DNA of 64,000 nucleotides from Oscillospiraceae bacterium (GTDB lineage Bacteria > Bacillota > Clostridia > Oscillospirales > CAG-382), in the NCBI GenBank assembly GCA_015064625.1, contig SVRW01000007.1, forward strand, positions 19,794-83,793. The letters are read 5' to 3'. Position numbers and translations under genes: made by a program. The notes below the pieces were generated by a model, which saw nothing but the letters and a program-made list of their open reading frames with translations, made no database searches and had not been told where the DNA came from. Positions 1-64,000 of this stretch are shown in pieces (position 1 is the stretch's first letter; the number at the start of each line of letters is the position of its first letter).

Positions 1-1
1 A

Positions 2-1003
2 TTTGCCGCAGAGGTTCTGAAAGAACTTCCCGAATGCGGTGCGGCATACGTTATGGTTGACGAATCAGGTGCATCCGTTTATTCTGCTTCCAAATTGGCG
101 GCAGACGAGTTCCCAGATTTCGACCTTACCTTAAGAAGTGCAGTTTCAATCGCGAGAAGACTTCAAGACCCTCTTGCTGAACTTGTTAAAATTGATCCTA
201 AGGCATTGGGCGTTGGTCAGTATCAGCACGATATGCCTCAGAAACGCCTTTCAGAAACCTTGGACGGTGTTGTTGAAGACTGTGTAAACAGCGTTGGAGC
301 AGACCTTAATACCGCATCTCCCGCTTTGCTTTCAAGAGTTTCGGGACTCACTTCTGCAGTTTGCAAAAATATCGTTAAATACCGTGAAGAAAATGGTGCA
401 TTCAAATCAAGAAAAGAGCTTCTTAAGGTTCCAAAGCTTGGAGCAAAAGCATTTGAACAGTGTGCAGGCTTCCTCCGCGTTGCTGAAAGTGATAACCCAC
501 TTGACAATACGGCGGTTCACCCTGAGTCATACGAGGCGGCTGAATCTATTATCACCCGTTGCGGATTCACTTTGGATGAACTGAAAAAAGGAGGACTTTC
601 AACTGTTAAAGAAGCGGCTGTGGATATCGGCGTTGGAAATCTTGCCCGTGAGCTTGGTATGGGACTTCCTACCGTTGCTGATATTCTTTCCGAGCTTGCA
701 AAGCCCGGCAGAGACCCTCGTGATGATTTGCCCAAGCCTATTCTCAAAACAGACGTTCTTGATATTAAGGATTTGAGAGAGGGTATGGTTCTCAGCGGTA
801 CAGTCAGAAACGTTGTTGACTTCGGTGTTTTCATTGACATCGGTGTTCATCAATCAGGATTGGCACATATATCTCAGCTTTGCGATAAATATATCCGCCA
901 TCCTTCAGAGGTTCTGAAAATAGGTGACGTTGTACAGACGAAGGTTCTTGGTGTTGACGTTGCAAAAGGAAAAATTTCCCTTACGCTAAAAGGAATAAAG
1001 TAG
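2..1003 (+). CDS. tex: Tex-like transcription accessory protein, C-terminal part (5' end lies outside the window)
   Basis: The frame is open from nt 2, upstream of the listed ATG at 53. It shows the VMVDESGASVYSAS segment, a helix-hairpin-helix region and a terminal S1 domain (GMVLSGTVRNVVDFGVFIDIGVHQSGLAHISQL), all typical of Tex/YhgF. Confidence 0.85.
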   Translation, partial: FAAEVLKELPECGAAYVMVDESGASVYSASKLAADEFPDFDLTLRSAVSIARRLQDPLAELVKIDPKALGVGQYQHDMPQKRLSETLDGVVEDCVNSVGADLNTASPALLSRVSGLTSAVCKNIVKYREENGAFKSRKELLKVPKLGAKAFEQCAGFLRVAESDNPLDNTAVHPESYEAAESIITRCGFTLDELKKGGLSTVKEAAVDIGVGNLARELGMGLPTVADILSELAKPGRDPRDDLPKPILKTDVLDIKDLREGMVLSGTVRNVVDFGVFIDIGVHQSGLAHISQLCDKYIRHPSEVLKIGDVVQTKVLGVDVAKGKISLTLKGIK

Positions 1004-1063
1004 CAGAAACTTTTTTGTTAACCTGTGTGGGACTGAAAATATTTTTCAAAAACATAAATAACG

Positions 1064-1107
1064 AAAATGCTGTTTTGAAAACGAAATTTCAAAACAGCAT
1101 TTTTGAT
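1064..1107. terminator. Bidirectional intrinsic terminator between convergent tex and the GH25 gene
   Basis: Perfect 17-bp stem, AAAATGCTGTTTTGAAA (1064-1080) pairing with TTTCAAAACAGCATTTT (1087-1103), 6-nt loop. The A-run and T-run are part of the arms. Confidence 0.8.
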
Positions 1108-1126
1108 TGTGTGAAGGTTTTATATA

Positions 1127-2983
1127 TCAGCTTGTAGGCTCTGTAAATGAAACGTGGGCAGGGTTTGCGCTGACGTATGCTTCTGTTCCTTCGAATTTTA
1201 TTTTCACGTATTCATCGGTTTTTTCGATGATTTCAAATTTATCTCCAAAGTGAGCTACAGTGAGAACGTTATTAGCAGTTGAAAGATCCCAGTAAGATCT
1301 TACGTTAAGGTTCCTTACAATGACCCAGACGTATTCCTTGCTTTCTCCCGAAAAACCGTTCAGTCCTAATTTTTTGATTATTGACGGATAATCCTTGTAT
1401 GCGTAGTTCAGGTCAAAATGCTCATCCTCGATAAAGGAGAAAACGCCCTTGTGAGCGTATTGCCACATACCGAATTCCTCGTGACCCAGACAGTCTTCGG
1501 GATTCCACGTGTAAGTCTGATCTATGCTTACGGACTCGGATGAGTCGATTCTTGCAAACCAGATATCTATCATTCCAATAAGCTTGTCAGCTTCAAGTAC
1601 CTTGTATTCGGGGGTCATCCAATGCTTCCCCACATATAATCCGGCATAATACCCGTTTCTTTGAAGCGTTGCGGCGAAGCTTTTAATCATCTCTGTCTTT
1701 ACGGAAGGAGCAATGCTTCTTTGGGAGCTGTCCTCGAAATCCATGTATAAAGGATATTCGAAGGTTTTGCCTTTGACGTATGTAACAAATTGCTTTGCTT
1801 CTTCTATGGCGTCGTTTACGTTGAGAGCGTAGGAATAATAATACGCCCCAACGTCAAGACCTGCGGCTTTTGCGCCTTCGTAATTCATATCAAAGGTCGG
1901 GTCTATGCCTACGTTTGAACCCGCTTTTATGATAACGTAATCAATACCTGCGTTTTTAATTGCCACCCAATCAAGCGGTATAAAATTACCGTCTGCATCT
2001 TTTTTGTGATTCCATTTTGAAACGTCAATTCCTTGTGCAAGAACTTTTTTGTTGCCTGCATAGGCAGAACTGCAAATTGAACTGTAATCCGTATAATTGT
2101 CCTTGTAGGATGTTTTACAGTAAGAGCAGGTATACCTTGTGTACCCTTGGTCAAGAAGCGTTGGTAAAATCACAGCACTTGTGTAAGAATGTTTGGTTTT
2201 ATCAACCTTGTTGTCTTTGTAGGAGTCTCCGCAAGAGCTACATTTGTGTAGCGTATATCCTTCCGTTTTACAAGTGGGGGAAATTACGGTTTGAACGTAT
2301 TCATGACCTTTTTTTGTATAGTTGTCTTTGTATGAATCAGAACAAGCTGTGCATTTATGCAACGTGTAGCCGTCATTTTTGCAAGTAGGCTCAATGATTT
2401 TTTCTGTGTAATTATGGGGGAGCTTAGGTGTTGCTTCTCCCGTGTAGGTTTCTCCGCAAGCACAGCTGAACAGAGTATAACCATCCTTTTGGCAAGTTGG
2501 CTCAACCTTTTCCTTTTCAACGTAATTATGTCCTGTTGGAGAAATAACCTCCTGCTCTGTTATTATAAATGCGCAAACGGTGCAGAAATTTCCTTCTGTC
2601 AATCCGTGCTCCGTGCAGGTAGGGTCTTTAGCCGGTAAAGTTTCTTGGGTGTGGGGGAGTATTTCTGTTTCGTCTGATTCTGAAAAACCGCAAACAGTAC
2701 ATACCCGCTCAACGAGTCCCGCTTCCTTGCAGGAGGCTTCTTTTTTTGTTTCCCAATCAGAAAAAACGTGTGCTTCGTGAATTGAAACATCTTCGGAAAA
2801 ATCAACGCTTTCGGATTCCGACGTTGGTTCAACACTTTCAAGTTCATCAGACGAAACACTCAGGACGGATTCGTCTTCAAGAGTTTCGTCCGCACCGGAG
2901 GTTTCAACGTAAATCTGACAGGACGTCATAAAAAAAGTGAGTACGAATAATAAAAATACGGCTGATAAATAAAATTTTTTCAT
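1127..2983 (-). CDS. Secreted lipoprotein: Cys-rich tandem repeats, GH25 muramidase (lysozyme) domain and a C-terminal SH3-like segment
   Basis: Lipobox-like signal (LTFFMTSC). About 6-7 repeats of roughly 35 aa (PTCxxxGYTLxxCxxCxxSYKDN). GH25 core motifs (QGIDVSKWN, IDYVIIKAG, GAYYYSY, YMDFE). Confidence 0.8.
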   Translation of the reverse strand: MKKFYLSAVFLLFVLTFFMTSCQIYVETSGADETLEDESVLSVSSDELESVEPTSESESVDFSEDVSIHEAHVFSDWETKKEASCKEAGLVERVCTVCGFSESDETEILPHTQETLPAKDPTCTEHGLTEGNFCTVCAFIITEQEVISPTGHNYVEKEKVEPTCQKDGYTLFSCACGETYTGEATPKLPHNYTEKIIEPTCKNDGYTLHKCTACSDSYKDNYTKKGHEYVQTVISPTCKTEGYTLHKCSSCGDSYKDNKVDKTKHSYTSAVILPTLLDQGYTRYTCSYCKTSYKDNYTDYSSICSSAYAGNKKVLAQGIDVSKWNHKKDADGNFIPLDWVAIKNAGIDYVIIKAGSNVGIDPTFDMNYEGAKAAGLDVGAYYYSYALNVNDAIEEAKQFVTYVKGKTFEYPLYMDFEDSSQRSIAPSVKTEMIKSFAATLQRNGYYAGLYVGKHWMTPEYKVLEADKLIGMIDIWFARIDSSESVSIDQTYTWNPEDCLGHEEFGMWQYAHKGVFSFIEDEHFDLNYAYKDYPSIIKKLGLNGFSGESKEYVWVIVRNLNVRSYWDLSTANNVLTVAHFGDKFEIIEKTDEYVKIKFEGTEAYVSANPAHVSFTEPTS

Positions 2984-3004
2984 ATCAGATTACCTTTTAA
3001 TATA

Positions 3005-4249
3005 TCATTGTTTAAAAAAGTAAAATTCATCAACGTCTGCACTATTAAAGTCGCCCGAAAAAACAAGCTTCAGCTCGTAAATTCCGTTTATTGAACGAAA
3101 TTCGGTTTTGGTTTCTACAAAGCTTTCAGAGGGAAGAACTGCCAATTCATTCACTAAAACCTCGTCTGCGTAAATCGAAACCTTGCATGGAAGGTCGTTT
3201 TTCATTCTGATGGCGAATATGTTTTCACCTTTGAAGTCTAAACTGCGGAAAACCATACTGTCAGAATCCTTTATTTCCCGCAAACAAAGATGGTTTTCGG
3301 ATTCTTCGTCCACAGCAATTCTTACGTTACCCGAAAGGAAACAGGCTGTGTTTGCGGGGATATGGTTCGAAGCTGATAAAGCATGTCCCAAAAAAGAGGT
3401 CTGCTTCACCTCGGGTATACTTCCGTCCTCATTTATGAAAATCGGCTCTGCGCAAACGTGTCTTGAAAATTCGAAGCCATGGGTTGAACGGTGATAAAAA
3501 ACGTACCATTGACCTTGAAAAAGCTCTATGGATCCATGATTGTTCCATACAAAAGGGTCGCATCCAAAATTATCAATAATAACCCCTTTGTATTCAAACT
3601 CTCCAAGGGGTTCATCTGAAACTGCATATCCGAGGCAAGTAGGACGGCCCCCATGTCTGTGGGTATCTGCAAAAAGATAATAATATTTACCGTTGATTTT
3701 CTTAACAGAGCTTCCTTCGTGAAACTCGTGCTTTTCTATGGTAAGAGGAGTTGTTACGGTATCTTTGATGATTTCCGTCATGTTGTCCTTAAGCTTGGCG
3801 GCGTGACACCAAGTGAGCTGTCCCCAATATAAATATGCCTGACCGTCATCGTCTATAAAAACAGCAGGGTCAATGCCCCAAACCCCTTCAATTGGTCCAA
3901 TGTCGGAAAAAGGCCCTGCAGGTGAGCTTGATACGGCAACACCGCATCTTCCGTCGGGCACGCAGTAGTAAAGATAATATTTTCCGTTTTTGTAAGCACA
4001 ATCGGGAGCATAGAGCGCACCGCAGTCCTTTGCCCATGTAGTATGGGCAAGTGAAAAAGCGACTCCATGATCCACCCAATTTATCATGTCATCAGAGGAA
4101 TAAACATGGTAAACGTCGCTACAATAGTCTTTTTTGCCAACGATATCAAATGAACCGTACAGATAGATTCTACCGTCTTCCCAAACGTGAGCCTCCGCAT
4201 CGGGAACAAAAATTTTGCTGTCAAGCAAGGGATTTTTTGTTTTTTTCAT
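3005..4249 (-). CDS. Glycoside hydrolase family 43 (beta-xylosidase / alpha-L-arabinofuranosidase type)
   Basis: Five-bladed-propeller GH43 hallmarks: FVPDAEAHVWEDGRIYLYGS, YAPDCAYKNGKYYLYY, GIDPAVFIDDDGQAYLYWG, HEGSSVKKINGKYYY. Confidence 0.8.
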   Translation of the reverse strand: MKKTKNPLLDSKIFVPDAEAHVWEDGRIYLYGSFDIVGKKDYCSDVYHVYSSDDMINWVDHGVAFSLAHTTWAKDCGALYAPDCAYKNGKYYLYYCVPDGRCGVAVSSSPAGPFSDIGPIEGVWGIDPAVFIDDDGQAYLYWGQLTWCHAAKLKDNMTEIIKDTVTTPLTIEKHEFHEGSSVKKINGKYYYLFADTHRHGGRPTCLGYAVSDEPLGEFEYKGVIIDNFGCDPFVWNNHGSIELFQGQWYVFYHRSTHGFEFSRHVCAEPIFINEDGSIPEVKQTSFLGHALSASNHIPANTACFLSGNVRIAVDEESENHLCLREIKDSDSMVFRSLDFKGENIFAIRMKNDLPCKVSIYADEVLVNELAVLPSESFVETKTEFRSINGIYELKLVFSGDFNSADVDEFYFFKQ

Positions 4250-4261
4250 AAATGCTTTTAC

Positions 4262-4579
4262 CTACTCTAAAAAAAAGACCTGCTCCAAAAGCGGCTGTGC
4301 GCCTGTTACGGGATCCATATCCATAACCATAACGTCCTTCATATATTCGTTCCAACGGTCAACGACGGGGGATTCGCTTTGAACCTTTGCGGCATATTCA
4401 ATGCCTTTTTCACATTCATAATAGCCGAAAAGCTCGTCACCTACGTTCCAGATTGTGTAATTCTTGATTCCTGCTTCTTTCAGAACATCGAGCATTTCCT
4501 GCCAAATTTCATCGTGACGTCTGACGTATTCTTCCTTTTTTCCAGGTAGTATTCTTGCTTTCCAAGCGTAGCGTTCCAT
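4262..4579 (-). CDS. rhaM: L-rhamnose mutarotase
   Basis: 105 aa. MERYAWKARILPGKKEEYVRRHDEIWQEM...NYTIW...LFGYYE is the RhaM family signature. Confidence 0.85.
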   Translation of the reverse strand: MERYAWKARILPGKKEEYVRRHDEIWQEMLDVLKEAGIKNYTIWNVGDELFGYYECEKGIEYAAKVQSESPVVDRWNEYMKDVMVMDMDPVTGAQPLLEQVFFLE

Positions 4580-4598
4580 AAAAAATCCTTTCTATAAT

Positions 4599-4701
4599 GC
4601 GGAATGAGGAATGCGGAATTCGGAATAAAGGTGGCTTTTCTCCATACTGTTGAAAAGCATATTTTTTTATTCCGCATTACGAATTCCGAATTCTGAATTC
4701 C
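4599..4701. repeat. Mosaic element, locus A: imperfect inverted ATTCCGN heptad arms flanking the conserved core hairpin
   Basis: Left arm 4599-4626 (GCGGAATGAGGAATGCGGAATTCGGAAT). Core hairpin GCTTTTC-N11-GAAAAGC at 4634-4658. Right arm 4669-4701 (ATTCCGC ATTACGA ATTCCGA ATTCTGA ATTCC). TCCTGCC/TCTTGCC-type units follow at 4704-4720. Confidence 0.85.
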
Positions 4702-4709
4702 ACTCCTGC

Positions 4710-5333
4710 CTATCTTGCCTTGTACGTTTCTCCAACGTTTTCAACTATTGCCTTACCGCCTGTCATATCCATAAGGGCAGATTCAACCTCTGTATACTTT
4801 TCGGGCAAAAGGTGAGCGACTAATGTTACGTTCATGCCGAATTCAGCGTTTGTATGGCTGATTTCTCGTTTATCAAGGTAATAAACAACCTTCTGATAAT
4901 CGGAATAGGAAACGGTTATCTCCATTTTTTTGAAAAGGGTGAATGTTACAACTTCACCGTCTTCAACCGCATCCTTTGCCGATGTTGAATATGCACGTAC
5001 AAGTCCTCCGGTGCCAAGAAGTATACCACCGAAATATCGGGTTACAACTATAACACAGTCTGTAATATTTTGCTTTCTCAACGTGTCGAGAAGGGGAAGC
5101 CCCGCTGTTCCGTGAGGCTCACCATCATCGCTGAAACGTTGAATGTTGTTCTCGCGGAGAACGTATGCATATACGTTGTGCCTTGCATCAGAATGCTTTT
5201 CTTTTATTTTTTTGACGAAAGCTACGGCTTCTTCTTCTGTAGCTACGGGAGCGGTATATCCGTAGAAAACGGAACGCTTTTCCGTATACTCGCTGAAGCC
5301 TTCCTTCTTTATTGAAAGGTATTCGCCCTTCAT
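4710..5333 (-). CDS. yigZ: IMPACT/YigZ family protein (UPF0029)
   Basis: RSVFYGY...HSDARHNVYAY...QRFSDDGEPHGTAGLPLL...VVTRYFGGILLGTGGLVRAYS matches the YigZ N-terminal domain. Confidence 0.85.
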   Translation of the reverse strand: MKGEYLSIKKEGFSEYTEKRSVFYGYTAPVATEEEAVAFVKKIKEKHSDARHNVYAYVLRENNIQRFSDDGEPHGTAGLPLLDTLRKQNITDCVIVVTRYFGGILLGTGGLVRAYSTSAKDAVEDGEVVTFTLFKKMEITVSYSDYQKVVYYLDKREISHTNAEFGMNVTLVAHLLPEKYTEVESALMDMTGGKAIVENVGETYKAR

Positions 5334-5334
5334 G

Positions 5335-6660
5335 TTAACCTATGAATTCCTTGTAGATTGCACGGAGAGTTTTTTCGAAATCCTTTTCCTCCACACCGAT
5401 AATGATGTTAAGCTCGCTTGACCCTTGGTCGATCATTCTGATGTTTATATTTTCCGAAGCAATAGCCTTGAAAATCCTTGATGCTGTTCCGTGGGCATTT
5501 TTCATACCTCTGCCAACTATGGCAATAAGGCTGATTCCGTTTTCAATATGGATAACGTCGGGATTAACTGCTTCGCTTATTTCGTTTATAACTTCTTTTT
5601 CTCTGCCTTCGATGTAGGAGGTATTTACAACGATACTCATCGTGTCAATTCCCGAAGGGAGATGCTCAAAGGAAATACCCATATCGCAGAGTGCTTCAAG
5701 AACCTTCATTCCGAATCCAACCTCGGCATTCATCATATCCTTTTCAAGATGAATTATGGAAAGGTCCTTTTTGCCTGCTATACCTGTTATAATATCCTTG
5801 CTCTTGTGTTCATCTCCATCAGTAACGATAAGAGTTCCATGGTCAGCGGGAGCGTTTGTGTTTTTGATGTTAATGGGAATTCCAGCCTGCTTAACAGGGA
5901 AAATTGAATCCTCGTGAAGCACGGTTGCACCCATGTATGCAAGTTCACGCAATTCCTTATAGGTGATAACGGAAATAGGCTTTGGATTCTCAACTATTCT
6001 TGGGTCGCACATTAAGAAGCCTGAAACGTCTGTCCAGTTTTCGTAAAGGTCAGCATTTACTGCCCTTGCAACTATAGCTCCCGTTATGTCAGAGCCGCCT
6101 CTGGAGAAGGTCTTAACCGTTCCGTCGGGCATTGAACCGTAAAAGCCGGGAATAACAGCTTTTTCTACTGTTGCAAGTCTTGCGGACATTATTTTGTTTG
6201 TTTCATCTGCAAGGAATTTTCCGTTTACGTCGAAAACAACAACCTTTGCCGCATCGATAAATTCGTATCCAAGATATGAAGCTAAAATAATACCATTGAG
6301 GTATTCTCCACGGCTTGCCATGTAATCTCTGCTGCAACCGTATTTCAGCTTGTTTGCAATAAGCTCGAATTCGCCTTCAAGAGAAAGCCCAAGCTCCAAC
6401 TCTTCTATAATTGAATAGTATCTTTCCTTGATTTTTTCCAGAATTGTCGTGTAGTCGCCACCGTTTGCGGACGCAGATTGGCATTTTATCAAAAGGTCTG
6501 TAACCTTTTCGTCTTCCTTGAAGCGTTTTCCGGGCGCGGAAGGAACAACGTATCTTCTGCTTTCCTCTGCTGTGATTATTGCGTGAACCTTTTTGAACTG
6601 CTCTGCAGAGGCTAAAGAGCTTCCGCCAAATTTAACAACTTTTTTTACATTGTCTGCCAT
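5335..6660 (-). CDS. lysC: Aspartate kinase
   Basis: VVKFGGSSLASAEQFKKV start, amino-acid kinase fold motifs (FSRGGSDITGA) and C-terminal ACT-like repeats. 441 aa. Confidence 0.9.
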   Translation of the reverse strand: MADNVKKVVKFGGSSLASAEQFKKVHAIITAEESRRYVVPSAPGKRFKEDEKVTDLLIKCQSASANGGDYTTILEKIKERYYSIIEELELGLSLEGEFELIANKLKYGCSRDYMASRGEYLNGIILASYLGYEFIDAAKVVVFDVNGKFLADETNKIMSARLATVEKAVIPGFYGSMPDGTVKTFSRGGSDITGAIVARAVNADLYENWTDVSGFLMCDPRIVENPKPISVITYKELRELAYMGATVLHEDSIFPVKQAGIPINIKNTNAPADHGTLIVTDGDEHKSKDIITGIAGKKDLSIIHLEKDMMNAEVGFGMKVLEALCDMGISFEHLPSGIDTMSIVVNTSYIEGREKEVINEISEAVNPDVIHIENGISLIAIVGRGMKNAHGTASRIFKAIASENINIRMIDQGSSELNIIIGVEEKDFEKTLRAIYKEFIG

Positions 6661-6856
6661 AATTTCTATCCTTTCGATGAAGCTGTAAACGCTTCCGCTT
6701 TTTTCATTAGTATATATCTATATTATAATATCATAAAAAATCGATTTTTGCAACTGTTTTTAGATATTTTTATAAGGATTTCTTTATGGATGTTTTTTGA
6801 CAATAAGTAGAATTTAAAATACAAAAAAATTGCAATAACTTGATTTCTATTCGGGG

Positions 6857-6884
6857 TTGACTAAATTCTTTTTTGTGGTATACT
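6857..6884 (+). promoter_or_regulatory. Sigma-A-type promoter upstream of hflX
   Basis: TTGACT (6857-6862), 16-nt spacer, TGnTATACT extended -10 (6876-6884). Confidence 0.55.
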
Positions 6885-6915
6885 TTATATATTAAGTAAA
6901 ATAAAAAGAGGTTTT

Positions 6916-8166
6916 ATGGAAATAACCAAAGAATTTGAAAGTGAATATGCAAAAGCGGTGCTTATATCCATAGGTGAGGATGAAGCGACGCTGGACGAAT
7001 TAGAACGTCTTGTTGAAACGGTAGACGGTGAGGTTATTGCAAGAATGACTCAGAACCGTGAAAAGCCTGACGTTTGCACGTATATTGGTTCGGGAAAGGC
7101 GAAAGAGCTTTCCGAGTTCATTGAAAATAACGGAGAAGTAAATCTGGTTATTGCAGATGCTGAACTGACACCCTCACAGATTAAAAATCTTGAGGATGCT
7201 GTCGGTTGCCGTGTTATAGACCGAACAATGCTTATACTTGATATTTTTGCTCTCCACGCCAACAGCGCGGCCGGTAAATTGCAGGTGGAGATTGCCTGCC
7301 TTCGATATACAGCTCCCCGACTTATGGGAAAAGGGAAAGAGCTTTCCCGACTTGGAGGCGGTATCGGTACGAGAGGTCCCGGTGAAAGCAAGCTGGAAAC
7401 AGACAGACGTCATATAAAACGCAGAATTGAAGCGTTGGAAGAAAAGCTTTCCGAGCTTGAACGCACAAGGAGCTTGCAGAAGGAATCGAGAAGCAAAAAA
7501 GGGCTTCCAACAGTTGCAATAGTGGGATATACAAACGCAGGCAAGTCAACCTTGCTTAACGCGCTCACGGGAGCGGGCGTTCTTGCGGAAGACAAGCTTT
7601 TTGCAACTCTTGACCCTGTTACGAGAATAATGAAGCTTCCTGCGGGAAATGAAGTGCTTCTCACTGACACGGTAGGGTTTATTGACAGACTTCCTCACCA
7701 TCTTGTGAAAGCCTTCAGGTCAACGCTTGAAGAACTGAAATACGCGGATATAGTTATGATTCTGACAGACGCTTCCGAAAGCGTTGAAGAACAGCTCCGC
7801 AAAAATGCGGTTACGGAGTCTCTTGTGGAGGAGTTTGGCGGAGGCGCAAAGGATGTAATTAGAGTTTATAACAAAATCGATTCCTGCGAAAACAGAGAAT
7901 TTATTCCCAAGGAGGGCTTTGGAATATCCGCAAAAACGGGAGAGGGCGTTGAAGGCTTGCTCTCAGAGATAGAAAGAATTGTAAAAAGCAAAAAATGCGT
8001 TTGCGAATTTCTTATTCCATACGCCAATATGGAGGTTTCAAACGCTCTTTATAAAAAAGCAACGGTAATTTCTTCCGAGTATACGGACGAGGGGAATCTT
8101 ATAGTTGCGGAGATGGAAAGCGCATATTTGCCTCAATTCTTAAAATATATGAAAAATAATAATTAA
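6916..8166 (+). CDS. hflX: GTPase HflX
   Basis: HflX N-terminal domain (DELERLVETVDGEV, LSPSQIKNLE, VIDRTMLILDIFALHA), G1 GYTNAGKSTLLN, DTVGFI. Confidence 0.9.
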   Translation: MEITKEFESEYAKAVLISIGEDEATLDELERLVETVDGEVIARMTQNREKPDVCTYIGSGKAKELSEFIENNGEVNLVIADAELTPSQIKNLEDAVGCRVIDRTMLILDIFALHANSAAGKLQVEIACLRYTAPRLMGKGKELSRLGGGIGTRGPGESKLETDRRHIKRRIEALEEKLSELERTRSLQKESRSKKGLPTVAIVGYTNAGKSTLLNALTGAGVLAEDKLFATLDPVTRIMKLPAGNEVLLTDTVGFIDRLPHHLVKAFRSTLEELKYADIVMILTDASESVEEQLRKNAVTESLVEEFGGGAKDVIRVYNKIDSCENREFIPKEGFGISAKTGEGVEGLLSEIERIVKSKKCVCEFLIPYANMEVSNALYKKATVISSEYTDEGNLIVAEMESAYLPQFLKYMKNNN

Positions 8167-8192
8167 CCATATGTTAAAAGTGACAAATAAAC

Positions 8193-8221
8193 TTGAAAAA
8201 GTTAAGTTTGTATTGTATAAT
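8193..8221 (+). promoter_or_regulatory. Near-consensus sigma-A promoter of the scaffoldin-like gene
   Basis: TTGAAA (8193-8198), 17-nt spacer, TG-extended TATAAT (8214-8221). Confidence 0.7.
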
Positions 8222-8273
8222 GACAACAGATTATATTCATTTAAATAAAAAGCTCTGAAAGGCAGATTAAATT

Positions 8274-10259
8274 ATGAAAGTTAATGCCACTCGTCGTGTT
8301 CTTGCGCTTGTTCTTGCTTCGCTGATGGTTCTTGGCGTTGTTACGCTTCTTTTTGAAGTTACAGCAGGTGCTGTGGTTACGAACTACGCCAAAGGAAACT
8401 CCTATACGTCAAGCGCGTTTTCAGTCGTTGCGGGTATGGGAGATACGGGAAATCTTCTTACTGACGGTGTTGTAGGTACTACGGAAGCTGTAGGCGTTAC
8501 AGTTGCATACGGCGGAACTAATAAAGTGCATACACTTGTTTTCGACCTCGGTGAAATTAAATACGATATCAAAACAATCAAATTCATGAACGTTCTCGTT
8601 TCGGGAAACAGAGGCTTTACTGATGATGCAGTTACTATTTCCGTTTCCAAAAACCTTGAAACAGTAGGAAACGTTACAAATACTTATACTCATGAGTCTG
8701 AGATTCAATATGGAACGGATTGTTTTAACTTCGTTTATGAGCTTAGTACGGAAGCAGTTGGACGTTACGTTCAGATAACTATGGTTACTGTTGATACTTA
8801 TGTTCTTTCTCTCAGTGAGATTGAAATCTGGGGAAGCGGAAACCCTGTTGTTGAAGACGAAGAGCCTGTTATTGTGAACTATTCAAACGGAATTTCCTAT
8901 TCTATTCCCGAGCTTAAATACCTTGAAGGATTTGAAGACAATGGGAAGCTTCTCACCGATGGTAACGTAGCGACGGTCGAAACAAAGGGAACATCTGTTG
9001 CATACGTAGGTACGGAGCATTTCTATACGTTGATTTTTGACCTTGGTGCAGTAAAGGATGATATAAAAACTGTTAAATTCAGAAACGTTTGTGTTGCAGG
9101 TAACAGGAACTTTGGAGCAGAACAAGTTGTTATTGCTGCTGCTGAATCTCTTGACAGTTCAGAGCCAATAGCCAGTGCTTACAAATATGAAAGAGTTCTC
9201 CAATCGGGAAGCACTTATTTCGATTTTGTTTATACTTTGGATTCTGAAGCAAGCGGAAGATACGTTTACATTACTATTTATTCGCCTTCTTACGTTCTTT
9301 CACTTAGTGAAATAGAAATCTGGAGCGCACCTCAGAGCAGCTCTGCGGTTGTAGTTCCTGATCCTATTGACCCCACGCCTAAATTTGACATCACTCTTTC
9401 ATGTGAAGAAAATTTCAAGGATAACGGACAGTTTGAGCTTCTTTGCACTGTAAATAATATTACTGCAACTTACGGAATTGTTGGGGTGGATTTCGTTGTA
9501 AGCTACAATACAGCCGCATTTACTCCTGCTTATCCTTCTGGAAATGATCTTTCCGCTAATTATATCAAAGTTGCTCCCATGGATGGAAAAAAGCTGCTTT
9601 GGGAAGATATCGGAACGTATTGCGACACTTCTGCAGGTAAGATTTATATGAGATTTGCTCATGTAAAAGCGGAAAATGGTGACGGTGCCAGAAATAACGG
9701 AGAGATTGTATTTAAAATTGTTTTCAATCCCAAGGTTTCCTATGGAACGTATAATTTTGAAGCAACAAGCTGTAAGGGAACAGACCCAGGTTCTTCAAAC
9801 TACAAAAAGCTTACAGAGGTTTATGCAAACGGTTCTTCCTGCTCAACCACAGCAATGCCCATTATAGACGAGCTTATTCCCACGGATAGTGGCATTACCG
9901 TATCTGATGGATATATTTACGGAGTTAAACCAGGTCTTACAAAGGATGAGCTTGCATCTATGTTCGAAGGTGAAGTTGCCGTTACTGAAAACGGAGTAAG
10001 TAAAAAGGTAGGTACGGGTTACGTTGTTACGTCAGAGGGCGGAGGCGAATCCGCAGTTGTAGTAATTTACGGTGACGTTGACGGCTCCGGTTCTATTGAT
10101 GCTACGGACTATCTTTCCGTTAAAAAGCATTTTCTTAAGCAGATAAACGTTGAAGGTGTTTACGCTATTGCGGCAAATACTGACCAAAAGGGAACTATTG
10201 ATGCTACAGACTATCTGAAAATCAAAAACCATTTCCTCGGTACAAATTTACTTTACTGA
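8274..10259 (+). CDS. Secreted scaffoldin-like protein: two F5/8 type C (discoidin/CBM32-like) domains, a cohesin-like module and a C-terminal dockerin
   Basis: N-terminal signal/TM. Two about 170-aa internal repeats, both ending in SLSEIEIWG/S. The segment FELLCTVNNITATYGIVGVDFVVSYNTAAF resembles cohesin. Dockerin duplicated EF-hand motif GDVDGSGSIDATDYLSVKKHFL ... NTDQKGTIDATDYLKIKNHFLG. Confidence 0.7.
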   Translation: MKVNATRRVLALVLASLMVLGVVTLLFEVTAGAVVTNYAKGNSYTSSAFSVVAGMGDTGNLLTDGVVGTTEAVGVTVAYGGTNKVHTLVFDLGEIKYDIKTIKFMNVLVSGNRGFTDDAVTISVSKNLETVGNVTNTYTHESEIQYGTDCFNFVYELSTEAVGRYVQITMVTVDTYVLSLSEIEIWGSGNPVVEDEEPVIVNYSNGISYSIPELKYLEGFEDNGKLLTDGNVATVETKGTSVAYVGTEHFYTLIFDLGAVKDDIKTVKFRNVCVAGNRNFGAEQVVIAAAESLDSSEPIASAYKYERVLQSGSTYFDFVYTLDSEASGRYVYITIYSPSYVLSLSEIEIWSAPQSSSAVVVPDPIDPTPKFDITLSCEENFKDNGQFELLCTVNNITATYGIVGVDFVVSYNTAAFTPAYPSGNDLSANYIKVAPMDGKKLLWEDIGTYCDTSAGKIYMRFAHVKAENGDGARNNGEIVFKIVFNPKVSYGTYNFEATSCKGTDPGSSNYKKLTEVYANGSSCSTTAMPIIDELIPTDSGITVSDGYIYGVKPGLTKDELASMFEGEVAVTENGVSKKVGTGYVVTSEGGGESAVVVIYGDVDGSGSIDATDYLSVKKHFLKQINVEGVYAIAANTDQKGTIDATDYLKIKNHFLGTNLLY

Positions 10260-10264
10260 TTTAA

Positions 10265-10300
10265 TTTCCCGCAGGCTTAAATAGCTTGCGGGAAAATTTT
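10265..10300 (+). terminator. Intrinsic terminator after the scaffoldin-like gene
   Basis: 12-bp stem (TTTCCCGCAGGC / GCTTGCGGGAAA, one G-T pair), 7-nt loop, followed by ATTTT. Confidence 0.7.
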
Positions 10301-10351
10301 AATATATGAGGGAAATTGCCGAAAAATGTTAACTAAAGATGAAAAACGGGG

Positions 10352-10380
10352 TTGACAAGCCAAAATAATTGTGATATACT
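10352..10380 (+). promoter_or_regulatory. Sigma-A promoter of the TM2/DUF2752 pair
   Basis: TTGACA (10352-10357), 17-nt spacer, TATACT (10375-10380). Confidence 0.7.
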
Positions 10381-10445
10381 TTTTTTAACATGGAATGGCG
10401 GTTTTTGCCGAACTGTGACATATTTATTTTTTCGGAGGTAATACT

Positions 10446-10829
10446 ATGTATTGCAAAAATTGTGGTCAACAGATGAACGACAATCAGGCTATTTGCTTGG
10501 CTTGCGGTGTTGAAAAAGGCAAAGGAAATGCTTATTGCAGCAACTGCGGAGCTGCTCTTGCTCCTAATGCATCTGTTTGTATGAATTGCGGCGTCGCTAC
10601 CGCTCAGCCTAAAGATAGACTTAACGGACAAGATAAGATTCTTATGGCGGTGCTTTGTTTCTTCCTTGGTAGCATCGGTATTCACAACTTTGTGATGGGA
10701 GAGACAAAGAAAGGTATTGTGAAAATTGTTGCTTCTTTCATTTGCGGTATCAGCACTATTCTTATGTTGATCGACTTCGTTAAGATATTGACTGATAAAT
10801 ATACATACGATCCCAACGCATTGTTCTAA
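10446..10829 (+). CDS. Zinc-ribbon plus TM2 domain membrane protein
   Basis: Three CxxC pairs (CKNCG, CLACG, CSNCG, CMNCG), then a TM2-like hairpin (LCFFLGSIGIHNFVMGETKKGIVKIV). Confidence 0.75.
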   Translation: MYCKNCGQQMNDNQAICLACGVEKGKGNAYCSNCGAALAPNASVCMNCGVATAQPKDRLNGQDKILMAVLCFFLGSIGIHNFVMGETKKGIVKIVASFICGISTILMLIDFVKILTDKYTYDPNALF

Positions 10830-10832
10830 ACC

Positions 10833-11159
10833 TTGCAAAGTTTCAAGAAAAAGCTATTGATATTTCCTTGCATATTTCTGATGTATGCTTTGTTGGATTT
10901 GTTCGACGTATCATGCTTTATTAAATATGTCACAGGTGTATCTTGTCCGGGTTGCGGTATGACCCATGCTCTGATGAAGGCTTTGACTTTTGATTTCAGA
11001 GAGGCGTTCCGTTATCATCCTATGTTTTGGTCAGTTCCTGTTCTTTTTCTTTATTTTTTTAAGGATGGGGTATTGTTCAAAAACAAAATCCTGAATCTTG
11101 GCGTTTTTATCGCGATTCTTTCGGGATTTATGGTGAACTGGATTTATAAATTAGTTTAA
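10833..11159 (+). CDS. DUF2752-like membrane protein
   Basis: The CPGCGMTHA motif after a first TM is typical of DUF2752. The start is uncertain (TTG 10833 or ATG 10881). Confidence 0.6.
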   Translation: MQSFKKKLLIFPCIFLMYALLDLFDVSCFIKYVTGVSCPGCGMTHALMKALTFDFREAFRYHPMFWSVPVLFLYFFKDGVLFKNKILNLGVFIAILSGFMVNWIYKLV

Positions 11160-11184
11160 AACGGGCGATTTCGCCCGTTTTTTC
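11158..11184 (+). terminator. Intrinsic terminator
   Basis: ACGGGCG-ATTT-CGCCCGT stem followed by TTTTTT. Confidence 0.85.
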
Positions 11185-11194
11185 GTTGCATGAC

Positions 11195-11238
11195 AAATGA
11201 GCTGTTAAACTAACTAAGGTTAGCATAACAGCTCATTT
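11195..11238. other. Second long stem-loop in a gene-free gap
   Basis: Perfect 13-bp arms AAATGAGCTGTTA / TAACAGCTCATTT, with an inner CTAAC/GTTAG pair. Confidence 0.6.
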
Positions 11239-11432
11239 TGTAAATATTTGTTTTAGACCAACTCTGCATAGAGCGAAAAATCTTCGCCCGCTTCACCGTT
11301 TTTTGCTCTTTTATCTTTTCGAGGATGCAAAAGCAATTTTTGCAAAATTTAACACGCAGAGAGACAGCTTATCGGCTTAAAACCTTACTTTTTCACCGGC
11401 TTTGAACTATCCCCTGTCTCCGCCGGACTGAT

Positions 11433-12338
11433 TCAACTCTTAAATTTACTAATTATAAAGTCTATTGGTTTATTATAAAACATTGGATCTTCGGAATAAC
11501 CTAAAATATTATTAATAACTCCTTCGTATTGACTCATGTGTTCGAGATACGTTATCAAATCAGAATTTGCCGCAAATTCCTTTATTTTTCCAACATCTTT
11601 TTCAGCAAGATAATAAATTTGATATATATCATAGAGTTTGCCATCGTACAAAAATGCAGTATCTAACTTTAATTCTTTTTTTATGAGTTCCTCATCCCCG
11701 CTAAAAATAACATCTATTTCTCTGTCGGAAAAAACATACTCCTCGTATTCCCGTCCAACCGATATAAGATGGTCTTTATGAATATTATTAACGCGTATAA
11801 AGTCTTCTTTTTCTATTCCGAATTCTCTTATAAAATATATTAGTGTTGGAAGCTGGTCATATTCTTCGTTATAAATTCCATTTTCATAAAAAGTTTTTTT
11901 ACAATACGGATCTAATAAATCATTTCCTATAATTTCACCTATTTCATTCAATGATAACAAGCATCGTCTGTAATACCCTCCGTATTCATTATCATATATG
12001 GAATTAACTCCCATGCCGTTTAAATCATCTTGCGAGACGTTAGAAGAACCATCTTCAACCGAATTTTCTGTTTTGCTTTCGTTTTCGCTTGGTTGTTCCG
12101 AATAATTTTCACTTGTTTCTAAGCTTTCAGCAGAATGTATAGCTTTGCTATTCTCCTCCTCAGACACCGCGCTTAATACTTCTTCAAATGAAGTGTCGTC
12201 AACGTTTTCTTTGGACGAATTGGAAGGCGATGATAATGGGTTATAAGACGAGGATATTTCTTCTATATGGCAAGAACACATTATCGCCGTGCAAGACAAT
12301 ATAAATAAAATAAATAAGTATTTTTTTATATAACTCAT
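11433..12338 (-). CDS. Hypothetical lipoprotein (Ser/Glu-rich linker plus C-terminal domain of unknown function)
   Basis: Signal with lipobox-like LSCTAIMCSC, a low-complexity acidic linker, and no family recognised. The gene is AT-rich. Confidence 0.55.
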   Translation of the reverse strand: MSYIKKYLFILFILSCTAIMCSCHIEEISSSYNPLSSPSNSSKENVDDTSFEEVLSAVSEEENSKAIHSAESLETSENYSEQPSENESKTENSVEDGSSNVSQDDLNGMGVNSIYDNEYGGYYRRCLLSLNEIGEIIGNDLLDPYCKKTFYENGIYNEEYDQLPTLIYFIREFGIEKEDFIRVNNIHKDHLISVGREYEEYVFSDREIDVIFSGDEELIKKELKLDTAFLYDGKLYDIYQIYYLAEKDVGKIKEFAANSDLITYLEHMSQYEGVINNILGYSEDPMFYNKPIDFIISKFKS

Positions 12339-12782
12339 TTAACCTCCATTTGGTAAAATCATTTTTTATATTTAAACATATTAGCGTGATAGAAAACCAT
12401 CTGATTCAAGCATGTGCGTTTTCGTTGCGGGAGCTTTGGTATGCGTTTTTCAAATGAGCATTGGACTCGCCTCCTTTGAAATTATTTTTGGATTTTTTTA
12501 AAAATGATTTGTGCCTCTATAAGTATACTGTTTTGAACATACCCAAAGGTTACACTTTCTGATGTGATTTTTTTGAAAAATGGATTTTTGTATGTTTGTA
12601 CAAAAAATGCATCGAGGAATTGTGCATTTTCACATCGAATTTTTTCACATTTTTACTTGGTTTTTCACTTTTTTTGACATATGTAACGAGAATGGCAAAA
12701 GGTTACATTCTTTGCGAATTTCTTTTGTAAATTTTAAAATTCAAAAAGTTTTCATAATTGACATTAAATTGCGAACAAAACT

Positions 12783-12791
12783 TGGTATAAT
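12783..12791 (+). promoter_or_regulatory. Extended -10 element upstream of the sigma factor gene
   Basis: TGGTATAAT lies about 40 nt upstream of the ATG at 12831. There is no well-spaced -35. Confidence 0.4.
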
Positions 12792-12830
12792 AATTACGAG
12801 CGAATCGAAAATCTGCAGGAGATAAAGATT

Positions 12831-13364
12831 ATGTTTTTTATTTTTTTGTGTTGCAGCGAATTGGAAGATGATGATCAAAAGCTCATAGCGGAATTATATG
12901 CAAGGTTAATGCCTAAATTAGTTAAATATAGTACAGTAAGACTTATTGATCAAAGTTATGCAGAAGATATTGTTCAGGCTACATTTATGGTTCTGATTAA
13001 AAAGTATAAAGATCTGAATCATGAAAACTTGGATTATTGGATGCTCCAAGTAGTCGATCTTTTGATAAAAAATAAGAATCGCATAGAAGAAAATAGGGCA
13101 TCTATTGTTTCTGCTGTTAATATTGATGACTTGAGTGAAGAAAAACTGCTTTTCTGTGGGAATACTTCTTACATAAAAGATATACTTTCAAGAGAACTGA
13201 CCAAAACGGAATCAGATTTTTTTAATACTTATTTTGTGATGTGCGAACCTCATGAAAAAGCGGCGAAAAAATATAACATATCCATAAGCGCATCGAAGGT
13301 AAGGAAAAGCAGAATCAGAATAAGGGTTGTTCGTATTCTTCAAGAAAACGGTATAACTCCCTGA
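12831..13364 (+). CDS. Sigma-70 family (ECF-like) RNA polymerase sigma factor
   Basis: Region 2-like DIVQATFMVLIKKYKDL...YWMLQVV and region 4 HTH-like EKAAKKYNISISASKVRKSRIR. Confidence 0.7.
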   Translation: MFFIFLCCSELEDDDQKLIAELYARLMPKLVKYSTVRLIDQSYAEDIVQATFMVLIKKYKDLNHENLDYWMLQVVDLLIKNKNRIEENRASIVSAVNIDDLSEEKLLFCGNTSYIKDILSRELTKTESDFFNTYFVMCEPHEKAAKKYNISISASKVRKSRIRIRVVRILQENGITP

Positions 13365-13418
13365 GAAATAACCTCAAAATAATTTGGCGTGCGGTAAATC
13401 GACGGAAAGGAAGATTAT

Positions 13419-14318
13419 ATGGAAAATGTTATAAATTTTGAAAATATGTTCTCGTTCTCCTCAGAAGATATATTCGGTTTCCTTCAACGTACAATTGACG
13501 AAGAAATACAAAAAGGGAATAAAGGTATGGATGCCGTTCTTGTGGATGAATGTGTGCTTATTTTAGAACAGCTTTACGGCAAAGAAATTTATTGCCCGAC
13601 TAAAGATCAAATTTACGAAAAATATAGAAAATTAAAAGAAAAGTACGAGAAAATTAAGGACGACGAGTTATTTTGGAAGGATTTGTCCTGCGACAACGAT
13701 GAATTAAAGGCGATTATAAATGGCGACGTTTCAGAAAAGCCGTTGAAGCATATAAAATTCAGAAAAACTTTGCTGATAGCGGCGATAGTTGCTGCATCTA
13801 TTTTGGGGTTGACGATAACGGGCGCGGCAACGGGGAAAAATATTTTTGGAGATATAAAATTCTTTGGGTTTAATTATAAAGATCTTCCTGCGGGAAGTGA
13901 AATGACGGATGGAAAAATAAGCGTATACAAGAACGATAAGGCGTCCGTTTATGCGACCATAGAAGAAATGGCTCGTGCGAAAGGTTTTGAAGGATTTTAT
14001 TATCCTGAATCTTTGGAATTCAAGAAGATAAATATAGATGAATATGATGGTAAAATCACAATAACGTTTATTATTTCTGAGGGCGGATATCATTTTTCTT
14101 TGATTGCTGTTTCATATGATGAATATGGTATACAGAATGACATTCCTGCGTATACCAAAGAAACATTGAAGAACGGTACGGAAGTGTTCTGCTATGAGAT
14201 GAAAGATGGAAAATATCAGCTTATGTTTAAAATGGGAAATTGGTATTATTGCTTAGTCACCGAAAATTATGATGAAGGAATCAAAACCATAGAAACTTTT
14301 AAGGAGGCAACGCCATGA
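13419..14318 (+). CDS. Single-pass membrane protein, putative anti-sigma factor
   Basis: Lies immediately downstream of the sigma gene. Cytoplasmic N-terminus, one TM (LLIAAIVAASILGLTITGAA) and an extracytoplasmic C-terminal domain. The function is inferred from context only. Confidence 0.5.
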   Translation: MENVINFENMFSFSSEDIFGFLQRTIDEEIQKGNKGMDAVLVDECVLILEQLYGKEIYCPTKDQIYEKYRKLKEKYEKIKDDELFWKDLSCDNDELKAIINGDVSEKPLKHIKFRKTLLIAAIVAASILGLTITGAATGKNIFGDIKFFGFNYKDLPAGSEMTDGKISVYKNDKASVYATIEEMARAKGFEGFYYPESLEFKKINIDEYDGKITITFIISEGGYHFSLIAVSYDEYGIQNDIPAYTKETLKNGTEVFCYEMKDGKYQLMFKMGNWYYCLVTENYDEGIKTIETFKEATP

Positions 14319-14689
14319 AAAAAATAATCAGCATTTTAATCTGTTCAGCTCTTCTTTTCTCCCTTTCTTTTTCAAGCGTTTCTGCGGAAGAAACGACTTG
14401 CGAAGAAACCCATATTGAATTTATCTTTGAAGAAGGTCTTTCAAGCGAGCTTAAAACGAAAATCGAAGCTCATCTTTTGGGAGAAAGTACAAATCCCAAT
14501 GCAAGAGGCTTTTGGTGCAACCTTTTTGGCCATGACCTTGTTGAATCAACCACAACTCAAGTAACTCATAAGGTAAATGCAAGTGCTCCAAGATGCCTTA
14601 AGGAAATTTATGAGGTTGAAGCTTGCGAGGATTGCGATTACGTAAAATCAACATTGATTGCTCAATCATACATTAACTGTTGCACATAA
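14315..14689 (+). CDS. Small secreted Cys-containing protein
   Basis: Signal peptide (LFSLSFSSVSA-EE). ATGA overlap with the upstream gene. Cys pattern CxxxxxxC...CEDC...CC. No family recognised. Confidence 0.5.
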   Translation: MKKIISILICSALLFSLSFSSVSAEETTCEETHIEFIFEEGLSSELKTKIEAHLLGESTNPNARGFWCNLFGHDLVESTTTQVTHKVNASAPRCLKEIYEVEACEDCDYVKSTLIAQSYINCCT

Positions 14690-14811
14690 TCAAAAAATAA
14701 AAAGCAATAATACCATCGGTTAAAAAAGAGGCTGCCCTGAATGCAGGTTATCCGCCAAGGACGACGTGCACAGGGCATTCTCTTTTTAAAATGCATTTTT
14801 AATAAAAAGTA

Positions 14812-14840
14812 TTTACTTTTTTGTTTGTTTGATGTATAAT
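14812..14840 (+). promoter_or_regulatory. Sigma-A promoter of ddl
   Basis: TTTACT (14812-14817), 17-nt spacer, TG-extended TATAAT (14835-14840). Confidence 0.6.
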
Positions 14841-14906
14841 GTAGAATGTGTTGAAATATGTATAGCAATATGCATTATTTAATTTAATCCGAAAGGAAAA
14901 ACATTC

Positions 14907-15971
14907 ATGGGCGAAAAGAAAAACGTTGCGCTTATTTTCGGTGGTGCTTCTTCCGAGCATAGCGTATCATTGATGTCAGCTTATTCGGTTTTGAAAAATA
15001 TATCTTATGATTTGTTTAACGTTATTAAGGTTGGCATAACCGAAAAAGGTGTTTGGTTTGTATATAATGGGGATGCTGAAAAAATAAAGGACGGTAGCTG
15101 GGAGAAGGATACGGAAAACCTTGTTCCTGCTGTTATTTCTCCTTGTACAGTTCAACATGGATTGTTTTTGTTCGACAAGCCTGCAAAAAAGTTTGATACT
15201 TTAAGAATTGACGTTGCTTTCCCCATTATTCACGGTAAAGGCGGAGAAGATGGGGCGTTGCAGGGACTTTTTTCCTTGGCGGGTATTCCCTTCGTTGGAT
15301 GTGGTATTTTATCTTCTGCCTGCTGTATGGATAAGGCTATTGCCAAGGAGCTTTGCGAAAAAGCCGGTGTTCCTGTAGTAGATTGGGTTTGTACATCGAA
15401 AAAGGATTTCGGTGGCGACGTTATTCTTGAATGTGAAGAAAAGCTTTCTTATCCTATGTTCGTAAAACCCGCTTCCGAGGGTTCTTCCTTTGGTACGGCT
15501 AAGGTGAAAAACAGAGATGAGCTTATTTCAGCGGTGAAGACGGCTTTTTCCCTTGATGACAGAGTTCTTATTGAAAAATACATAAAATGCAGAGAGGTTG
15601 AGCTTGCCGCTCTCGATGCCGATGGATTGTATATTTCATCTCCCGGTGAGATTGTAACCGAAGAATTTTACGATTTTGATTCAAAATACGTAAATGACAA
15701 TGCCACTCTCCACATTCCTGCGATTTTGGGAAAAGATACAGAGGAGCTTCTCAAAGAAACGGCAAGAACGGTTTTTTCCACCTTGCGTTGCAAGGGATTT
15801 GGAAGAATTGATTTCTTTGTTGACGGTGAAAAAGTGTATTTCAACGAGATAAACACGTTGCCTGGGTTTACTCACATAAGCATGTATCCCAAGCTTATGG
15901 AGTTTGACGGCATTTCCTATACTGAGCTTATTACAAAACTGATAAATTCTGCCACGGCGCAGACGGAATAA
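14907..15971 (+). CDS. ddl: D-alanine--D-alanine ligase
   Basis: ALIFGGASSEHSVSLMSA, FPIIHGKGGEDGALQGLF, the ATP-grasp segment and NEINTLPGFT. Confidence 0.92.
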   Translation: MGEKKNVALIFGGASSEHSVSLMSAYSVLKNISYDLFNVIKVGITEKGVWFVYNGDAEKIKDGSWEKDTENLVPAVISPCTVQHGLFLFDKPAKKFDTLRIDVAFPIIHGKGGEDGALQGLFSLAGIPFVGCGILSSACCMDKAIAKELCEKAGVPVVDWVCTSKKDFGGDVILECEEKLSYPMFVKPASEGSSFGTAKVKNRDELISAVKTAFSLDDRVLIEKYIKCREVELAALDADGLYISSPGEIVTEEFYDFDSKYVNDNATLHIPAILGKDTEELLKETARTVFSTLRCKGFGRIDFFVDGEKVYFNEINTLPGFTHISMYPKLMEFDGISYTELITKLINSATAQTE

Positions 15972-15972
15972 T

Positions 15973-16494
15973 ATGAAAATAGATATTAAAGCAAAAATAA
16001 CGGGAAAACGTATTCCCCATCCTTTCGGTGAGGTTGTTCCCAGAGGAGAAGATTCTATGTTGGGCGGTTTTGACCCGTTCCCTAAAAATGATAAAATATC
16101 CTTTAATAACATTAAAGGAGAAGCAATTTTTGAACGTGACGGAAGCGTCTCTTTGTTTTTCGGAGAAGGGAACTCCCCCTTCAGATTCGAGATTCACGTA
16201 ACGCCTGAAGAACAATCGAAAAGCAGTGTTTTCTTTTCGTATTTCGGGCTTGGTATTCGGTTCAGCTCCTTCTTTTCAGAGAAGAAGGAATGCCAATTTT
16301 CCTTGACAAAATATTCTTTTTTTGATGCAGAAGTACATACGGGAATTATTCAAGCGTTGAAAATAAAAAACGGACTTACAAAGAATGGAGGAAAGCTTAC
16401 GTTAAGGTTTAACACGTTCTTTGGCGGTGTTCTTACCAACGCTTCTATATTTGAGCTTAGCATTATTCCTTCGGGAAGGTTTTTGCTTTCTTGA
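15973..16494 (+). CDS. Hypothetical protein
   Basis: The ORF starts 2 nt after the ddl stop and has coding-like composition. No family recognised. Confidence 0.45.
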   Translation: MKIDIKAKITGKRIPHPFGEVVPRGEDSMLGGFDPFPKNDKISFNNIKGEAIFERDGSVSLFFGEGNSPFRFEIHVTPEEQSKSSVFFSYFGLGIRFSSFFSEKKECQFSLTKYSFFDAEVHTGIIQALKIKNGLTKNGGKLTLRFNTFFGGVLTNASIFELSIIPSGRFLLS

Positions 16495-16519
16495 TAAATT
16501 CTGAAAGGCGGATGTTTTA

Positions 16520-17722
16520 ATGAAATTTACTTTTCTTGACGGAGCAACGGGAACAAATTTAATGAAATCGGGACTTCCGCAAGGCGTATGCGTTGAAAAA
16601 TGGGTTTCGGAAAACCCCGACGTTTTAATTTCTTTGCAAAAGGAATACGTTGATGCAGGTTCTGATATAATATACGCCTCCACATTTGGAGCAAACCCTA
16701 TATCGTTAAGTAAATATTCCCTTGAGGATGAAACGGAAACGTTGAACGCAAAATTGGTATCCATTTCTAAAATTGCCTCAAACGGAAAAGCCAAGGTTGC
16801 AGGTGATATTTCTTCAACGGGATGTTTACTTGCTCCTTTGGGAGATGCTACCTACGATGATATAAAAAACGCTTACATGAGACAGGCGAGGGCTCTTGAT
16901 AAAGCAGGCGTGGATCTTTTCGTTTTGGAAACCTTTTCGTCACTTGCGGAATGCCTTGCGGCGTTTGACGGTGTTCGAGCGGTTTCCGATAAGAAGATTA
17001 TTGCATCTGTAACGGTTGAGCCGAGTGGGAAAACATTATGCGGAGATTCTCCCGAGAGCTGTCTAATTGCACTTACCGCAAGGGGAGCGTATGCGTTTGG
17101 AGTTAACTGTTCTTCAGGCGTGGAATCTATGGCGAAAATAGTAAAAAAGCTTTATCCAATTTCGTCTGTGCCTATTATTTCAAAGCCTAATGCAGGTCTT
17201 CCCGTTCTTGTTAACGGAGAGAACGTTTTTCCCGATTCCAGCGCGGTTTTTGCTGAAAAATACGAGGAATTGGCAAAAGCAGGGGCATCATTTATAGGCG
17301 GCTGTTGCGGAACAACGCCTTCACATATAAAAGAGCTGTATGAAAAATTTTCAAGCAGAGAACCACTTTCTGTTGCTTCTTCAGGGATGTATGCCGCTTC
17401 AAATAAGGAAGTTTTCCTTATTGATAAAATTGATGATATTCCCGAAAGAACTCCATGTGATGAGGATTTGATTTTCTCAATACCCGAAAAGGACGAGGCT
17501 TCTTTTTTCAGACTTTACATCGAAAAAGAGGAAGAATTGGAGAATTTCATAGAAAGTATGTCTTCCATTGAAACTCCTCTCATTCTTGGCGCTTCAAGTG
17601 TTTCACTTTTTGAAAAGGCTGTTGCTCTATATGCGGGAAGATGTATTTACGATAGAGAATGTGATTTTGAAGATTCGCAGGTGGAGAATCTCAGAAAAAA
17701 ATACGGATTTATAGTTCTTTGA
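16520..17722 (+). CDS. Homocysteine S-methyltransferase domain protein (MetH N-terminal-like) with a short C-terminal extension
   Basis: LDGATGTNL, the ASTFGAN-type segment, GVNCSSG and the zinc-site GGCCGTTPSHI. The last about 110 aa are unassigned. Confidence 0.75.
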   Translation: MKFTFLDGATGTNLMKSGLPQGVCVEKWVSENPDVLISLQKEYVDAGSDIIYASTFGANPISLSKYSLEDETETLNAKLVSISKIASNGKAKVAGDISSTGCLLAPLGDATYDDIKNAYMRQARALDKAGVDLFVLETFSSLAECLAAFDGVRAVSDKKIIASVTVEPSGKTLCGDSPESCLIALTARGAYAFGVNCSSGVESMAKIVKKLYPISSVPIISKPNAGLPVLVNGENVFPDSSAVFAEKYEELAKAGASFIGGCCGTTPSHIKELYEKFSSREPLSVASSGMYAASNKEVFLIDKIDDIPERTPCDEDLIFSIPEKDEASFFRLYIEKEEELENFIESMSSIETPLILGASSVSLFEKAVALYAGRCIYDRECDFEDSQVENLRKKYGFIVL

Positions 17723-17737
17723 TTTAAGGATGAAAAA

Positions 17738-18658
17738 ATGGACTTGAATAACGAAAAAAGTATTACCGCTACAGGACTTGATGAATATTTTATAGTGCCT
17801 AAAAAGGTTATGAATTGCATAAAAGGGATGAATGAAGGCGAGATCAAGCTGTTTTTATACCTTTGTGCCAATGGGAGCTGTACCACCTCGGAAGCCGCTT
17901 CTGCTCTCGGAATGTCCAAGGATGAATTTGAAGCCGCAGTAGGATATCTTCGTGGAGCAAGACTCTTTGAGGTTTCAAAATCTTCTGACGAGCCTAAAAA
18001 GAAAATGGCTCAGGCTTCCCTTATTCAGAGCTACGACGGTGAGATTATCGCTGACGCTCTTGAGAAAAATGAGGAATTCAAATTCGTTGCATCCGTTGCG
18101 GCAGAATGTCTCGGGAAGGCTAACCTTAACAGAAATGACCTTAATTCCTTGTATAATCTTTTTGATTACGTAGGCCTTGATGCAAAATTCATTTGCGGGG
18201 TTATTCATTATTGCGTTGAAAAAGGTAAAACTTCCATGCAATACATAATGAAAACCGCCCTTTCACTTTCCGATTCGGGCGTGAATACATATGAACAGCT
18301 TGAAGACTATCTGAAACAAAAAGAAGAAGCGAATACGGAGATTTCAAAATTCAAATCTCTTTGCGGATTCGGCAACAGGGCTCTTTCTTCAAAGGAAGAA
18401 AAATTCTTTACCCGTTGGTTTGAAGAAATGCGTTATGGCTTTGAGGTGGTAAGACTGGCTTACGAAGTGACGGTTGATAAAACTCACGAAATCAATTTCA
18501 ATTATATGGGGAAAATCCTCGAAAATTGGTTTGCCGCAGGTCACAGAAGCGTTGCGGATATAAAGAATAATTCCAGAAAGCCTTCGGGAAAAGCAACCTC
18601 CGATAGCTTTGAAGTGGATGATTTTGTTGCCGCTGCTCTGAAAAAAAGCGGATATTGA
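17738..18658 (+). CDS. DnaD-domain replication protein
   Basis: Two DnaD-like repeats (FICGVIHYCVEKGKTSMQYIMKTALSL ; VVRLAYEVTVDKTHEINFNYMGKILENW). Confidence 0.7.
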   Translation: MDLNNEKSITATGLDEYFIVPKKVMNCIKGMNEGEIKLFLYLCANGSCTTSEAASALGMSKDEFEAAVGYLRGARLFEVSKSSDEPKKKMAQASLIQSYDGEIIADALEKNEEFKFVASVAAECLGKANLNRNDLNSLYNLFDYVGLDAKFICGVIHYCVEKGKTSMQYIMKTALSLSDSGVNTYEQLEDYLKQKEEANTEISKFKSLCGFGNRALSSKEEKFFTRWFEEMRYGFEVVRLAYEVTVDKTHEINFNYMGKILENWFAAGHRSVADIKNNSRKPSGKATSDSFEVDDFVAAALKKSGY

Positions 18659-18676
18659 TAAAGGCGGAGAAATATT

Positions 18677-19495
18677 ATGGATCTTTTTAACTCTAATGCA
18701 AACGAATCGGAAAAGTCCTTTTTGAAAAACAGAATGAGGGCAATCTTCGGTTCAACGGAAATGCTGGTTCATGGAATAATAAAAATTATTCTGGCATTGT
18801 TTTTTATCATAGGTGGGTTTTCTTCCCACGTTGCGTGGATGGGTGGCGTTTTCTTTCTGCTTTCTGCTGCATCAACTTTTCTGATGTTTTCCAAAATGCA
18901 GGGAGAGAGAAAATATTCTCCTATAGGCGCAAAGATGTATTCTATACTGACTTTGATAGAAAGTATTTTTATAAAAGTTTATCTTCTTACGTACTGCGTA
19001 TTTCTCCTTACCGCTATGTTTGGCTGGAGCTTATTTGGAAAAGCAACGGAAGCGGCGGCTATTCCCGCTTATAAAATGGGTTTCTTTTGTATTGTTGCAA
19101 TTATTTGTGTTTTAATTGTTTTTTCAATGGTTTCGGTTTACTTAAAGCAACAAAGAAAGTTTGCGGAAAATATTTTTGATTGTGTTGATGCACAGCTTGT
19201 TTTCTTCAGCACGGAGAGAAAATACGCTATGAGAAGCTTTGTATATGCGTTACTCGTTTTTATGTATAACATATTCAAAATGCTTTGCCCGTCCTGGTAC
19301 AGACTTAACGTTCTCCCTGCTAAATTTGCAGAATATCTTGACAGCGGTATAATTATCGAAAAATACGGTGTATTCACTTTTTTGGCGTTACTTCTTTTAA
19401 GCGTTCACTTGGTGCTTTCGGGAAGGCTTGCCGCAAATTATATGATGGTTGTAAGAAAGCTGAAAAAGAAGATTGACGAAAGACACGCAAGTTGA
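18677..19495 (+). CDS. Polytopic membrane protein of unknown function
   Basis: About 6 hydrophobic segments. No family recognised. Confidence 0.5.
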   Translation: MDLFNSNANESEKSFLKNRMRAIFGSTEMLVHGIIKIILALFFIIGGFSSHVAWMGGVFFLLSAASTFLMFSKMQGERKYSPIGAKMYSILTLIESIFIKVYLLTYCVFLLTAMFGWSLFGKATEAAAIPAYKMGFFCIVAIICVLIVFSMVSVYLKQQRKFAENIFDCVDAQLVFFSTERKYAMRSFVYALLVFMYNIFKMLCPSWYRLNVLPAKFAEYLDSGIIIEKYGVFTFLALLLLSVHLVLSGRLAANYMMVVRKLKKKIDERHAS

Positions 19496-19596
19496 GCGAA
19501 GCTCCACTTCGCAATGAAATCCACTTTCAGTGGATGAAATCGCTCAAGGCGGTGAAATTCACCTTCGGTGAATGAAATGTTGCAAAGCAACGTTGA
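19496..19596 (+). repeat. Tandem array of five mini-hairpins with an 18-20-nt period
   Basis: GCGAAG-ctcca-CTTCGC; ATCCACT-ttc-AGTGGAT; ATCGC-tcaag-GCGGT; ATTCACC-ttc-GGTGAAT; ATGTTGC-aaa-GCAACGT. Units are separated by GAA. Stem sequences differ but pairing is maintained. Confidence 0.85.
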
Positions 19597-19623
19597 GGAA
19601 AATTTTCTCCCTGCGGTCGAAAA
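19597..19623 (+). repeat. 26-28-nt box, copy 1 of 5 (GGAAAATTTTCTCCCTGCGGTCGAAAA)
   Basis: Same box as at 38226, 38354, 57841 and 57911. Confidence 0.8.
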
Positions 19624-19681
19624 TATTTTATTATATAATTTTTGTGAGTGCTACCTTTAATAAACGAGAAAGACTTATATC

Positions 19682-20539
19682 ATGAAAATGAATTTTACCA
19701 AAATGCATGGATTGGGGAACGATTATATTTACGTTTATTGCCCTGATAAAGAGCCGTCTGATCCGAATGAAATATCAAGACTTGTATCAAAACGACATTT
19801 TTCCATTGGAAGCGATGGACTTGTTCTTATCTGTTCTTCAAAAATTGCAGATGCGAAAATGCGTATGTTCAATGCCGACGGAAGCGAAGGTGGAATGTGC
19901 GGTAACGCTGTAAGGTGCGTTGGAAAATATCTGTACGATTTTGGCATAATAAAAAAGAAAGAGGTTTCCATAGAAACTCTTTCGGGGATAAAGTATCTGA
20001 CATTAAATATTGGTGATGACGGATTGGTTGAAAGCGTTTCCGTGGATATGGGAAAAGCAAGCTTTGATCCCAAGGTTATTCCCACGGTGTTTGAGGGAGA
20101 GGCTATTGATAAGATCATCACGGTAAAAGGAAAAGAATATAAAATAACTGCGCTGTCTACCGGTAGTGCTCACTGTGTTATCTTTGAAAAGGATGTTTTT
20201 TCTCTTGATATATCTGAAATCGGTCCTTTGTTCGAAAATCACGAAGTGTTCCCGCAACGTGTAAATACCGAATTTATTGAATGTACAGATGAAACAAACA
20301 TCAATATGCGAGTTTGGGAAAAGGGGAGCGGTGAGACGTTGGCTTGCGGAACGGGTGCTTGCGCTTCCGTAGCATCATCTGTTCGCCTTGGAAAATGTAA
20401 AGCAGGCGTTCCCGTTACGGTTCACCTGATAGGCGGAGAGCTTGAAATTATCTGTAATGAGGATTATTCAATAATTATGAGAGGGAAAGCGGAAACGGTT
20501 TTCCACGGCGTTATTGATATCCCCGATGAATTGATGTGA
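19682..20539 (+). CDS. dapF: Diaminopimelate epimerase
   Basis: FTKMHGLGNDYIY, FNADGSEGGMCGNAVRC and GETLACGTGACA (both catalytic Cys motifs). Confidence 0.92.
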   Translation: MKMNFTKMHGLGNDYIYVYCPDKEPSDPNEISRLVSKRHFSIGSDGLVLICSSKIADAKMRMFNADGSEGGMCGNAVRCVGKYLYDFGIIKKKEVSIETLSGIKYLTLNIGDDGLVESVSVDMGKASFDPKVIPTVFEGEAIDKIITVKGKEYKITALSTGSAHCVIFEKDVFSLDISEIGPLFENHEVFPQRVNTEFIECTDETNINMRVWEKGSGETLACGTGACASVASSVRLGKCKAGVPVTVHLIGGELEIICNEDYSIIMRGKAETVFHGVIDIPDELM

Positions 20540-20553
20540 AAATAATTTAATTT

Positions 20554-20600
20554 ATGGGGCGTTGCACTGATTTGGTTAGTGTAACAGCCCCATGAGTTTT
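20554..20600 (+). terminator. Probable dapF terminator
   Basis: ATGGGGC...GCCCCAT stem, extendable to about 14 bp with one bulge, followed by GAGTTTTAT. Confidence 0.55.
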
Positions 20601-20727
20601 ATATGATTGTTCAACGCTTTAAAATAGCTTGTCGTTTACAAAAATTAAAATCAAATTCTGCAACATATTACGTTATATTTTTACACGTTATGAAATGTTG
20701 CGAGTGTATTTAGTTGTTTTATTTACA

Positions 20728-20795
20728 CAAGCCTATTATGCTGATGATATATATAATTTTACCGATTGGTAAGGTTGCACAAACCAATCGGTAAA
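20728..20795. repeat. 68-bp repeat, copy A, directly 3' of the yafQ stop
   Basis: CAAGCCTATTATGCTGATGATATATATAATTTTACCGATTGGTAAGGTTGCACAAACCAATCGGTAAA. Contains a 13-bp perfect hairpin (TTTACCGATTGGT / ACCAATCGGTAAA). Confidence 0.95.
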
Positions 20796-20797
20796 AA

Positions 20798-21070
20798 TTA
20801 AAACAAATCGCTATGAGTTCCTGTGCGAGAAAGAATCAATACAACTTCTGATTCGTCTATGCGGTATATCAATAACCAATCAGGCAATATATGACATTCT
20901 CTGAATCCGACATAATTTCCTGTCAACGAATGATCTCTATACTTTTCTTCCAATGGAATGTTGCTTGCTAAATTTTCTACTACTTTGTCAAGCAAATCCA
21001 AGTCATATCCTCGTTTCGATATAACCTTCAAGTCTTTTTTGAAGCGATTGGATAATACTATGTCAAGCAT
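20798..21070 (-). CDS. yafQ: Type II toxin, YafQ family (RelE superfamily mRNA interferase)
   Basis: FKKDLKVISKRGYDLDLL...YRDHSLTGNYVGFRECHILPDWLLIYRIDE...LSRTGTHSDLF is the YafQ signature. Confidence 0.88.
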   Translation of the reverse strand: MLDIVLSNRFKKDLKVISKRGYDLDLLDKVVENLASNIPLEEKYRDHSLTGNYVGFRECHILPDWLLIYRIDESEVVLILSRTGTHSDLF

Positions 21071-21359
21071 TTTCTAACACATCTTTTACAGCAGATTTAA
21101 AATCAGGATATCGCTTATATTTTTCGGGATGAGCTTTCATTTCGTAATATTCATTCATCGCTGCTATTGTATCTGCGTTAGGAGTTCTTGTGGATATATC
21201 AAAAGGAATTCTTTGTTCTCTTACCACGGTTTTAGCAAAGATATTAAAAGCTGCACTAACGGAAATCCCAATTTCATTGCAGAAAGCATCGAACGCTTTT
21301 TTTGTTTCTTCGTCAAGGCGAATATTAACATTTGTCTGCGCCATGCGTTTTTCCACCAC
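21063..21359 (-). CDS. dinJ: Type II antitoxin, RelB/DinJ family
   Basis: NVNIRLDEETKKAFDAFCNEIGISVSAAFNIFAKTVVREQRIPF (DinJ RHH). 8-nt overlap with yafQ. Confidence 0.88.
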   Translation of the reverse strand: MVEKRMAQTNVNIRLDEETKKAFDAFCNEIGISVSAAFNIFAKTVVREQRIPFDISTRTPNADTIAAMNEYYEMKAHPEKYKRYPDFKSAVKDVLENA

Positions 21360-21370
21360 CTTTCTATTAT

Positions 21371-21399
21371 ATTATATATAATTTGTATGTATTTGTCAA
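21371..21399 (-). promoter_or_regulatory. Sigma-A promoter of dinJ-yafQ
   Basis: On the minus strand: TTGACA (21399-21394), 17-nt spacer, TATAAT (21376-21371). Confidence 0.7.
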
Positions 21400-21543
21400 T
21401 ATAATTTATGGCGTTTGAAAAACAATTTATAAAATTTTTTTAAATCGGTTGCTTTTTGCGGTTTCAAAAAGCTTCATTTTCTCTTATCTATTCTCTCTCA
21501 TTTTTTATCTGTTCATTCAATAAAAGATTTATTGAATAAGCAT

Positions 21544-21609
21544 CAAGCCTATTATGCTGATGATATATAATTTTACCGATTGGTAAGGTTGCACAAACCA
21601 ATCGGTAAA
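21544..21609. repeat. 66-bp repeat, copy B, directly 3' of the HTH gene stop
   Basis: Identical to copy A except for one TA unit fewer in the (TA)n tract. Confidence 0.95.
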
Positions 21610-21616
21610 TAGTAAT

Positions 21617-21850
21617 TCAATGACTTTCAGGACCAAACTCTACTTTTAATTGCATTCCCATCCCTTCAGCAAGTCGTATTAAGGTACGTAAGGAAGGGTT
21701 AGCGTTTCCCTTTTCCAACTTACTGATATCACCTTGGGCAATTCCTGTAATCTTGGACAATTCCTTTTGTGTCATTCCTGAAGCGTGTCTTGCCTCAATC
21801 AATGCTTGTACAATTTCGTCTACTTCAACAGTATAGGTTGTGTTACTCAT
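21617..21850 (-). CDS. XRE-family helix-turn-helix protein (HigA/antitoxin- or regulator-like)
   Basis: MTQKELSKITGIAQGDISKLEKGNANPSLRTLIRLAEGMG. Start taken at MSNTTY (21850), which overlaps the upstream stop by 8 nt (ATGAGTAA). The ORF track's longer version begins at 21910. Confidence 0.8.
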   Translation of the reverse strand: MSNTTYTVEVDEIVQALIEARHASGMTQKELSKITGIAQGDISKLEKGNANPSLRTLIRLAEGMGMQLKVEFGPESH

Positions 21851-22061
21851 CGGTTCCAATGCTCTCCCAATCGATGTCTTCTGCATCAACGTAACCGCTT
21901 TTTTCTGCATCCTCTATTTTCTTTGCTTCCTCTGCGGTAACTTTAGTAAAATCCGGATCCCAAGCAAGAACTAATTTTTTGATAAACTCGTAAGCAAACG
22001 CCTTGTCTGCTTCTGGAAGTACATCCATTAAGCGTGCTGCTTCAATTACAATACTTGACAT
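21843..22061 (-). CDS. Small acidic protein (72 aa), candidate antitoxin/adaptor of a three-gene TA module
   Basis: AGGAGGAG RBS about 7 nt upstream of the ATG at 22061. Acidic C-terminus (EDAEKSGYVDAEDIDWESIGTDE). No family recognised. Confidence 0.6.
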   Translation of the reverse strand: MSSIVIEAARLMDVLPEADKAFAYEFIKKLVLAWDPDFTKVTAEEAKKIEDAEKSGYVDAEDIDWESIGTDE

Positions 22062-22074
22062 ATAAGACTCCTCC

Positions 22075-22344
22075 TTATTTGTATATATCTCCGCGATTGC
22101 CAATATCGATTACAAAGCTGATCTCTACCGTTTCTTCATTTTCGTGTCTATAGATAATTCTCCACGATCCAACACGGAGTCGTTTCCTTCCGTCGTTGTA
22201 GCCCTGCATCGTTTTGATATCTCCAACTGGCGGATTATAAGTCAATCCCGTAATAGCATCACGGATTCTACCAACAGATTTTTTGTCTAATTTTTACAGA
22301 AATTTCAGTGCATCTTTCGAATATCTGATTTTAATTTCATTCAT
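22075..22344 (-). pseudogene. RelE/ParE-family toxin gene interrupted by an in-frame TAA at codon 17
   Basis: My minus-strand translation: MNEIKIRYSKDALKFL*KLDKKSVGRIRDAITGLTYNPPVGDIKTMQGYNDGRKRLRVGSWRIIYRHENEETVEISFVIDIGNRGDIYK. The stop is at 22294-22296. The LRVGxxRIIY...IGxRxDIY core is typical of RelE/ParE. Missing from the ORF track because of the stop. Confidence 0.85.
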
Positions 22345-22387
22345 CTATTATTCTCCGTGAAAATGAAATATTTTATTCTACACCTGT

Positions 22388-22416
22388 ATTATATAGGATT
22401 TATCCTATTTTGCCAA
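22388..22416 (-). promoter_or_regulatory. Promoter with embedded palindromic operator for the three-gene TA module
   Basis: On the minus strand: TTGGCA (22416-22411), 17-nt spacer, TATAAT (22393-22388). The spacer holds the palindrome TAGGATAAATCCTA (22394-22407). Confidence 0.65.
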
Positions 22417-22448
22417 CGTTTTTTTGAAAATCAAAATCTCAATTTCTT

Positions 22449-23486
22449 TCATATAATCAGCATCGCGTCGCCGAAGCTGAAGAAGCGGTACTGCTTTTCC
22501 ACGGCTTCGCGGTATGCGTTCATGGCGTTGTCATAGCCTGCGAAGGCGGATATGAGCATAAGCAAGGTGCTTTGGGGAAGGTGAAAGTTAGTAATCAGCG
22601 CATCGATACCCTTGAAGGTATAGCCTGGGTATATAAATATTCCCGTATCTCCGCTATATGCATGGATAACGCGGTTTTCATCAGCTACGGACTCAAGGGT
22701 TCTGCAAGAAGTTGTTCCTACAGCAATTACTCGTCCGCCTTTTTTGCGGACGTTGTTTATTTTGTCAGCGGCTTCTTGTGTGACTTCGATATACTCTTTA
22801 TGCATTTTATGATCTAAAATATTTTCTTCCTTTACAGGTCGGAAAGTACCAAGACCAACGTGGAGTAAGATTTCAACCACCTCAACGCCTTTTTCTTTTA
22901 TCCTTGCGAGAAGCTCGTTTGTGAAGTGAAGTCCCGCAGTTGGTGCGGCGGCAGAGCCTTTATGGAGGGCATAGACTGTTTGATAGCGTTCTTTGTCCTC
23001 CAATTTTTTCGTAATGTATGGGGGAAGGGGCATAGCTCCTATTTTATCAAGAACGGAATAAAATTCTGTATCCATATTGAATTCGATAAGGCGAACGCCA
23101 TCTTCGATAACGTTCAATATCTTTCCCGAAAGACCTTCGGGATATTCAATAACGTCTCCGATTCTTGCCTTTTTGCCAGGCTTGACGAGACATTGCCATA
23201 CGTTACCCGATACTTTTTCCCTTGATAAAAGCACAGTTTCAATTTCACCCGCACGACGTGGATTTTTCCCGAAGATTCGCGCAGGAATAACCCTTGTGTT
23301 ATTGATAACAAGGCAATCTCCTTCTTTTAGATAATCGAGAATATCGAAAAAATGCTTATGCTCACGATTTCCCGTTTCTTTGTTAATAACGAGCAATCGG
23401 GAGTTATCTCTTTTTTCTGCAGGTGATTGAGCGATAAGCTCCTCGGGTAAAAAATAATCGTAGGTTGAAAGCTTTGTAAAGTCCAT
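22449..23486 (-). CDS. queA: S-adenosylmethionine:tRNA ribosyltransferase-isomerase
   Basis: [31 protein letters not shown]...[13 protein letters not shown] and [10 protein letters not shown]. Confidence 0.92.
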
Positions 23487-23659
23487 AAAATAAACCGTTC
23501 CTATATATAAAAAGTAATAGCAATATTGGCAAACACAAAATACAATAATAATGTGCCGAAAGTATTATATAGCAAAACCTTTAAAAAAGCAATAGCAAAA
23601 AGCGAGGCTTTTTTGAAGTGATTTTTCGGTGAGTAAATAATAAAGGAGTATAGTGTTTT

Positions 23660-24535
23660 GTGAAAAAAACTATTTTTAAAGGTATCGGAACAGCATTGAT
23701 AACACCCTTTCGTGAAGGTAAGGTGGATTACGTTTCACTTGCCAACCTTATTGAGCTACAGATTTTTTCAGGCGTTGATGCTATAATAGCTTGCGGAACT
23801 ACGGGTGAAGCTTCAACCCTTTCAATAGCGGAGCAGGAGGGGGTTATTAAATTTGCAATAAAGATAACCGCAGGCAGAGTTCCCCTTATTGCAGGTGTGG
23901 GAAGTAATGATTATCAGAAGGCAAAGCATTTAGCAGAATTTGCATCAAAAGAAGGAGCGGACGGACTTCTTGCCGTAACCCCTTATTATAATAAAGGAAC
24001 GGAAAAAGGTATTTTACAGTATTATAGCGGTCTTGCAAACGTATCTGAAGGCAAGGTAATTGCATATAACGTTCCAACGAGAACTGGAGTCAGTATTACG
24101 CCTGAGATGTACGGAAAGCTTTGTGATGAAGGGGTTATATGCGGAATCAAAGAGGCAAAAAACGATATGGCGGAAGCGGCGAGAACCTTTGCTTTGTGCG
24201 GAGAAAAGGTAAGCATTTATTCGGGAAACGATAATTTGCTTTTACCTTTTTTGTCGCTGGGCGGTGATGGTTGCATTTCCGTTGCTTCAAATATTATCCC
24301 ATCTGTGATGAGAGAAATATATACGCTGTATACCGAGGGAGAAAAAGAAGAAGCTGCAAAGCTGTTTTTGCATTATTTGAAATTTATGGACGGTCTTTTC
24401 TCTGTGGTTAATCCCGTTCCTGTGAAAAAATGCGCAGAACTTTTAGGAATGTGCGGTGGAGATTTAAGACTTCCACTTACGGAATACGAAGGGGACGCAA
24501 TGGAAAAGCTATTAAAAGAGTATGGTTTAATATAA
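23660..24535 (+). CDS. dapA: 4-hydroxy-tetrahydrodipicolinate synthase (GTG start)
   Basis: GIGTALITPF, ACGTTGEASTLS, YNVPTRTG and the GIKEAKND (active-site Lys) region. Confidence 0.9.
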   Translation: MKKTIFKGIGTALITPFREGKVDYVSLANLIELQIFSGVDAIIACGTTGEASTLSIAEQEGVIKFAIKITAGRVPLIAGVGSNDYQKAKHLAEFASKEGADGLLAVTPYYNKGTEKGILQYYSGLANVSEGKVIAYNVPTRTGVSITPEMYGKLCDEGVICGIKEAKNDMAEAARTFALCGEKVSIYSGNDNLLLPFLSLGGDGCISVASNIIPSVMREIYTLYTEGEKEEAAKLFLHYLKFMDGLFSVVNPVPVKKCAELLGMCGGDLRLPLTEYEGDAMEKLLKEYGLI

Positions 24536-24560
24536 GGGAGCGAAAAAAGCTCCCTTTTAT
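24534..24560 (+). terminator. dapA intrinsic terminator
   Basis: AAGGGAGC-gaaaaaa-GCTCCCTT followed by TTAT. Confidence 0.75.
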
Positions 24561-24562
24561 TC

Positions 24563-24592
24563 TTGACAGAAAGCCTTTATATGTGTTATAAT
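24563..24592 (+). promoter_or_regulatory. Sigma-A promoter of the sugar ABC operon
   Basis: TTGACA (24563-24568), 18-nt spacer, TGT-extended TATAAT (24587-24592). Confidence 0.65.
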
Positions 24593-24632
24593 TTGGGAAA
24601 ATGTTAGTTTTTAGCCTATTTTGGAGAAGTAT

Positions 24633-25526
24633 ATGAAAAAGAATGATTTAAAAGGCTGGCTTTATTTATTACCCGCTTTTTTGTTTCTTGGCGTTTTTAT
24701 GGTTTATCCTCTTATAGACGTGTTTATTTACTCGTTTGAGGAAGGGTATAATTCTGCGTCACAGACGCATTTCGGGGTGGGGATTTACAATTATTCCTAC
24801 GTGTTGCGTGACCCATATTTTTTGCAGGCGTTGAAAAACACTCTTATACTTGTGTTTATAACCGTACCTGCTTCAACCCTTCTTGCTCTCGCAATATCCG
24901 TTGCTCTGTCATCTGTCAAGAGGATTCGAAACCTTTTTCAGACTATATATTTTCTCCCTTACGTAACGAATACGTTAGCGGTAGGACTCGTATTTATGAT
25001 TCTTTTCCAAAAGAGCGAATATTCTGTGGGACTTGTAAACTCATTTTTGGGGATTTTTGGAATATCTCCCGTTGATTTTATTGAAGGCCCTTATTTCGCC
25101 AAAATGCTTACTCTTTGCATTTATACTGTGTGGACGGTTCTGCCCTTTAAAATTCTCGTTCTGACAACTGCCCTCGCTTCTGTAAACAAGGAATACTACG
25201 AAGCCGCAAAGGTTGATGCAACGCCAAAATTCCGCGTTTTTATGAAGATAACCCTTCCTTCTATATCTTCAACTCTTTCCTATCTTATAATAACGGGGTT
25301 TATCGGCGCATTCAAGGCGTACAGCGATGCGGTTGCTATTTTCGGAACTGATCTGAACGTTGCAGAAATGAATACAATAGTTGGATATATTTACGATATG
25401 CTTTACGGCGACAGTGGGGGATATCCCTCCTTCGCTTCGGCAACGGCAATTATACTTTTTGCTATTGTACTTACCATAACGTGTATAAATCTTGCAGTCA
25501 GCAAGAAACACGTTAAATATCAATGA
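24633..25526 (+). CDS. Carbohydrate ABC transporter permease (MalF/UgpA-like)
   Basis: Six TMs and an EAA-loop-like EYYEAAKVDATPKFRVFMKITLP. Start taken at ATG 24633, which has a GGAG RBS. Confidence 0.8.
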   Translation: MKKNDLKGWLYLLPAFLFLGVFMVYPLIDVFIYSFEEGYNSASQTHFGVGIYNYSYVLRDPYFLQALKNTLILVFITVPASTLLALAISVALSSVKRIRNLFQTIYFLPYVTNTLAVGLVFMILFQKSEYSVGLVNSFLGIFGISPVDFIEGPYFAKMLTLCIYTVWTVLPFKILVLTTALASVNKEYYEAAKVDATPKFRVFMKITLPSISSTLSYLIITGFIGAFKAYSDAVAIFGTDLNVAEMNTIVGYIYDMLYGDSGGYPSFASATAIILFAIVLTITCINLAVSKKHVKYQ

Positions 25527-26410
25527 AAGGGGGAGCTTCTTTGGAAAAAACTGTTCTTTCAAAAAAGAAAAAAAGCGATGCAAGAGAAAAAACGGGAAAA
25601 GTGTTTATATACGTTCTTCTTGCATTCTGGGCTTTAGTCGTTTTGTTCCCTTTCTATTGGATGGTGCTTTCATCCTTCAAAAGCTACGGAGAATATACGT
25701 CGGAGTATATACCTAAATTTTATTCCGCATCTCCCACCTTTGAAAATTATTTTCAGGCGTTTACCGCAGTTCCTTTGGGAAAATATTTTTTCAACACTCT
25801 TCTTTACACCGTGGTAACTACTGCACTTATGCTTATAGTCAGCATTCTTGCGGCTTTTTCCTTTGCCCGCCTTGAATTCAAGGGTAAGAATTTGGCTTTT
25901 ACCTTGCTTCTGTCCCTTATGATGATTCCCAACGAGCTTGTTGTTATTACAAACTTTGTAACAGTTACCAATCTTGATATGAGAAATACGTTCATGGGAC
26001 TTATTCTCCCTTCGGTAACGTCGGTTTTCTATATTTATCTCCTTAAAGAGAATTTTGCTTCCGTTCCCGATCAGATATATTATGCCGCCAAGGTTGACGG
26101 TGCATCTGATTTCAAATATCTTCTTCGGGTTATAGTTCCCGTATGCAAGCCTACCATAGTTACAGTTACCATACTGAAGGTGGTTGAATGCTGGAATTCA
26201 TACGTTTGGCCAAGACTTATTACGGATGATCAGAATTATTTCCTTGTGTCAAACGGCATACAGGAGATAAGGGAAAACGGCTTCGGCAGAGAAAACGTTC
26301 CCGCTATGATGGCGGCGGTTGTGGTTGTTTCACTTCCTCTTATCGTGTTGTTTCTTATATTCCATAAAAAAATCAGCGCAGGCGTTGCGAGAGGGGGAAT
26401 CAAGGGATGA
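25523..26410 (+). CDS. Carbohydrate ABC transporter permease (MalG/UgpE-like)
   Basis: EAA loop QIYYAAKVDGASDFKYLLRVIVP. ATGA coupling to the upstream permease. Confidence 0.8.
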   Translation: MKGGASLEKTVLSKKKKSDAREKTGKVFIYVLLAFWALVVLFPFYWMVLSSFKSYGEYTSEYIPKFYSASPTFENYFQAFTAVPLGKYFFNTLLYTVVTTALMLIVSILAAFSFARLEFKGKNLAFTLLLSLMMIPNELVVITNFVTVTNLDMRNTFMGLILPSVTSVFYIYLLKENFASVPDQIYYAAKVDGASDFKYLLRVIVPVCKPTIVTVTILKVVECWNSYVWPRLITDDQNYFLVSNGIQEIRENGFGRENVPAMMAAVVVVSLPLIVLFLIFHKKISAGVARGGIKG

Positions 26411-28002
26411 AAAAACTGTGCCTTTTTTTAACGTTTGTATTGGTTTTTTCTTTGACATCCTGCCACGGTGGTGGAAAGCTTGTTGGCTTCGATGTTCCTT
26501 CGGAGTTTGACGAAAGCAAAGAGGTTGAGTTGACCTTCTGGGCAAAAAACGATACGAATATAACTCAGGCAAATATATATAGAAAAGCTATTGAGGATTT
26601 TTGCAAAATCTATCCCAATATCAAGATAAATTTAAGGCTTTATACAAACTATAACGATATATATAATGACGTTATAACCAATATTGCCACGTCAACCACT
26701 CCTGACGTATGCATAACGTACCCCGACCATATTGCAACTTATCTTTCGGGTGAAAACGTTGTAGTCCCCCTCGATGAGCTTATGGCGGACGAAAAATACG
26801 GTTTGGGAGGAACTGAGGTTAAATTCGATTCCGTTAAAAACGGTGAAATAATTGATAAGTTTCTGAAAGAAGGAAAGATAAACGGAACACAGTACGCCCT
26901 TCCTTTCATGCGTTCTACGGAGGCTTGTTATATAAACAAGGATTACGTTGAAAAGCTGGGTTATACGATTCCTGAGGTCCTCACTTGGGATTTTGTTTTC
27001 GAGGTTTCCGAGGCGGCTATGGCGAAGGATGAAAACGGGAACTTTGCCGTTAACGGTCAAAAAGTTCTTATACCTTTTATTTATAAATCGACGGACAATA
27101 TGATGATCCAGATTTTGAATCAGAAAAAAGCGGGTTATTCAACGGATAAAGGGGAAATTCTCCTTTTTAACGATACTGCAAAAGAGCTTTTGTTGAATAT
27201 TGCTCCATATGCGAAAGCGAAATCTTTTTCCACATTTAAAATTACAGGATATCCTGCAAACTACCTCAATGCAGGTCAATGTATTTTTGCCGTTGACTCA
27301 ACGGCGGGAGCAACTTGGATGGGCTCAAACGCTCCCCTTATTGATATAGCGGAAGACCAGCTCGTTAAATTTGATACGGTTGTCAAACCTATTCCCCAGT
27401 ATGATACGGAAAACCCAACTATGATATCCCAAGGCCCTTCCGTATGCGTGTTCAACAAGGAAGATCCTGACAGAGTTCTTGCTTCATGGCTCTTTACGCA
27501 ATTCCTTCTTACGAATGACGTTCAGATTGCTTATTCTCAAACGGAAGGATACGTTCCTGTAACCTCAAAGGCGCAAAGCTCGGATGAATATAAGGATTAT
27601 CTGTCAAGAAGCGGTGAGGACAACGACTTTTATTACAACGTTAAATTGGATGCAACGAAGCTCCTTCTCGATAACACTGATAAAACCTTTGTTACCCCTG
27701 TTTTCAACGGTTCTGCATCCTTGAGAAATGCGGCGGGGCAGTTAATAGAAGACGTAACAAAGTCCGTCAGAAGAGGTCAAACCGTTGATGAGACTTATAT
27801 TGATAATCTTTACAAGGAAATGACTTCCCTTTACAGACTCGATAACCTTTCTCCCACCAATGCAAAAGAGGGAAAAAAGGACCTTGGCGAGCTTCCGAAA
27901 GAGTCGAAAATTCTCATCGCTTCGCTTATATCCGTGTGGACTGTGCTTGTTTTCTTTTCTGTTTATTCAGCTTTTAAAAAGAAAAAGGACTTGACAAAGT
28001 AA
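26407..28002 (+). CDS. ABC transporter extracellular solute-binding lipoprotein with an extra C-terminal TM anchor
   Basis: Lipobox LTSC, a family-1 SBP-like body (ELTFWAKND...), and a terminal hydrophobic helix ILIASLISVWTVLVFFSVYSAF followed by KKKKD. Confidence 0.75.
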   Translation: MKKLCLFLTFVLVFSLTSCHGGGKLVGFDVPSEFDESKEVELTFWAKNDTNITQANIYRKAIEDFCKIYPNIKINLRLYTNYNDIYNDVITNIATSTTPDVCITYPDHIATYLSGENVVVPLDELMADEKYGLGGTEVKFDSVKNGEIIDKFLKEGKINGTQYALPFMRSTEACYINKDYVEKLGYTIPEVLTWDFVFEVSEAAMAKDENGNFAVNGQKVLIPFIYKSTDNMMIQILNQKKAGYSTDKGEILLFNDTAKELLLNIAPYAKAKSFSTFKITGYPANYLNAGQCIFAVDSTAGATWMGSNAPLIDIAEDQLVKFDTVVKPIPQYDTENPTMISQGPSVCVFNKEDPDRVLASWLFTQFLLTNDVQIAYSQTEGYVPVTSKAQSSDEYKDYLSRSGEDNDFYYNVKLDATKLLLDNTDKTFVTPVFNGSASLRNAAGQLIEDVTKSVRRGQTVDETYIDNLYKEMTSLYRLDNLSPTNAKEGKKDLGELPKESKILIASLISVWTVLVFFSVYSAFKKKKDLTK

Positions 28003-28021
28003 AATTTGTATGATAGAATGA

Positions 28022-28059
28022 AACCGTACTATTACAAGTAGTACGGTTCCGTTTTTTTT
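28022..28059 (+). terminator. Intrinsic terminator after the SBP gene
   Basis: AACCGTACT...AGTACGGTT stem followed by a run of 8 T. Confidence 0.85.
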
Positions 28060-28089
28060 GAATTTTTAATGCGAAAGGAATACGAAGAT

Positions 28090-29466
28090 ATGAAAAAGAA
28101 AATAATTTTATTCATAGCGTTAACGGTATTGGTTGTGGCGGGTATGGCGTTGTTGGCTTCTTATGTTTTCAGTGGTGGCAAATACGACAATATAAGTTGG
28201 GAATACAGAAACGACGTTCTTACCATTAAAGGTGAGGGAGATATGCCTGATTTCTATTATGAATGTCCGTTGGATAAGTATGCAGAGAAAGCAAAAGAGC
28301 TTGTAATTGAGGAAGGAATAACCTCCGTGACGGGAGATACTTTTTACGGTTTTAATAAACTTGAAAAAATAACGTTGCCCGACAGTGTGAATAAAATCGG
28401 AGATTCTGCTTTTGATTGTTGTATAAGTCTTAAAGAGGTTGATTTTGGCGAAGGGGTTGTTTCCATTGGAAGAAATGCTTTTGAATTTTGCATTGAACTC
28501 GAAAGTGTTAAGCTTCCCGAAAGTCTTGAAAGCTTGGGTTGTGTTTCCTTTTCCTGTTGTGAAAAACTCAAAACAGTTCATATGGGGTCAAAACTAAAGG
28601 AAATAGGTTGGTCGGCTTTTGATGATTGCCATGAAGATATAAGATTCTTTTTGAATGAAGAAAATCCGTTTTTGGTTTGCGAGGACGGTGTGTTTTTCTC
28701 CGAGGATAAAAAAACGCTCCTTTATTATTGCAACGTTAAGAAAAATGAAACGTATACTATTCCCGAAGGGATTGTGAAGATTGCTCCTTATGCGTTCCTC
28801 AACAGCGAAAATCTTAAGAAAGTGGATTTCCCGCAAAGCATTCAGATTATAGACGAAATGGCTTTCTGTAATAATTCAAATCTTCATATTGTTACTATTC
28901 CCGATTCTGTAACGGAAATCGGCAAAGGTGCTTTTGGCGGATGTATAAATTTGGAAAGGGTTTATATAGGAAAAGGTGTTTCTTCCGAATTAGAAAGTGT
29001 TTTCGTGCTTTCTGCCTGCATTTCCGAAATTTCCGTATCCGAGGAAAATATGCATTTTTCGTCTGTGGACGGAGTTTTGTTCAACAAGGATAAAACCAAG
29101 TTGATAATGTACCCTGCGGCAAAGGGCGGCGTAGTTTATGAAGTTCCTTCGACGGTTAATGAAATCGGACGGGGCGCATTTTCAAACTCCAACTTTTTAG
29201 GCGTTATTCTTCCTGATAACCTTGTTTCCGTTGGAGAGAGTGCTTTTAGCAATTCTACGATAGAGGAGATAAACATTCCCGCATCTGTTACGTCTTTGGG
29301 CGAAAATGCATTCAGAGATTGTGAATCGTTGAAAAAGATAATTTACGAAGGAACTATGAGCGAGTGGAAGAAGAATTTTTCGGACTCTTACTACGATTCC
29401 CGAACCGCCAATCATACGGTTATATGTTCCGATGGTGAAATAAACGTTGAAACCGATGATGAATAG
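28090..29466 (+). CDS. Membrane-anchored BspA-type leucine-rich repeat protein
   Basis: N-terminal TM, then many repeats of about 23 aa (IPDSVTEIGKGAFGGCINLERVYI etc.). Start taken at MKKKII (AAGGAA RBS). The ORF track's alternative start is 28069. Confidence 0.75.
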   Translation: MKKKIILFIALTVLVVAGMALLASYVFSGGKYDNISWEYRNDVLTIKGEGDMPDFYYECPLDKYAEKAKELVIEEGITSVTGDTFYGFNKLEKITLPDSVNKIGDSAFDCCISLKEVDFGEGVVSIGRNAFEFCIELESVKLPESLESLGCVSFSCCEKLKTVHMGSKLKEIGWSAFDDCHEDIRFFLNEENPFLVCEDGVFFSEDKKTLLYYCNVKKNETYTIPEGIVKIAPYAFLNSENLKKVDFPQSIQIIDEMAFCNNSNLHIVTIPDSVTEIGKGAFGGCINLERVYIGKGVSSELESVFVLSACISEISVSEENMHFSSVDGVLFNKDKTKLIMYPAAKGGVVYEVPSTVNEIGRGAFSNSNFLGVILPDNLVSVGESAFSNSTIEEINIPASVTSLGENAFRDCESLKKIIYEGTMSEWKKNFSDSYYDSRTANHTVICSDGEINVETDDE

Positions 29467-29548
29467 TGAGAAGATAAAAACGGCGATTATTTAGTGAAAT
29501 TCAATAATTTTTGAATTTGATAGCGAAAAATAACTTTCAAATTAACTA

Positions 29549-29576
29549 TTGACTTTTAAAAAAATTGGTATATAAT
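29549..29576 (+). promoter_or_regulatory. Sigma-A promoter
   Basis: TTGACT (29549-29554), 16-nt spacer, TATAAT (29571-29576). Confidence 0.65.
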
Positions 29577-29628
29577 ATGCTTTGTTCGGACGATAAGCCG
29601 AAACACAAATTTTTTAGGAGAATAAAAA

Positions 29629-30474
29629 ATGAAAAAATTCACCATTTGCATGTTGCTTTTAGCACTTGCTCTTTCCACAGTTCTTGTTGGTTGCGGTAAT
29701 GGCGATGATTCTTCCGCAGTATCAACAGAATCCAAAGCAGAAGAATCCAAGACAGAATCCAAAGCAGAAGAATCCAAAGCAGAAGAATCTGCTGACGCAT
29801 CCGCAGATGCTTCTACTGATGCTTCCGCAGATGCATCCACAGACGCATCTACAGACGACGTTAAAGTTATGACTTATGCTGAATATGCAGCAGCTGAAGT
29901 TGACGCAGCAGTTGTTATCGAAGCATACGTTCAGGCAAAACAGTCCTGGTGGGATAACAAAGCTACTATCTATACACAGGACAAAGACGGTGCATATTTC
30001 ATCTATGAAATGTCTTGCTCAGAAGAAGATTTTGCAAAACTCGTTCCCGGTACAAAGATTCGTGTAACGGGCTTCAAAACCATTTGGGAAGGTGAAGTTG
30101 AAATTGCTTCAGGTTCTACTTTCGAAATCATTGAAGGTGCAGACACATATATTGCAGAACCTGTTGATCTTACAGACGTTATCGCAACAGAAGATCTTAT
30201 CAACTATCAGAACCAGCTTGCAGTATTCAAGGGCATGACAGTTGAAAAGGTTGAGTTCAAAAACGGTGAACCTGGTGACGATATTTACGTAACACTTGGT
30301 CTTAACGGCGCAAGCTATTCTTTCTGCGTTGAACGTTACCTTACAGACCCTGAAACAGACGTTTATAAGACTGTAAGCACACTTGAAGTTGGTAAGGTTA
30401 TTGACGTTGAAGGCTTTGTTTATTGGTACAAAGGTTCAAACCCCCACATCACAAAGGTTACAGTTGTTCAGTAA
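29629..30474 (+). CDS. Lipoprotein with a low-complexity linker (SKAEES and DASA/DAST repeats) and a C-terminal domain of unknown function
   Basis: Lipobox LVGC. Tandem codon repeats at about 29730-29860. No family recognised. Confidence 0.6.
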   Translation: MKKFTICMLLLALALSTVLVGCGNGDDSSAVSTESKAEESKTESKAEESKAEESADASADASTDASADASTDASTDDVKVMTYAEYAAAEVDAAVVIEAYVQAKQSWWDNKATIYTQDKDGAYFIYEMSCSEEDFAKLVPGTKIRVTGFKTIWEGEVEIASGSTFEIIEGADTYIAEPVDLTDVIATEDLINYQNQLAVFKGMTVEKVEFKNGEPGDDIYVTLGLNGASYSFCVERYLTDPETDVYKTVSTLEVGKVIDVEGFVYWYKGSNPHITKVTVVQ

Positions 30475-30497
30475 TTGAATTGTAATTTAAAAAATGA

Positions 30498-30532
30498 GGT
30501 TTCTTTCTCTGCGGAGAAGGGAACCTTTTTTT
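30498..30532 (+). terminator. Intrinsic terminator
   Basis: 12-bp stem GGTTTCTTTCTC / GAGAAGGGAACC (two G-T pairs), tetraloop, then TTTTTTT. Confidence 0.8.
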
Positions 30533-30840
30533 GTCCTAAATAAGCTGTTTGTGGTTGACAAATTGTAAAAGGGGCGATAAAGTAAAAGCGTAGATTTTCG
30601 GTGATAGAGGGTGAAACTTTAAACGCTTTTCAAAATGATGCGAATTCGACATTAAATAGAGCAGAAAACGGATAAGACACCGTTGTTTTAGTGGTTTGGG
30701 ACAAGTCTCTGCCTCCGACAATGTATCTAAATCTATTATGCACCCCAAAAAAGTTCAAGATTGTATCAACTTCTTCGTTTTAGAATTGGCTTGCATTTTG
30801 CAAAAAAACATTGTTAAAGTACACAAATCTCAAACTTGTT

Positions 30841-30860
30841 TTTTGTGCAATTGCACAAAA
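30841..30860. promoter_or_regulatory. Perfect 20-bp palindrome, candidate operator
   Basis: TTTTGTGCAATTGCACAAAA equals its own reverse complement. It lies in an about 890-bp gene-free gap. Confidence 0.45.
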
Positions 30861-31059
30861 AGACGTTTTTGAAAATTTTTTTTGCAAAAAAATGTAACCT
30901 TTTGGAATGCTTAATACATTATATATATAGAGGGGCAAATTATTTTCAAAATATAAACTTGCCTTTAAAGCATTTTGAAAGGGGGACGTCCAATGGCCGG
31001 AAAAGACCGCATAAAACATTTTACGTAATGAAAACGGACTTGTTTTAATTTTAAAAAAA

Positions 31060-31091
31060 GAGGCATTTTCAAAAAGAGGCATTTTCAAAAA
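31060..31091. repeat. Perfect 16-bp tandem duplication
   Basis: GAGGCATTTTCAAAAA occurs twice in tandem. Confidence 0.9.
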
Positions 31092-31368
31092 AACGAAAAA
31101 CTAAAAAGATATGATGGCTAAAAATGTTTATAAAGGGGACGCTAACTGAGTGGGGTTCTTCTCTGTTTGATGAGTGAGGATGAAAGAGTAAGTATTTAAG
31201 CTGCTTCTTGACATTCTGTTGTTAAAATTTTTAAAATTAAACATCTCTGTCTCCTGCTTGGCATTCCAAAACGTCTATTTTAACAAAGAGGTGATACCGA
31301 TATTTTAATGTCTTTAAGCATGCTTTTACCAATTTGAAAATACAAAAAAATTGAAAAGGAAAGATATC

Positions 31369-32670
31369 ATGAAAAAAAATATAAAAAAACTTACTTTCTT
31401 CGTCATATTAATCACAATTGTTTTATCAAGTCTGAATTTTTCAAGTTTCAATACAGCCATGGCAGATGAACAACCTGTTTTGCCAGATGGTATGTATTTA
31501 ATTAAAAATTTGGGATTGGACACAAATATTCGCGCTGGGAGCTATTGTACAGTTCGTACTTCTTTTGGCAGGATAGATTACTACACTATAGAGGAAATGT
31601 TCACCGAAAACACAGCAAGTACTCCTGAAGCAACAGGAAGTTTGCTGTGGTATATTAAAAGAGATGAAATAAACAATAAATATTCTATCACTGCAGTTGG
31701 ATTAAGGCCAGCAGGCGAAGAAAGATTTGGAGCATATAAACTTTCAGCGTGTAGTGCTTACGCATACTTGTGCTATAACACACCACAATTCCCAAATTCT
31801 TTTGAAATTTCTGTAACTCAAAATGGTAATATATATACTGGAAATGTTATTGAAAATAATAGCAATACACGTTTGTCAGCTTCGTCGTCTAATGTTTATT
31901 TTTTCTCAGAAGATGGCATTAATGATCAGTGGGAGTTTACATATATAGATACAGCAAGATATAATTTTTTTTGGGAAGGCACATACAACCAAGGTATTTA
32001 TAATGGCGTTGCTCATGTGAAGATTTTACTTTCAGATGATTTATTAAACAGCAATTTATTTGGTGAAACCTTTGGCGTATCAAGAATACAAGAAGCAGTT
32101 ACAAAATGGAATGGAATTTCTGAAAATGTAATTATTTATGGCCCTAACGATTCGTTTCCAAACGGAATTACTCCATTTTATGTTACAATCACCACGAGTG
32201 ATGAAATATCTGTTGAGGGAGTCCAAGGGGATGCGTTTGGCGTAATGTTAGCTAATGGGGATGTAAACAATCATTCCTCAATTTTAGCAGAAGATTGGAA
32301 TAGCGCAACGATTGTTTTGAACGATTATGATACATGGCAAGATAATCCATTTTTACTTTATGAAACTGGAAGCACGGAACAATTAACAACTATTTCTGCA
32401 GTTATTACTCATGAAGTGGGGCATGCGCTTAAGCTTTCGCATCCGAACGAAGGGATATCGTTGGGCAACAGACATACTTTTGAAGGCAGTGTTGATAATA
32501 CACTTGAAACACATGAAATTTATTCTGTGATGAATAGTGGTAGCTTGTTTGAATATACTATAAATGGCTACGTTATTGACCCCCTTCCCGACACCTCTGC
32601 TGCACCTCAAGCATTTGACATTATAAACCTTAAAAGTAAATGGGAATATCACAATGGGTGTAATCATTAA
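31369..32670 (+). CDS. Secreted zinc metalloprotease (metzincin-like HExxHxxxxxH)
   Basis: Signal peptide and the motif HEVGHALKLSHP. The N-terminal about 170 aa may be a lectin-like domain (a QxW-like DQWEF). The gene is AT-rich. Start taken at ATG 31369; the ORF track's TTG start is 31351. Confidence 0.65.
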   Translation: MKKNIKKLTFFVILITIVLSSLNFSSFNTAMADEQPVLPDGMYLIKNLGLDTNIRAGSYCTVRTSFGRIDYYTIEEMFTENTASTPEATGSLLWYIKRDEINNKYSITAVGLRPAGEERFGAYKLSACSAYAYLCYNTPQFPNSFEISVTQNGNIYTGNVIENNSNTRLSASSSNVYFFSEDGINDQWEFTYIDTARYNFFWEGTYNQGIYNGVAHVKILLSDDLLNSNLFGETFGVSRIQEAVTKWNGISENVIIYGPNDSFPNGITPFYVTITTSDEISVEGVQGDAFGVMLANGDVNNHSSILAEDWNSATIVLNDYDTWQDNPFLLYETGSTEQLTTISAVITHEVGHALKLSHPNEGISLGNRHTFEGSVDNTLETHEIYSVMNSGSLFEYTINGYVIDPLPDTSAAPQAFDIINLKSKWEYHNGCNH

Positions 32671-32877
32671 TTTAATTTCTTGAATTTTTTCATAGAAATA
32701 CACGAAAATATGTGTGCTGCACTTGAACCCTAATAGCGCGCAAAACTGAAAAAACTATAGGCTGAAAGTGGTTTTATTTTAAATAGAACTCACAAATTAT
32801 TAATTGCTTGTAGAGATTTAAAAGTGAAAACGGTCTTGTTTTTTAAAAAACACATTACATAAAAGGGGGCATAAAAT

Positions 32878-33963
32878 ATGAAGACCAAATTTAAAAATAC
32901 TCTTTTATCTGCACTCATTTTATCCACGTCATTGAGTGGCTTTGCTTTGGGTGTTTCCGCTGAAACGGCGACGGAAACACAGTACATAAAGCTATACGAA
33001 AACTACACTGTGGGAGAATTTCTTGAAAGATATAAATTAAATCTCCCTGAAGGTGTTTCTGCTGATTTGGAAAAAGCATTGGGTAGCGGATTTAGCGCAA
33101 AGGACGCTCTTGGCGACTATATAACTGTGCTTTCGGGAGATGCGGACGGTGACGGTTTGGTAAGCTCCACGGACTATCTTAAACTGAAAAAACACATTCT
33201 GAAAGATATTGAACTTGACGGTGCATTTTTAGAAGCTGCGGACGTTAATGAGGACGGAGCTGTGGACAGTACGGACCTTCTCAGAGTAAAATCCAGCTTT
33301 TTAGGCGAATACAATATGAATTTGTCCATAAAATCAAAGTTGGATTCATATAGCTACTATTCTGCCACATCGTTAGCAACGTTGGAAAAAGAAACAATGG
33401 AATATCCTGATTCTGCATTTTTGCTCAAAATACGAATTGACGGTGTGGATTCATCGGTTTCAAGATTAGGCAAAGAGCTTGATTTGAAAAAGTATGTAGA
33501 TCCCGATTATAATTCCATGCAAGTATCTTTTACAATAACTGAGATTCTATCCGAAAGCGGAAAAGATAAATTTACTGTTGGCCAAAAACTCACAGCGGGT
33601 CAGGATTTTGTACATCTCATGCCAAACGGTAAAGGAACGTATCAACTTATAACAAGCCGATTTAACCCTCAGCTTCCATTAACGGAAGTGGGTAGGGAAT
33701 ACATTGTTTTAATGAGAGATTTGAGGTTTAGAAATTCAAATGGGGTGTTTACTGAGGAGAGAACGGAAAATCTTCCTTATTCCTTATATGGTATTGCGCC
33801 CACGTGGACTAAAAATCTTAACTCTATAGATATGTTTGCGGATATGTCCTTTAGTGAAATTTATCAGGATTTGGTAGAAGAAATTCAAGGGAAATACTGT
33901 GTAGATGAAAGCATCCCTGACGAAAGAACCAAATTTTTGATTCCCACATGGTGTTTAACTTAA
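32878..33963 (+). CDS. Secreted dockerin-containing protein with a C-terminal domain of unknown function
   Basis: Signal peptide. Dockerin GDADGDGLVSSTDYLKLKKHIL ... DVNEDGAVDSTDLLRVKSSFLG near the N-terminus. Confidence 0.7.
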   Translation: MKTKFKNTLLSALILSTSLSGFALGVSAETATETQYIKLYENYTVGEFLERYKLNLPEGVSADLEKALGSGFSAKDALGDYITVLSGDADGDGLVSSTDYLKLKKHILKDIELDGAFLEAADVNEDGAVDSTDLLRVKSSFLGEYNMNLSIKSKLDSYSYYSATSLATLEKETMEYPDSAFLLKIRIDGVDSSVSRLGKELDLKKYVDPDYNSMQVSFTITEILSESGKDKFTVGQKLTAGQDFVHLMPNGKGTYQLITSRFNPQLPLTEVGREYIVLMRDLRFRNSNGVFTEERTENLPYSLYGIAPTWTKNLNSIDMFADMSFSEIYQDLVEEIQGKYCVDESIPDERTKFLIPTWCLT

Positions 33964-33979
33964 AAACGTAATATTTTCA

Positions 33980-34017
33980 AAACCGCTGCGGATTATCTGC
34001 GGCGGTTTGTGTTTTTT
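33980..34017 (+). terminator. Intrinsic terminator
   Basis: AAACCGCTGCGG...CTGCGGCGGTTT stem followed by GTGTTTTTT. Confidence 0.75.
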
Positions 34018-34052
34018 GATAAAACAGTTAAATATAAAAGGCTTTTTTATGG

Positions 34053-34082
34053 TTGACATTATGCGGTGTTATGTGGTATAAT
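34053..34082 (+). promoter_or_regulatory. Sigma-A promoter of malQ
   Basis: TTGACA (34053-34058), 18-nt spacer, TGG-extended TATAAT (34077-34082). Confidence 0.65.
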
Positions 34083-34135
34083 TTATCCGAAAAGAGGTCT
34101 CCGATCAGGAGCAAACTAAAACAAAGGAGTTTACT

Positions 34136-35641
34136 ATGTCAGGTTTTATTTGTTCAGATGAAAAAAAGAGAAAAATATGTTTTTTAAAGCGTTCATCAGG
34201 TGTTCTTATGAACATTTCTTCCTTGCCAGGTGAATACGGTATTGGTACTGTGGGAAAAGAAGCAAGAAAATTTGCGGATTTCCTTGCAGAAGGCGGATTT
34301 ACCTATTGGCAGATTTTGCCCATAAATCCTCTTGGCGATGCAAACTCACCTTATTCCAGCGACGGTGCATTTGCGGGCAACTATCTTTATATAGACCCCG
34401 AAATGCTTTGCGAGGTAGGTCTTATTTCCAGAGCTACTCTTGAAAATTGCAAATACGCAGGCTCACCATATTCTGTTGATTATGAGTTTATTTATAAGTC
34501 AAGAATGTTTGCTCTTGAAGAAGCTTTTAGCAATGCATCTCCCGAGCTTTTGGAAAAAGCGGTTGCTTTTGCCAAAGAAAACCCATCGGTAGAAGAATAT
34601 GCAGAATTTTTTGCAGTTGCAAAAGCAAACGGATATATTCCTATGGGAGAGTGGGACAAAAACAAAGCAGATGAAAAAGATAAAATGCTTTGCATTTTCA
34701 TTCAGTATCTTTTTGATATGCAATGGGCTTCTTTCAAGGAATACGTTAACTCCAAGGGAATTTATATAATAGGGGACATGCCTTTCTACGTAAGTCTCCG
34801 TTCCGCAGACGTTTACAACAACAAGGAACTTTTCCAGCTTGACGATCAGTACGTTCCATCTGCTGTTGCGGGTGTTCCTCCTGATTTCTTCTCTGAGGAC
34901 GGTCAGTATTGGGGCAATCCTGTTTATAACTGGAAGGAAATGGAAAAGCAAGGCTTTGAATGGTGGATAAAACGAATTAAAAACAGCCTTAAATATCACG
35001 ATATAATAAGAATTGACCATTTCAGAGCATTTGCTTCTTATTGGTCTATTCCCGCAGGTGCTGAAACGGCAAAGGAAGGCAAATGGGTTAAAGGCCCTAA
35101 AATGAAGCTCTTCAAAGCCCTCAAAGCCGCTCTTGGAGAATTGCCAATTATTGCGGAGGACTTGGGCGAATTTGGTGAGGACGTAGAAAAGCTTCTTGCT
35201 GATACTGCATTCCCAGGAATGAAAATTATTCAGTTTGGTATCGGCTGCAAGGAGGAAAGCGAACATTCGCCTCACGTTTACCCCGAAAACTGTGTTGCTT
35301 ACACAGGCACTCACGATAACGATACCCTTCTTGGCGCACTTTTCTCTATGGATCATGAGGACAGAGAACGTGCTATGCGTTATTGCTCTGCTGAAGGAGT
35401 TCGTTGGGACGAAGGCGGATTCTACGCTCCGGGCTGTAGAAAGATTATTGAGGTTCTCTGGCGTTCAAACGCACGTGTTACTATTCTTCCTTTCCAGGAT
35501 ATGTGCGGATTCGGTTCTGACACAAGAATGAACGTTCCCGGTACTGCTGAGGGTAACTGGATGTACAGAACAACAGAGGAAACAATAGAAAACGTAGATA
35601 TTGCATATTACAAAAAGATCAACGAAGTTTTCATGAGATAA
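34136..35641 (+). CDS. malQ: 4-alpha-glucanotransferase (amylomaltase, GH77)
   Basis: RSSGVLMNISSLPGEYGIGT, WQILPINP, IGDMPFYV, IIRIDHFRAF and YTGTHDNDT. Confidence 0.92.
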   Translation: MSGFICSDEKKRKICFLKRSSGVLMNISSLPGEYGIGTVGKEARKFADFLAEGGFTYWQILPINPLGDANSPYSSDGAFAGNYLYIDPEMLCEVGLISRATLENCKYAGSPYSVDYEFIYKSRMFALEEAFSNASPELLEKAVAFAKENPSVEEYAEFFAVAKANGYIPMGEWDKNKADEKDKMLCIFIQYLFDMQWASFKEYVNSKGIYIIGDMPFYVSLRSADVYNNKELFQLDDQYVPSAVAGVPPDFFSEDGQYWGNPVYNWKEMEKQGFEWWIKRIKNSLKYHDIIRIDHFRAFASYWSIPAGAETAKEGKWVKGPKMKLFKALKAALGELPIIAEDLGEFGEDVEKLLADTAFPGMKIIQFGIGCKEESEHSPHVYPENCVAYTGTHDNDTLLGALFSMDHEDRERAMRYCSAEGVRWDEGGFYAPGCRKIIEVLWRSNARVTILPFQDMCGFGSDTRMNVPGTAEGNWMYRTTEETIENVDIAYYKKINEVFMR

Positions 35642-35647
35642 TAGATT

Positions 35648-36775
35648 ATGAGAAAAACAGTTAAAGCCGGAATTGACAATTTATCGAAGCTTGATATTCT
35701 GAAGGAAGGAAGACTTGGCGTTTTAACCGCTCCAACAGGGGTTGATGCCAAGCTTCGCCCTACATACGAGGTTCTTGCGGAAAAATATAACGTAACCGCG
35801 CTTTTTGCTCCCGAGCATGGAATCCGCGGAGATATTCAGGCGGGCGAGCATATTTCCACGTATATTGATTCTGAAACGGGTCTTACTGTTTATAGCCTTT
35901 ACGGTGAAAACAAGCATATGACGGATGAAATGCTTGATACCTTCGATATTCTGGTGTTTGATATACAGGATGTTGGAGCAAGATATTACACCTTCATTTA
36001 TGCTCTTACCCGCTCAATGAAGCTTTGTGCGGAAAAAGGGAAGAAGGTTGTTGTTCTTGACAGACCTAATCCCGTCGGCGGAATTATTATGGAGGGCATT
36101 ACTCTTGATGAGAATTTCTCCAGCGGGGTTGGTGAATACGCAATCCCCGCAAGATATGCTCTTACCGTGGGAGAATTTGCGACCTATATAAACAAAGAAA
36201 AAAATATGGGCTGTGAGCTTACGGTTATCCCTTGCGAGGGGTGGAAAAGAGATATGTACTACGATGAAACATGTATGCCTCTTATCCTTCCTTCTCCAAA
36301 TCTTCCAACGGTGAATTCTTTCATTAACTATTTTGCGACCTGCTACTTTGAGGGAACTAATATTTCCGAAGGGAGAGGAACAACCATTCCTTTTGAAATG
36401 GTTGGTGCGCCTTTTATCGACGGAAAAAAGCTGGCAGATGCTCTTAACTCTAAAAAACTCCCAGGTGTTGTTTTCAGAAGTGCGTATTTTACCCCAACGT
36501 TCAGCAAACACAAGGGGGAAAGATGCGGCGGGGTTCAGCTTCACATTCTTGACAGAGATATATACAGACCCTTTGATGCAGGAATGTATCTTCTTGATGA
36601 AATAAGAAAATACAAAGAATTTGAATTTTTGAACGGCGGTAACTTTGAAGCAAAGCTTTTCGGTGATGATTCCATTCTTAAAGAAGATTTTTCCGTGAAT
36701 GACTGCTTCAAGCGTGCGGAAAATGATTGCGCGGAGTTCAGAAAGAAAATCGAGGGCGTGTTGATGTATGACTAA
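35648..36775 (+). CDS. DUF1343 family protein (NamZ-like exo-beta-N-acetylmuramidase family)
   Basis: GVLTAPTGVD, LFAPEHGIRGD, VYSLYGE, FDIQDVGARYYTFIY and RPNPVGG. Confidence 0.75.
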   Translation: MRKTVKAGIDNLSKLDILKEGRLGVLTAPTGVDAKLRPTYEVLAEKYNVTALFAPEHGIRGDIQAGEHISTYIDSETGLTVYSLYGENKHMTDEMLDTFDILVFDIQDVGARYYTFIYALTRSMKLCAEKGKKVVVLDRPNPVGGIIMEGITLDENFSSGVGEYAIPARYALTVGEFATYINKEKNMGCELTVIPCEGWKRDMYYDETCMPLILPSPNLPTVNSFINYFATCYFEGTNISEGRGTTIPFEMVGAPFIDGKKLADALNSKKLPGVVFRSAYFTPTFSKHKGERCGGVQLHILDRDIYRPFDAGMYLLDEIRKYKEFEFLNGGNFEAKLFGDDSILKEDFSVNDCFKRAENDCAEFRKKIEGVLMYD

Positions 36776-38060
36776 AAAAATGCATTCATCAAAATTTTGG
36801 CTTGCTCTCACCATATTCGGTTTTATGGGGCAAGTGGCATGGACTGTTGAAAATATGTATTTCAACGTGTTTATGTATAAAATGTTTGGCGCGTCTCCTG
36901 AGGATATTTCTCTTATGGTAGGCGCAAGTGCCGTTGCCGCCACTGTTACCACTGTGTTTATGGGCGCTTTATCTGACAAAATAGGAAAGCGCAAGCTTTT
37001 TATATGCGGTGGATATATACTTTGGGGAATATCAATTTTTACGTTCTGTTTTTTACGGCTTGACCTTATAGAAAAAGTGGTAGGTACTGCGGTTCAGGCT
37101 GCAACGGTTGGGATTTCCCTTGTTGTTATCCTTGACTGCTTGATGACGTTTTTCGGCTCTACTGCTAACGATGCGGCTTTTAACGCATGGGTCACGGATA
37201 TGACTGACAGCACAAACAGAGGTGCGGCAGAGGGAATAAACTCTATGATGCCAATGCTGGCTGTCCTTGCAGTTTTCGGCGGATTCATGGCGTTTGACCT
37301 GAACAAATCGGAAAGCTGGACATCAATATTCGCTATTATAGGAGTTTGTGTTATAGTTGTTGGTATTTCGGGGTTTTTTATTATAGAAAAGGATAAAAAC
37401 GTACCGACAAAAAGCGGATACTTGAAAAACGTTGTATACGGCTTTTTACCGTCAACTGTCAAAGAAAATCTTTCTTTGTATTTTCATCTCTTGATGTTTA
37501 TTATTTTCAACGTTTCCATACAGATTTTTATGCCTTATTTGATAATCTACTATGAGCAGACGTTGAAAATGGCAAATTATACACTGATTATGGCTCCTGC
37601 CGTTATTCTTGCCGCTGTTGCCACGTTCTTCTGGGGCAAGGTGTATGACAAAAAGGGATTTGATTTTTCTTCCGCATTTTCTGTTTGCTTTCTTGCTTTG
37701 GGATACGTGGTTTTAGTCGTTGCAAAGAGCATGGTTCCGGTGTTTATTGGTTCGCTTTTTATGATGTGCGGTTATCTTTGCTCAATGGCGGTTTTTGGCG
37801 CAAAAATACGTGACTTGACTCCGATGGGAAAATCGGGTATGTTCCAAGGAGTGAGAATTTTCTCCCAAGTTCTTATACCGGGCGTATTAGGCCCGTACAT
37901 AGGGCAGGCGGTTTTGAAAAACGCTGACAAGATAACAAACAGTGACGGAACAACGTCGTTCTTGCCAAACGTGAATATTTTTATAGCAGCCTTTGCTGCT
38001 TTAGGCGTTTTGGTTGTTTTGGCGGCGGCAAAACGATTTTTTATGAAGATTAAAAAGTGA
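36768..38060 (+). CDS. MFS transporter
   Basis: About 12 TMs, with a GALSDKIGKRK loop-2/3 motif. Confidence 0.8.
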   Translation: MTKKMHSSKFWLALTIFGFMGQVAWTVENMYFNVFMYKMFGASPEDISLMVGASAVAATVTTVFMGALSDKIGKRKLFICGGYILWGISIFTFCFLRLDLIEKVVGTAVQAATVGISLVVILDCLMTFFGSTANDAAFNAWVTDMTDSTNRGAAEGINSMMPMLAVLAVFGGFMAFDLNKSESWTSIFAIIGVCVIVVGISGFFIIEKDKNVPTKSGYLKNVVYGFLPSTVKENLSLYFHLLMFIIFNVSIQIFMPYLIIYYEQTLKMANYTLIMAPAVILAAVATFFWGKVYDKKGFDFSSAFSVCFLALGYVVLVVAKSMVPVFIGSLFMMCGYLCSMAVFGAKIRDLTPMGKSGMFQGVRIFSQVLIPGVLGPYIGQAVLKNADKITNSDGTTSFLPNVNIFIAAFAALGVLVVLAAAKRFFMKIKK

Positions 38061-38128
38061 ATATTTGAAAAAAGTTATCTTTCCTCGCTTCGCTCGAAAA
38101 TCATTTATATAAAATATTAGTCTAATTC

Positions 38129-38170
38129 AATGCTCAATTCAAGGTTCAACGCCCCGAATTGAGCATTTTT
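38129..38170 (+). terminator. MFS terminator, which is also the hairpin module of the mosaic element family (locus B)
   Basis: ATGCTCAATTC-N15-GAATTGAGCAT followed by TTTTAT. The GCTCNATTCAAGG...CCCCGAANNGAGC core is homologous to the hairpins at 58118-58149 and 58533-58564. Confidence 0.75.
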
Positions 38171-38192
38171 ATATTCCGCATTCCGCTTTTAA

Positions 38193-38220
38193 ATTGAAAA
38201 TGGAAAATGGAAAATTGAAA
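38193..38220. repeat. ATTGAAA/ATGGAAA heptad array (4 units)
   Basis: ATTGAAA ATGGAAA ATGGAAA ATTGAAA. The same heptads occur at 57878-57905. Confidence 0.85.
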
Positions 38221-38225
38221 GTTAA

Positions 38226-38251
38226 GGAAATTTTTCTCCCGTTGGTCGAAA
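38226..38251 (+). repeat. 26-28-nt box, copy 2
   Basis: GGAAATTTTTCTCCCGTTGGTCGAAA. Confidence 0.9.
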
Positions 38252-38257
38252 CCATAA

Positions 38258-38348
38258 GGCAAGAGAGAATAGGCAAGAGGGAAGAGGCAGGAGGCAAGAG
38301 GGAAGAGGCAGGAGGCAAGAGGGAAGAGGCAGGAGGCAAGAGGCAGGA
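38258..38348. repeat. Thirteen GGNANGA heptads forming a 21-nt higher-order tandem repeat
   Basis: (GGCAAGA GGGAAGA GGCAGGA) three times plus partial units. This creates four AGGAGG strings on the plus strand. The array is bracketed by box copies 2 and 3. Confidence 0.9.
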
Positions 38349-38353
38349 GGGGA

Positions 38354-38381
38354 GGAAATTTTTCTCCCGTTGGTCGAAAAA
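38354..38381 (+). repeat. 26-28-nt box, copy 3
   Basis: GGAAATTTTTCTCCCGTTGGTCGAAAAA, identical to copy 2 over 26 nt. Confidence 0.9.
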
Positions 38382-38395
38382 TATTTTATATAATT

Positions 38396-38483
38396 GCTTT
38401 TCGAACGCAGAGAGAAAAGCTACCTTTATTCCGAATTCCGCATTCCGAATTCCGCATTCCGAATTCCGCATTCCGCATTCCGC
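38396..38483 (+). repeat. Conserved core hairpin plus eight ATTCCGN heptads
   Basis: GCTTTTC-gaacgcagaga-GAAAAGC (38396-38420), TACCTTT, then ATTCCGA/ATTCCGC eight times (38428-38483). The array ends 8 nt before the RadC-like stop codon. Confidence 0.9.
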
Positions 38484-38491
38484 ATTTTACT

Positions 38492-39166
38492 TTACCTTTT
38501 CCAATTATCCGTATCGGCAAGGTCGTATAAAATTCCGTAATATCTACCTTTATTTACAACGAAATGTTCCATGAGCTTTATTCCTGATGCTGAAAAATAC
38601 GATTCCATTTTCCTTGTAGCGTGATAATCCTCCATGGAATATTTCATATATGAGCTTGCATGGTTATGAGCTATAATAACCTTTTTGGCACAAAGCACAT
38701 TTGCTCTTTTTATCATTGAATCAACGTCTATAAAAACTGAACCCAAATCTCCATTTGCGGTCTTTTCAGCGTGGAGCACGTTGTTGAATTCCCCCATAAA
38801 CACGGTATATAGCCCTTCTTCTTTGTTGCTCCCGACAAAATTTTTTATAAATTCTCCTGCACTTCTATGGGAGTCAAGAATATTTTCTTTTGTATTCAAT
38901 TCCGAGGAGAGTTTCATTATGGAAATCAGAGCCTTTATTAAAGGAAAGTATTCGCTTTTTATTTCTCCTTCGAAAAGCTTTTCAGGGACGGGCATAAATA
39001 TTCCGCCCTCGCAAAAAAGCTTTTTGTATACAAGCTCAGCAACGTTTTTGTATTCATCTTCAGGGAAAGAATAATGAAAAATGATTTCAAAAAGCTCTTT
39101 ATGGGTGGGGATATATAGCCCGCTTTTATATTCGATAAGCATATTATTGAAATTTTTTTCTTCCAT
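38492..39166 (-). CDS. RadC-like JAB/MPN domain protein (variant motif HNHASS)
   Basis: C-terminal VIIAHNHASSYMKYSMEDYHATRKM resembles the RadC HNHPSG...S.eD motif. Start taken at MEEKNF (AGGAGG RBS). The ORF track's longer version starts at 39217. Confidence 0.6.
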   Translation of the reverse strand: MEEKNFNNMLIEYKSGLYIPTHKELFEIIFHYSFPEDEYKNVAELVYKKLFCEGGIFMPVPEKLFEGEIKSEYFPLIKALISIMKLSSELNTKENILDSHRSAGEFIKNFVGSNKEEGLYTVFMGEFNNVLHAEKTANGDLGSVFIDVDSMIKRANVLCAKKVIIAHNHASSYMKYSMEDYHATRKMESYFSASGIKLMEHFVVNKGRYYGILYDLADTDNWKR

Positions 39167-39324
39167 ACAGCCTCCTGCCTTTTTCTTGATTATACATTCG
39201 AAAAATCTTTTTGTCAACCATGGAAAATATACATGGAAACGAATATAAATACAGTAAATAAAGGCTTTAAAGGGGAGATAATGGATTTAAAATCGCGTTT
39301 GTGATACAAATTTCGATTTTATAC

Positions 39325-39353
39325 TTGACAAAGTAACGTAAATGTGGTAATAT
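39325..39353 (+). promoter_or_regulatory. Sigma-A promoter of the opp operon
   Basis: TTGACA (39325-39330), 17-nt spacer, TGG-extended TAATAT (39348-39353). Confidence 0.6.
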
Positions 39354-39445
39354 AATTTTTAATCTGTGGTTGAGAATATTTTTGCGAATCAAATGCAGAA
39401 TAAGAAAGAAAAAATTTAAACAAAAAACTAATTTTGGAGGAAAAC

Positions 39446-41410
39446 ATGACTAAAAAGATTATTGCGTTGATGCTTTGTCTCGTTATGGTATGCCTTGCTA
39501 TGGCATCCTGCGACGGCTCTGACACAAGCAGCACAGATGCAAGCGAACAGAACGCTTCTAACGTTTCTAACGCTGAAACAGAAGTTAACTACGTTAAAGA
39601 CGGCGTTTACCGTGTTCTTTATTCAGGCGAACTTTCCACGCTCAACTATCTCACAACTTCTAACTCTAATGAGATGACAGTTGGTGCAAACACCGTAGAT
39701 TCTCTCGTAGAATACGATCCCAAGGGTGCTCTTAAAGCAGGTCTTGCTGAAAGCTGGACTTATGACGAAGCAACTCTTACCTGGACCTTTAAGATTCGCG
39801 AAGGCCAGAAATGGGTTGACCACACAGGCGCTGCAAAAGCAGACGTTACTGCTAACGACTTCGTATCTGCACTCAAATATTCTCTTAATCCCGCAAACGA
39901 AAGCTCAACCGTTCAGAACCTTTTCGGCAAAATTAAAAATGCTGAAGAATATTACAACGGTCTTGCATTCAAAGATGCAGGCGGAAAAGAATTTGACGAT
40001 GATGGCAACGAAGTTGCTACATGGGCTGAAATAAGCTTCGACGAAGTTGGTGTTAAGGCTGTTGATAACTACACTCTTACATATACTCTTGTTGAAGAAT
40101 GTCCTTATTTCCTTTCTTCTCTTACTTATATCACATATCTTCCCGTATACGGTCCTATGGTTGAAGAAATGGGTAAAGAATTTGCAACAGCAGCAGACAA
40201 AATGTACTACTGCGGTGCATACTACCTCTCTGAATTCGTTCCTAACGAAAAGAGAACTCTCAAGAGAAACGACCTTAACTACGATGCAGATATGGTTTAC
40301 ATCGCAGAAATTAAATATATCTATAATGCAGAATCAGAAGCAGTAGCTCCCGATATGGTTCTTAAGAACGAAATCGACTACGCAGATATTGATACTGAAG
40401 TTGCTGATGACTGGCTTGCAAACGAAGAAAAATTGAAGTATATCAGCCAATCCAGAGCATCTGTTGACTATTCTTACTTCTACTGCTTCAACTTTGACCC
40501 CAAATTTGACGCAGAATATGAACCTGAAAACTGGAAAATTGCTGTTAACAACGAAGATTTCCGTAAAGCAGTTCTTTATGCAATGAACAAGAACGCTCTT
40601 ATGGGTCTTGCTGAAGCAAACAATCCTGAAGAATACGTTTACAATACAATTACTCTTTCAACCTTCTGCACAAACAATGACGGAAAAGATTTCTCCGCTC
40701 TTGCTCCCTTTGACGGCATCAACGCTACAAAAACAGGCGATGCTGAAAAGGCTGTAAGCTACAGAGATGCAGCAAAAACTGCTCTTACAGCTGCAGGTGC
40801 AACGTTCCCTGTAAAAATGCTCGTTTCCTACAATCCTAATACAACAAGCTGGGATGGCGAATGCGGTCTTCTCGAACAGCAGCTTGAAACTGTTCTCGGA
40901 GCAGATTTCATTGACGTTGTTGTTGTAGCAGGTCCTTCCTCCAACTTCCTTACAGAAGTAAGACGTTCCGGAAAATATGCATTCATGAAATGTAACTGGG
41001 GTGCTGACTATCAGGATCCTGAAACATGGACAGATCCTTTCTATCAGGAATCCGTTGATGACGGTTACAAATACAACTTTATGTATCAGTCCGTTGTAGA
41101 CGGCGGTGCTTCTGCTGAAGTTATCAAAGGTTATTATGCCCTTGTTAAAGCAGCAAAAGAAATCAAATCCGACATCAATGCTCGTTACGAAGCATTTGCA
41201 AAGGCTGAAGCATATCTTATCGATCACGCATTGGTAATTCCTTACGGTGCATCTCCTGCGGGATACGTTGCAACAAAACTTAACACGTTTGAAGGTCAGT
41301 TTGCATCCTTCGGTATTTCTACTTTGAGATACAAGGGTCAGAAGCTTTACGATCATTTCATCACAATGGAAGAATTCGTAAACAACAAAAACGCAGTAGA
41401 AGGCAAATAA
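39446..41410 (+). CDS. oppA: Oligopeptide ABC transporter substrate-binding lipoprotein (family 5)
   Basis: Lipobox LAMASC, family-5 SBP length and motifs, and first position in an oppABCDF-like operon. Confidence 0.8.
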   Translation: MTKKIIALMLCLVMVCLAMASCDGSDTSSTDASEQNASNVSNAETEVNYVKDGVYRVLYSGELSTLNYLTTSNSNEMTVGANTVDSLVEYDPKGALKAGLAESWTYDEATLTWTFKIREGQKWVDHTGAAKADVTANDFVSALKYSLNPANESSTVQNLFGKIKNAEEYYNGLAFKDAGGKEFDDDGNEVATWAEISFDEVGVKAVDNYTLTYTLVEECPYFLSSLTYITYLPVYGPMVEEMGKEFATAADKMYYCGAYYLSEFVPNEKRTLKRNDLNYDADMVYIAEIKYIYNAESEAVAPDMVLKNEIDYADIDTEVADDWLANEEKLKYISQSRASVDYSYFYCFNFDPKFDAEYEPENWKIAVNNEDFRKAVLYAMNKNALMGLAEANNPEEYVYNTITLSTFCTNNDGKDFSALAPFDGINATKTGDAEKAVSYRDAAKTALTAAGATFPVKMLVSYNPNTTSWDGECGLLEQQLETVLGADFIDVVVVAGPSSNFLTEVRRSGKYAFMKCNWGADYQDPETWTDPFYQESVDDGYKYNFMYQSVVDGGASAEVIKGYYALVKAAKEIKSDINARYEAFAKAEAYLIDHALVIPYGASPAGYVATKLNTFEGQFASFGISTLRYKGQKLYDHFITMEEFVNNKNAVEGK

Positions 41411-41454
41411 TTCGTTGAAGAATTTACCCTTTCGGGTGAATAAAGGATAATTCT

Positions 41455-41487
41455 GTTAGTGCGGGGCGGTTTTCGTTCCGCACTAAC
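41455..41487 (+). terminator. Stem-loop after oppA (partial terminator/attenuator)
   Basis: GTTAGTGCGG-N13-CCGCACTAAC with no clear T-run. Such stem-loops are typical after SBP genes. Confidence 0.5.
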
Positions 41488-41511
41488 TTGAAGTTTGGAG
41501 CATAGTACATA

Positions 41512-42456
41512 ATGGTTAAATATTTGTTAAAAAGAATTGCGCGATCGCTCCTGACACTTATCATAATTATCACTATTGTTTTTGTCTTGGTTCGTCAAAT
41601 GCCTATAGAAGGTTATTTTGATAATTTTGATAAGCTGACAGATGCGCAAATAGAAACCAAGCTGGATGCCATGGGGCTGAACGACCCTATGCCAAAGCAA
41701 ATAATAAATTTTTATAAAAACTTGTTAAAGGGTGATTTGGGCGTTTCCAACAAGATACAGAGAAACGTTCCTGTTGTGGATATCCTTTTGCCTAAACTCC
41801 CTGTATCCATAAAGCTTGGCTCTGCTTCTTTGGTGTTGTCTTTGCTTTTGGGTATACCCCTCGGTATACTTATGACAAAGTACAAGGGAAAGTTTTTTGA
41901 CAAATTCGGTACTGTGTTTATAGTATTTATCCAAGCTGCTCCTGCGGCGGTATACTATCTCTTTATACAGCATTACGGAACAAACCTTTTTGGAATACCT
42001 ATGATTTATTCCGAGGACGTGAGCATATTCTGGTGGCTCTTGCCTGTGTTCTCTATGTCCCTTGGTAATATTGCTTATTACGGAATGTGGCTAAGGCGAT
42101 ATATGGTTGACGAGCTTAACAAGGATTACGTTCGTCTTGCCCGCGCAAAAGGACTTTCCGAAGGCAAGATAATGTTCAAACACGTTTTCAAGAATGCTTT
42201 TGTTCCCATGGTTCAATATATACCTACGTCATTCCTCAATACTGTTATCGGCTCTATTTACGTTGAATCCCTTTACAGTATAAACGGTATGGGCGGTCTT
42301 TTGGTTAAGTCCGTTCAGCAATCGGATAACAATCTGGTTCAGGCAATCGTTCTGCTTTATGCTACAGTTGGTATTATAGGCTTGCTTTTGGGTGATTTGC
42401 TTATGGTATTTATCGATCCCCGTATAACGTTATCGGAGAAAGGGGGAGACAGATAA
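41512..42456 (+). CDS. oppB: Oligopeptide ABC transporter permease
   Basis: MVKYLLKRIARSLLTLIII start and EAA-like YVRLARAKGLSEGKIMFKHVFKNAF. Confidence 0.88.
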   Translation: MVKYLLKRIARSLLTLIIIITIVFVLVRQMPIEGYFDNFDKLTDAQIETKLDAMGLNDPMPKQIINFYKNLLKGDLGVSNKIQRNVPVVDILLPKLPVSIKLGSASLVLSLLLGIPLGILMTKYKGKFFDKFGTVFIVFIQAAPAAVYYLFIQHYGTNLFGIPMIYSEDVSIFWWLLPVFSMSLGNIAYYGMWLRRYMVDELNKDYVRLARAKGLSEGKIMFKHVFKNAFVPMVQYIPTSFLNTVIGSIYVESLYSINGMGGLLVKSVQQSDNNLVQAIVLLYATVGIIGLLLGDLLMVFIDPRITLSEKGGDR

Positions 42457-43634
42457 TGAAAAAGTTTTCAATAAAAGGTCAAAAGACGGAAAATTTAGAA
42501 AACAGTCTTAACGAAGCCTTGAAGGATGACGTAAGAAATCGCAAAATGAGCGAAAAAGAGTTGTTCTCACGAGCAAAGTTTGACGAAGAAGCCGTTGAAA
42601 GAATCGGATATAGCAACTACTCTTATTGGAGATGTACCTTCAGAGCCTTTTTGAAACAGAAATTTGCTATGTTTCTTGTGGTTATGATGTTTGTCGTAGT
42701 GGGATTTACAGTTATACAGCCTTATCTCCCAGGACAACATGACCCTAACTTTTACAATACGTACACAGACATTAACGGACGTGAGAAAACTGCCCAGAAC
42801 GTAAAGCCCTATCTTAACTATAAGGTGAACTGCGTTCTCAACAAAATAGGTATTGTTGGTGATGATAAGCTGAACTATACAGTTAACGGCGGCTTTGATA
42901 TGTCAACGGGTAAGGTTCAGATAATTGAAATGTCCGGAGAGGAATATTTCAACCTTCACGGCAAATATATTTTAGGTACTAACGGAAACGGTCAAGACCT
43001 TTGGGCGCGTCTTTGGGCGGGTACACGTAACTCCCTTTTCATTGGCGTGTGCGTTGCTTTGGTTGAGGCTATCCTCGGTATTATCGTAGGCGTTCTCTGG
43101 GGATACGTAAGAAGACTTGATTTTATCTTTACGGAAATATACAACATTCTTGATAATATTCCAAATACGATTTTGCTTATTCTCATTTCTTATATTATGA
43201 AGCCAAGCATTTCTACCCTTATTTTTGCTATGTGCCTTACGGGTTGGATTCAGATGGCTCGTTTTATCAGAAACCAGATACTTATAATTCGTGACAGAGA
43301 TTACAATACGGCATCCCGTTGTCTTGGTACTCCTACAAGGAGAATACTTTATAAGAACTGTTTGCCTTACCTTGTTTCTGTTATAATGCTCAGAATTGCT
43401 CTCACAATTCCTTCCGTTATCGGAAGCGAAGTATTCATTACGTATATTGGTTTGGGTCTTCCTATAAAGATTCCCAGCCTTGGAAGGCTTATTGACGATG
43501 GAAGAGCTTTGCTCAGCACAGCGAAAAGCTATCAGCTTTTCTATCCCGTTATTATCCTTTCTGCAATTACTATTTCTTTCTACGTAATCGGTAATGCATT
43601 TTCCGATTCCGCTGACCCGAAAAACCATCGTTGA
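42456..43634 (+). CDS. oppC: Oligopeptide ABC transporter permease with a long N-terminal extension
   Basis: GTNGNGQDLWARLWAGTRNSL and EAA-like YNTASRCLGTPTRRILYKNCLP. Confidence 0.85.
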   Translation: MKKFSIKGQKTENLENSLNEALKDDVRNRKMSEKELFSRAKFDEEAVERIGYSNYSYWRCTFRAFLKQKFAMFLVVMMFVVVGFTVIQPYLPGQHDPNFYNTYTDINGREKTAQNVKPYLNYKVNCVLNKIGIVGDDKLNYTVNGGFDMSTGKVQIIEMSGEEYFNLHGKYILGTNGNGQDLWARLWAGTRNSLFIGVCVALVEAILGIIVGVLWGYVRRLDFIFTEIYNILDNIPNTILLILISYIMKPSISTLIFAMCLTGWIQMARFIRNQILIIRDRDYNTASRCLGTPTRRILYKNCLPYLVSVIMLRIALTIPSVIGSEVFITYIGLGLPIKIPSLGRLIDDGRALLSTAKSYQLFYPVIILSAITISFYVIGNAFSDSADPKNHR

Positions 43635-43645
43635 GGAGGCTGAAT

Positions 43646-44662
43646 ATGGAAAACAATAAAACAGAAGTTATTTTATCCGTAAAAGACCTTGAAGTTAAAT
43701 TCAAGCTCAGAGGAAAAGTTCTCCACGCCATAAGAAAGGTTTCTTTGGATATATACAAAGGCGAAGTAATAGCTATAGTTGGAGAAAGCGGTTCGGGTAA
43801 ATCCGTATTTACCAAGAATTTTTTGGGACTTCTTGATTCGAACGGCTTTATAAGTGGCGGAAGCATTATGTATGGCGGAACTGATCTTGCAAAGCTTTCC
43901 CAGAAAAAGTGGGAAAAAGCAGGCATCAGAGGCAAGGAAATCGCAATGATAATGCAAGACCCTATGACAAGCCTTAATCCTCTTAAAAGCATTGGCGATC
44001 AGATAGCAGAAGCTATTATGACTCATCGTAAAATCTCAAAGTCAGAAGCAAAGCTTGAAGCTATCAAATGCCTGAGGGACGTTGAAATAGGTGATGAAGA
44101 AAGAAGATACAAGCAGTATCCTCATGAATTTTCGGGCGGTATGCGTCAGCGTGTAGTTATTGCTATGGCAATAGCTTGTAATCCGAAAATCCTCATTTGT
44201 GATGAACCTACAACTGCTCTTGACGTTACGATTCAGGCTCAGGTTTTAAAGCTTATTAAAAACCTTAAAGAAAAATATAATCTTACGGTTATATTTATAA
44301 CTCACGACCTTGGCGTTGTTGCTAATATTGCAGACCGTGTTGCAGTTATGTACGCAGGAGATATCGTTGAGATAGGAAACAGCGACGAGATTTTCTATGA
44401 TCCAAAGCATCCGTATACGAAAGCACTTCTGAAATCACTTCCCAATATTGCGGAAAAGGGGAACGACCTTCATTCAATCAAGGGAACGCCCCCCAGCCTT
44501 TTCGGAGAAATTGTGGGAGATGCTTTTGCTCCAAGAAATCCCGAAGCTTTGAATATCGATTATGTTGAAACTCCTCCTTATTTCGAGGTTTCTCCAACAC
44601 ATAAAGCGAAAACGTGGCTTCTTGACCCCCGATATAAAAAGTATAACGGGGAACAGTCATAA
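43646..44662 (+). CDS. oppD: Oligopeptide ABC transporter ATP-binding protein
   Basis: Walker A GESGSGKS, signature FSGGMRQR and Walker B ILICDEPTTALD. Start taken at ATG 43646 (GAGGAGG RBS); the ORF track's TTG start is 43631. Confidence 0.88.
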   Translation: MENNKTEVILSVKDLEVKFKLRGKVLHAIRKVSLDIYKGEVIAIVGESGSGKSVFTKNFLGLLDSNGFISGGSIMYGGTDLAKLSQKKWEKAGIRGKEIAMIMQDPMTSLNPLKSIGDQIAEAIMTHRKISKSEAKLEAIKCLRDVEIGDEERRYKQYPHEFSGGMRQRVVIAMAIACNPKILICDEPTTALDVTIQAQVLKLIKNLKEKYNLTVIFITHDLGVVANIADRVAVMYAGDIVEIGNSDEIFYDPKHPYTKALLKSLPNIAEKGNDLHSIKGTPPSLFGEIVGDAFAPRNPEALNIDYVETPPYFEVSPTHKAKTWLLDPRYKKYNGEQS

Positions 44663-44686
44663 ACACGTAATCGAAAGGAAACTCAA

Positions 44687-45661
44687 ATGGAACAAACAGT
44701 TTCTAAGAGAAATATAAATAAAGAAAATAAAATATTAGAAGTCAAGAATCTTAATATCGCATACGGCGAAGGGAAAAACAAGTTTCTTGCCGTGAAAAAT
44801 GCAAGCTTCCATATTTATCAGGGCGAAACCTTTGGTCTGGTAGGCGAGAGCGGTTCGGGTAAAACAACTATTGGCAGAGCGGTTATGCGTATTTTGCCAA
44901 CCTGCGGCGGCGATATTATTTATGACGGCGACAAGATAAACGGAAAGATTCCAAAGGCTCTTGATAAAAAGGTTATAAAAGAAGTTCAGATGATCTTTCA
45001 AGACCCTATGGCAAGTCTTAACGAAAGAGCAAAAATAGACTATATCGTTGGTGAAGGTCTTAAAAATTTAGGTGTTCCTAAAAATGAAAGACATCAAATG
45101 GTTATTGATGCTCTTTTGAAGGTTGGTCTTCTCCCTGAGTTTTCAAGCCGTTTCCCTCACGAATTTTCGGGCGGTCAGAGACAGAGAATAGGTATTGCAA
45201 GGGCTCTCGTTATGAATCCCAAGCTTATCGTTGCTGACGAGCCTATTTCAGCTCTTGACGTTTCAATTCGTGCTCAGGTTCTCAATCTTCTTGCGGAGAT
45301 GCAGAGAGAAAGCGGACTTACGTATCTGTTTATTGCTCATGACCTTTCAGTTATGAGATACATTACAGACAGAATTGCCGTTATATATAAAGGTGAAATT
45401 GTTGAACTTGCAGAGACGGAGGAGCTTTTCAAAAGACCGCTCCATCCTTATACACGTTCATTGCTTTCTGCTATCCCTGTTCCTGATCCTAAAATCGAAA
45501 AGGATAAGAAGCTTATCACTTTTGAACCCGAAAGGGATCTTACCGCGGGTGTTGAAAAAGAGTGGATAGAAGTATTTGACGAACACTATGTTTTCGGTGC
45601 AAACTGTGACGTAGAAAAGTGGAAAGATATTCTTGAGCAAGACCCCGATTTGTTGGATTGA
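44687..45661 (+). CDS. oppF: Oligopeptide ABC transporter ATP-binding protein
   Basis: GESGSGKTT, FSGGQRQRIGIARAL and LIVADEPISALD. Confidence 0.88.
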   Translation: MEQTVSKRNINKENKILEVKNLNIAYGEGKNKFLAVKNASFHIYQGETFGLVGESGSGKTTIGRAVMRILPTCGGDIIYDGDKINGKIPKALDKKVIKEVQMIFQDPMASLNERAKIDYIVGEGLKNLGVPKNERHQMVIDALLKVGLLPEFSSRFPHEFSGGQRQRIGIARALVMNPKLIVADEPISALDVSIRAQVLNLLAEMQRESGLTYLFIAHDLSVMRYITDRIAVIYKGEIVELAETEELFKRPLHPYTRSLLSAIPVPDPKIEKDKKLITFEPERDLTAGVEKEWIEVFDEHYVFGANCDVEKWKDILEQDPDLLD

Positions 45662-45700
45662 GTTAAAGAATCAAGATGTTGATTTTCATAATTAAAAATG

Positions 45701-45735
45701 CGGATGCTTTGCTTGACGCAAGGTATCCGTTTTAT
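45701..45735 (+). terminator. opp operon terminator
   Basis: About 12-bp stem CGGATGCTTTGC / GCAAGGTATCCG (with G-T pairs), followed by TTTTAT. Confidence 0.7.
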
Positions 45736-45894
45736 GTTGTCAAAATACGAATTATAGTATTTGTCGAGAAAGATATTTATAACAACTTGTTAGCAAAAAC
45801 TTGACAAAGGTTACAGTGAATGATAAAATAAATGTAGCTTATTTTTATGGGAAATCCAAAAATATTAGTTTACAGGTATTATTTATGCAAATTC

Positions 45895-45938
45895 GGAAAG
45901 GAATTTTATGAAAGAAGGAAAGGAATTTTATGAAAGAA
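45895..45938 (+). repeat. Perfect 22-bp tandem duplication covering the RBS and start codon
   Basis: GGAAAGGAATTTTATGAAAGAA occurs twice. This creates an out-of-frame ATG at 45908, 22 nt upstream of the main ATG at 45930. Confidence 0.95.
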
Positions 45939-46907
45939 AACAAACCTATTGCAAAAGGAATATTTAAAAGAAATAAAAAGGTGTTTTTTCAAAACATAAT
46001 AACTGCTATGGCCTTTATATTTTTTGCGCTTTTGTTCTTTGAATTGGGAATTAAGTTAAAGAAAAATGAAGATGCAGTATGGTTTTTTTCTTTTATAGCA
46101 TGTCTGTTTTGTTTCCTTTTCAGCGGAATTTTGGCAATTAAAGAAGCTCAATTCAAACTATATAGTATAGAGCTTTATGACCGTGAGATAAAATTAAGAG
46201 ATTCTTTGTTCAAAGAAAAAATAATTGAATATTGTGATATTGTAGACGTATTCAGCTTGAATGATGGGCTGATGATAGTATTTAAACGAAAGGGGGTAGG
46301 TGTGCCCCATTTGTCGAACAATGATGAAATAGCTGCGCTGATACGCCAAAAGATTAACGAAAACAAAAGACAGCGAATATTTGATCCAGAAAAAGAAGAA
46401 ATAAACTTCAAATCGAAAAAACGAACCTTATGGTTGAGGACATTCTTTTTATGCGGAACTATTATTCTGATGTTTCTTGCTATTTTCGCAACTATGTGGG
46501 CTACGGGGTGCAGGGAAATGGCGGATTTTACTCCTAAGGATGAAAAAATATTTTCCGTTTTCGTTATAGTTGAAATATTGATTCTGGTGGGGTTGATTGT
46601 TTGCTCGGCTTTGATAGTAAGAGCAAGATACGCTTATGACGATGCAAAGCAACGTTATTCCGAAGCACTTGCAAATGCTCTTATCAATAAAGGCATTGAT
46701 GAAAGAACGGTTCGCGTTTTGAGAACCAACACAGGCAGAGTTGTTATATACCGCGATGAATACTTGAAAGCGTACAAATGTTCCCATGAAATGTTTATTT
46801 TGAAAGGCCAAGAGTGGTATTCCTATATGCTTTCAGACAGCTTTCAAATCCTTGATGAAGTATGGGAATATCTCGAAGACTTTGAAGACGAAATTATTGA
46901 TTTATAG
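45930..46907 (+). CDS. Membrane protein of unknown function
   Basis: Four hydrophobic segments interleaved with soluble segments. No family recognised. Confidence 0.5.
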   Translation: MKENKPIAKGIFKRNKKVFFQNIITAMAFIFFALLFFELGIKLKKNEDAVWFFSFIACLFCFLFSGILAIKEAQFKLYSIELYDREIKLRDSLFKEKIIEYCDIVDVFSLNDGLMIVFKRKGVGVPHLSNNDEIAALIRQKINENKRQRIFDPEKEEINFKSKKRTLWLRTFFLCGTIILMFLAIFATMWATGCREMADFTPKDEKIFSVFVIVEILILVGLIVCSALIVRARYAYDDAKQRYSEALANALINKGIDERTVRVLRTNTGRVVIYRDEYLKAYKCSHEMFILKGQEWYSYMLSDSFQILDEVWEYLEDFEDEIIDL

Positions 46908-46925
46908 TTTGAAAACGGTGATAAT

Positions 46926-47870
46926 TTGAAGTTTGAAAAAAGGCATATAAAAGAATGTATCCAAATATTTAATAGCTACGCCAACGCTAAAGAGGTTGTG
47001 TTCAAGCCCTTGGATGAAGAACGGTTTGAAGCTCTTTTCTGCTCCGATAAATATAATTCTATGGGCGTTGTTAAAGAGGATGCGAATGGTGAGGTTTTGG
47101 GGTTTGCCTTTGGTACTGTCTCTGAAATAGCAGGGTATATTTCGTATATAGGGGTCAGAAAAGACGTTTGTCGTAGGGGATTTGGTAAAGAATTATTTTC
47201 TGAGTTAACGGAAGCTATCAAAAAGGAAAACAGAGAGATAAAGAGATTGGATTGTATATTTTATAATCCGTGTCAGCTTTCCTGGTTCGTTCCCAATCAT
47301 GAGCCACACGATCATCCGGGAGTTCCGGGCGTTTATATGAAAGGTTCGGGATATGAATTTTTTAAAGCCTGTGGATTTTACGATTATGCTGTCCAAAACG
47401 CTTATTATATGCAGTTGAACAAGTTTGAAGAAAGAGAAAAAATAAAAGAGAAAAAAGAAAAATTAAATAATCAGGGTATAGAGGTATGTTTTTTTGATAA
47501 GGAAAAGCATACGGGTTTTTCGGAGCTTTTTGAAAATATAAAAAACGAAGGATGGCGCAAAAGCGTTATGTCGAGGCTTGACGAAAAAATCGTCGTTGCC
47601 GTAAAGGATAACGTTGTTATCGGATATTCAGGCCCGCTTTCCGTTTCGAAGGGGAAAAGAGGTCTTTTTTGTGGAATCGGTGTTCATACGGATTTCAGGC
47701 AGTACGGTATAGGAAGTGTTATTTTTTCAGAGCTTTGCGCAGGTCTTAAAGGTATGGGAGCGGAATTTATGTCGCTTTTTACGGGAGATAATAATCCGGC
47801 TCGATTTGTATACGAAAGCACTGGTTTTGAGCTTGTTGCAAAATTTTCTTGTATGAGGAAAGAACTGTAA
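46926..47870 (+). CDS. Tandem GNAT-domain N-acetyltransferase (TTG start)
   Basis: Two acetyl-CoA motif A-like segments: VRKDVCRRGFGKELF and VHTDFRQYGIGSVIF. Confidence 0.65.
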   Translation: MKFEKRHIKECIQIFNSYANAKEVVFKPLDEERFEALFCSDKYNSMGVVKEDANGEVLGFAFGTVSEIAGYISYIGVRKDVCRRGFGKELFSELTEAIKKENREIKRLDCIFYNPCQLSWFVPNHEPHDHPGVPGVYMKGSGYEFFKACGFYDYAVQNAYYMQLNKFEEREKIKEKKEKLNNQGIEVCFFDKEKHTGFSELFENIKNEGWRKSVMSRLDEKIVVAVKDNVVIGYSGPLSVSKGKRGLFCGIGVHTDFRQYGIGSVIFSELCAGLKGMGAEFMSLFTGDNNPARFVYESTGFELVAKFSCMRKEL

Positions 47871-48001
47871 AACTACTTGACTATGTTTTGAAAAAATGGT
47901 AAAATAAACGTGGTGATAGAAAAAAGTATCGCAAAAGATAATTATTGTAATAGATAAGTTGAAATATAAAAAACTTGTTTGATAAATGAAAGGATTTTGA
48001 T

Positions 48002-48832
48002 ATGAGTATTTATGCAAAGCTTGAAAAATGTCTTGAATGTGTGAGAAAGCAGACAGATTTTGTGCCTGACGTGGCGGTTATTTTAGGTTCAGGTCTTGGT
48101 GCTTTGGCAGATGAGATAAAAAAGGAAGCGGTTGTTGAATATTCCTCCATTGAGGGATTCCCCGTTTCTACAGTTCCGGGTCACAAGGGAAGATTCGTTT
48201 TTGGATATATGGGCGACGTTAAAGTTGTTGTTATGCAGGGCAGAGTTCATTTCTACGAAGGATATCCCATAACGGACGTAGTTTTGCCAACAAGACTTAT
48301 GAAGCTTATGGGAGCAAAAATACTGTTCGTGACAAATGCGGCAGGCGGTGCAAACCCTGAATTTGACGCAGGTGACCTTATGCTTATAAACGACCATATA
48401 TGCAAGGTTCCTAACCCTCTTATCGGCGCAAACGTTGAAGAACTTGGAACGAGATTCCCCGATATGAGCGAGGTTTATTCCTCAAGACTCAGAAACGTTG
48501 TGAGAAAAGTGGCTTCTGAGAATGGTGTTGACCTTAAAGAAGGAGTTTACGTTCAGCTTACAGGCCCCAGCTTTGAAACTCCTGCTGAAGTCAGAATGTG
48601 CAGATTTTTTGGCGGTGATGCAGTTGGAATGTCAACAGCATGCGAAGCTATTGCGGCACGTCACGCAGGAATGGAAATCGTTGGCGTTTCTCTTATCAGC
48701 AACAAAGCCGCAGGTATTTCCGAAACGCCTCTCACCCATGAGGAAGTTCAGGAGGCTGCAAATCTTGCCGCTCCCAAATTCAAGAAGCTTGTTACTGATT
48801 CAGTTTCACGTTTTGGAGAGTTTTTGAAATGA
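48002..48832 (+). CDS. Purine nucleoside phosphorylase (PunA/MTAP-type trimeric PNP family)
   Basis: [46 protein letters not shown] and GADAVGMST. Confidence 0.85.
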
Positions 48833-49884
48833 GCATAAACGAAGGAAGTGTTGTTTTATCAAAGGATAAAAACTGCGTTGAAATTATAGACCAGACTTTA
48901 CTTCCCCTTGAAGAAAGAATTATATCTTTATCTACCCCTGAAGAAATTTACGACGCTATATATTATCTTAAAGTCAGAGGTGCTCCTGCTATTGGTATAT
49001 GTGCAGGGTACGGAATGTACGTTCTTGCAAAGCAGATAAAAAAAGAGCCTTTTCTTGACGAGCTTTTAAGATTGGGGGATTATCTCAATTCCTCACGTCC
49101 GACAGCGGTAAATCTAAGCTTTGCCGTTAACCGTCTGTGCAACGTTGCGAAGAAAAACATTTTGCTTCCAAGAGAAGAGCTTTTGGAGCTTATGCGTCTT
49201 GAAGCGGAAAAGATTCACAAAGAAGATATTGAAATGTGCCGCAGTATTGCAACCTTCGGTCTTGAGCTTGTTAAAGCCGGAGATACCATACTGACCCATT
49301 GTAATGCAGGACCTCTTGCGACGTCAAAATATGGAACAGGACTTGGAACGTTTTTCCTTGCTAAAGAAAAAGGTATTGAGCTTAAGGCGTATTGCGATGA
49401 AACAAGACCTTTACTTCAAGGTGCAAGACTTACGGTTTACGAGCTTCAGAACGCGGGCGTGGATTGTACGTTGATTTGCGACAATATGGCGGCAGCCCTT
49501 ATGAAGCAAGGAAAAATAGATGCTTGTTTTGTGGGATGTGACAGGGTTGCTCTTAACGGTGATGCGGCAAACAAAATAGGAACTTTGGGTGTTGCTGTGC
49601 TTGCAAAGCATTATGGCGTTCCGTTTTACGTTTTCTGTCCTTCTTCAACTGTGGACAAGAACTGCAAAACGGGTGATGATATAGTTATTGAGGAACGTAA
49701 ATCTTCTGAAATTTTTGAAATGTTTTATGAAAAACCCGTTGCACGCGAGGGCACGAAATGCTATAACCCCGCATTTGACGTGACAGACCACGAACTTATT
49801 ACGGCAATAGTTACAGAAAAGGGAATATGGAGAGGAGACGAAAGTTTTGAAACGTTTTTACGGCGGAAAAATATTATTGACTGA
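48829..49884 (+). CDS. mtnA: S-methyl-5-thioribose-1-phosphate isomerase
   Basis: [40 protein letters not shown] and [17 protein letters not shown]. Confidence 0.88.
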
Positions 49885-51118
49885 AGGAAAGACCTTTAAA
49901 GTTATAGAAAATGGCGAAGTTGTTGTTGACGGCAACAAGATTATAAGCGTATCTGAAACGCCTTTGTATGAAAACAAAGGATGCGAAGAAATTGACTTAA
50001 AGGGCAATTTACTTATGCCTTCTTTCAAAAACGCTCATACTCATTCTGCGATGACCTTCCTTCGTTCCTTTGCGGACGACCTTCCTTTGAAGGAATGGCT
50101 TTTCAACAGAATTTTTCCTATGGAAGATAAATTGCAGGGGGAACATATTTACACTTACGCAAAGCTTGCAAACCTTGAATATTTGTCAAGCGGAATAACC
50201 TCTTCTTTCGATATGTATTTCTTCCTTGACGACTACGTTAAGGCAAATATTGATATGGGCTTCAGAACGGTTATGTGCGGTTCTGTAAACGGTAATCCAG
50301 AAAGGGCAGATGAGCTTGTTTCAAACTTTGAAAAGTATAACGGCAAGAGTGACCTTATAAACTACGTTTTGGGTTTCCACGCTGAATATACAGCTACAGA
50401 AGAATTACTTGACAGAATAGGGGAGGTGGCAAAAGCTCTTAAAGCCCCCGTTTTCACTCATAACAGCGAAACACAGAATGAAGTAGATGAATGTATCAAA
50501 AAATACGGAATGACCCCCACACAGCTTTTTGACAAAAAAGGAATTTACGATTTTGGCGGTGGAGGATATCATTGTGTATACCTTTCCGACGAGGATATGG
50601 AAATATTCAAGGAAAAAAATCTTTGGGCTGTAACTTGTCCCGCTTCCAATGCCAAGCTTGCAAGCGGAATTGCTGATTTGAAAAAACAGCTTGAATTTGG
50701 ACTTAATATGGCTATAGGTACAGACGGCCCTGCTTCAAACAATGCCCTCGATATGTTCAGAGAAATGTATTTAGCCTGTGCGTTGCAAAAGCTTAAATAT
50801 ATGGATGCGGCAGAGTTTGGCGCAGAAAACGCACTTTGGATGGCAACGGCGGGAAGTGCTCTCGCTATGGGGCTTACAGATTGCGACTGTATAGCCGTCG
50901 GTAAAAAAGCTGACCTTTTGGTTATTGATATGAATACTCCAAATATGCAACCTGTTCACGACGTGGCGAAAAATATTGTTTACAGTGGTTCAAAGCAGAA
51001 CGTTAAAATGACCATGATAAACGGTAAAGTTCTTTACGAAAACGGCGTTTATCACATAGACGAACCCGTAGAGGAAATATACGCAAGAGCAAATAAAATG
51101 CTAAAATCTTTCAGATAA
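49847..51118 (+). CDS. mtaD: Amidohydrolase, 5'-methylthioadenosine/S-adenosylhomocysteine deaminase-like
   Basis: [33 protein letters not shown] and [13 protein letters not shown]. The TTG start overlapping mtnA is uncertain. Confidence 0.75.
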
Positions 51119-51149
51119 AGGGTTTTACAGATTTAAAATCTGAATAGAC

Positions 51150-51187
51150 AAACGGCTGACTCGAAATTAACCGAGTCAGCCGTTTTT
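51150..51187. terminator. Bidirectional intrinsic terminator (mtaD / LRR-dockerin gene)
   Basis: Perfect 14-bp stem AAACGGCTGACTCG / CGAGTCAGCCGTTT, 8-nt loop, with the A and T runs inside the arms. Confidence 0.85.
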
Positions 51188-51202
51188 ATGAAACAATGAT
51201 TT

Positions 51203-53377
51203 TTATGAGTAGAGGTCATACTTGCCAAGGAAGTAGTTTTTAATCTGGAGATAATCTGTGGAATTTATTGTGCCGTCGTCGTTTGTATCCGAGGCGGTAA
51301 TAAATACTCCTTCAAGGACAAGCTCGCCTAAAAATGCTTTTTTTAGTCTGAGATAGTCTGTTGCATCAATTTTTCCATTTCCGTCCGTGTCACCGTTTAT
51401 TATAGCTGTGTAGTATTTTCCGTTCGTAGTTTCAATAACACATCCCGTACCTATGATGTCTTTGTTATCTAACTCTTTGCCGTCCTTGGTAATTGATTTG
51501 ATTACGACGCCGTATTTTTCGAAATAAGACAGCTTGAACGTGTTTACGTCCGTGTTCGCGGGAATATTTGGCATGGTGTTGTATTTTGCGTTGATATAAA
51601 GAGGATCTTTTACTTCTTTGGGCAGTCTTTCTGTTGTGAATTTGTTTTGGCTTGCGTATGTTGTTGCTGTGCAAATTAAAGGGCATACGATGATAAACGA
51701 GGGATTGGCTACAATTTCAAATGATTCTTCGTCTATATTGTATCCCAAGGCGTATTCGCCTATTTTGACATTGGAGGATTTTACAGTGACCCTATTTAAA
51801 GAAGGACAATGAAAGAATGCATATTCAGATATGGTTTGAAGATTTTTCGGAATAACAACTTCTGAAAGAGATGTACATAAAGAGAATGCACCTGTTTTTA
51901 TATTCACTAAAAATTCGGGTAAAATTACGGACGTAAGGGATATACATGCAGCGAATGACCCTTCACCGATTGTATTTATAAGGGGAGAAAACTCTATTTT
52001 CTCAAGGGATACACAAGCAGAAAATGCAAAGTCGCTTATTGATTCAAGGCTTTCGGGAAAAGATGCTGCTTTTAATTGAACCTGACCTGCAAAAAGCGAA
52101 TCTGCCATTAAGGTAGTTCCTTCTTTTATTTTGCAGTATTCAAGAGAGAAGTTATCTTTTACAGCCACGGCGTATTTGCCTATATACAGAACTCCGTCCT
52201 CCCAATCGTCCGGAGTGTTGTAATTTTTGGTTCCGTCAAAGGCATATGCACCGATTTTGGTTATATTATCCCTGAGGCTGTATACGTAAAGGTTTGAACA
52301 ACCGTAAAACGCTGCTTCGCCTATTTGGTTCACGGATCTGGGAATGGTGAAATCCGAAGGTAAGTCACAGTTATAGAAGGCGTAGCCTTTTATTATAAAA
52401 ATACTTCCGTCGTTGGGAATAGTGGAGTTTTTGCATCCCAAGACAACATATTTTGAATTTTTTTCTATAAGCGTGTTGTTACTTGCATAGAAATACTTGC
52501 TTGACGAATCAACTGTTATGGATGATATATTGACACAATCTATAAACGCACCTTCGCTTATTTTTAAGATATTAGCGGGGATATTAAGGCTTGTGAGGGA
52601 CGAAACGCCTGCAAAAGCAAAGGAATCTATGGAATAAGTGTTGGTATTTACGTCACCTTCCGGGAAAGTGCTTCCTTCGCAGGCGGCAATTATATAGTTG
52701 GTTTCTTTGTCAATAAGGCAATTTGACAAGGCTTCGTAATAAGTGTTATCACTATTGACGATGATTTTTTTAAGTGAAGGACAATATGCGGTTATTCCAC
52801 TTCCAATATAAACTACTGATAAAGGAATATTTAATGATTTTATTCCTGTGCCCATAAATGCAAAATCGCCTATGTACATAACCCCTGTGGGTAGCAAAAG
52901 GGAAGTTAACGATTCACAGCTTTCAAAGGCGTATGCACCGATATATTCCACCGTTGGTGCAATAGACACGGAGGTAAGATTGATGCAATATGCAAACGCT
53001 TGATCTCCAATACTTTGAACTCCGCTTTTGATTGTTATGCTTTTAATAGATTCATAGCTTTCTATCCATGGAGCAAATTCTCCTGCTTCGGCACTGTAGT
53101 CATACATATAACCGCTTCCGGAAATAGTCAGATTACCTGCTGACGATAAGCTCCATGAAACGTTTTCTCCGCAAGTGCCGGAAGCACCGACGTTTTCAAC
53201 TGCGAAATCGTTGGAAATCAAGTTTACCTTTTTCGTTGGAAATTTACGCTTTTCATAAAAAGATGAAATATTTGTTTCTTCTTGTGGGACATTATCCTCA
53301 GCCGTTACGGTCAGGGATGATGCTACTGATAAAAGCAAACAAACGCTGATTACTAAAGAAAGTATTTTTTTGCTCAT
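51203..53377 (-). CDS. Secreted BspA-type leucine-rich repeat protein with a C-terminal dockerin
   Basis: Signal peptide and a long LRR region (IGDQAFAYCINLTSVSI etc.). Terminal dockerin GDTDGNGKIDATDYLRLKKAFLG ... DTNDDGTINSTDYLQIKNYFLG. Confidence 0.8.
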   Translation of the reverse strand: MSKKILSLVISVCLLLSVASSLTVTAEDNVPQEETNISSFYEKRKFPTKKVNLISNDFAVENVGASGTCGENVSWSLSSAGNLTISGSGYMYDYSAEAGEFAPWIESYESIKSITIKSGVQSIGDQAFAYCINLTSVSIAPTVEYIGAYAFESCESLTSLLLPTGVMYIGDFAFMGTGIKSLNIPLSVVYIGSGITAYCPSLKKIIVNSDNTYYEALSNCLIDKETNYIIAACEGSTFPEGDVNTNTYSIDSFAFAGVSSLTSLNIPANILKISEGAFIDCVNISSITVDSSSKYFYASNNTLIEKNSKYVVLGCKNSTIPNDGSIFIIKGYAFYNCDLPSDFTIPRSVNQIGEAAFYGCSNLYVYSLRDNITKIGAYAFDGTKNYNTPDDWEDGVLYIGKYAVAVKDNFSLEYCKIKEGTTLMADSLFAGQVQLKAASFPESLESISDFAFSACVSLEKIEFSPLINTIGEGSFAACISLTSVILPEFLVNIKTGAFSLCTSLSEVVIPKNLQTISEYAFFHCPSLNRVTVKSSNVKIGEYALGYNIDEESFEIVANPSFIIVCPLICTATTYASQNKFTTERLPKEVKDPLYINAKYNTMPNIPANTDVNTFKLSYFEKYGVVIKSITKDGKELDNKDIIGTGCVIETTNGKYYTAIINGDTDGNGKIDATDYLRLKKAFLGELVLEGVFITASDTNDDGTINSTDYLQIKNYFLGKYDLYS

Positions 53378-53571
53378 AATTTATCTCCTTTGACTAATGT
53401 ATTAGTATTATAGCACTAAACATCATCAATGTCAATAAAAATTCATAAATTTATGAATAAATATTTTGGGGACTTTTTTATTGGTTGACTTTTCCGATAT
53501 TTATTTTCGATTGCTTCCTCTGTTACGTGTTAAAACAGCTTAAATCAAATAAAATGCTTTCTCATTTCAGA

Positions 53572-53620
53572 TAAAGAAAAAGGGCAAGAGTAAAGAGGCG
53601 AATCCTTTATTCTTGCTCTT
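53572..53620 (-). terminator. Terminator of the lipoprotein/kinase-like operon
   Basis: About 15-bp stem (53581-53619). On the minus strand it is followed by TTTTTCTTT. Confidence 0.65.
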
Positions 53621-53623
53621 TGT

Positions 53624-54136
53624 TTATGATTTAGTCAAAGCGAGGGAATAAACGTGGGTGGAGGAGGTAGTTTTATCTGAAACTGTGAGTTTGAAAAGTT
53701 CAGGTTTATCTTCAAGATAGAAATAACATTCCAAAACCACGTTTTCTTCAACGTTTTCTTCAAAGGCTGGGTATGGGTCAAAAGCGATTACGTCAAAAGC
53801 TGCATCGTAACTCCTCTTATATACGTTACCGCTTTTTACGGTGTTTTTCAGATAAGACAAAATTTCATTATAATAAGCTTTTCTCTCGGCATCTGAATCA
53901 GCTTCAATTTTTACGGAAAATTCGTATTTTGCAGAAACGTCTGTTTCTTCGATTTTCGTATAGTCTATAAACTGTTTTGGAGCGATGCCCGAAAGTCCGT
54001 GTTTTGAGAATGAATCGGATTGTGAAAGGGACTCACTTTGCTGTGATTCGGCGGATGTAGCTTCGTTATCGCACGAAGTACAGAAAAAAAGAGATAAAAT
54101 AACGGTTAATGCTAAAACAAAGCGTAAGATTTTCAT
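53624..54136 (-). CDS. Hypothetical lipoprotein
   Basis: Lipobox FFCTSC and a Ser-rich linker (SAESQQSESLSQSDSFS). ATGA overlap with the upstream gene. Confidence 0.55.
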   Translation of the reverse strand: MKILRFVLALTVILSLFFCTSCDNEATSAESQQSESLSQSDSFSKHGLSGIAPKQFIDYTKIEETDVSAKYEFSVKIEADSDAERKAYYNEILSYLKNTVKSGNVYKRSYDAAFDVIAFDPYPAFEENVEENVVLECYFYLEDKPELFKLTVSDKTTSSTHVYSLALTKS

Positions 54137-54837
54137 TTATTGTCTATTCCTTTTATAGCAATTTGAGCGGATTCATCGTCCATATTGCAATACAGACGGT
54201 ATACCTTTATGAGCTTTGAAAGGGATTTGACAAGCTTTATAACTGAATTGGCTTTTTCTTTATCCTTCGGGATATAAGTTTGTTTTATAAGCTCAAAGAA
54301 GGCGTCATTTTCAGATACGGCTTCTATGCGGTTTTCTTCACTTCTTACAATTACGAAAACCGCTTCAATGGGGCATGATGCGTTTTCACCTAAATTATGC
54401 TCTCCCATCCATGGTGAGCCGTAAGCGATGGCTTTTTTGTCTATTTTGATAAGTGGTTTATCGTCGTTTATATATGAGGCACCGAACAGTCTGTGCCACT
54501 TTTCCGCATGAGTTGATTTTCCTGTTCCGCTTGGGGCTGTGAAAATATATCCTTTTCCGTCAAGACATACGGCAGAGCCGTGAAAAAGAATAACGTTATG
54601 GTGAAGCAGTGAATGGACAAGCTTTCTGTGCAATGCGAAGATTTCGGCTGATTCTTCGGATATATTGGGAAAGCAAGCTTTTTCATTCTGAACGTCGGAG
54701 TCTATAACAGAAACGGTTTCTTCAGCCGGTTCTTGACAGATGTATTTTTGGCAAAAATCTTTAGTGCTTTTGAAAAATACTTTTGCATTGAAAACTTTTC
54801 CCGCAAGCTTCAGGTTGAATTCTGTTTGCGACGGCAT
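54133..54837 (-). CDS. HPr kinase C-terminal-domain-like P-loop protein (HprK-related kinase family)
   Basis: FHGSAVCLDGKGYIFTAPSGTGKSTHAEKWHRLFGASYINDDKPLI parallels the HprK core HG..V...G.G.L..G.SG.GKS......G..LI.DD. Confidence 0.55.
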   Translation of the reverse strand: MPSQTEFNLKLAGKVFNAKVFFKSTKDFCQKYICQEPAEETVSVIDSDVQNEKACFPNISEESAEIFALHRKLVHSLLHHNVILFHGSAVCLDGKGYIFTAPSGTGKSTHAEKWHRLFGASYINDDKPLIKIDKKAIAYGSPWMGEHNLGENASCPIEAVFVIVRSEENRIEAVSENDAFFELIKQTYIPKDKEKANSVIKLVKSLSKLIKVYRLYCNMDDESAQIAIKGIDNK

Positions 54838-54850
54838 AGCTTAATATCCT

Positions 54851-55078
54851 TTAGTCAAAGGGAACGAAGGGGAGAGAAACCTTTTCTTCCAAAGAAGCTT
54901 CGCTAACAAATTCGATTTCTGATTCATCAGATGCAAATGCGCTTTCTTCCGATGCCAAGGAAGATACTGATTCGGATGATTCGTTTTCTTCGGGCAATGA
55001 AATTTCAGGTGTTGGCACACAGGAAACGAGAAGAATTGATAAAAGAACTAAAGATACAAATAAATAAGCTTTATTCAT
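54851..55078 (-). CDS. Small Ser/Glu-rich lipoprotein (75 aa)
   Basis: Lipobox LLVSC. The mature part is about 50 aa, dominated by S and E. Confidence 0.5.
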   Translation of the reverse strand: MNKAYLFVSLVLLSILLVSCVPTPEISLPEENESSESVSSLASEESAFASDESEIEFVSEASLEEKVSLPFVPFD

Positions 55079-55278
55079 GAAAAATACCTCGTAACACTTT
55101 ATTTGAAAACATATTTATCAACATAAAAATTATAGCATATTACTTTTGCGATGTCAATTCGAATTTTCAAAAAAGTAAAACTTACATCTGCTGTCAATCA
55201 CGGAAGCAATTTATTATTGACAAGTAAATTCTTTAATGGTAAAATAGAATAAAATAATATCTGAGGTTCAAAAAGGTT

Positions 55279-57192
55279 ATGAAATACGGATTTGATAAAT
55301 ATATAAATAAAGGCTTGACAAAAGCTTTGTTTTTATTTGTGGCAGTTATGCTTTTTTCGGCTTTAACTTCTTTTTCTGCAGATGCACAAGCTTTATCTGC
55401 GGATTATGAGGGTGCATCGGATGCTTTTGCAGATGCTTTGAGGGAAGGAAAAAGCTCTGTTTCTGTGGTGGAATTTAATATTCCCAAGGACGAAGCAGGA
55501 TTCTTGCTTCAGTTTTCCCAAAGTCATAATACGGACGTTTTCTGGTATCCTCTTTCAATAAGCTATAATTTTTCAGACGAGGATAATATTATTGCTGAAA
55601 TAGAATGGGAAAATGTTTTTGAAGATTTTTCCCAGATTGAAGCTATGCAAAAGGATTTTGAAAAATACGCCAAGGAAGCTGTCAACGTTTGTTTTGACCG
55701 TAATATGACGGATTTTGAAAAGATATTATCTGCCCATGAATATCTTACTGAGTTTACAACGTATACTCTGACGGACGATTATTCTTTTACCGCTTACTCT
55801 GTTTTCGTTCGAGGCGAGGGAGTTTGTCAAGGATATTCCTATGCTTTCAAGTATCTTATGGATGCGGTTGGCATTGAATGTCATTACGTCAGCTCCAATA
55901 CCCTTGACCACGGTTGGAATATTGTGAAATTGGATGGGGAATATTATCATGTTGACGTTACGGGTAACGATGCCGTGGCAAAATACAACGGTGTGGAAAT
56001 AAAGCATGGAAGACAAAAGCATACCAAGCTTCTTTGCTCTGATGCGGCACTCAATTGCGGAGTTGACGACGTTAAGATATGGAGTGATATAGCTCTACCC
56101 GAATGTAAAAGCACTTTGTACGATAATGCTTTTTATAAAAATATAACCGGCTCTATGGAATTTATAGACGGCTTTTGGTATTACATTGAGCCCAACGAAT
56201 ATATAAACGGTTCAAGGCGTGTGCTTAAAACTGATGGGGAAAAAACTGAGGTTTTCCTTGAAATGAAAAAGCCTGTGTATGCCATTTCCAGTCATGGTAA
56301 AGAAATTTACTGTGCAGTAAAAGATGTTGTATATAAAGTTGATCTTGACGGAAAATATAAGGAATTCTGTTCCACAGTCGGAGAAATTTTCGGTTGCGCT
56401 ATTCGAGAGGATGAATTGTATTACGGTGTTTACAGAAAGAAAAGCTACGCTGTTTGCAGTGTGTATATCCCGAAAAATCTTGATTGTATCGAGGGCGTTA
56501 ATCTGGACGTTACCTCGGAAACGTTGGCTTTGAATATCTACGTTAAGGATTTTATAGAGCTTAAGGACGGATTTATAAAATACACCTTTGACGGCGAGAA
56601 ATTTTCCGTTTCAATGAAAAAAATAGACGAAAGCAGAGTTATTTCCGTTCCTGTTAATTTGACACAGCTTGACCTTGAAATTGAAATCACGGTAGTTTAC
56701 GGTGAGGAAGAAAAGAAGTATACAACCTCTGCTTTGAAATATTTAACTGCAGTATCAAAAACTGAAGCTGATTCAAAAACCTTGAACGTTGTAAAAGCTT
56801 TGCTTGAGTACAGCGGAATAAATGAACCCTCGGAGGTTACTGTTTCGGGGTATGAAACGAAAATTTCGGATTCATCGGACGAAATATCCTTTATCAGCGC
56901 AGAGCTTGCTTTCGACGGAAAGGTTGACGTGAAGCTTAAATTTTCTGTTCTTGGAAAGGTTGAATTCAAATCCAACGGCAAAATAAAGGTTGAAAAAGAC
57001 GGTCTTTATTATACCGTTACAGTTCTTGATATATCAGCCTTCGACCTTGAGGCTAAATTCAAGGTAATAGCAAAAGACGTTTCGGTTAAATTCAACGTTT
57101 TGGGACTTATTTCAAACTGCGACGAAGAAACAAAAAAAGAAATTCTGGCTTTTTATAATTACGGAAAGGCACTTTCAGAATATTCAAAATAA
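55279..57192 (+). CDS. Secreted transglutaminase-like (Cys-His-Asp core) protein with C-terminal beta-rich domains
   Basis: Signal peptide. GEGVCQGYSYAFKYLMDAVGIECHYV...DHGWNIVKLDGEYYHVDVT is the transglutaminase-like core. Confidence 0.7.
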   Translation: MKYGFDKYINKGLTKALFLFVAVMLFSALTSFSADAQALSADYEGASDAFADALREGKSSVSVVEFNIPKDEAGFLLQFSQSHNTDVFWYPLSISYNFSDEDNIIAEIEWENVFEDFSQIEAMQKDFEKYAKEAVNVCFDRNMTDFEKILSAHEYLTEFTTYTLTDDYSFTAYSVFVRGEGVCQGYSYAFKYLMDAVGIECHYVSSNTLDHGWNIVKLDGEYYHVDVTGNDAVAKYNGVEIKHGRQKHTKLLCSDAALNCGVDDVKIWSDIALPECKSTLYDNAFYKNITGSMEFIDGFWYYIEPNEYINGSRRVLKTDGEKTEVFLEMKKPVYAISSHGKEIYCAVKDVVYKVDLDGKYKEFCSTVGEIFGCAIREDELYYGVYRKKSYAVCSVYIPKNLDCIEGVNLDVTSETLALNIYVKDFIELKDGFIKYTFDGEKFSVSMKKIDESRVISVPVNLTQLDLEIEITVVYGEEEKKYTTSALKYLTAVSKTEADSKTLNVVKALLEYSGINEPSEVTVSGYETKISDSSDEISFISAELAFDGKVDVKLKFSVLGKVEFKSNGKIKVEKDGLYYTVTVLDISAFDLEAKFKVIAKDVSVKFNVLGLISNCDEETKKEILAFYNYGKALSEYSK

Positions 57193-57211
57193 AAATACAA
57201 AGGGTGATTTT

Positions 57212-57820
57212 ATGAAATATTTTATAAAAACCATTGAAAACGAAAAAGAAGTTGATTCTTTGCCAAAGGCTTATATTGACAAATACGTATGGGGTGATGA
57301 GTATACTCCTGTATCCTTTGCGCAGCTCGGACTTCTCAAAGGCAAGGGTCTTTATCTTAAGCTTACGTCCTTTGAAAAATCTCCAAAGATAACGGGAACG
57401 GAATACGGTCACAAGGTGCATCTGGATAGTTGTCTTGAGTTTTTTGCATCTATGGATAATTCTTCACCGCTGTACGTTAACTTTGAAGCAAACGCGGCAG
57501 GTGCTTTTGTCCTGACCTCCAGACTTAACCGTAATGAAAAAGTTAATCACGCTCATACTATCGAAGGCTTGAAGCTTCCCGACGTAAAGGCAAATATAAA
57601 CGAAGACAACTGGACTGTAGAAGTGCTTTTCGATTTCGACCTTGTGGAGAAGCTTTTCGGAAAACGTGTTGAATTTGAAAAAGGATACGTTTTCAAGGGG
57701 AATTTTTATAAATGCGGTGATGAAACAAAAATAGCACATTATGGAATGTGGTCTCCCGTGTTACTTGAAAATCCTGACTTTCATCAAAGCGGATTTTTTG
57801 CAGAGCTTGAGATTGAATAA
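57212..57820 (+). CDS. Carbohydrate-binding family 9-like protein
   Basis: 202 aa. DSCLEFF, NFEANAAG, GNFYKCGD and HYGMWSPV...PDFHQSGFF resemble the cytoplasmic CBM9-like family. Confidence 0.55.
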   Translation: MKYFIKTIENEKEVDSLPKAYIDKYVWGDEYTPVSFAQLGLLKGKGLYLKLTSFEKSPKITGTEYGHKVHLDSCLEFFASMDNSSPLYVNFEANAAGAFVLTSRLNRNEKVNHAHTIEGLKLPDVKANINEDNWTVEVLFDFDLVEKLFGKRVEFEKGYVFKGNFYKCGDETKIAHYGMWSPVLLENPDFHQSGFFAELEIE

Positions 57821-57840
57821 GACGCGAAGGAAAGAGGAAA

Positions 57841-57867
57841 GGAAATTTTTCTTCCGCCGATCGAAAA
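57841..57867 (+). repeat. 26-28-nt box, copy 4
   Basis: GGAAATTTTTCTTCCGCCGATCGAAAA. Confidence 0.8.
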
Positions 57868-57877
57868 ACGTTATTTA

Positions 57878-58015
57878 ATTGAAAATTGAAAATGGAAAGT
57901 TGAAAATTATGGTAATTTTTCTCCCACCGGTCGAAAAATAAATTCTTGTTTACCCTTACCTCTTGCCTTTGCATCAGCCTTTACAATTTTCAACTTTCAA
58001 CTTTCAATTTCCAAT
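57878..58015. repeat. Inverted heptad arms enclosing box copy 5
   Basis: ATTGAAA ATTGAAA ATGGAAA GTTGAAA (57878-57905). Box GGTAATTTTTCTCCCACCGGTCGAAAA (57911-57937). Inverted TTTCAAC TTTCAAC TTTCAAT TTCCAAT (57988-58015). Confidence 0.85.
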
Positions 58016-58073
58016 TTCCCATCGCTCCTTTGATATTGTATCATGCAAGGTGTGTCAGTTATCACACATTTTT

Positions 58074-58150
58074 AATTCGGAATTCGGAATGCGGAATTCG
58101 GAATAAAAAAAGCTCGGTTCGGGGTTTTACCCTTGAATCGAGCGTTTTTT
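58074..58150 (+). terminator. Left inverted arm of locus C: AATTCGG/AATGCGG heptads plus a terminator-like hairpin
   Basis: Heptads at 58074-58104. AAAAAAA-GCTCGGTTCGGGG-tttt-ACCCTTGAATCGAGC-GTTTTTT: a 13-bp stem whose non-Watson-Crick pairs are G-T on the plus strand. Likely terminator of the CBM9-like gene. Confidence 0.7.
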
Positions 58151-58195
58151 GATTGTTTTATTTGTGAATGTTTTAGTTTATTTTTCGATAATTTA

Positions 58196-58277
58196 TTTTT
58201 CGAACGCAGTGAGAAAAATTTCCATTATTCCGCATTCCGCATTCCGCATTGAAAAAGTTCCGCATTCCGCATTATGC
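58196..58277 (+). repeat. Conserved core hairpin plus ATTCCGC heptads (locus C)
   Basis: TTTTTC-gaacgcagtga-GAAAAA (58196-58218; same 11-nt loop as locus B with one difference). ATTCCGC three times (58227-58247), then further units to 58277. Confidence 0.85.
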
Positions 58278-58278
58278 A

Positions 58279-58392
58279 TAGGTTTAGGTTTAGGTTTAGG
58301 ATTAGGTTTAGGATTAGGATTAGGATTAGGATTAGGTTTAGGATTAGGATTAGGATTAGGATTAGGTTTAGGATTAGGATTAGGTTTAGGAT
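58279..58392. repeat. Nineteen-unit hexamer array TAGGTT/TAGGAT
   Basis: Unit order by variant base is TTT A T AAAA T AAAA T AA T A, which partly gives a 30-nt higher-order period. Confidence 0.95.
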
Positions 58393-58530
58393 TACTGAGC
58401 AAAAATTAGCAAAAATAGCATTTGCTACCATTTGCTGTTTTTGCAATGGTTTACTATTTAACTTTTGCACTTGCTGTTTTTGCTCACATTAGTTCGAATT
58501 TGCTGTTTTATTATGACTTCAAAATAGATA

Positions 58531-58647
58531 AAGCTCGATTCAAGGGTAAATCCTCGAACCAAGCTTTATTATTTCGAATTACGAATTACGCATTCCGAAT
58601 TGAACAAGTTACGCATTCCGAATTACTCCTGCCTCCTGCCTCTTGCC
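58531..58647 (-). terminator. Right inverted arm of locus C: hairpin plus ATTNCGN heptads plus TCCTGCC/TCTTGCC heptads (likely murA terminator region)
   Basis: The reverse complement of 58531-58601 aligns with 58074-58150 (about 80 percent by eye). The hairpin mismatches become G-U only on the minus strand, where TTATCTATTTT follows. Heptads TCCTGCC TCCTGCC TCTTGCC at 58627-58647. Confidence 0.65.
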
Positions 58648-58657
58648 TTGGCGAAGC

Positions 58658-59944
58658 CTATTCTTCCACGTTTTCCCAATATATATCCGCTCCGACTTGC
58701 TCAAGCTTTTTGACAATATCGTCGTATCCTCTGAGAATATAGTCTATTTTACGGATAACTGTTGTTCCCTCTGCGGCAAGTCCTGCAAGAACCAAGGCTG
58801 CACCGCCTCTCAGGTCCATAGCATTTACCTCTGCTCCTTTAAGCTTGGATACGCCTGTAGCAATAACACGCGATGCACGAATACCAAGAGACGCATGCCT
58901 TTCTATAGATGCATCCATCTTTTTAAGTTCGTTTATGTATTCAAAACGGTCAGACCAGATTTCTTCAACCACGGAGCCTTTTCCTGCCAGACAGAGAAGA
59001 ACCATTACCTGCGGATGCATATCCGTTGGGAAGCCTGGGTAAGGAGCTGTTGTTACGTCTGTTCCCTGAAGCTCACCATTTCTTTCGACGGTTATGTTTT
59101 CCCCATCTTCCGTTACAGTCAAGCCTATTTTTTTGAGGACTGCGACAGTTGATTCCATATGCTTTGGAATAACGTTTTTAACGGTTATACGGCTGCCGTC
59201 AACCATTCCTGCGGCACACATAAACGTTCCGGCTTCTATCATATCAGGTATTACCGTATATGGCTGAACAGGAGAATGAAGTCCTTCCACGCCCTTTATT
59301 TTTATTGTGGAGGTTCCTGCGCCTACTATGTTTGCTCCGCACACGTTGAGGAAGTTTGCGAAATCAACAACGTGAGGTTCTCTTGCGGCATTTATTATTG
59401 TTGTAGTTCCTTCTGCGTGAACAGCCGCCATAGCTATATTCATAGTGCTTCCCACAGAGAAATGACCGTCTATGATATTTCCCTTAAGGGGGGAGCTTGT
59501 TGTCAATTCCACAAGCTCGTCAGAAACTATAGCCTTAGCACCCAAGGCTTCAAAGCCTGCAAGATGATAATTTATAGGGCGTTCGCCTATCTTACATCCG
59601 CCTGACGAATATCCAGAAGCTTTTCCGAATCTGCCTAAAAGCGCGCCCAAAAGATAATATGAGGCTCTCATCGTTCCCATCAGCTCTTTGTCTACGATAA
59701 TCTCAGAATTGATGTTTCTTGTGTCTATTTTAAGTATACCGCTTCCAAGCTTTGTTATTTTTGCGCCTGCGGCGGTAAGGATTTTCAGGGAGTTTTCCAC
59801 GTCAGAAATATCGGGGATATTTTCGATAACGCAAACACCGTCAATAAGCACGGTTGCGAAAAGAATGGGCAGAACGGCATTTTTCATTCCGCTTATAGGA
59901 ATCTCGCCGCAAAGCTGTTTGCCTCCGTTAACTGAAATTCTCAT
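58658..59944 (-). CDS. murA: UDP-N-acetylglucosamine 1-carboxyvinyltransferase
   Basis: GEIPISGMKNAVLPIL, GGCKIGERPINYHL (active-site Cys), PGFPTDMHPQ and LRGGAALVLAGLAAEG. Confidence 0.93.
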   Translation of the reverse strand: MRISVNGGKQLCGEIPISGMKNAVLPILFATVLIDGVCVIENIPDISDVENSLKILTAAGAKITKLGSGILKIDTRNINSEIIVDKELMGTMRASYYLLGALLGRFGKASGYSSGGCKIGERPINYHLAGFEALGAKAIVSDELVELTTSSPLKGNIIDGHFSVGSTMNIAMAAVHAEGTTTIINAAREPHVVDFANFLNVCGANIVGAGTSTIKIKGVEGLHSPVQPYTVIPDMIEAGTFMCAAGMVDGSRITVKNVIPKHMESTVAVLKKIGLTVTEDGENITVERNGELQGTDVTTAPYPGFPTDMHPQVMVLLCLAGKGSVVEEIWSDRFEYINELKKMDASIERHASLGIRASRVIATGVSKLKGAEVNAMDLRGGAALVLAGLAAEGTTVIRKIDYILRGYDDIVKKLEQVGADIYWENVEE

Positions 59945-60089
59945 ATATAAATACCTTTCGGTTGTAAACTATATTTGTGTGGATATAATCCAATTCATTT
60001 TACATTATATCAAGTTTAAAACGAAAGTTCTACATTGAATTGTAAACATTTGATAATTTTAAAACTTTTTTATTCAGTATATGCTTTTT

Positions 60090-60959
60090 TTAAAATTTTG
60101 AGAGAAGATTATGTACAGGAACAACAGCAAATGCGGAAAATAATCCTTGTGCAAGCTTGGAAACGAAGAATTTTCTCATCTTCACGTTACAAAGGGAAAA
60201 AATTTGAAAATGAACGCAGATTCCGCCAAAACCTAAAAACAATCCTGAGTAGAAAAGGCGTTTTTCGAAGTCGAGGGGGAAAAGAGAATTTATTCCCGAA
60301 GTAAGCTCTACCATTCCCTTTATGAAAACAGGGGCATCGGACAGAAAAACAGCAGAAAATACAGAGAAAAAAACGATATATCCGCAAATATTTATCATAT
60401 TCACTGTGGCGTTTCTGATTCCGTTTATAAGAAATGAAGAATCAAGGCTCTTGGGTCCAGAGACGAAAGTTTTTTTATCTTCGCCGGAAAGAAATTTGCG
60501 AAAGAAAAATGCGAAAAACAAAGATGATAATATCTGACATAAAAAAAGTGAAAAAGCGCCTTTTTTTCCAACTGAACTTGCGACAAATCCAAATATAAAA
60601 GAAATTCCCGCATTGTTGGAAAAAAGCATAAGATATTGAGCGCGTTTATCCGTTATTATTTTCTCACTTTGTAGATTTCCTGCGATTAAAGCTCCTGCGG
60701 GGAATCCCGAAAGCAATCCTACAGTAAATGCGGAGATTTCTGCGCCGTACCGTGGAAAAGCTGAAACGATTTTGTCTACAATTTTCAATTCCCAAAGTAC
60801 AGAAGAAAGGCATACGTATAAAAAAAGCTGTGGAATTACCGTTTTACCGCAGAATGCAAGGGAATCTGATATGGACACCGCAATTCTTTCATTGGGAATA
60901 ATAAGCATTACAAACGCAAAAATTGTAAAAATAAGGCTTAAAACTGCCTTTTTTCTCAT
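60090..60959 (-). CDS. ylbJ: YlbJ-like sporulation integral membrane protein (nucleoside-recognition/Gate-type)
   Basis: Polytopic. GLLSGFPAGALIAGNL...LMLFSNNAGISFIFGFV resembles YlbJ. Lies next to yqfC/yqfD. Shorter than B. subtilis YlbJ. Confidence 0.55.
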   Translation of the reverse strand: MRKKAVLSLIFTIFAFVMLIIPNERIAVSISDSLAFCGKTVIPQLFLYVCLSSVLWELKIVDKIVSAFPRYGAEISAFTVGLLSGFPAGALIAGNLQSEKIITDKRAQYLMLFSNNAGISFIFGFVASSVGKKGAFSLFLCQILSSLFFAFFFRKFLSGEDKKTFVSGPKSLDSSFLINGIRNATVNMINICGYIVFFSVFSAVFLSDAPVFIKGMVELTSGINSLFPLDFEKRLFYSGLFLGFGGICVHFQIFSLCNVKMRKFFVSKLAQGLFSAFAVVPVHNLLSKF

Positions 60960-61055
60960 AACCTGAAATCCTCTCTTTTTTGGCGATTTATATATGTATA
61001 TTTAATGCATAGGGGTAAATATACATATAAATATAAAAACGGAGAGGGTGGGAAA

Positions 61056-61298
61056 TTGGGTAAATACAGAATAGAAATATTGAGTGAAGGCGGAAAAGAC
61101 GTACTTAACGTTGAAGGCTGCAAAAGCATTGAAAAATATACGGTGGAAGAAATAAAGCTTGAGCTTAACCGCAGAAAGCTTACCGTTTTCGGAAAAGGAC
61201 TTAATATGCCTGTGCTCGTTGGCGGAAACTTATGTATAAAGGGGTTTGTGAAAAGCTTGGAATTTTCTGACGAGGCTGAAAAGAGGAAAACGAAATGA
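61056..61298 (+). CDS. yqfC: Sporulation protein YqfC (YabP/YqfC family)
   Basis: ILSEGGKDVLNVEGCKSIEKYTVEEIKLELNRRKLTVFGKGLNM...LCIKGFVKSLEF. Start taken at TTG 61056 after GGAGAGGGTGG. The ORF track's start at 61005 is the alternative. Confidence 0.65.
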   Translation: MGKYRIEILSEGGKDVLNVEGCKSIEKYTVEEIKLELNRRKLTVFGKGLNMPVLVGGNLCIKGFVKSLEFSDEAEKRKTK

Positions 61299-62476
61299 GC
61301 GTTTATTACAAATGGTTCAGGAATTTTTTTGGAAGCTCTCTCCTTGAAATAAGAGGGGAAAAAGAAAAGCTCATAAACGTGCTTTCTGAAAAAGGCATTT
61401 ATTTTTGGGGAACGGAAATAAAAGAAGACGGTTCTATGAATATAAACGGCTCGGTTTTTTCCGCAGGAAAGATAATTGAAGAAGGAGAAAAATTAGGCTG
61501 TAACGTTTCTGTACTTAAACGAAAAGGACTTCCTTTCCTTGCGGAAAAATACAAAAAGCGGTATGCAATAATGGTTGGAGTGATTATTGCCTGGGCATTT
61601 TTGTTCCTTTCATCACTTGTTGTGTGGGACGTTCAGATTTCGGAAAGAAGCGGGGAAGACCCGCAGAAAATATGCGAATATCTGGAAAAATGCGGTCTTG
61701 AGACAGGAACGTTTCTTCCAAGGCTTAACGTGAGAGCGGTTGAAAATCAATTCATGATAGAGCATAGTGAATATTCCTTTATTGCCGTCAACGTTTGCGG
61801 AACTGTGGCAAGAGTTGAGCTTCGTCGAGCTGTAAAGGCGGGAGAGCCTGAAAATCTTTCAATTCCATCAAACGTGGTGGCACAAAAGAGCGGTACTGTA
61901 ATTTCTGTAGAAGCATACGGCGGAAGTCCTGCTGTGAAAAGCGGTGACGTAGTTGAAGAAGGGGATTTGCTTATAAGCTCCTTTATGGAGGGGAGCTTTG
62001 GCGTTCAAAGAAGTGTTCACGCATATGGAAAGGTCAAAGCAGCCGTCAGTTATGAATTTGAAACGGAAATTCCGTTCGAATATGAAATTTCAAGTCTTAC
62101 GGGCAAGGAAGAAACAAAAAAGAATTTTAAAATTCTTGGATTTAACGTTCCTTTTTTCTCGGACGAAAAAACTTCATTTGAAAAATGCGTAGCAGTAAGT
62201 GAGAAAAAACGGCTTGAAATCTTCGATATAAAGCTTCCTTTGGAGGTGGAAAGTGTTGAATATCTGGAGCAGGCGAAAGAAATCATTATTCTGACAGAAA
62301 ATGAAGCAGAGAAAAAAGCGTTGGAAGAATTTGAGCGATGGAAAAGCCGTGAAATAAAAGGCGAAATTATCTCTGAAGTTTGGGATGTAACCTTTGACGA
62401 AAACGGGAAAGCTTGCAAGCTGAAAGCATCTTTGATTGCGGAAGAAGATATTGCAAAAACGGTTCTTTTGGAGTGA
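61295..62476 (+). CDS. yqfD: Sporulation protein YqfD (stage IV)
   Basis: ATGA overlap with yqfC, a single central TM, about 390 aa, and a VKSGDVVEEGDLLISS segment typical of YqfD. Confidence 0.8.
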   Translation: MSVYYKWFRNFFGSSLLEIRGEKEKLINVLSEKGIYFWGTEIKEDGSMNINGSVFSAGKIIEEGEKLGCNVSVLKRKGLPFLAEKYKKRYAIMVGVIIAWAFLFLSSLVVWDVQISERSGEDPQKICEYLEKCGLETGTFLPRLNVRAVENQFMIEHSEYSFIAVNVCGTVARVELRRAVKAGEPENLSIPSNVVAQKSGTVISVEAYGGSPAVKSGDVVEEGDLLISSFMEGSFGVQRSVHAYGKVKAAVSYEFETEIPFEYEISSLTGKEETKKNFKILGFNVPFFSDEKTSFEKCVAVSEKKRLEIFDIKLPLEVESVEYLEQAKEIIILTENEAEKKALEEFERWKSREIKGEIISEVWDVTFDENGKACKLKASLIAEEDIAKTVLLE

Positions 62477-62620
62477 AAAACTTCAAGATTACTGAATATA
62501 AAAATGCAAAAAGTGATATTATTAGTTAAAAAACATCAATTTTCCTTTTGTTTTTCACGTGGTTACTCACTTTTTCACACATTTTTTCACACCTATATTT
62601 ATAATTATAAAAAAACAAAA

Positions 62621-62650
62621 AAGAAAAAGGGCGTTTTAAGCCCTTTTTCT
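62621..62650. terminator. Bidirectional terminator
   Basis: AAAAAGGGC-gttttaa-GCCCTTTTT. Confidence 0.65.
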
Positions 62651-62800
62651 GCGTTAGTATATGAATAATATTCAAAAAACGGTATTTTATGCATTAGTGT
62701 TTCAGGAGAACAAAAATTATATCTAAAACGATATACTTTTGATTATCTTTTACTATATGATTTCAGGATTAAAGTTTTTGGTTTCATAAAGCTAAAAATC

Positions 62801-63052
62801 TTATCTGCCAGAATAGAATTCCTCTCTCAACGTTTCAAAATCCTTCAGATTTTCGGGAAAGAAATAAACCCTGAATGTATTTATCTGCAATGCGCCTTCG
62901 TCAACCGCTAAAGTTGATGTCCAATATATATATTTTGCAGCGATGGCGGAATATTCAATAGTTCCGTTGGGATGGGAAATCCATCTGAATGGCACAAATA
63001 AAACAATCAGGAGAACTATTGCAATAATTACGTAAATATTTCTTCTTTTCAT
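62801..63052 (-). CDS. Small membrane-anchored hypothetical protein
   Basis: N-terminal TM (IYVIIAIVLLIVLFVPF). 83 aa. No family recognised. Confidence 0.45.
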   Translation of the reverse strand: MKRRNIYVIIAIVLLIVLFVPFRWISHPNGTIEYSAIAAKYIYWTSTLAVDEGALQINTFRVYFFPENLKDFETLREEFYSGR

Positions 63053-63123
63053 ATCATTCTTATTTGTTTGAATCTTACTTTTTTTATTTCATTGCTTGTT
63101 GGGAGAGGGGTTGGTTTGGGAAA

Positions 63124-63933
63124 TTATTTTTTGTAAATAACTCCCGTGGTGTCGATATAATCCGTGTTTTCATCAGGCTCGTCTGGGTTTATATCTTCAT
63201 CGTCGTCATCGTCGTATTTTCCTGCAAGGCGTTCTTCTTCAGCTTTTTGTTTCTGCTTTTTAGTAAGACAAAGCTTGTTTTCTTTTCCGTTTGCAAGGCG
63301 GGCAATGTTAGACCTATGCATGAAAATAACTATAAAGCTTATTACAACCGATGCTATCATGGGGAATGCTTCAATCATTTTCGTGTAGGTCATATACATA
63401 TAAAGTATTCCGGGGTATGCAAAAGCGGAGAGGATAGAACCAAGAGAAATATATCTTGATACGGCTACAACTGCAACGAATATTGTGAATACTACGAGGA
63501 ATACCACGGGATTGAGGAAAAGAATCATGGTTGCCGCCGTAAGCACGCCTTTACCGCCCTTGAATTTGTAATATACAGGGGCGATATGTCCGAGCATACA
63601 GAACATTCCGGCTAAATATGCACCTTCTCTGCCAAGGATAAAGGCGGCAAAGAAAATAGAAGCTATCTGCTTTGCACAGTCGCCTGCCAAAGTCAGAAGT
63701 GCGGCTTTCATACCGTAGGTTCTATGCATATTGGTCATACCTGCGTTGCCGCTTCCAAAATTGCGGATATCCTCTTTATAAATCTTTTTTGAGAGTATTA
63801 TAGCAGAATTTATACTTCCCAAAAGATAGGGAACGAGAATACAAAGGAGTATCTGTATTATAAAAAGCACGCCTTCGTCTATATTAAACCAATTACATAT
63901 ACCGAATTTCGTATATATAGTCTGATAAATCAT
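63124..63933 (-). CDS. plsY: Glycerol-3-phosphate acyltransferase PlsY with a charged C-terminal tail
   Basis: YLLGSINSAIILSK, FGSGNAGMTNMHRTYG and FKGGKGV. The start overlaps the der stop (ATGA). The C-terminal about 50 aa are basic then poly-acidic (YDDDDDEDINPDEPDE). Confidence 0.88.
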   Translation of the reverse strand: MIYQTIYTKFGICNWFNIDEGVLFIIQILLCILVPYLLGSINSAIILSKKIYKEDIRNFGSGNAGMTNMHRTYGMKAALLTLAGDCAKQIASIFFAAFILGREGAYLAGMFCMLGHIAPVYYKFKGGKGVLTAATMILFLNPVVFLVVFTIFVAVVAVSRYISLGSILSAFAYPGILYMYMTYTKMIEAFPMIASVVISFIVIFMHRSNIARLANGKENKLCLTKKQKQKAEEERLAGKYDDDDDEDINPDEPDENTDYIDTTGVIYKK

Positions 63934-64000
63934 ACTTCTTCGCCTCTTCTTCTGATGATTATTTTGATTGGCGTACCATCAAATCCGAAGGTGTTTCTCA
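63930..64000 (-). CDS. der: GTPase Der (EngA), C-terminal end (rest lies outside the window)
   Basis: My minus-strand translation ...RNTFGFDGTPIKIIIRRRGEEV* matches the conserved Der C-terminus. The der-plsY order is conserved in Firmicutes. Confidence 0.7.
   Translation of the reverse strand, partial: RNTFGFDGTPIKIIIRRRGEEV

Follow-up and report, generated by a model that had tools for sequence, protein, structure and literature searches.

Mirrored heptad arrays around a conserved box: a modular family of intergenic repeats in an uncultured Oscillospiraceae lineage

The BIME and REPIN elements of Proteobacteria resemble the repeat family described here in being extragenic and multi-copy and in alternating palindromic units with linker motifs in mosaics; they share with it a core consisting of an inverted pair of units of about 25 nt with a short spacer, a preference for the 3' ends of genes, and variability between strains. 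The pneumococcal BOX elements, boxA-(boxB)n-boxC, have in common with it a Firmicutes host, a modular intergenic make-up, variable tandem modules, long hairpins and strain variability, and for them, too, we know of no dedicated transposase; their modules, however, measure 45-60 nt, several array types are not nested in mirror symmetry in them, and the two are dissimilar in sequence. The small dispersed repeats (SDR) of Nostoc, dating from the work of Elhai et al. in 2008, are reportedly 21-27 nt long, imperfectly palindromic, situated in hairpins and nested in other repeats; they would resemble our box, in a different phylum, in being conserved where their surroundings are not. Vioque, in 1997, reportedly noted that the STRR arrays can occupy both strands of an RNA helix (P12 of RNase P).

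Intergenic tandem heptamers include these cyanobacterial STRR, which the relevant passage of PMC2858038 traces to Vioque 1997, and the TAACTGA repeats of Beggiatoaceae, Cyanobacteria and Bacteroidetes (PMC4679880). They share with the present family the 7-nt unit in 2 to >40 copies, the mixing of two close variants within an array and a scattered phylogeny. TAACTGA arrays, however, use one or a few particular heptamers in each genome, run nearly all direct and in one orientation upstream of start codons, ending 1 nt before them, and are inverted in only 1 case in 170 (PMC4679880), whereas at least four heptad families are found here, mirrored round a box and placed in every intergenic context, convergent gaps between stop codons included. 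Gut-1 (RF01706), finally, has been interpreted as a stand-alone sRNA of an unknown organism (PMC2864571). For the SDR repeats of Nostoc, PMC3116915 cites Elhai et al. 2008.

The locus of interest lies in a 64-kb stretch of DNA, analysed as a whole and called the window below, in which the CBM9_2 gene (57212-57820, plus strand) and murA (58658-59944, minus strand) converge on an intervening gap of 837 bp (57821-58657). In our view this gap is probably a cluster of copies and fragments of a lineage-specific, non-coding, modular and nested-palindromic family, mostly selfish or neutral, that includes two working terminators. The family consists of repeat elements of a known kind (BIME/REPIN, BOX, heptamer repeats) in a new form, namely mirrored heptads round a conserved box. 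The statement in the first-pass annotation that no described bacterial class resembles the heptad mosaic is not supported in that form, in view of the Gut-1 type of arm, of published heptamer arrays and of BIME mosaics. As in REP/BIME systems, inverted pairs and clusters with linkers occur extragenically in many copies (nine cores, four loci in the window and 19 matches in the related genome JAZOCZ); the stable GC-rich palindrome of 20-40 nt is absent, the box hairpins being weak and AT-rich. Tandem 7-nt arms are in turn missing from BIMEs, REP sequences are specific to a species or clade whereas the box is common to several phyla, and the cognate RAYT (Y1/HUH transposase) of REPINs was seen neither in the window nor near boxes in the examined loci. 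A CRISPR is not indicated: the units are of 6-7 nt or irregular rather than regular repeats of 24-48 nt, and no cas gene is among those annotated.

Tandem Repeats Finder (TRF), repeat searches and pattern matching resolved the gap into the following parts.

57821-57840, plus strand: purine-rich, degenerate AGGCAAG-like lead-in directly 3' of the CBM9_2 stop, matching the AGGCAAG dimer with mismatches
57841-57868, plus strand: box copy 1 (GGAAATTTTTCTTCCGCCGATCGAAAAA), from repeat search and pattern match
57877-57908, plus strand: ATTGAAA/ATGGAAA heptads in tandem (TRF AATTGAA x4.6), making up the left arm of a small element that is palindromic
57911-57938, plus strand: box copy 2 (GGTAATTTTTCTCCCACCGGTCGAAAAA), fitting the pattern that also matches other phyla
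57985-58022, plus strand: inverted heptad array AATTTTC/AACTTTC/AATTTCC, right arm to 57877-57908 (TRF TTTTCAA x5.4 at 57980-58017)
58049-58068, plus strand: small hairpin module GGTGTGTCAGTTATCACACA, with two further copies in a related locus (L012)
58074-58104, plus strand: AATTCGG/AATGCGG heptads (TRF AATTCGG x4.4)
58105-58152, plus strand: T module, predicted terminator hairpin for the CBM9_2 transcript, 13 pairs then GTTTTTT
58197-58223, plus strand: inverted box, BOX-R (TTTTCGAACGCAGTGAGAAAAATTTCC), annotated at first as a hairpin with a 6-7-bp stem and an 11-nt loop
58227-58273, plus strand: ATTCCGC heptad arrays broken by GAAAAAG (TRF x3.4 at 58227-58250, x2.3 at 58258-58273)
58279-58394, plus strand: TAGGAT/TAGGTT hexamer microsatellite (TRF 19.3 units)
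58395-58527, plus strand: stretch rich in GCAAAAA/TTTGCT, inside which 58397-58425 and 58467-58495 form an inverted repeat
58528-58569, minus strand: T module, predicted terminator hairpin for the murA transcript, 18 pairs
58570-58625, plus strand: ATTTCGA/ATTACGA/ATTCCGA heptads broken by GAACAAG (TRF ATTACGA-type x7.7 at 58571-58626)
58626-58648, plus strand: CTCCTGC/CTCTTGC heptads, the reverse complement of AGGCAAG (TRF CTCCTGC x3.3), leaving 9 nt before the stop codon of murA (58658)

This inventory bears out the arrays, boxes and inverted arms, with their positions, of the first-pass annotation, and its description of the gap as gene-free is confirmed: only low-complexity open reading frames lie inside, and a 68-aa frame placed on the hexamer array by one metagenome gene caller has no Pfam match. 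The two box copies, each of 28 nt, are 86% identical, and the heptad arms 57877-57908 and 57985-58016 are 91% complementary. The heptads at 58074-58104 form the left arm to those at 58227-58273, and 58571-58625 likewise is in inverted orientation to them; of the long inverted arms, 58066-58146 is 80-85% complementary to 58530-58609, about 383 nt away. TRF reports eight arrays of period 7 within the gap and, over the window, 17 rows of period 7, 14 or 21, the super-periods of 14 and 21 bp amounting to about two helical turns. The repeats of the gap are far above chance level: the ATTCCGM dimer has 31 matches against 2.0 expected, the box pattern six in the window against none in 100 shuffles, and the generic box pattern 12 against 3.2 expected.

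The box reads TTTTCTCCC-NNN-GGTCGAAA, over 21-27 nt, or in generic form TTTTCTC, seven variable nucleotides and TCGAAAA. It consists of two invariant inverted arms of 7-9 nt round a variable centre of 7 nt. Its hairpins, with an AT-rich stem, yield only -2.5 to -6.7 kcal/mol (z +0.16 to about -0.8 relative to shuffles), and folding around boxes is without strand preference (68/127); the folding energy spoke against reading the box as a stable RNA hairpin, and that reading was dropped. Since the hairpins are weak and the arms invariant round variable centres, recognition as sequence fits better than a stable RNA fold. Compared by eye, the box misfits sigma-70, sigma-54, sigma-H, Spo0A 0A-box and CodY half-site readings in spacing or conservation. 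A literature search on the box and flank sequences returned nothing relevant.

In its canonical form an element runs [AGGCAAG]n-[AATTCGG]n-box-AT loop-inverted box-[ATTCCGC]n-[CTTGCCT]n. The arrangement [AGGCAAG]n-M-[AATTCGG]n-box-loop-BOX-R-[ATTCCGC]n-M'-[CTTGCCT]n is present at three loci (L007, L010 and L014) and is partial in every other copy. The core comprises two inverted boxes, 17-29 nt apart in the nine distinct cores, and in some copies a terminator hairpin substitutes for one of them. The arms are interchangeable modules, either mirrored tandem arrays of a 7-nt unit or, in the Gut-1 type, of a 7-nt unit plus a small hairpin, these hairpin-plus-heptad units measuring about 20-26 nt. 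One example element of 320 nt folds as a single long hairpin. A strict 7-nt register along the whole element was rejected, core and linkers totalling 80 nt.

The nine real boxes of the window all fall within four intergenic loci. The modules were said at first to recur at three or more further loci in the window, and so they do (4590-4725, 19597-19660 and 38061-38491); they are also found in related genomes, so that the confinement to the window which the first-pass annotation had named as counting against its reading does not hold. The further loci are as follows.

4590-4725, minus strand: second locus, between co-directional minus-strand genes, with AGGCAAG-like units, GGAATTC heptads, BOX-R and ATTCCGM heptads, with its end 12 nt short of the following gene's ribosome-binding site
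19512-19660, plus strand: third locus, upstream of dapF, with a Gut-1 arm (19512-19583), a box (19597-19623) beginning 14 nt past it, and an AT-rich core
38061-38491, plus strand: fourth locus (locus B), in the convergent MFS/RadC gap, with an inverted half core, T hairpin, ATTGAAA heptads, box, AGGCAAG x13, box-loop-BOX-R and ATTCCGM x8

Array lengths vary between copies: AGGCAAG has 13 units at 38257 as against about 3-5 in four other loci (L006, L014, L017 and L019), and ATTCCGC eight units in the window as against about 17 in L019. Segments of 107-167 nt are 93-97% identical between loci with unrelated flanks. In JAZOCZ, a related metagenome-assembled genome (MAG), the 19 exact box matches are spread over 16 contigs.

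The two T modules, 58105-58152 on the plus strand and 58528-58569 on the minus strand, are predicted strand-specific intrinsic terminators for CBM9_2 and murA. Folding of both strands confirmed that, as had been claimed, each arm hairpin folds best on the strand of the gene converging on it, the left at -23.5 (plus) versus -16.6 (minus) kcal/mol and the right at -14.8 versus -26.1, asymmetries of 6.9 and 11.3 respectively. A terminator scan detects both, at 58112-58143 (plus strand) followed by GTTTTTT and at 58569-58528 (minus strand) followed by CTATTTTG; in each case a GC-containing stem-loop with a U-tract lies downstream of the gene. Compensatory changes affect 7 of 17 pairs in the T hairpin family, with G-U pairs conserved. 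Scan, strand-specific energies and covariation together support the RNA-level terminator function that had been proposed. With their A-tract, 13-18-bp stem, U-tract, strand-specific G-U pairs and position 90-290 nt past the stop codons the T modules resemble intrinsic and hairpin-cluster terminators (PMC8355165); unlike ordinary ones, they belong to a dispersed repeat family and are carried inside larger elements. They would take the place of the single plain bidirectional hairpin present at such sites in relatives. We agree with the earlier statement that termination does not suffice to explain the arrays.

The gap was compared in three genomes, the window, JAZUSF and JAZOCZ, one of them 13% diverged in the flanking genes; JAZOCZ is 87-98% identical to the window, depending on the locus. 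Three related genomes have three different architectures. In JAZOCZ the gap measures 832 bp and contains window 58302-58648 in inverted form next to CBM9, together with other modules including a Gut-1 arm. The inverted counterpart of the CTCCTGC array there adjoins the CBM9 stop, and the hexamer array is in the opposite orientation with 14.5 units, as against 19.3 in the window. The AATTCGG-T-BOX-R block retains its orientation, and the breakpoints lie within heptad arrays, not at boxes. JAZUSF, whose murA is 97.8% identical, differs in the 85 nt adjoining that gene; in both relatives other sequence stands beside murA where the window has the heptads of 58570-58625. The GCAAAAA/TTTGCT-rich stretch is found in all three genomes, inverted in JAZOCZ. 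Since the order of modules thus differs at the same site, the first-pass picture of some 840 bp forming one ordered structure bracketed by arms of about 70 nt fails. At locus B, the 431 bp of the window correspond in JAZOCZ (MFS gene 97.1% identical) to 66 bp with one plain hairpin. With regard to MITEs, which have terminal inverted repeats, target-site duplications and empty sites in relatives, this site is occupied by a different sequence, a replacement rather than a clean insertion. Some of the differences between the compared genomes may be old. Among relatives at 75-79% MurA identity, 60.9 kb contained no box and only two small heptad arrays, and in one of them the murA-CBM9 gap is 160 bp with a single hairpin; on this comparison the family appears to be restricted to the lineage.

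Judged by sequence, Gut-1 is one arm type of this repeat family. It scores 57.7 bits at 19512-19583 of the window (the Rfam gathering threshold being 50 bits), in a locus 98% conserved in JAZOCZ (L022), and 69.9 bits in the orthologous JAZOCZ gap (L024, 6374-6450); at four independent loci of the lineage, scoring 57.7-69.9 bits, a box follows it immediately on the 3' side. Like the family, published Gut-1 sequences have mirrored hairpin-plus-heptad arms and TTTCAAT-type heptads in their flanks, the array type of 57985-58022 among them; unlike the family, they lack the exact box. In the window gap itself, a search of 57700-58750 with E up to 10 gave no Gut-1, Rfam searches at gathering and E-value thresholds gave only chance-level miRNA and snoRNA matches, and 20 box-bearing metagenome loci gave no Rfam match. 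These findings suggest that Gut-1 is not an sRNA standing by itself but belongs, as one arm, to a palindromic repeat at the DNA level.

The box also occurs in other, unrelated multi-copy repeat families, whose neighbouring genes match Lachnospiraceae, Kapabacteria and Omnitrophota MAGs, and in a marine MAG labelled Peribacteraceae/Spirochaete; it stays constant across lineages while the adjoining heptads vary. Period-7 arrays beside boxes of other lineages are weakly enriched by a strict test (6/110 versus 7/400 controls). At Omnitrophota-type loci inverted heptads are joined by the box in reverse complement (GGGAGAAAAAT), with only 1-3 nt left to an ATG, and such sites precede ilvD, mreB, rpsT and an MTA-phosphorylase-like gene. 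So strict a conservation across phyla argues for selection on the core, if on nothing else, so that 'selfish junk' is not the whole story; and because in some lineages housekeeping genes have the reverse-complemented box as their ribosome-binding region, and elements here often end just ahead of ribosome-binding sites, a regulatory role at the RNA level may exist. As for machinery, the 64-kb window holds no transposase, recombinase or HUH/Y1 gene, no such family recurs near boxes across 140 loci, and an all-against-all protein search found only generic families. An open reading frame between the two inverted boxes of one locus (L057) was ruled out as a RAYT, its sequence looking by eye like the PEBP/YbhB family. 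Neither a target-site duplication nor a clean element end could be defined, the ends being tandem arrays. Viral contigs had no match to the full box pattern and six to a 17-nt pattern, mostly coding and chance-like, leaving a phage origin unsupported; a BLAST search of plasmids gave chance-level matches only. More tentatively, and with the odds well against it, the box would be the recognition site of a widespread putative machinery that seeds and spreads palindromic, often heptad-built repeats across many phyla (carriers seen here being Oscillospiraceae, Lachnospiraceae, Kapabacteria, Omnitrophota and the marine MAG), in which case Gut-1, the heptad mosaics and perhaps the cyanobacterial and Beggiatoaceae heptamers would belong together in a single new class of very small elements, mobile or regulatory. 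Candidates would be a DNA enzyme, for instance a domesticated one of HUH/Y1 type, or else a core factor that binds RNA.

Other explanations of the gap have been considered. That it arose as an artefact when short metagenome reads were assembled over simple repeats is almost certainly wrong. MAG contigs do often break within arrays, two of them (L148, L149) ending in an AGGCAAG array and another (L025) among the hexamers, and repeats are where many contigs of JAZOCZ stop; array copy numbers could still be slightly off. However, the identical 837-bp gap is present in a JGI contig (3300031555; L001), a second record though not necessarily an independent sample, which matches across the whole overlap of 11.3 kb, and locus B is identical in contigs of three separate samples (two JGI, one ENA). 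Homologous but rearranged versions also sit between the same genes in related genomes, and the assembly artefact which the first-pass annotation had named as counting against its reading is not supported. Unlikely, too, is a functional RNA produced by CBM9_2 or murA read-through or from an internal promoter, whether as a Gut-1-type sRNA, as a sponge titrating an RNA-binding protein or the ribosome through repeated motifs (AGGA in UAGGAU hexamers, or SD-like GGAGG in AGGCAAG/AGGCAGG arrays), or as a UTR stabiliser or translation-control cassette. Gut-1, an arm type of the family, was classed as a certain RNA from covariation (PMC2864571) and lies in sense orientation just past stop codons, but palindromic hairpins covary equally as DNA. 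Heptamers just upstream of start codons have been proposed to act in Beggiatoaceae and Nostoc (PMC4679880; 10.1101/2022.06.06.494920), in keeping with the Omnitrophota-type heptads and boxes that end before ATGs, and some elements here stop just upstream of a ribosome-binding site; this gap, however, sits between converging stops, past terminators on both sides. The inversion of the hexamer array and its neighbours in a relative, the dispensability of the whole cluster at locus B, the missing strand bias in folding and the missing Rfam match also speak against it, and heptads that differ among arms and lineages present no single motif.

The constancy of the box next to lineage-variable heptads, the super-periods of about two helical turns and the hairpin-plus-heptad units of some 20-26 nt would all suit phased, iteron-like sites at which a nucleoid, replication or HUH-type protein binds and the box provides the nick or recognition hairpin, by analogy with the conserved nonanucleotide hairpin and variable iterons of rolling-circle replication origins. 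We think this distinctly unlikely: several unrelated heptad families occur in one genome and even in this one gap, few boxes elsewhere have period-7 arrays beside them, and box neighbours include no candidate protein. Very unlikely is the idea that boxes or arms are the sites of a site-specific recombinase, as an inverton between the arms of about 70 nt or through att/dif-type shuffling of modules. The box does resemble a core site, complementary inverted arms bracket 383 bp, and JAZOCZ has some of the content turned round; but that is no simple flip, since one block is unturned and other modules differ, and the breakpoints avoid the boxes. Neither an invertase gene in the 64-kb window nor a convincing promoter inside the segment was found, a promoter scan of 57500-58900 giving six weak sites against 3.3 expected, and at 13% divergence the difference between the genomes is not phase variation.

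We thus return to a cluster of copies and fragments of a modular repeat family. Given that boxes lack a neighbouring transposase or recombinase, and elements a target-site duplication or clean end, we infer the means of spread. Slipped-strand mispairing would lengthen and shorten arrays, and recombination among dispersed direct and inverted arrays would shuffle, invert, lose and copy modules between loci; from these two processes it would follow that most of the ~840 bp is selfish or neutral. A putative trans-acting enzyme recognising the box may contribute to the spread of modules, and selfish or neutral DNA would build up between converging genes, where harm is least.

The family is widespread in this uncultured gut and rumen Clostridia lineage. 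Its architecture causes MAGs assembled from short reads to break and sets close relatives apart in their intergenic regions, which is relevant to strain typing and to the assembly of gut and rumen Clostridia. The T modules provide natural cases of predicted terminators carried as mobile modules, and the orphan Gut-1 gains a host lineage among uncultured Oscillospiraceae/Ruminococcaceae. Finally, a box common to unrelated repeat families of several phyla makes the puzzle of intergenic heptamers testable, through a gene family that tracks the box.

The 837 bp between the stop codons of the CBM9_2-domain gene and murA (57821-58657) are best explained as a build-up of repeats belonging to one modular palindromic family. 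All the parts listed by the first-pass annotation are present in the gap, and the ORFs within it are, as that annotation held, low-complexity frames only. Tandem Repeats Finder located eight period-7 arrays and a TAGGAT/TAGGTT hexamer array of 19.3 units; repeat searches added two 28-nt boxes, inverted ATTGAAA arms (91% complementarity) and long inverted arms at 58066-58146 and 58530-58609 (80-85%). Shuffling controls place these repeats beyond chance, a JGI contig, which is a second record, carries the identical gap, and the Rfam search proposed earlier gave no credible match within it. From left to right the features are:

57212-57820, plus strand: CBM9_2-domain gene
Gap, 1: purine-rich lead-in
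Gap, 2: box 1
Gap, 3: ATTGAAA array, box 2, spacer and inverted TTTCAAT array, forming one small palindromic element
Gap, 4: small hairpin module
Gap, 5: AATTCGG array, T hairpin, AT-rich stretch, BOX-R (inverted box) and ATTCCGC arrays, forming a second element
Gap, 6: hexamer microsatellite
Gap, 7: GCAAAAA/TTTGCT stretch
Gap, 8: another T hairpin, of opposite sense, followed by ATTxCGA arrays and CTCCTGC heptads
58658-59944, minus strand: murA

In the second element the left box position is taken by T, a terminator-like hairpin, and the final heptads stop 9 nt short of the murA stop codon. On this anatomy, the inverted arms of about 70 nt described previously are real, but they are the AATTCGG+T halves of two different elements, not halves of one structure. 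The window itself is ordinary chromosome with housekeeping, transport and glycoside-hydrolase genes, neighbouring genes including yabP and yqfD, which are sporulation genes, and those for dockerin proteins; no transposase or recombinase gene occurs among the annotated genes of its 64 kb. The MurA match is named by NCBI as a 'Ruminococcaceae/Oscillospiraceae bacterium' MAG.

Side-by-side reading of copies reveals a core of box, AT-rich loop of 17-29 nt and BOX-R, with mirrored arms outside. The commonest full element has the left half [AGGCAAG]n - M - [AATTCGG/AATGCGG]n - box - loop and continues as BOX-R - [ATTCCGC/ATTCCGA]n - M' - [CTTGCCT]n, the whole being predicted to fold as a single long hairpin. 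Pure heptad arrays may be swapped for arrays of 'heptad + small hairpin' units, which pair left-hand ATGAAAT/GTGAAAT with right-hand ATTTCAT or, alternatively, GTGATGT with ACATCAC, and T can stand in for either box. Array copy number varies among loci, and stretches 107-167 nt long share 93-97% identity between loci whose flanks are unrelated. As first noticed by eye, the modules recur in the window, at 4590-4725, 19512-19660 and 38061-38491, the four loci together occupying 2.4% of it. Nor are they confined to it: scanning the box pattern against one genome per GTDB species yielded 19 matches on 16 contigs of JAZOCZ (a related MAG labelled 'Eubacteriales bacterium', SGB_2257) and three in a mouse-gut Lachnospiraceae MAG.

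Short-read MAG contigs often stop inside arrays (L148, L149, L025 and many JAZOCZ contigs among L006-L023), and the family is a systematic source of assembly breaks in the lineage. In the related locus L013 (~790-850), a box lies between a plain terminator and the rpsB promoter region and is preceded by AGGCATT/AGGGATT heptads, so that the heptad families of the lineage outnumber those shown by the window.

The two predicted T modules of the gap would terminate the converging genes CBM9_2 and murA. The earlier argument from strand asymmetry held up: the left hairpin folds better on the plus strand (-23.5 kcal/mol, against -16.6 on the minus) and the right on the minus (-26.1 against -14.8), and both pass a terminator scan with U-tracts on the fitting strands. 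Three scan-captured hairpins from two related genomes likewise favour the converging gene's strand; for a fourth, the JAZOCZ murA-side hairpin (52-nt fold), the figures are -19.7 on the murA strand and -16.9 on the other. Alignment of 11 T copies gives a 17-pair helix in which seven pairs show compensatory changes and two G-U positions are conserved. The asymmetry rule has exceptions: in two copies from a different T subfamily (window 38123-38172 and 2271-2317 of L024, a JAZOCZ contig) the strand with the U-tract is not the one that folds better.

Across three related genomes the flanking genes are 87-98% identical, and the gap as a whole could not be aligned. The JAZOCZ gap is of 832 bp; there, window 58302-58648 is present but inverted, adjoining CBM9, with an additional ATATCAA-type insert of about 100 nt and 14.5 hexamer units, and beyond it lie other modules and a Gut-1 arm adjoining murA. 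In the related genome JAZUSF, murA is 97.8% identical and the counterpart of 58339-58580 is 93% identical, and the 85 nt adjoining murA resemble JAZOCZ, unlike the heptads of the window. Comparison of gene ends with L024, L025 and L151 (related contigs) shows murA ending in GAA TAG here (58655-58660) and in GAT TGA in the relatives, JAZUSF included; this change and that of the MFS gene's C-terminal codons (38055-38063) fall exactly at the start of the repeat cluster, so the repeats extend to the very end of coding sequences. At the convergent MFS/RadC gap (38061-38491), a 431-bp cluster in the window compares with a 66-bp gap holding one plain hairpin in JAZOCZ, the MFS genes being 97.1% identical. 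In 60.9 kb from relatives whose MurA is 75-79% identical there are no boxes and hardly any heptad arrays, and one of these relatives has a murA-CBM9 gap of 160 bp with a single bidirectional hairpin. Because single hairpins occupy corresponding gaps in relatives, the ancestral state was likely a simple hairpin; the mosaic is a recent, lineage-specific addition that is still changing.

This inversion of modules at the gap and the absence of the whole MFS/RadC cluster in close relatives weaken the idea that the arrays act as a functional RNA or protein sponge, and also the proposals that they are iteron-like protein-binding sites or that the gap is an invertible switch. With accumulated members of a repeat family, array lengths would alter through slippage, and recombination among many dispersed direct and inverted arrays would allow modules to be swapped, inverted or lost; new loci could plausibly gain copies through a putative trans-acting enzyme that recognises the box.

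In concept the nearest known systems are BIME/REPIN elements and pneumococcal BOX elements, and for the 7-nt arrays the cyanobacterial STRR and TAACTGA repeats, the latter present in Beggiatoaceae, Cyanobacteria and Bacteroidetes (PMC4679880). The TAACTGA arrays are nearly always direct and lie immediately upstream of start codons. Elhai in 2008 (cited in PMC3116915) reportedly described SDR elements of 21-27 nt in Nostoc, a suggestive parallel to the box. In membership tests the gap showed the full defining features of none of the families compared, and it is a novel form of bacterial interspersed mosaic repeats. Of the first-pass interpretation the terminators stand, but 'no known class' does not, in view of BIMEs, heptamer repeats and Gut-1.

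The box also occurs outside the lineage. A metagenome scan with AWTTTTCTCCCNNNGGTCGAAA gave at least 120 matches; among those listed, samples range from 27 to 62% G+C and five or more multi-copy families, unrelated to one another, contain the box, with F1, F2 and F5 assigned from cluster names of adjacent housekeeping proteins:

F1: box and its reverse-complement partner box within a long palindrome, GTCATTGCGAGGAG...CCTCCTCGCAATGAC; Candidatus Kapabacteria
F2: box as one hairpin of a three-way structure bounded by GGGATATACGAG/CTTCGTATATCCC; marine MAG labelled Spirochaetales or Candidatus Peribacteraceae
F3: termite-gut type
F4: Lachnospiraceae family
F5: box adjoining other heptad arrays; Candidatus Omnitrophota

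The 22-nt form ATTTTTCTCCC-NNN-GGTCGAAA is seen in unrelated repeat families in metagenome loci L026-L145 and in L016 and L021. Its central triplet varies, being TTC in 62 of 127 among the matches listed; BOX-R in the window's lineage has a variable centre of 7 nt, giving the generic form TTTTCTC-N7-TCGAAAA. Across the loci listed the box is intergenic (13 convergent versus 5 divergent contexts), with no folding strand bias around it. In Omnitrophota-type loci the order is inverted heptad arrays, the reverse-complemented box TTTCGACC-NNN-GGGAGAAAAAT, then ATG. There and in similar contigs the start codon of housekeeping genes (ilvD, mreB, rpsT, MTA-phosphorylase-like, FMN-reductase-like and others) is 1-3 nt away, so that in Omnitrophota-type loci the box supplies the Shine-Dalgarno region; box and heptads look like a portable 5'-UTR/RBS cassette. 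Contigs with GGGAGAAAAAT before a start are L073, L078, L081, L090, L098 and L111, all with inverted arrays such as TGTAAAC/TGTACAC before the box save L078, where no array is visible. Rfam, phage and plasmid searches, a survey for recurrent protein families beside boxes and a literature search gave no explanation for the box, and its cross-phylum occurrence is an unexplained observation worth follow-up.

Elsewhere in the window, about 1.5 kb of the minus strand (20798-22245) carries small ORFs that by sequence resemble type II toxin-antitoxin pairs, among them a YafQ/RelE-like ORF of 90 aa with a DinJ/RelB-like ORF of 98 aa, and an HTH (HigA-like) ORF of 97 aa with small partners. At 29724-29857, tandem repeats that keep the frame (periods 12, 15, 24 and 27 nt), with similar sequence in related loci L010 and L020 (78-85%), suggest that ORF 29629-30474 belongs to a repetitive low-complexity protein family. 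At 31048-31107, upstream of ORF 31351-32670, the 16-nt repeat ATTTTCAAAAAAGAGGC (2.7 copies) precedes AAAAACG (2.7 copies); membership in the box/heptad family is not obvious.

One arm type, ATGAAAT + hairpin, corresponds to Gut-1 (Rfam RF01706), an RNA motif that its publication knew from human-gut metagenomes only (PMC2864571). It scores 57.7 bits at window 19512-19583, 58.9 and 53.8 bits in related loci L018 and L020, and 69.9 bits in the orthologous murA-CBM9 gap of JAZOCZ, where it lies in the sense of murA, 51 nt past its stop. At all Gut-1 loci scored a box follows after about 5-20 nt. At 19512-19660, which is 98% conserved in L022 from a related MAG, Gut-1 occupies the 3' part of the ORF 18677-19495 region; the box comes 14 nt after it, and with the AT-rich core it precedes dapF by about 60 nt. 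The flanks of the published Gut-1 alignment hold no exact box; they do contain mirrored hairpin+heptad arms and TTTCAAT-type heptads resembling 57985-58022. The repeat family thus provides a clarifying link to Gut-1, and this motif, whose organism was previously unknown, gains a host lineage, that of an uncultured Oscillospiraceae/Ruminococcaceae MAG.
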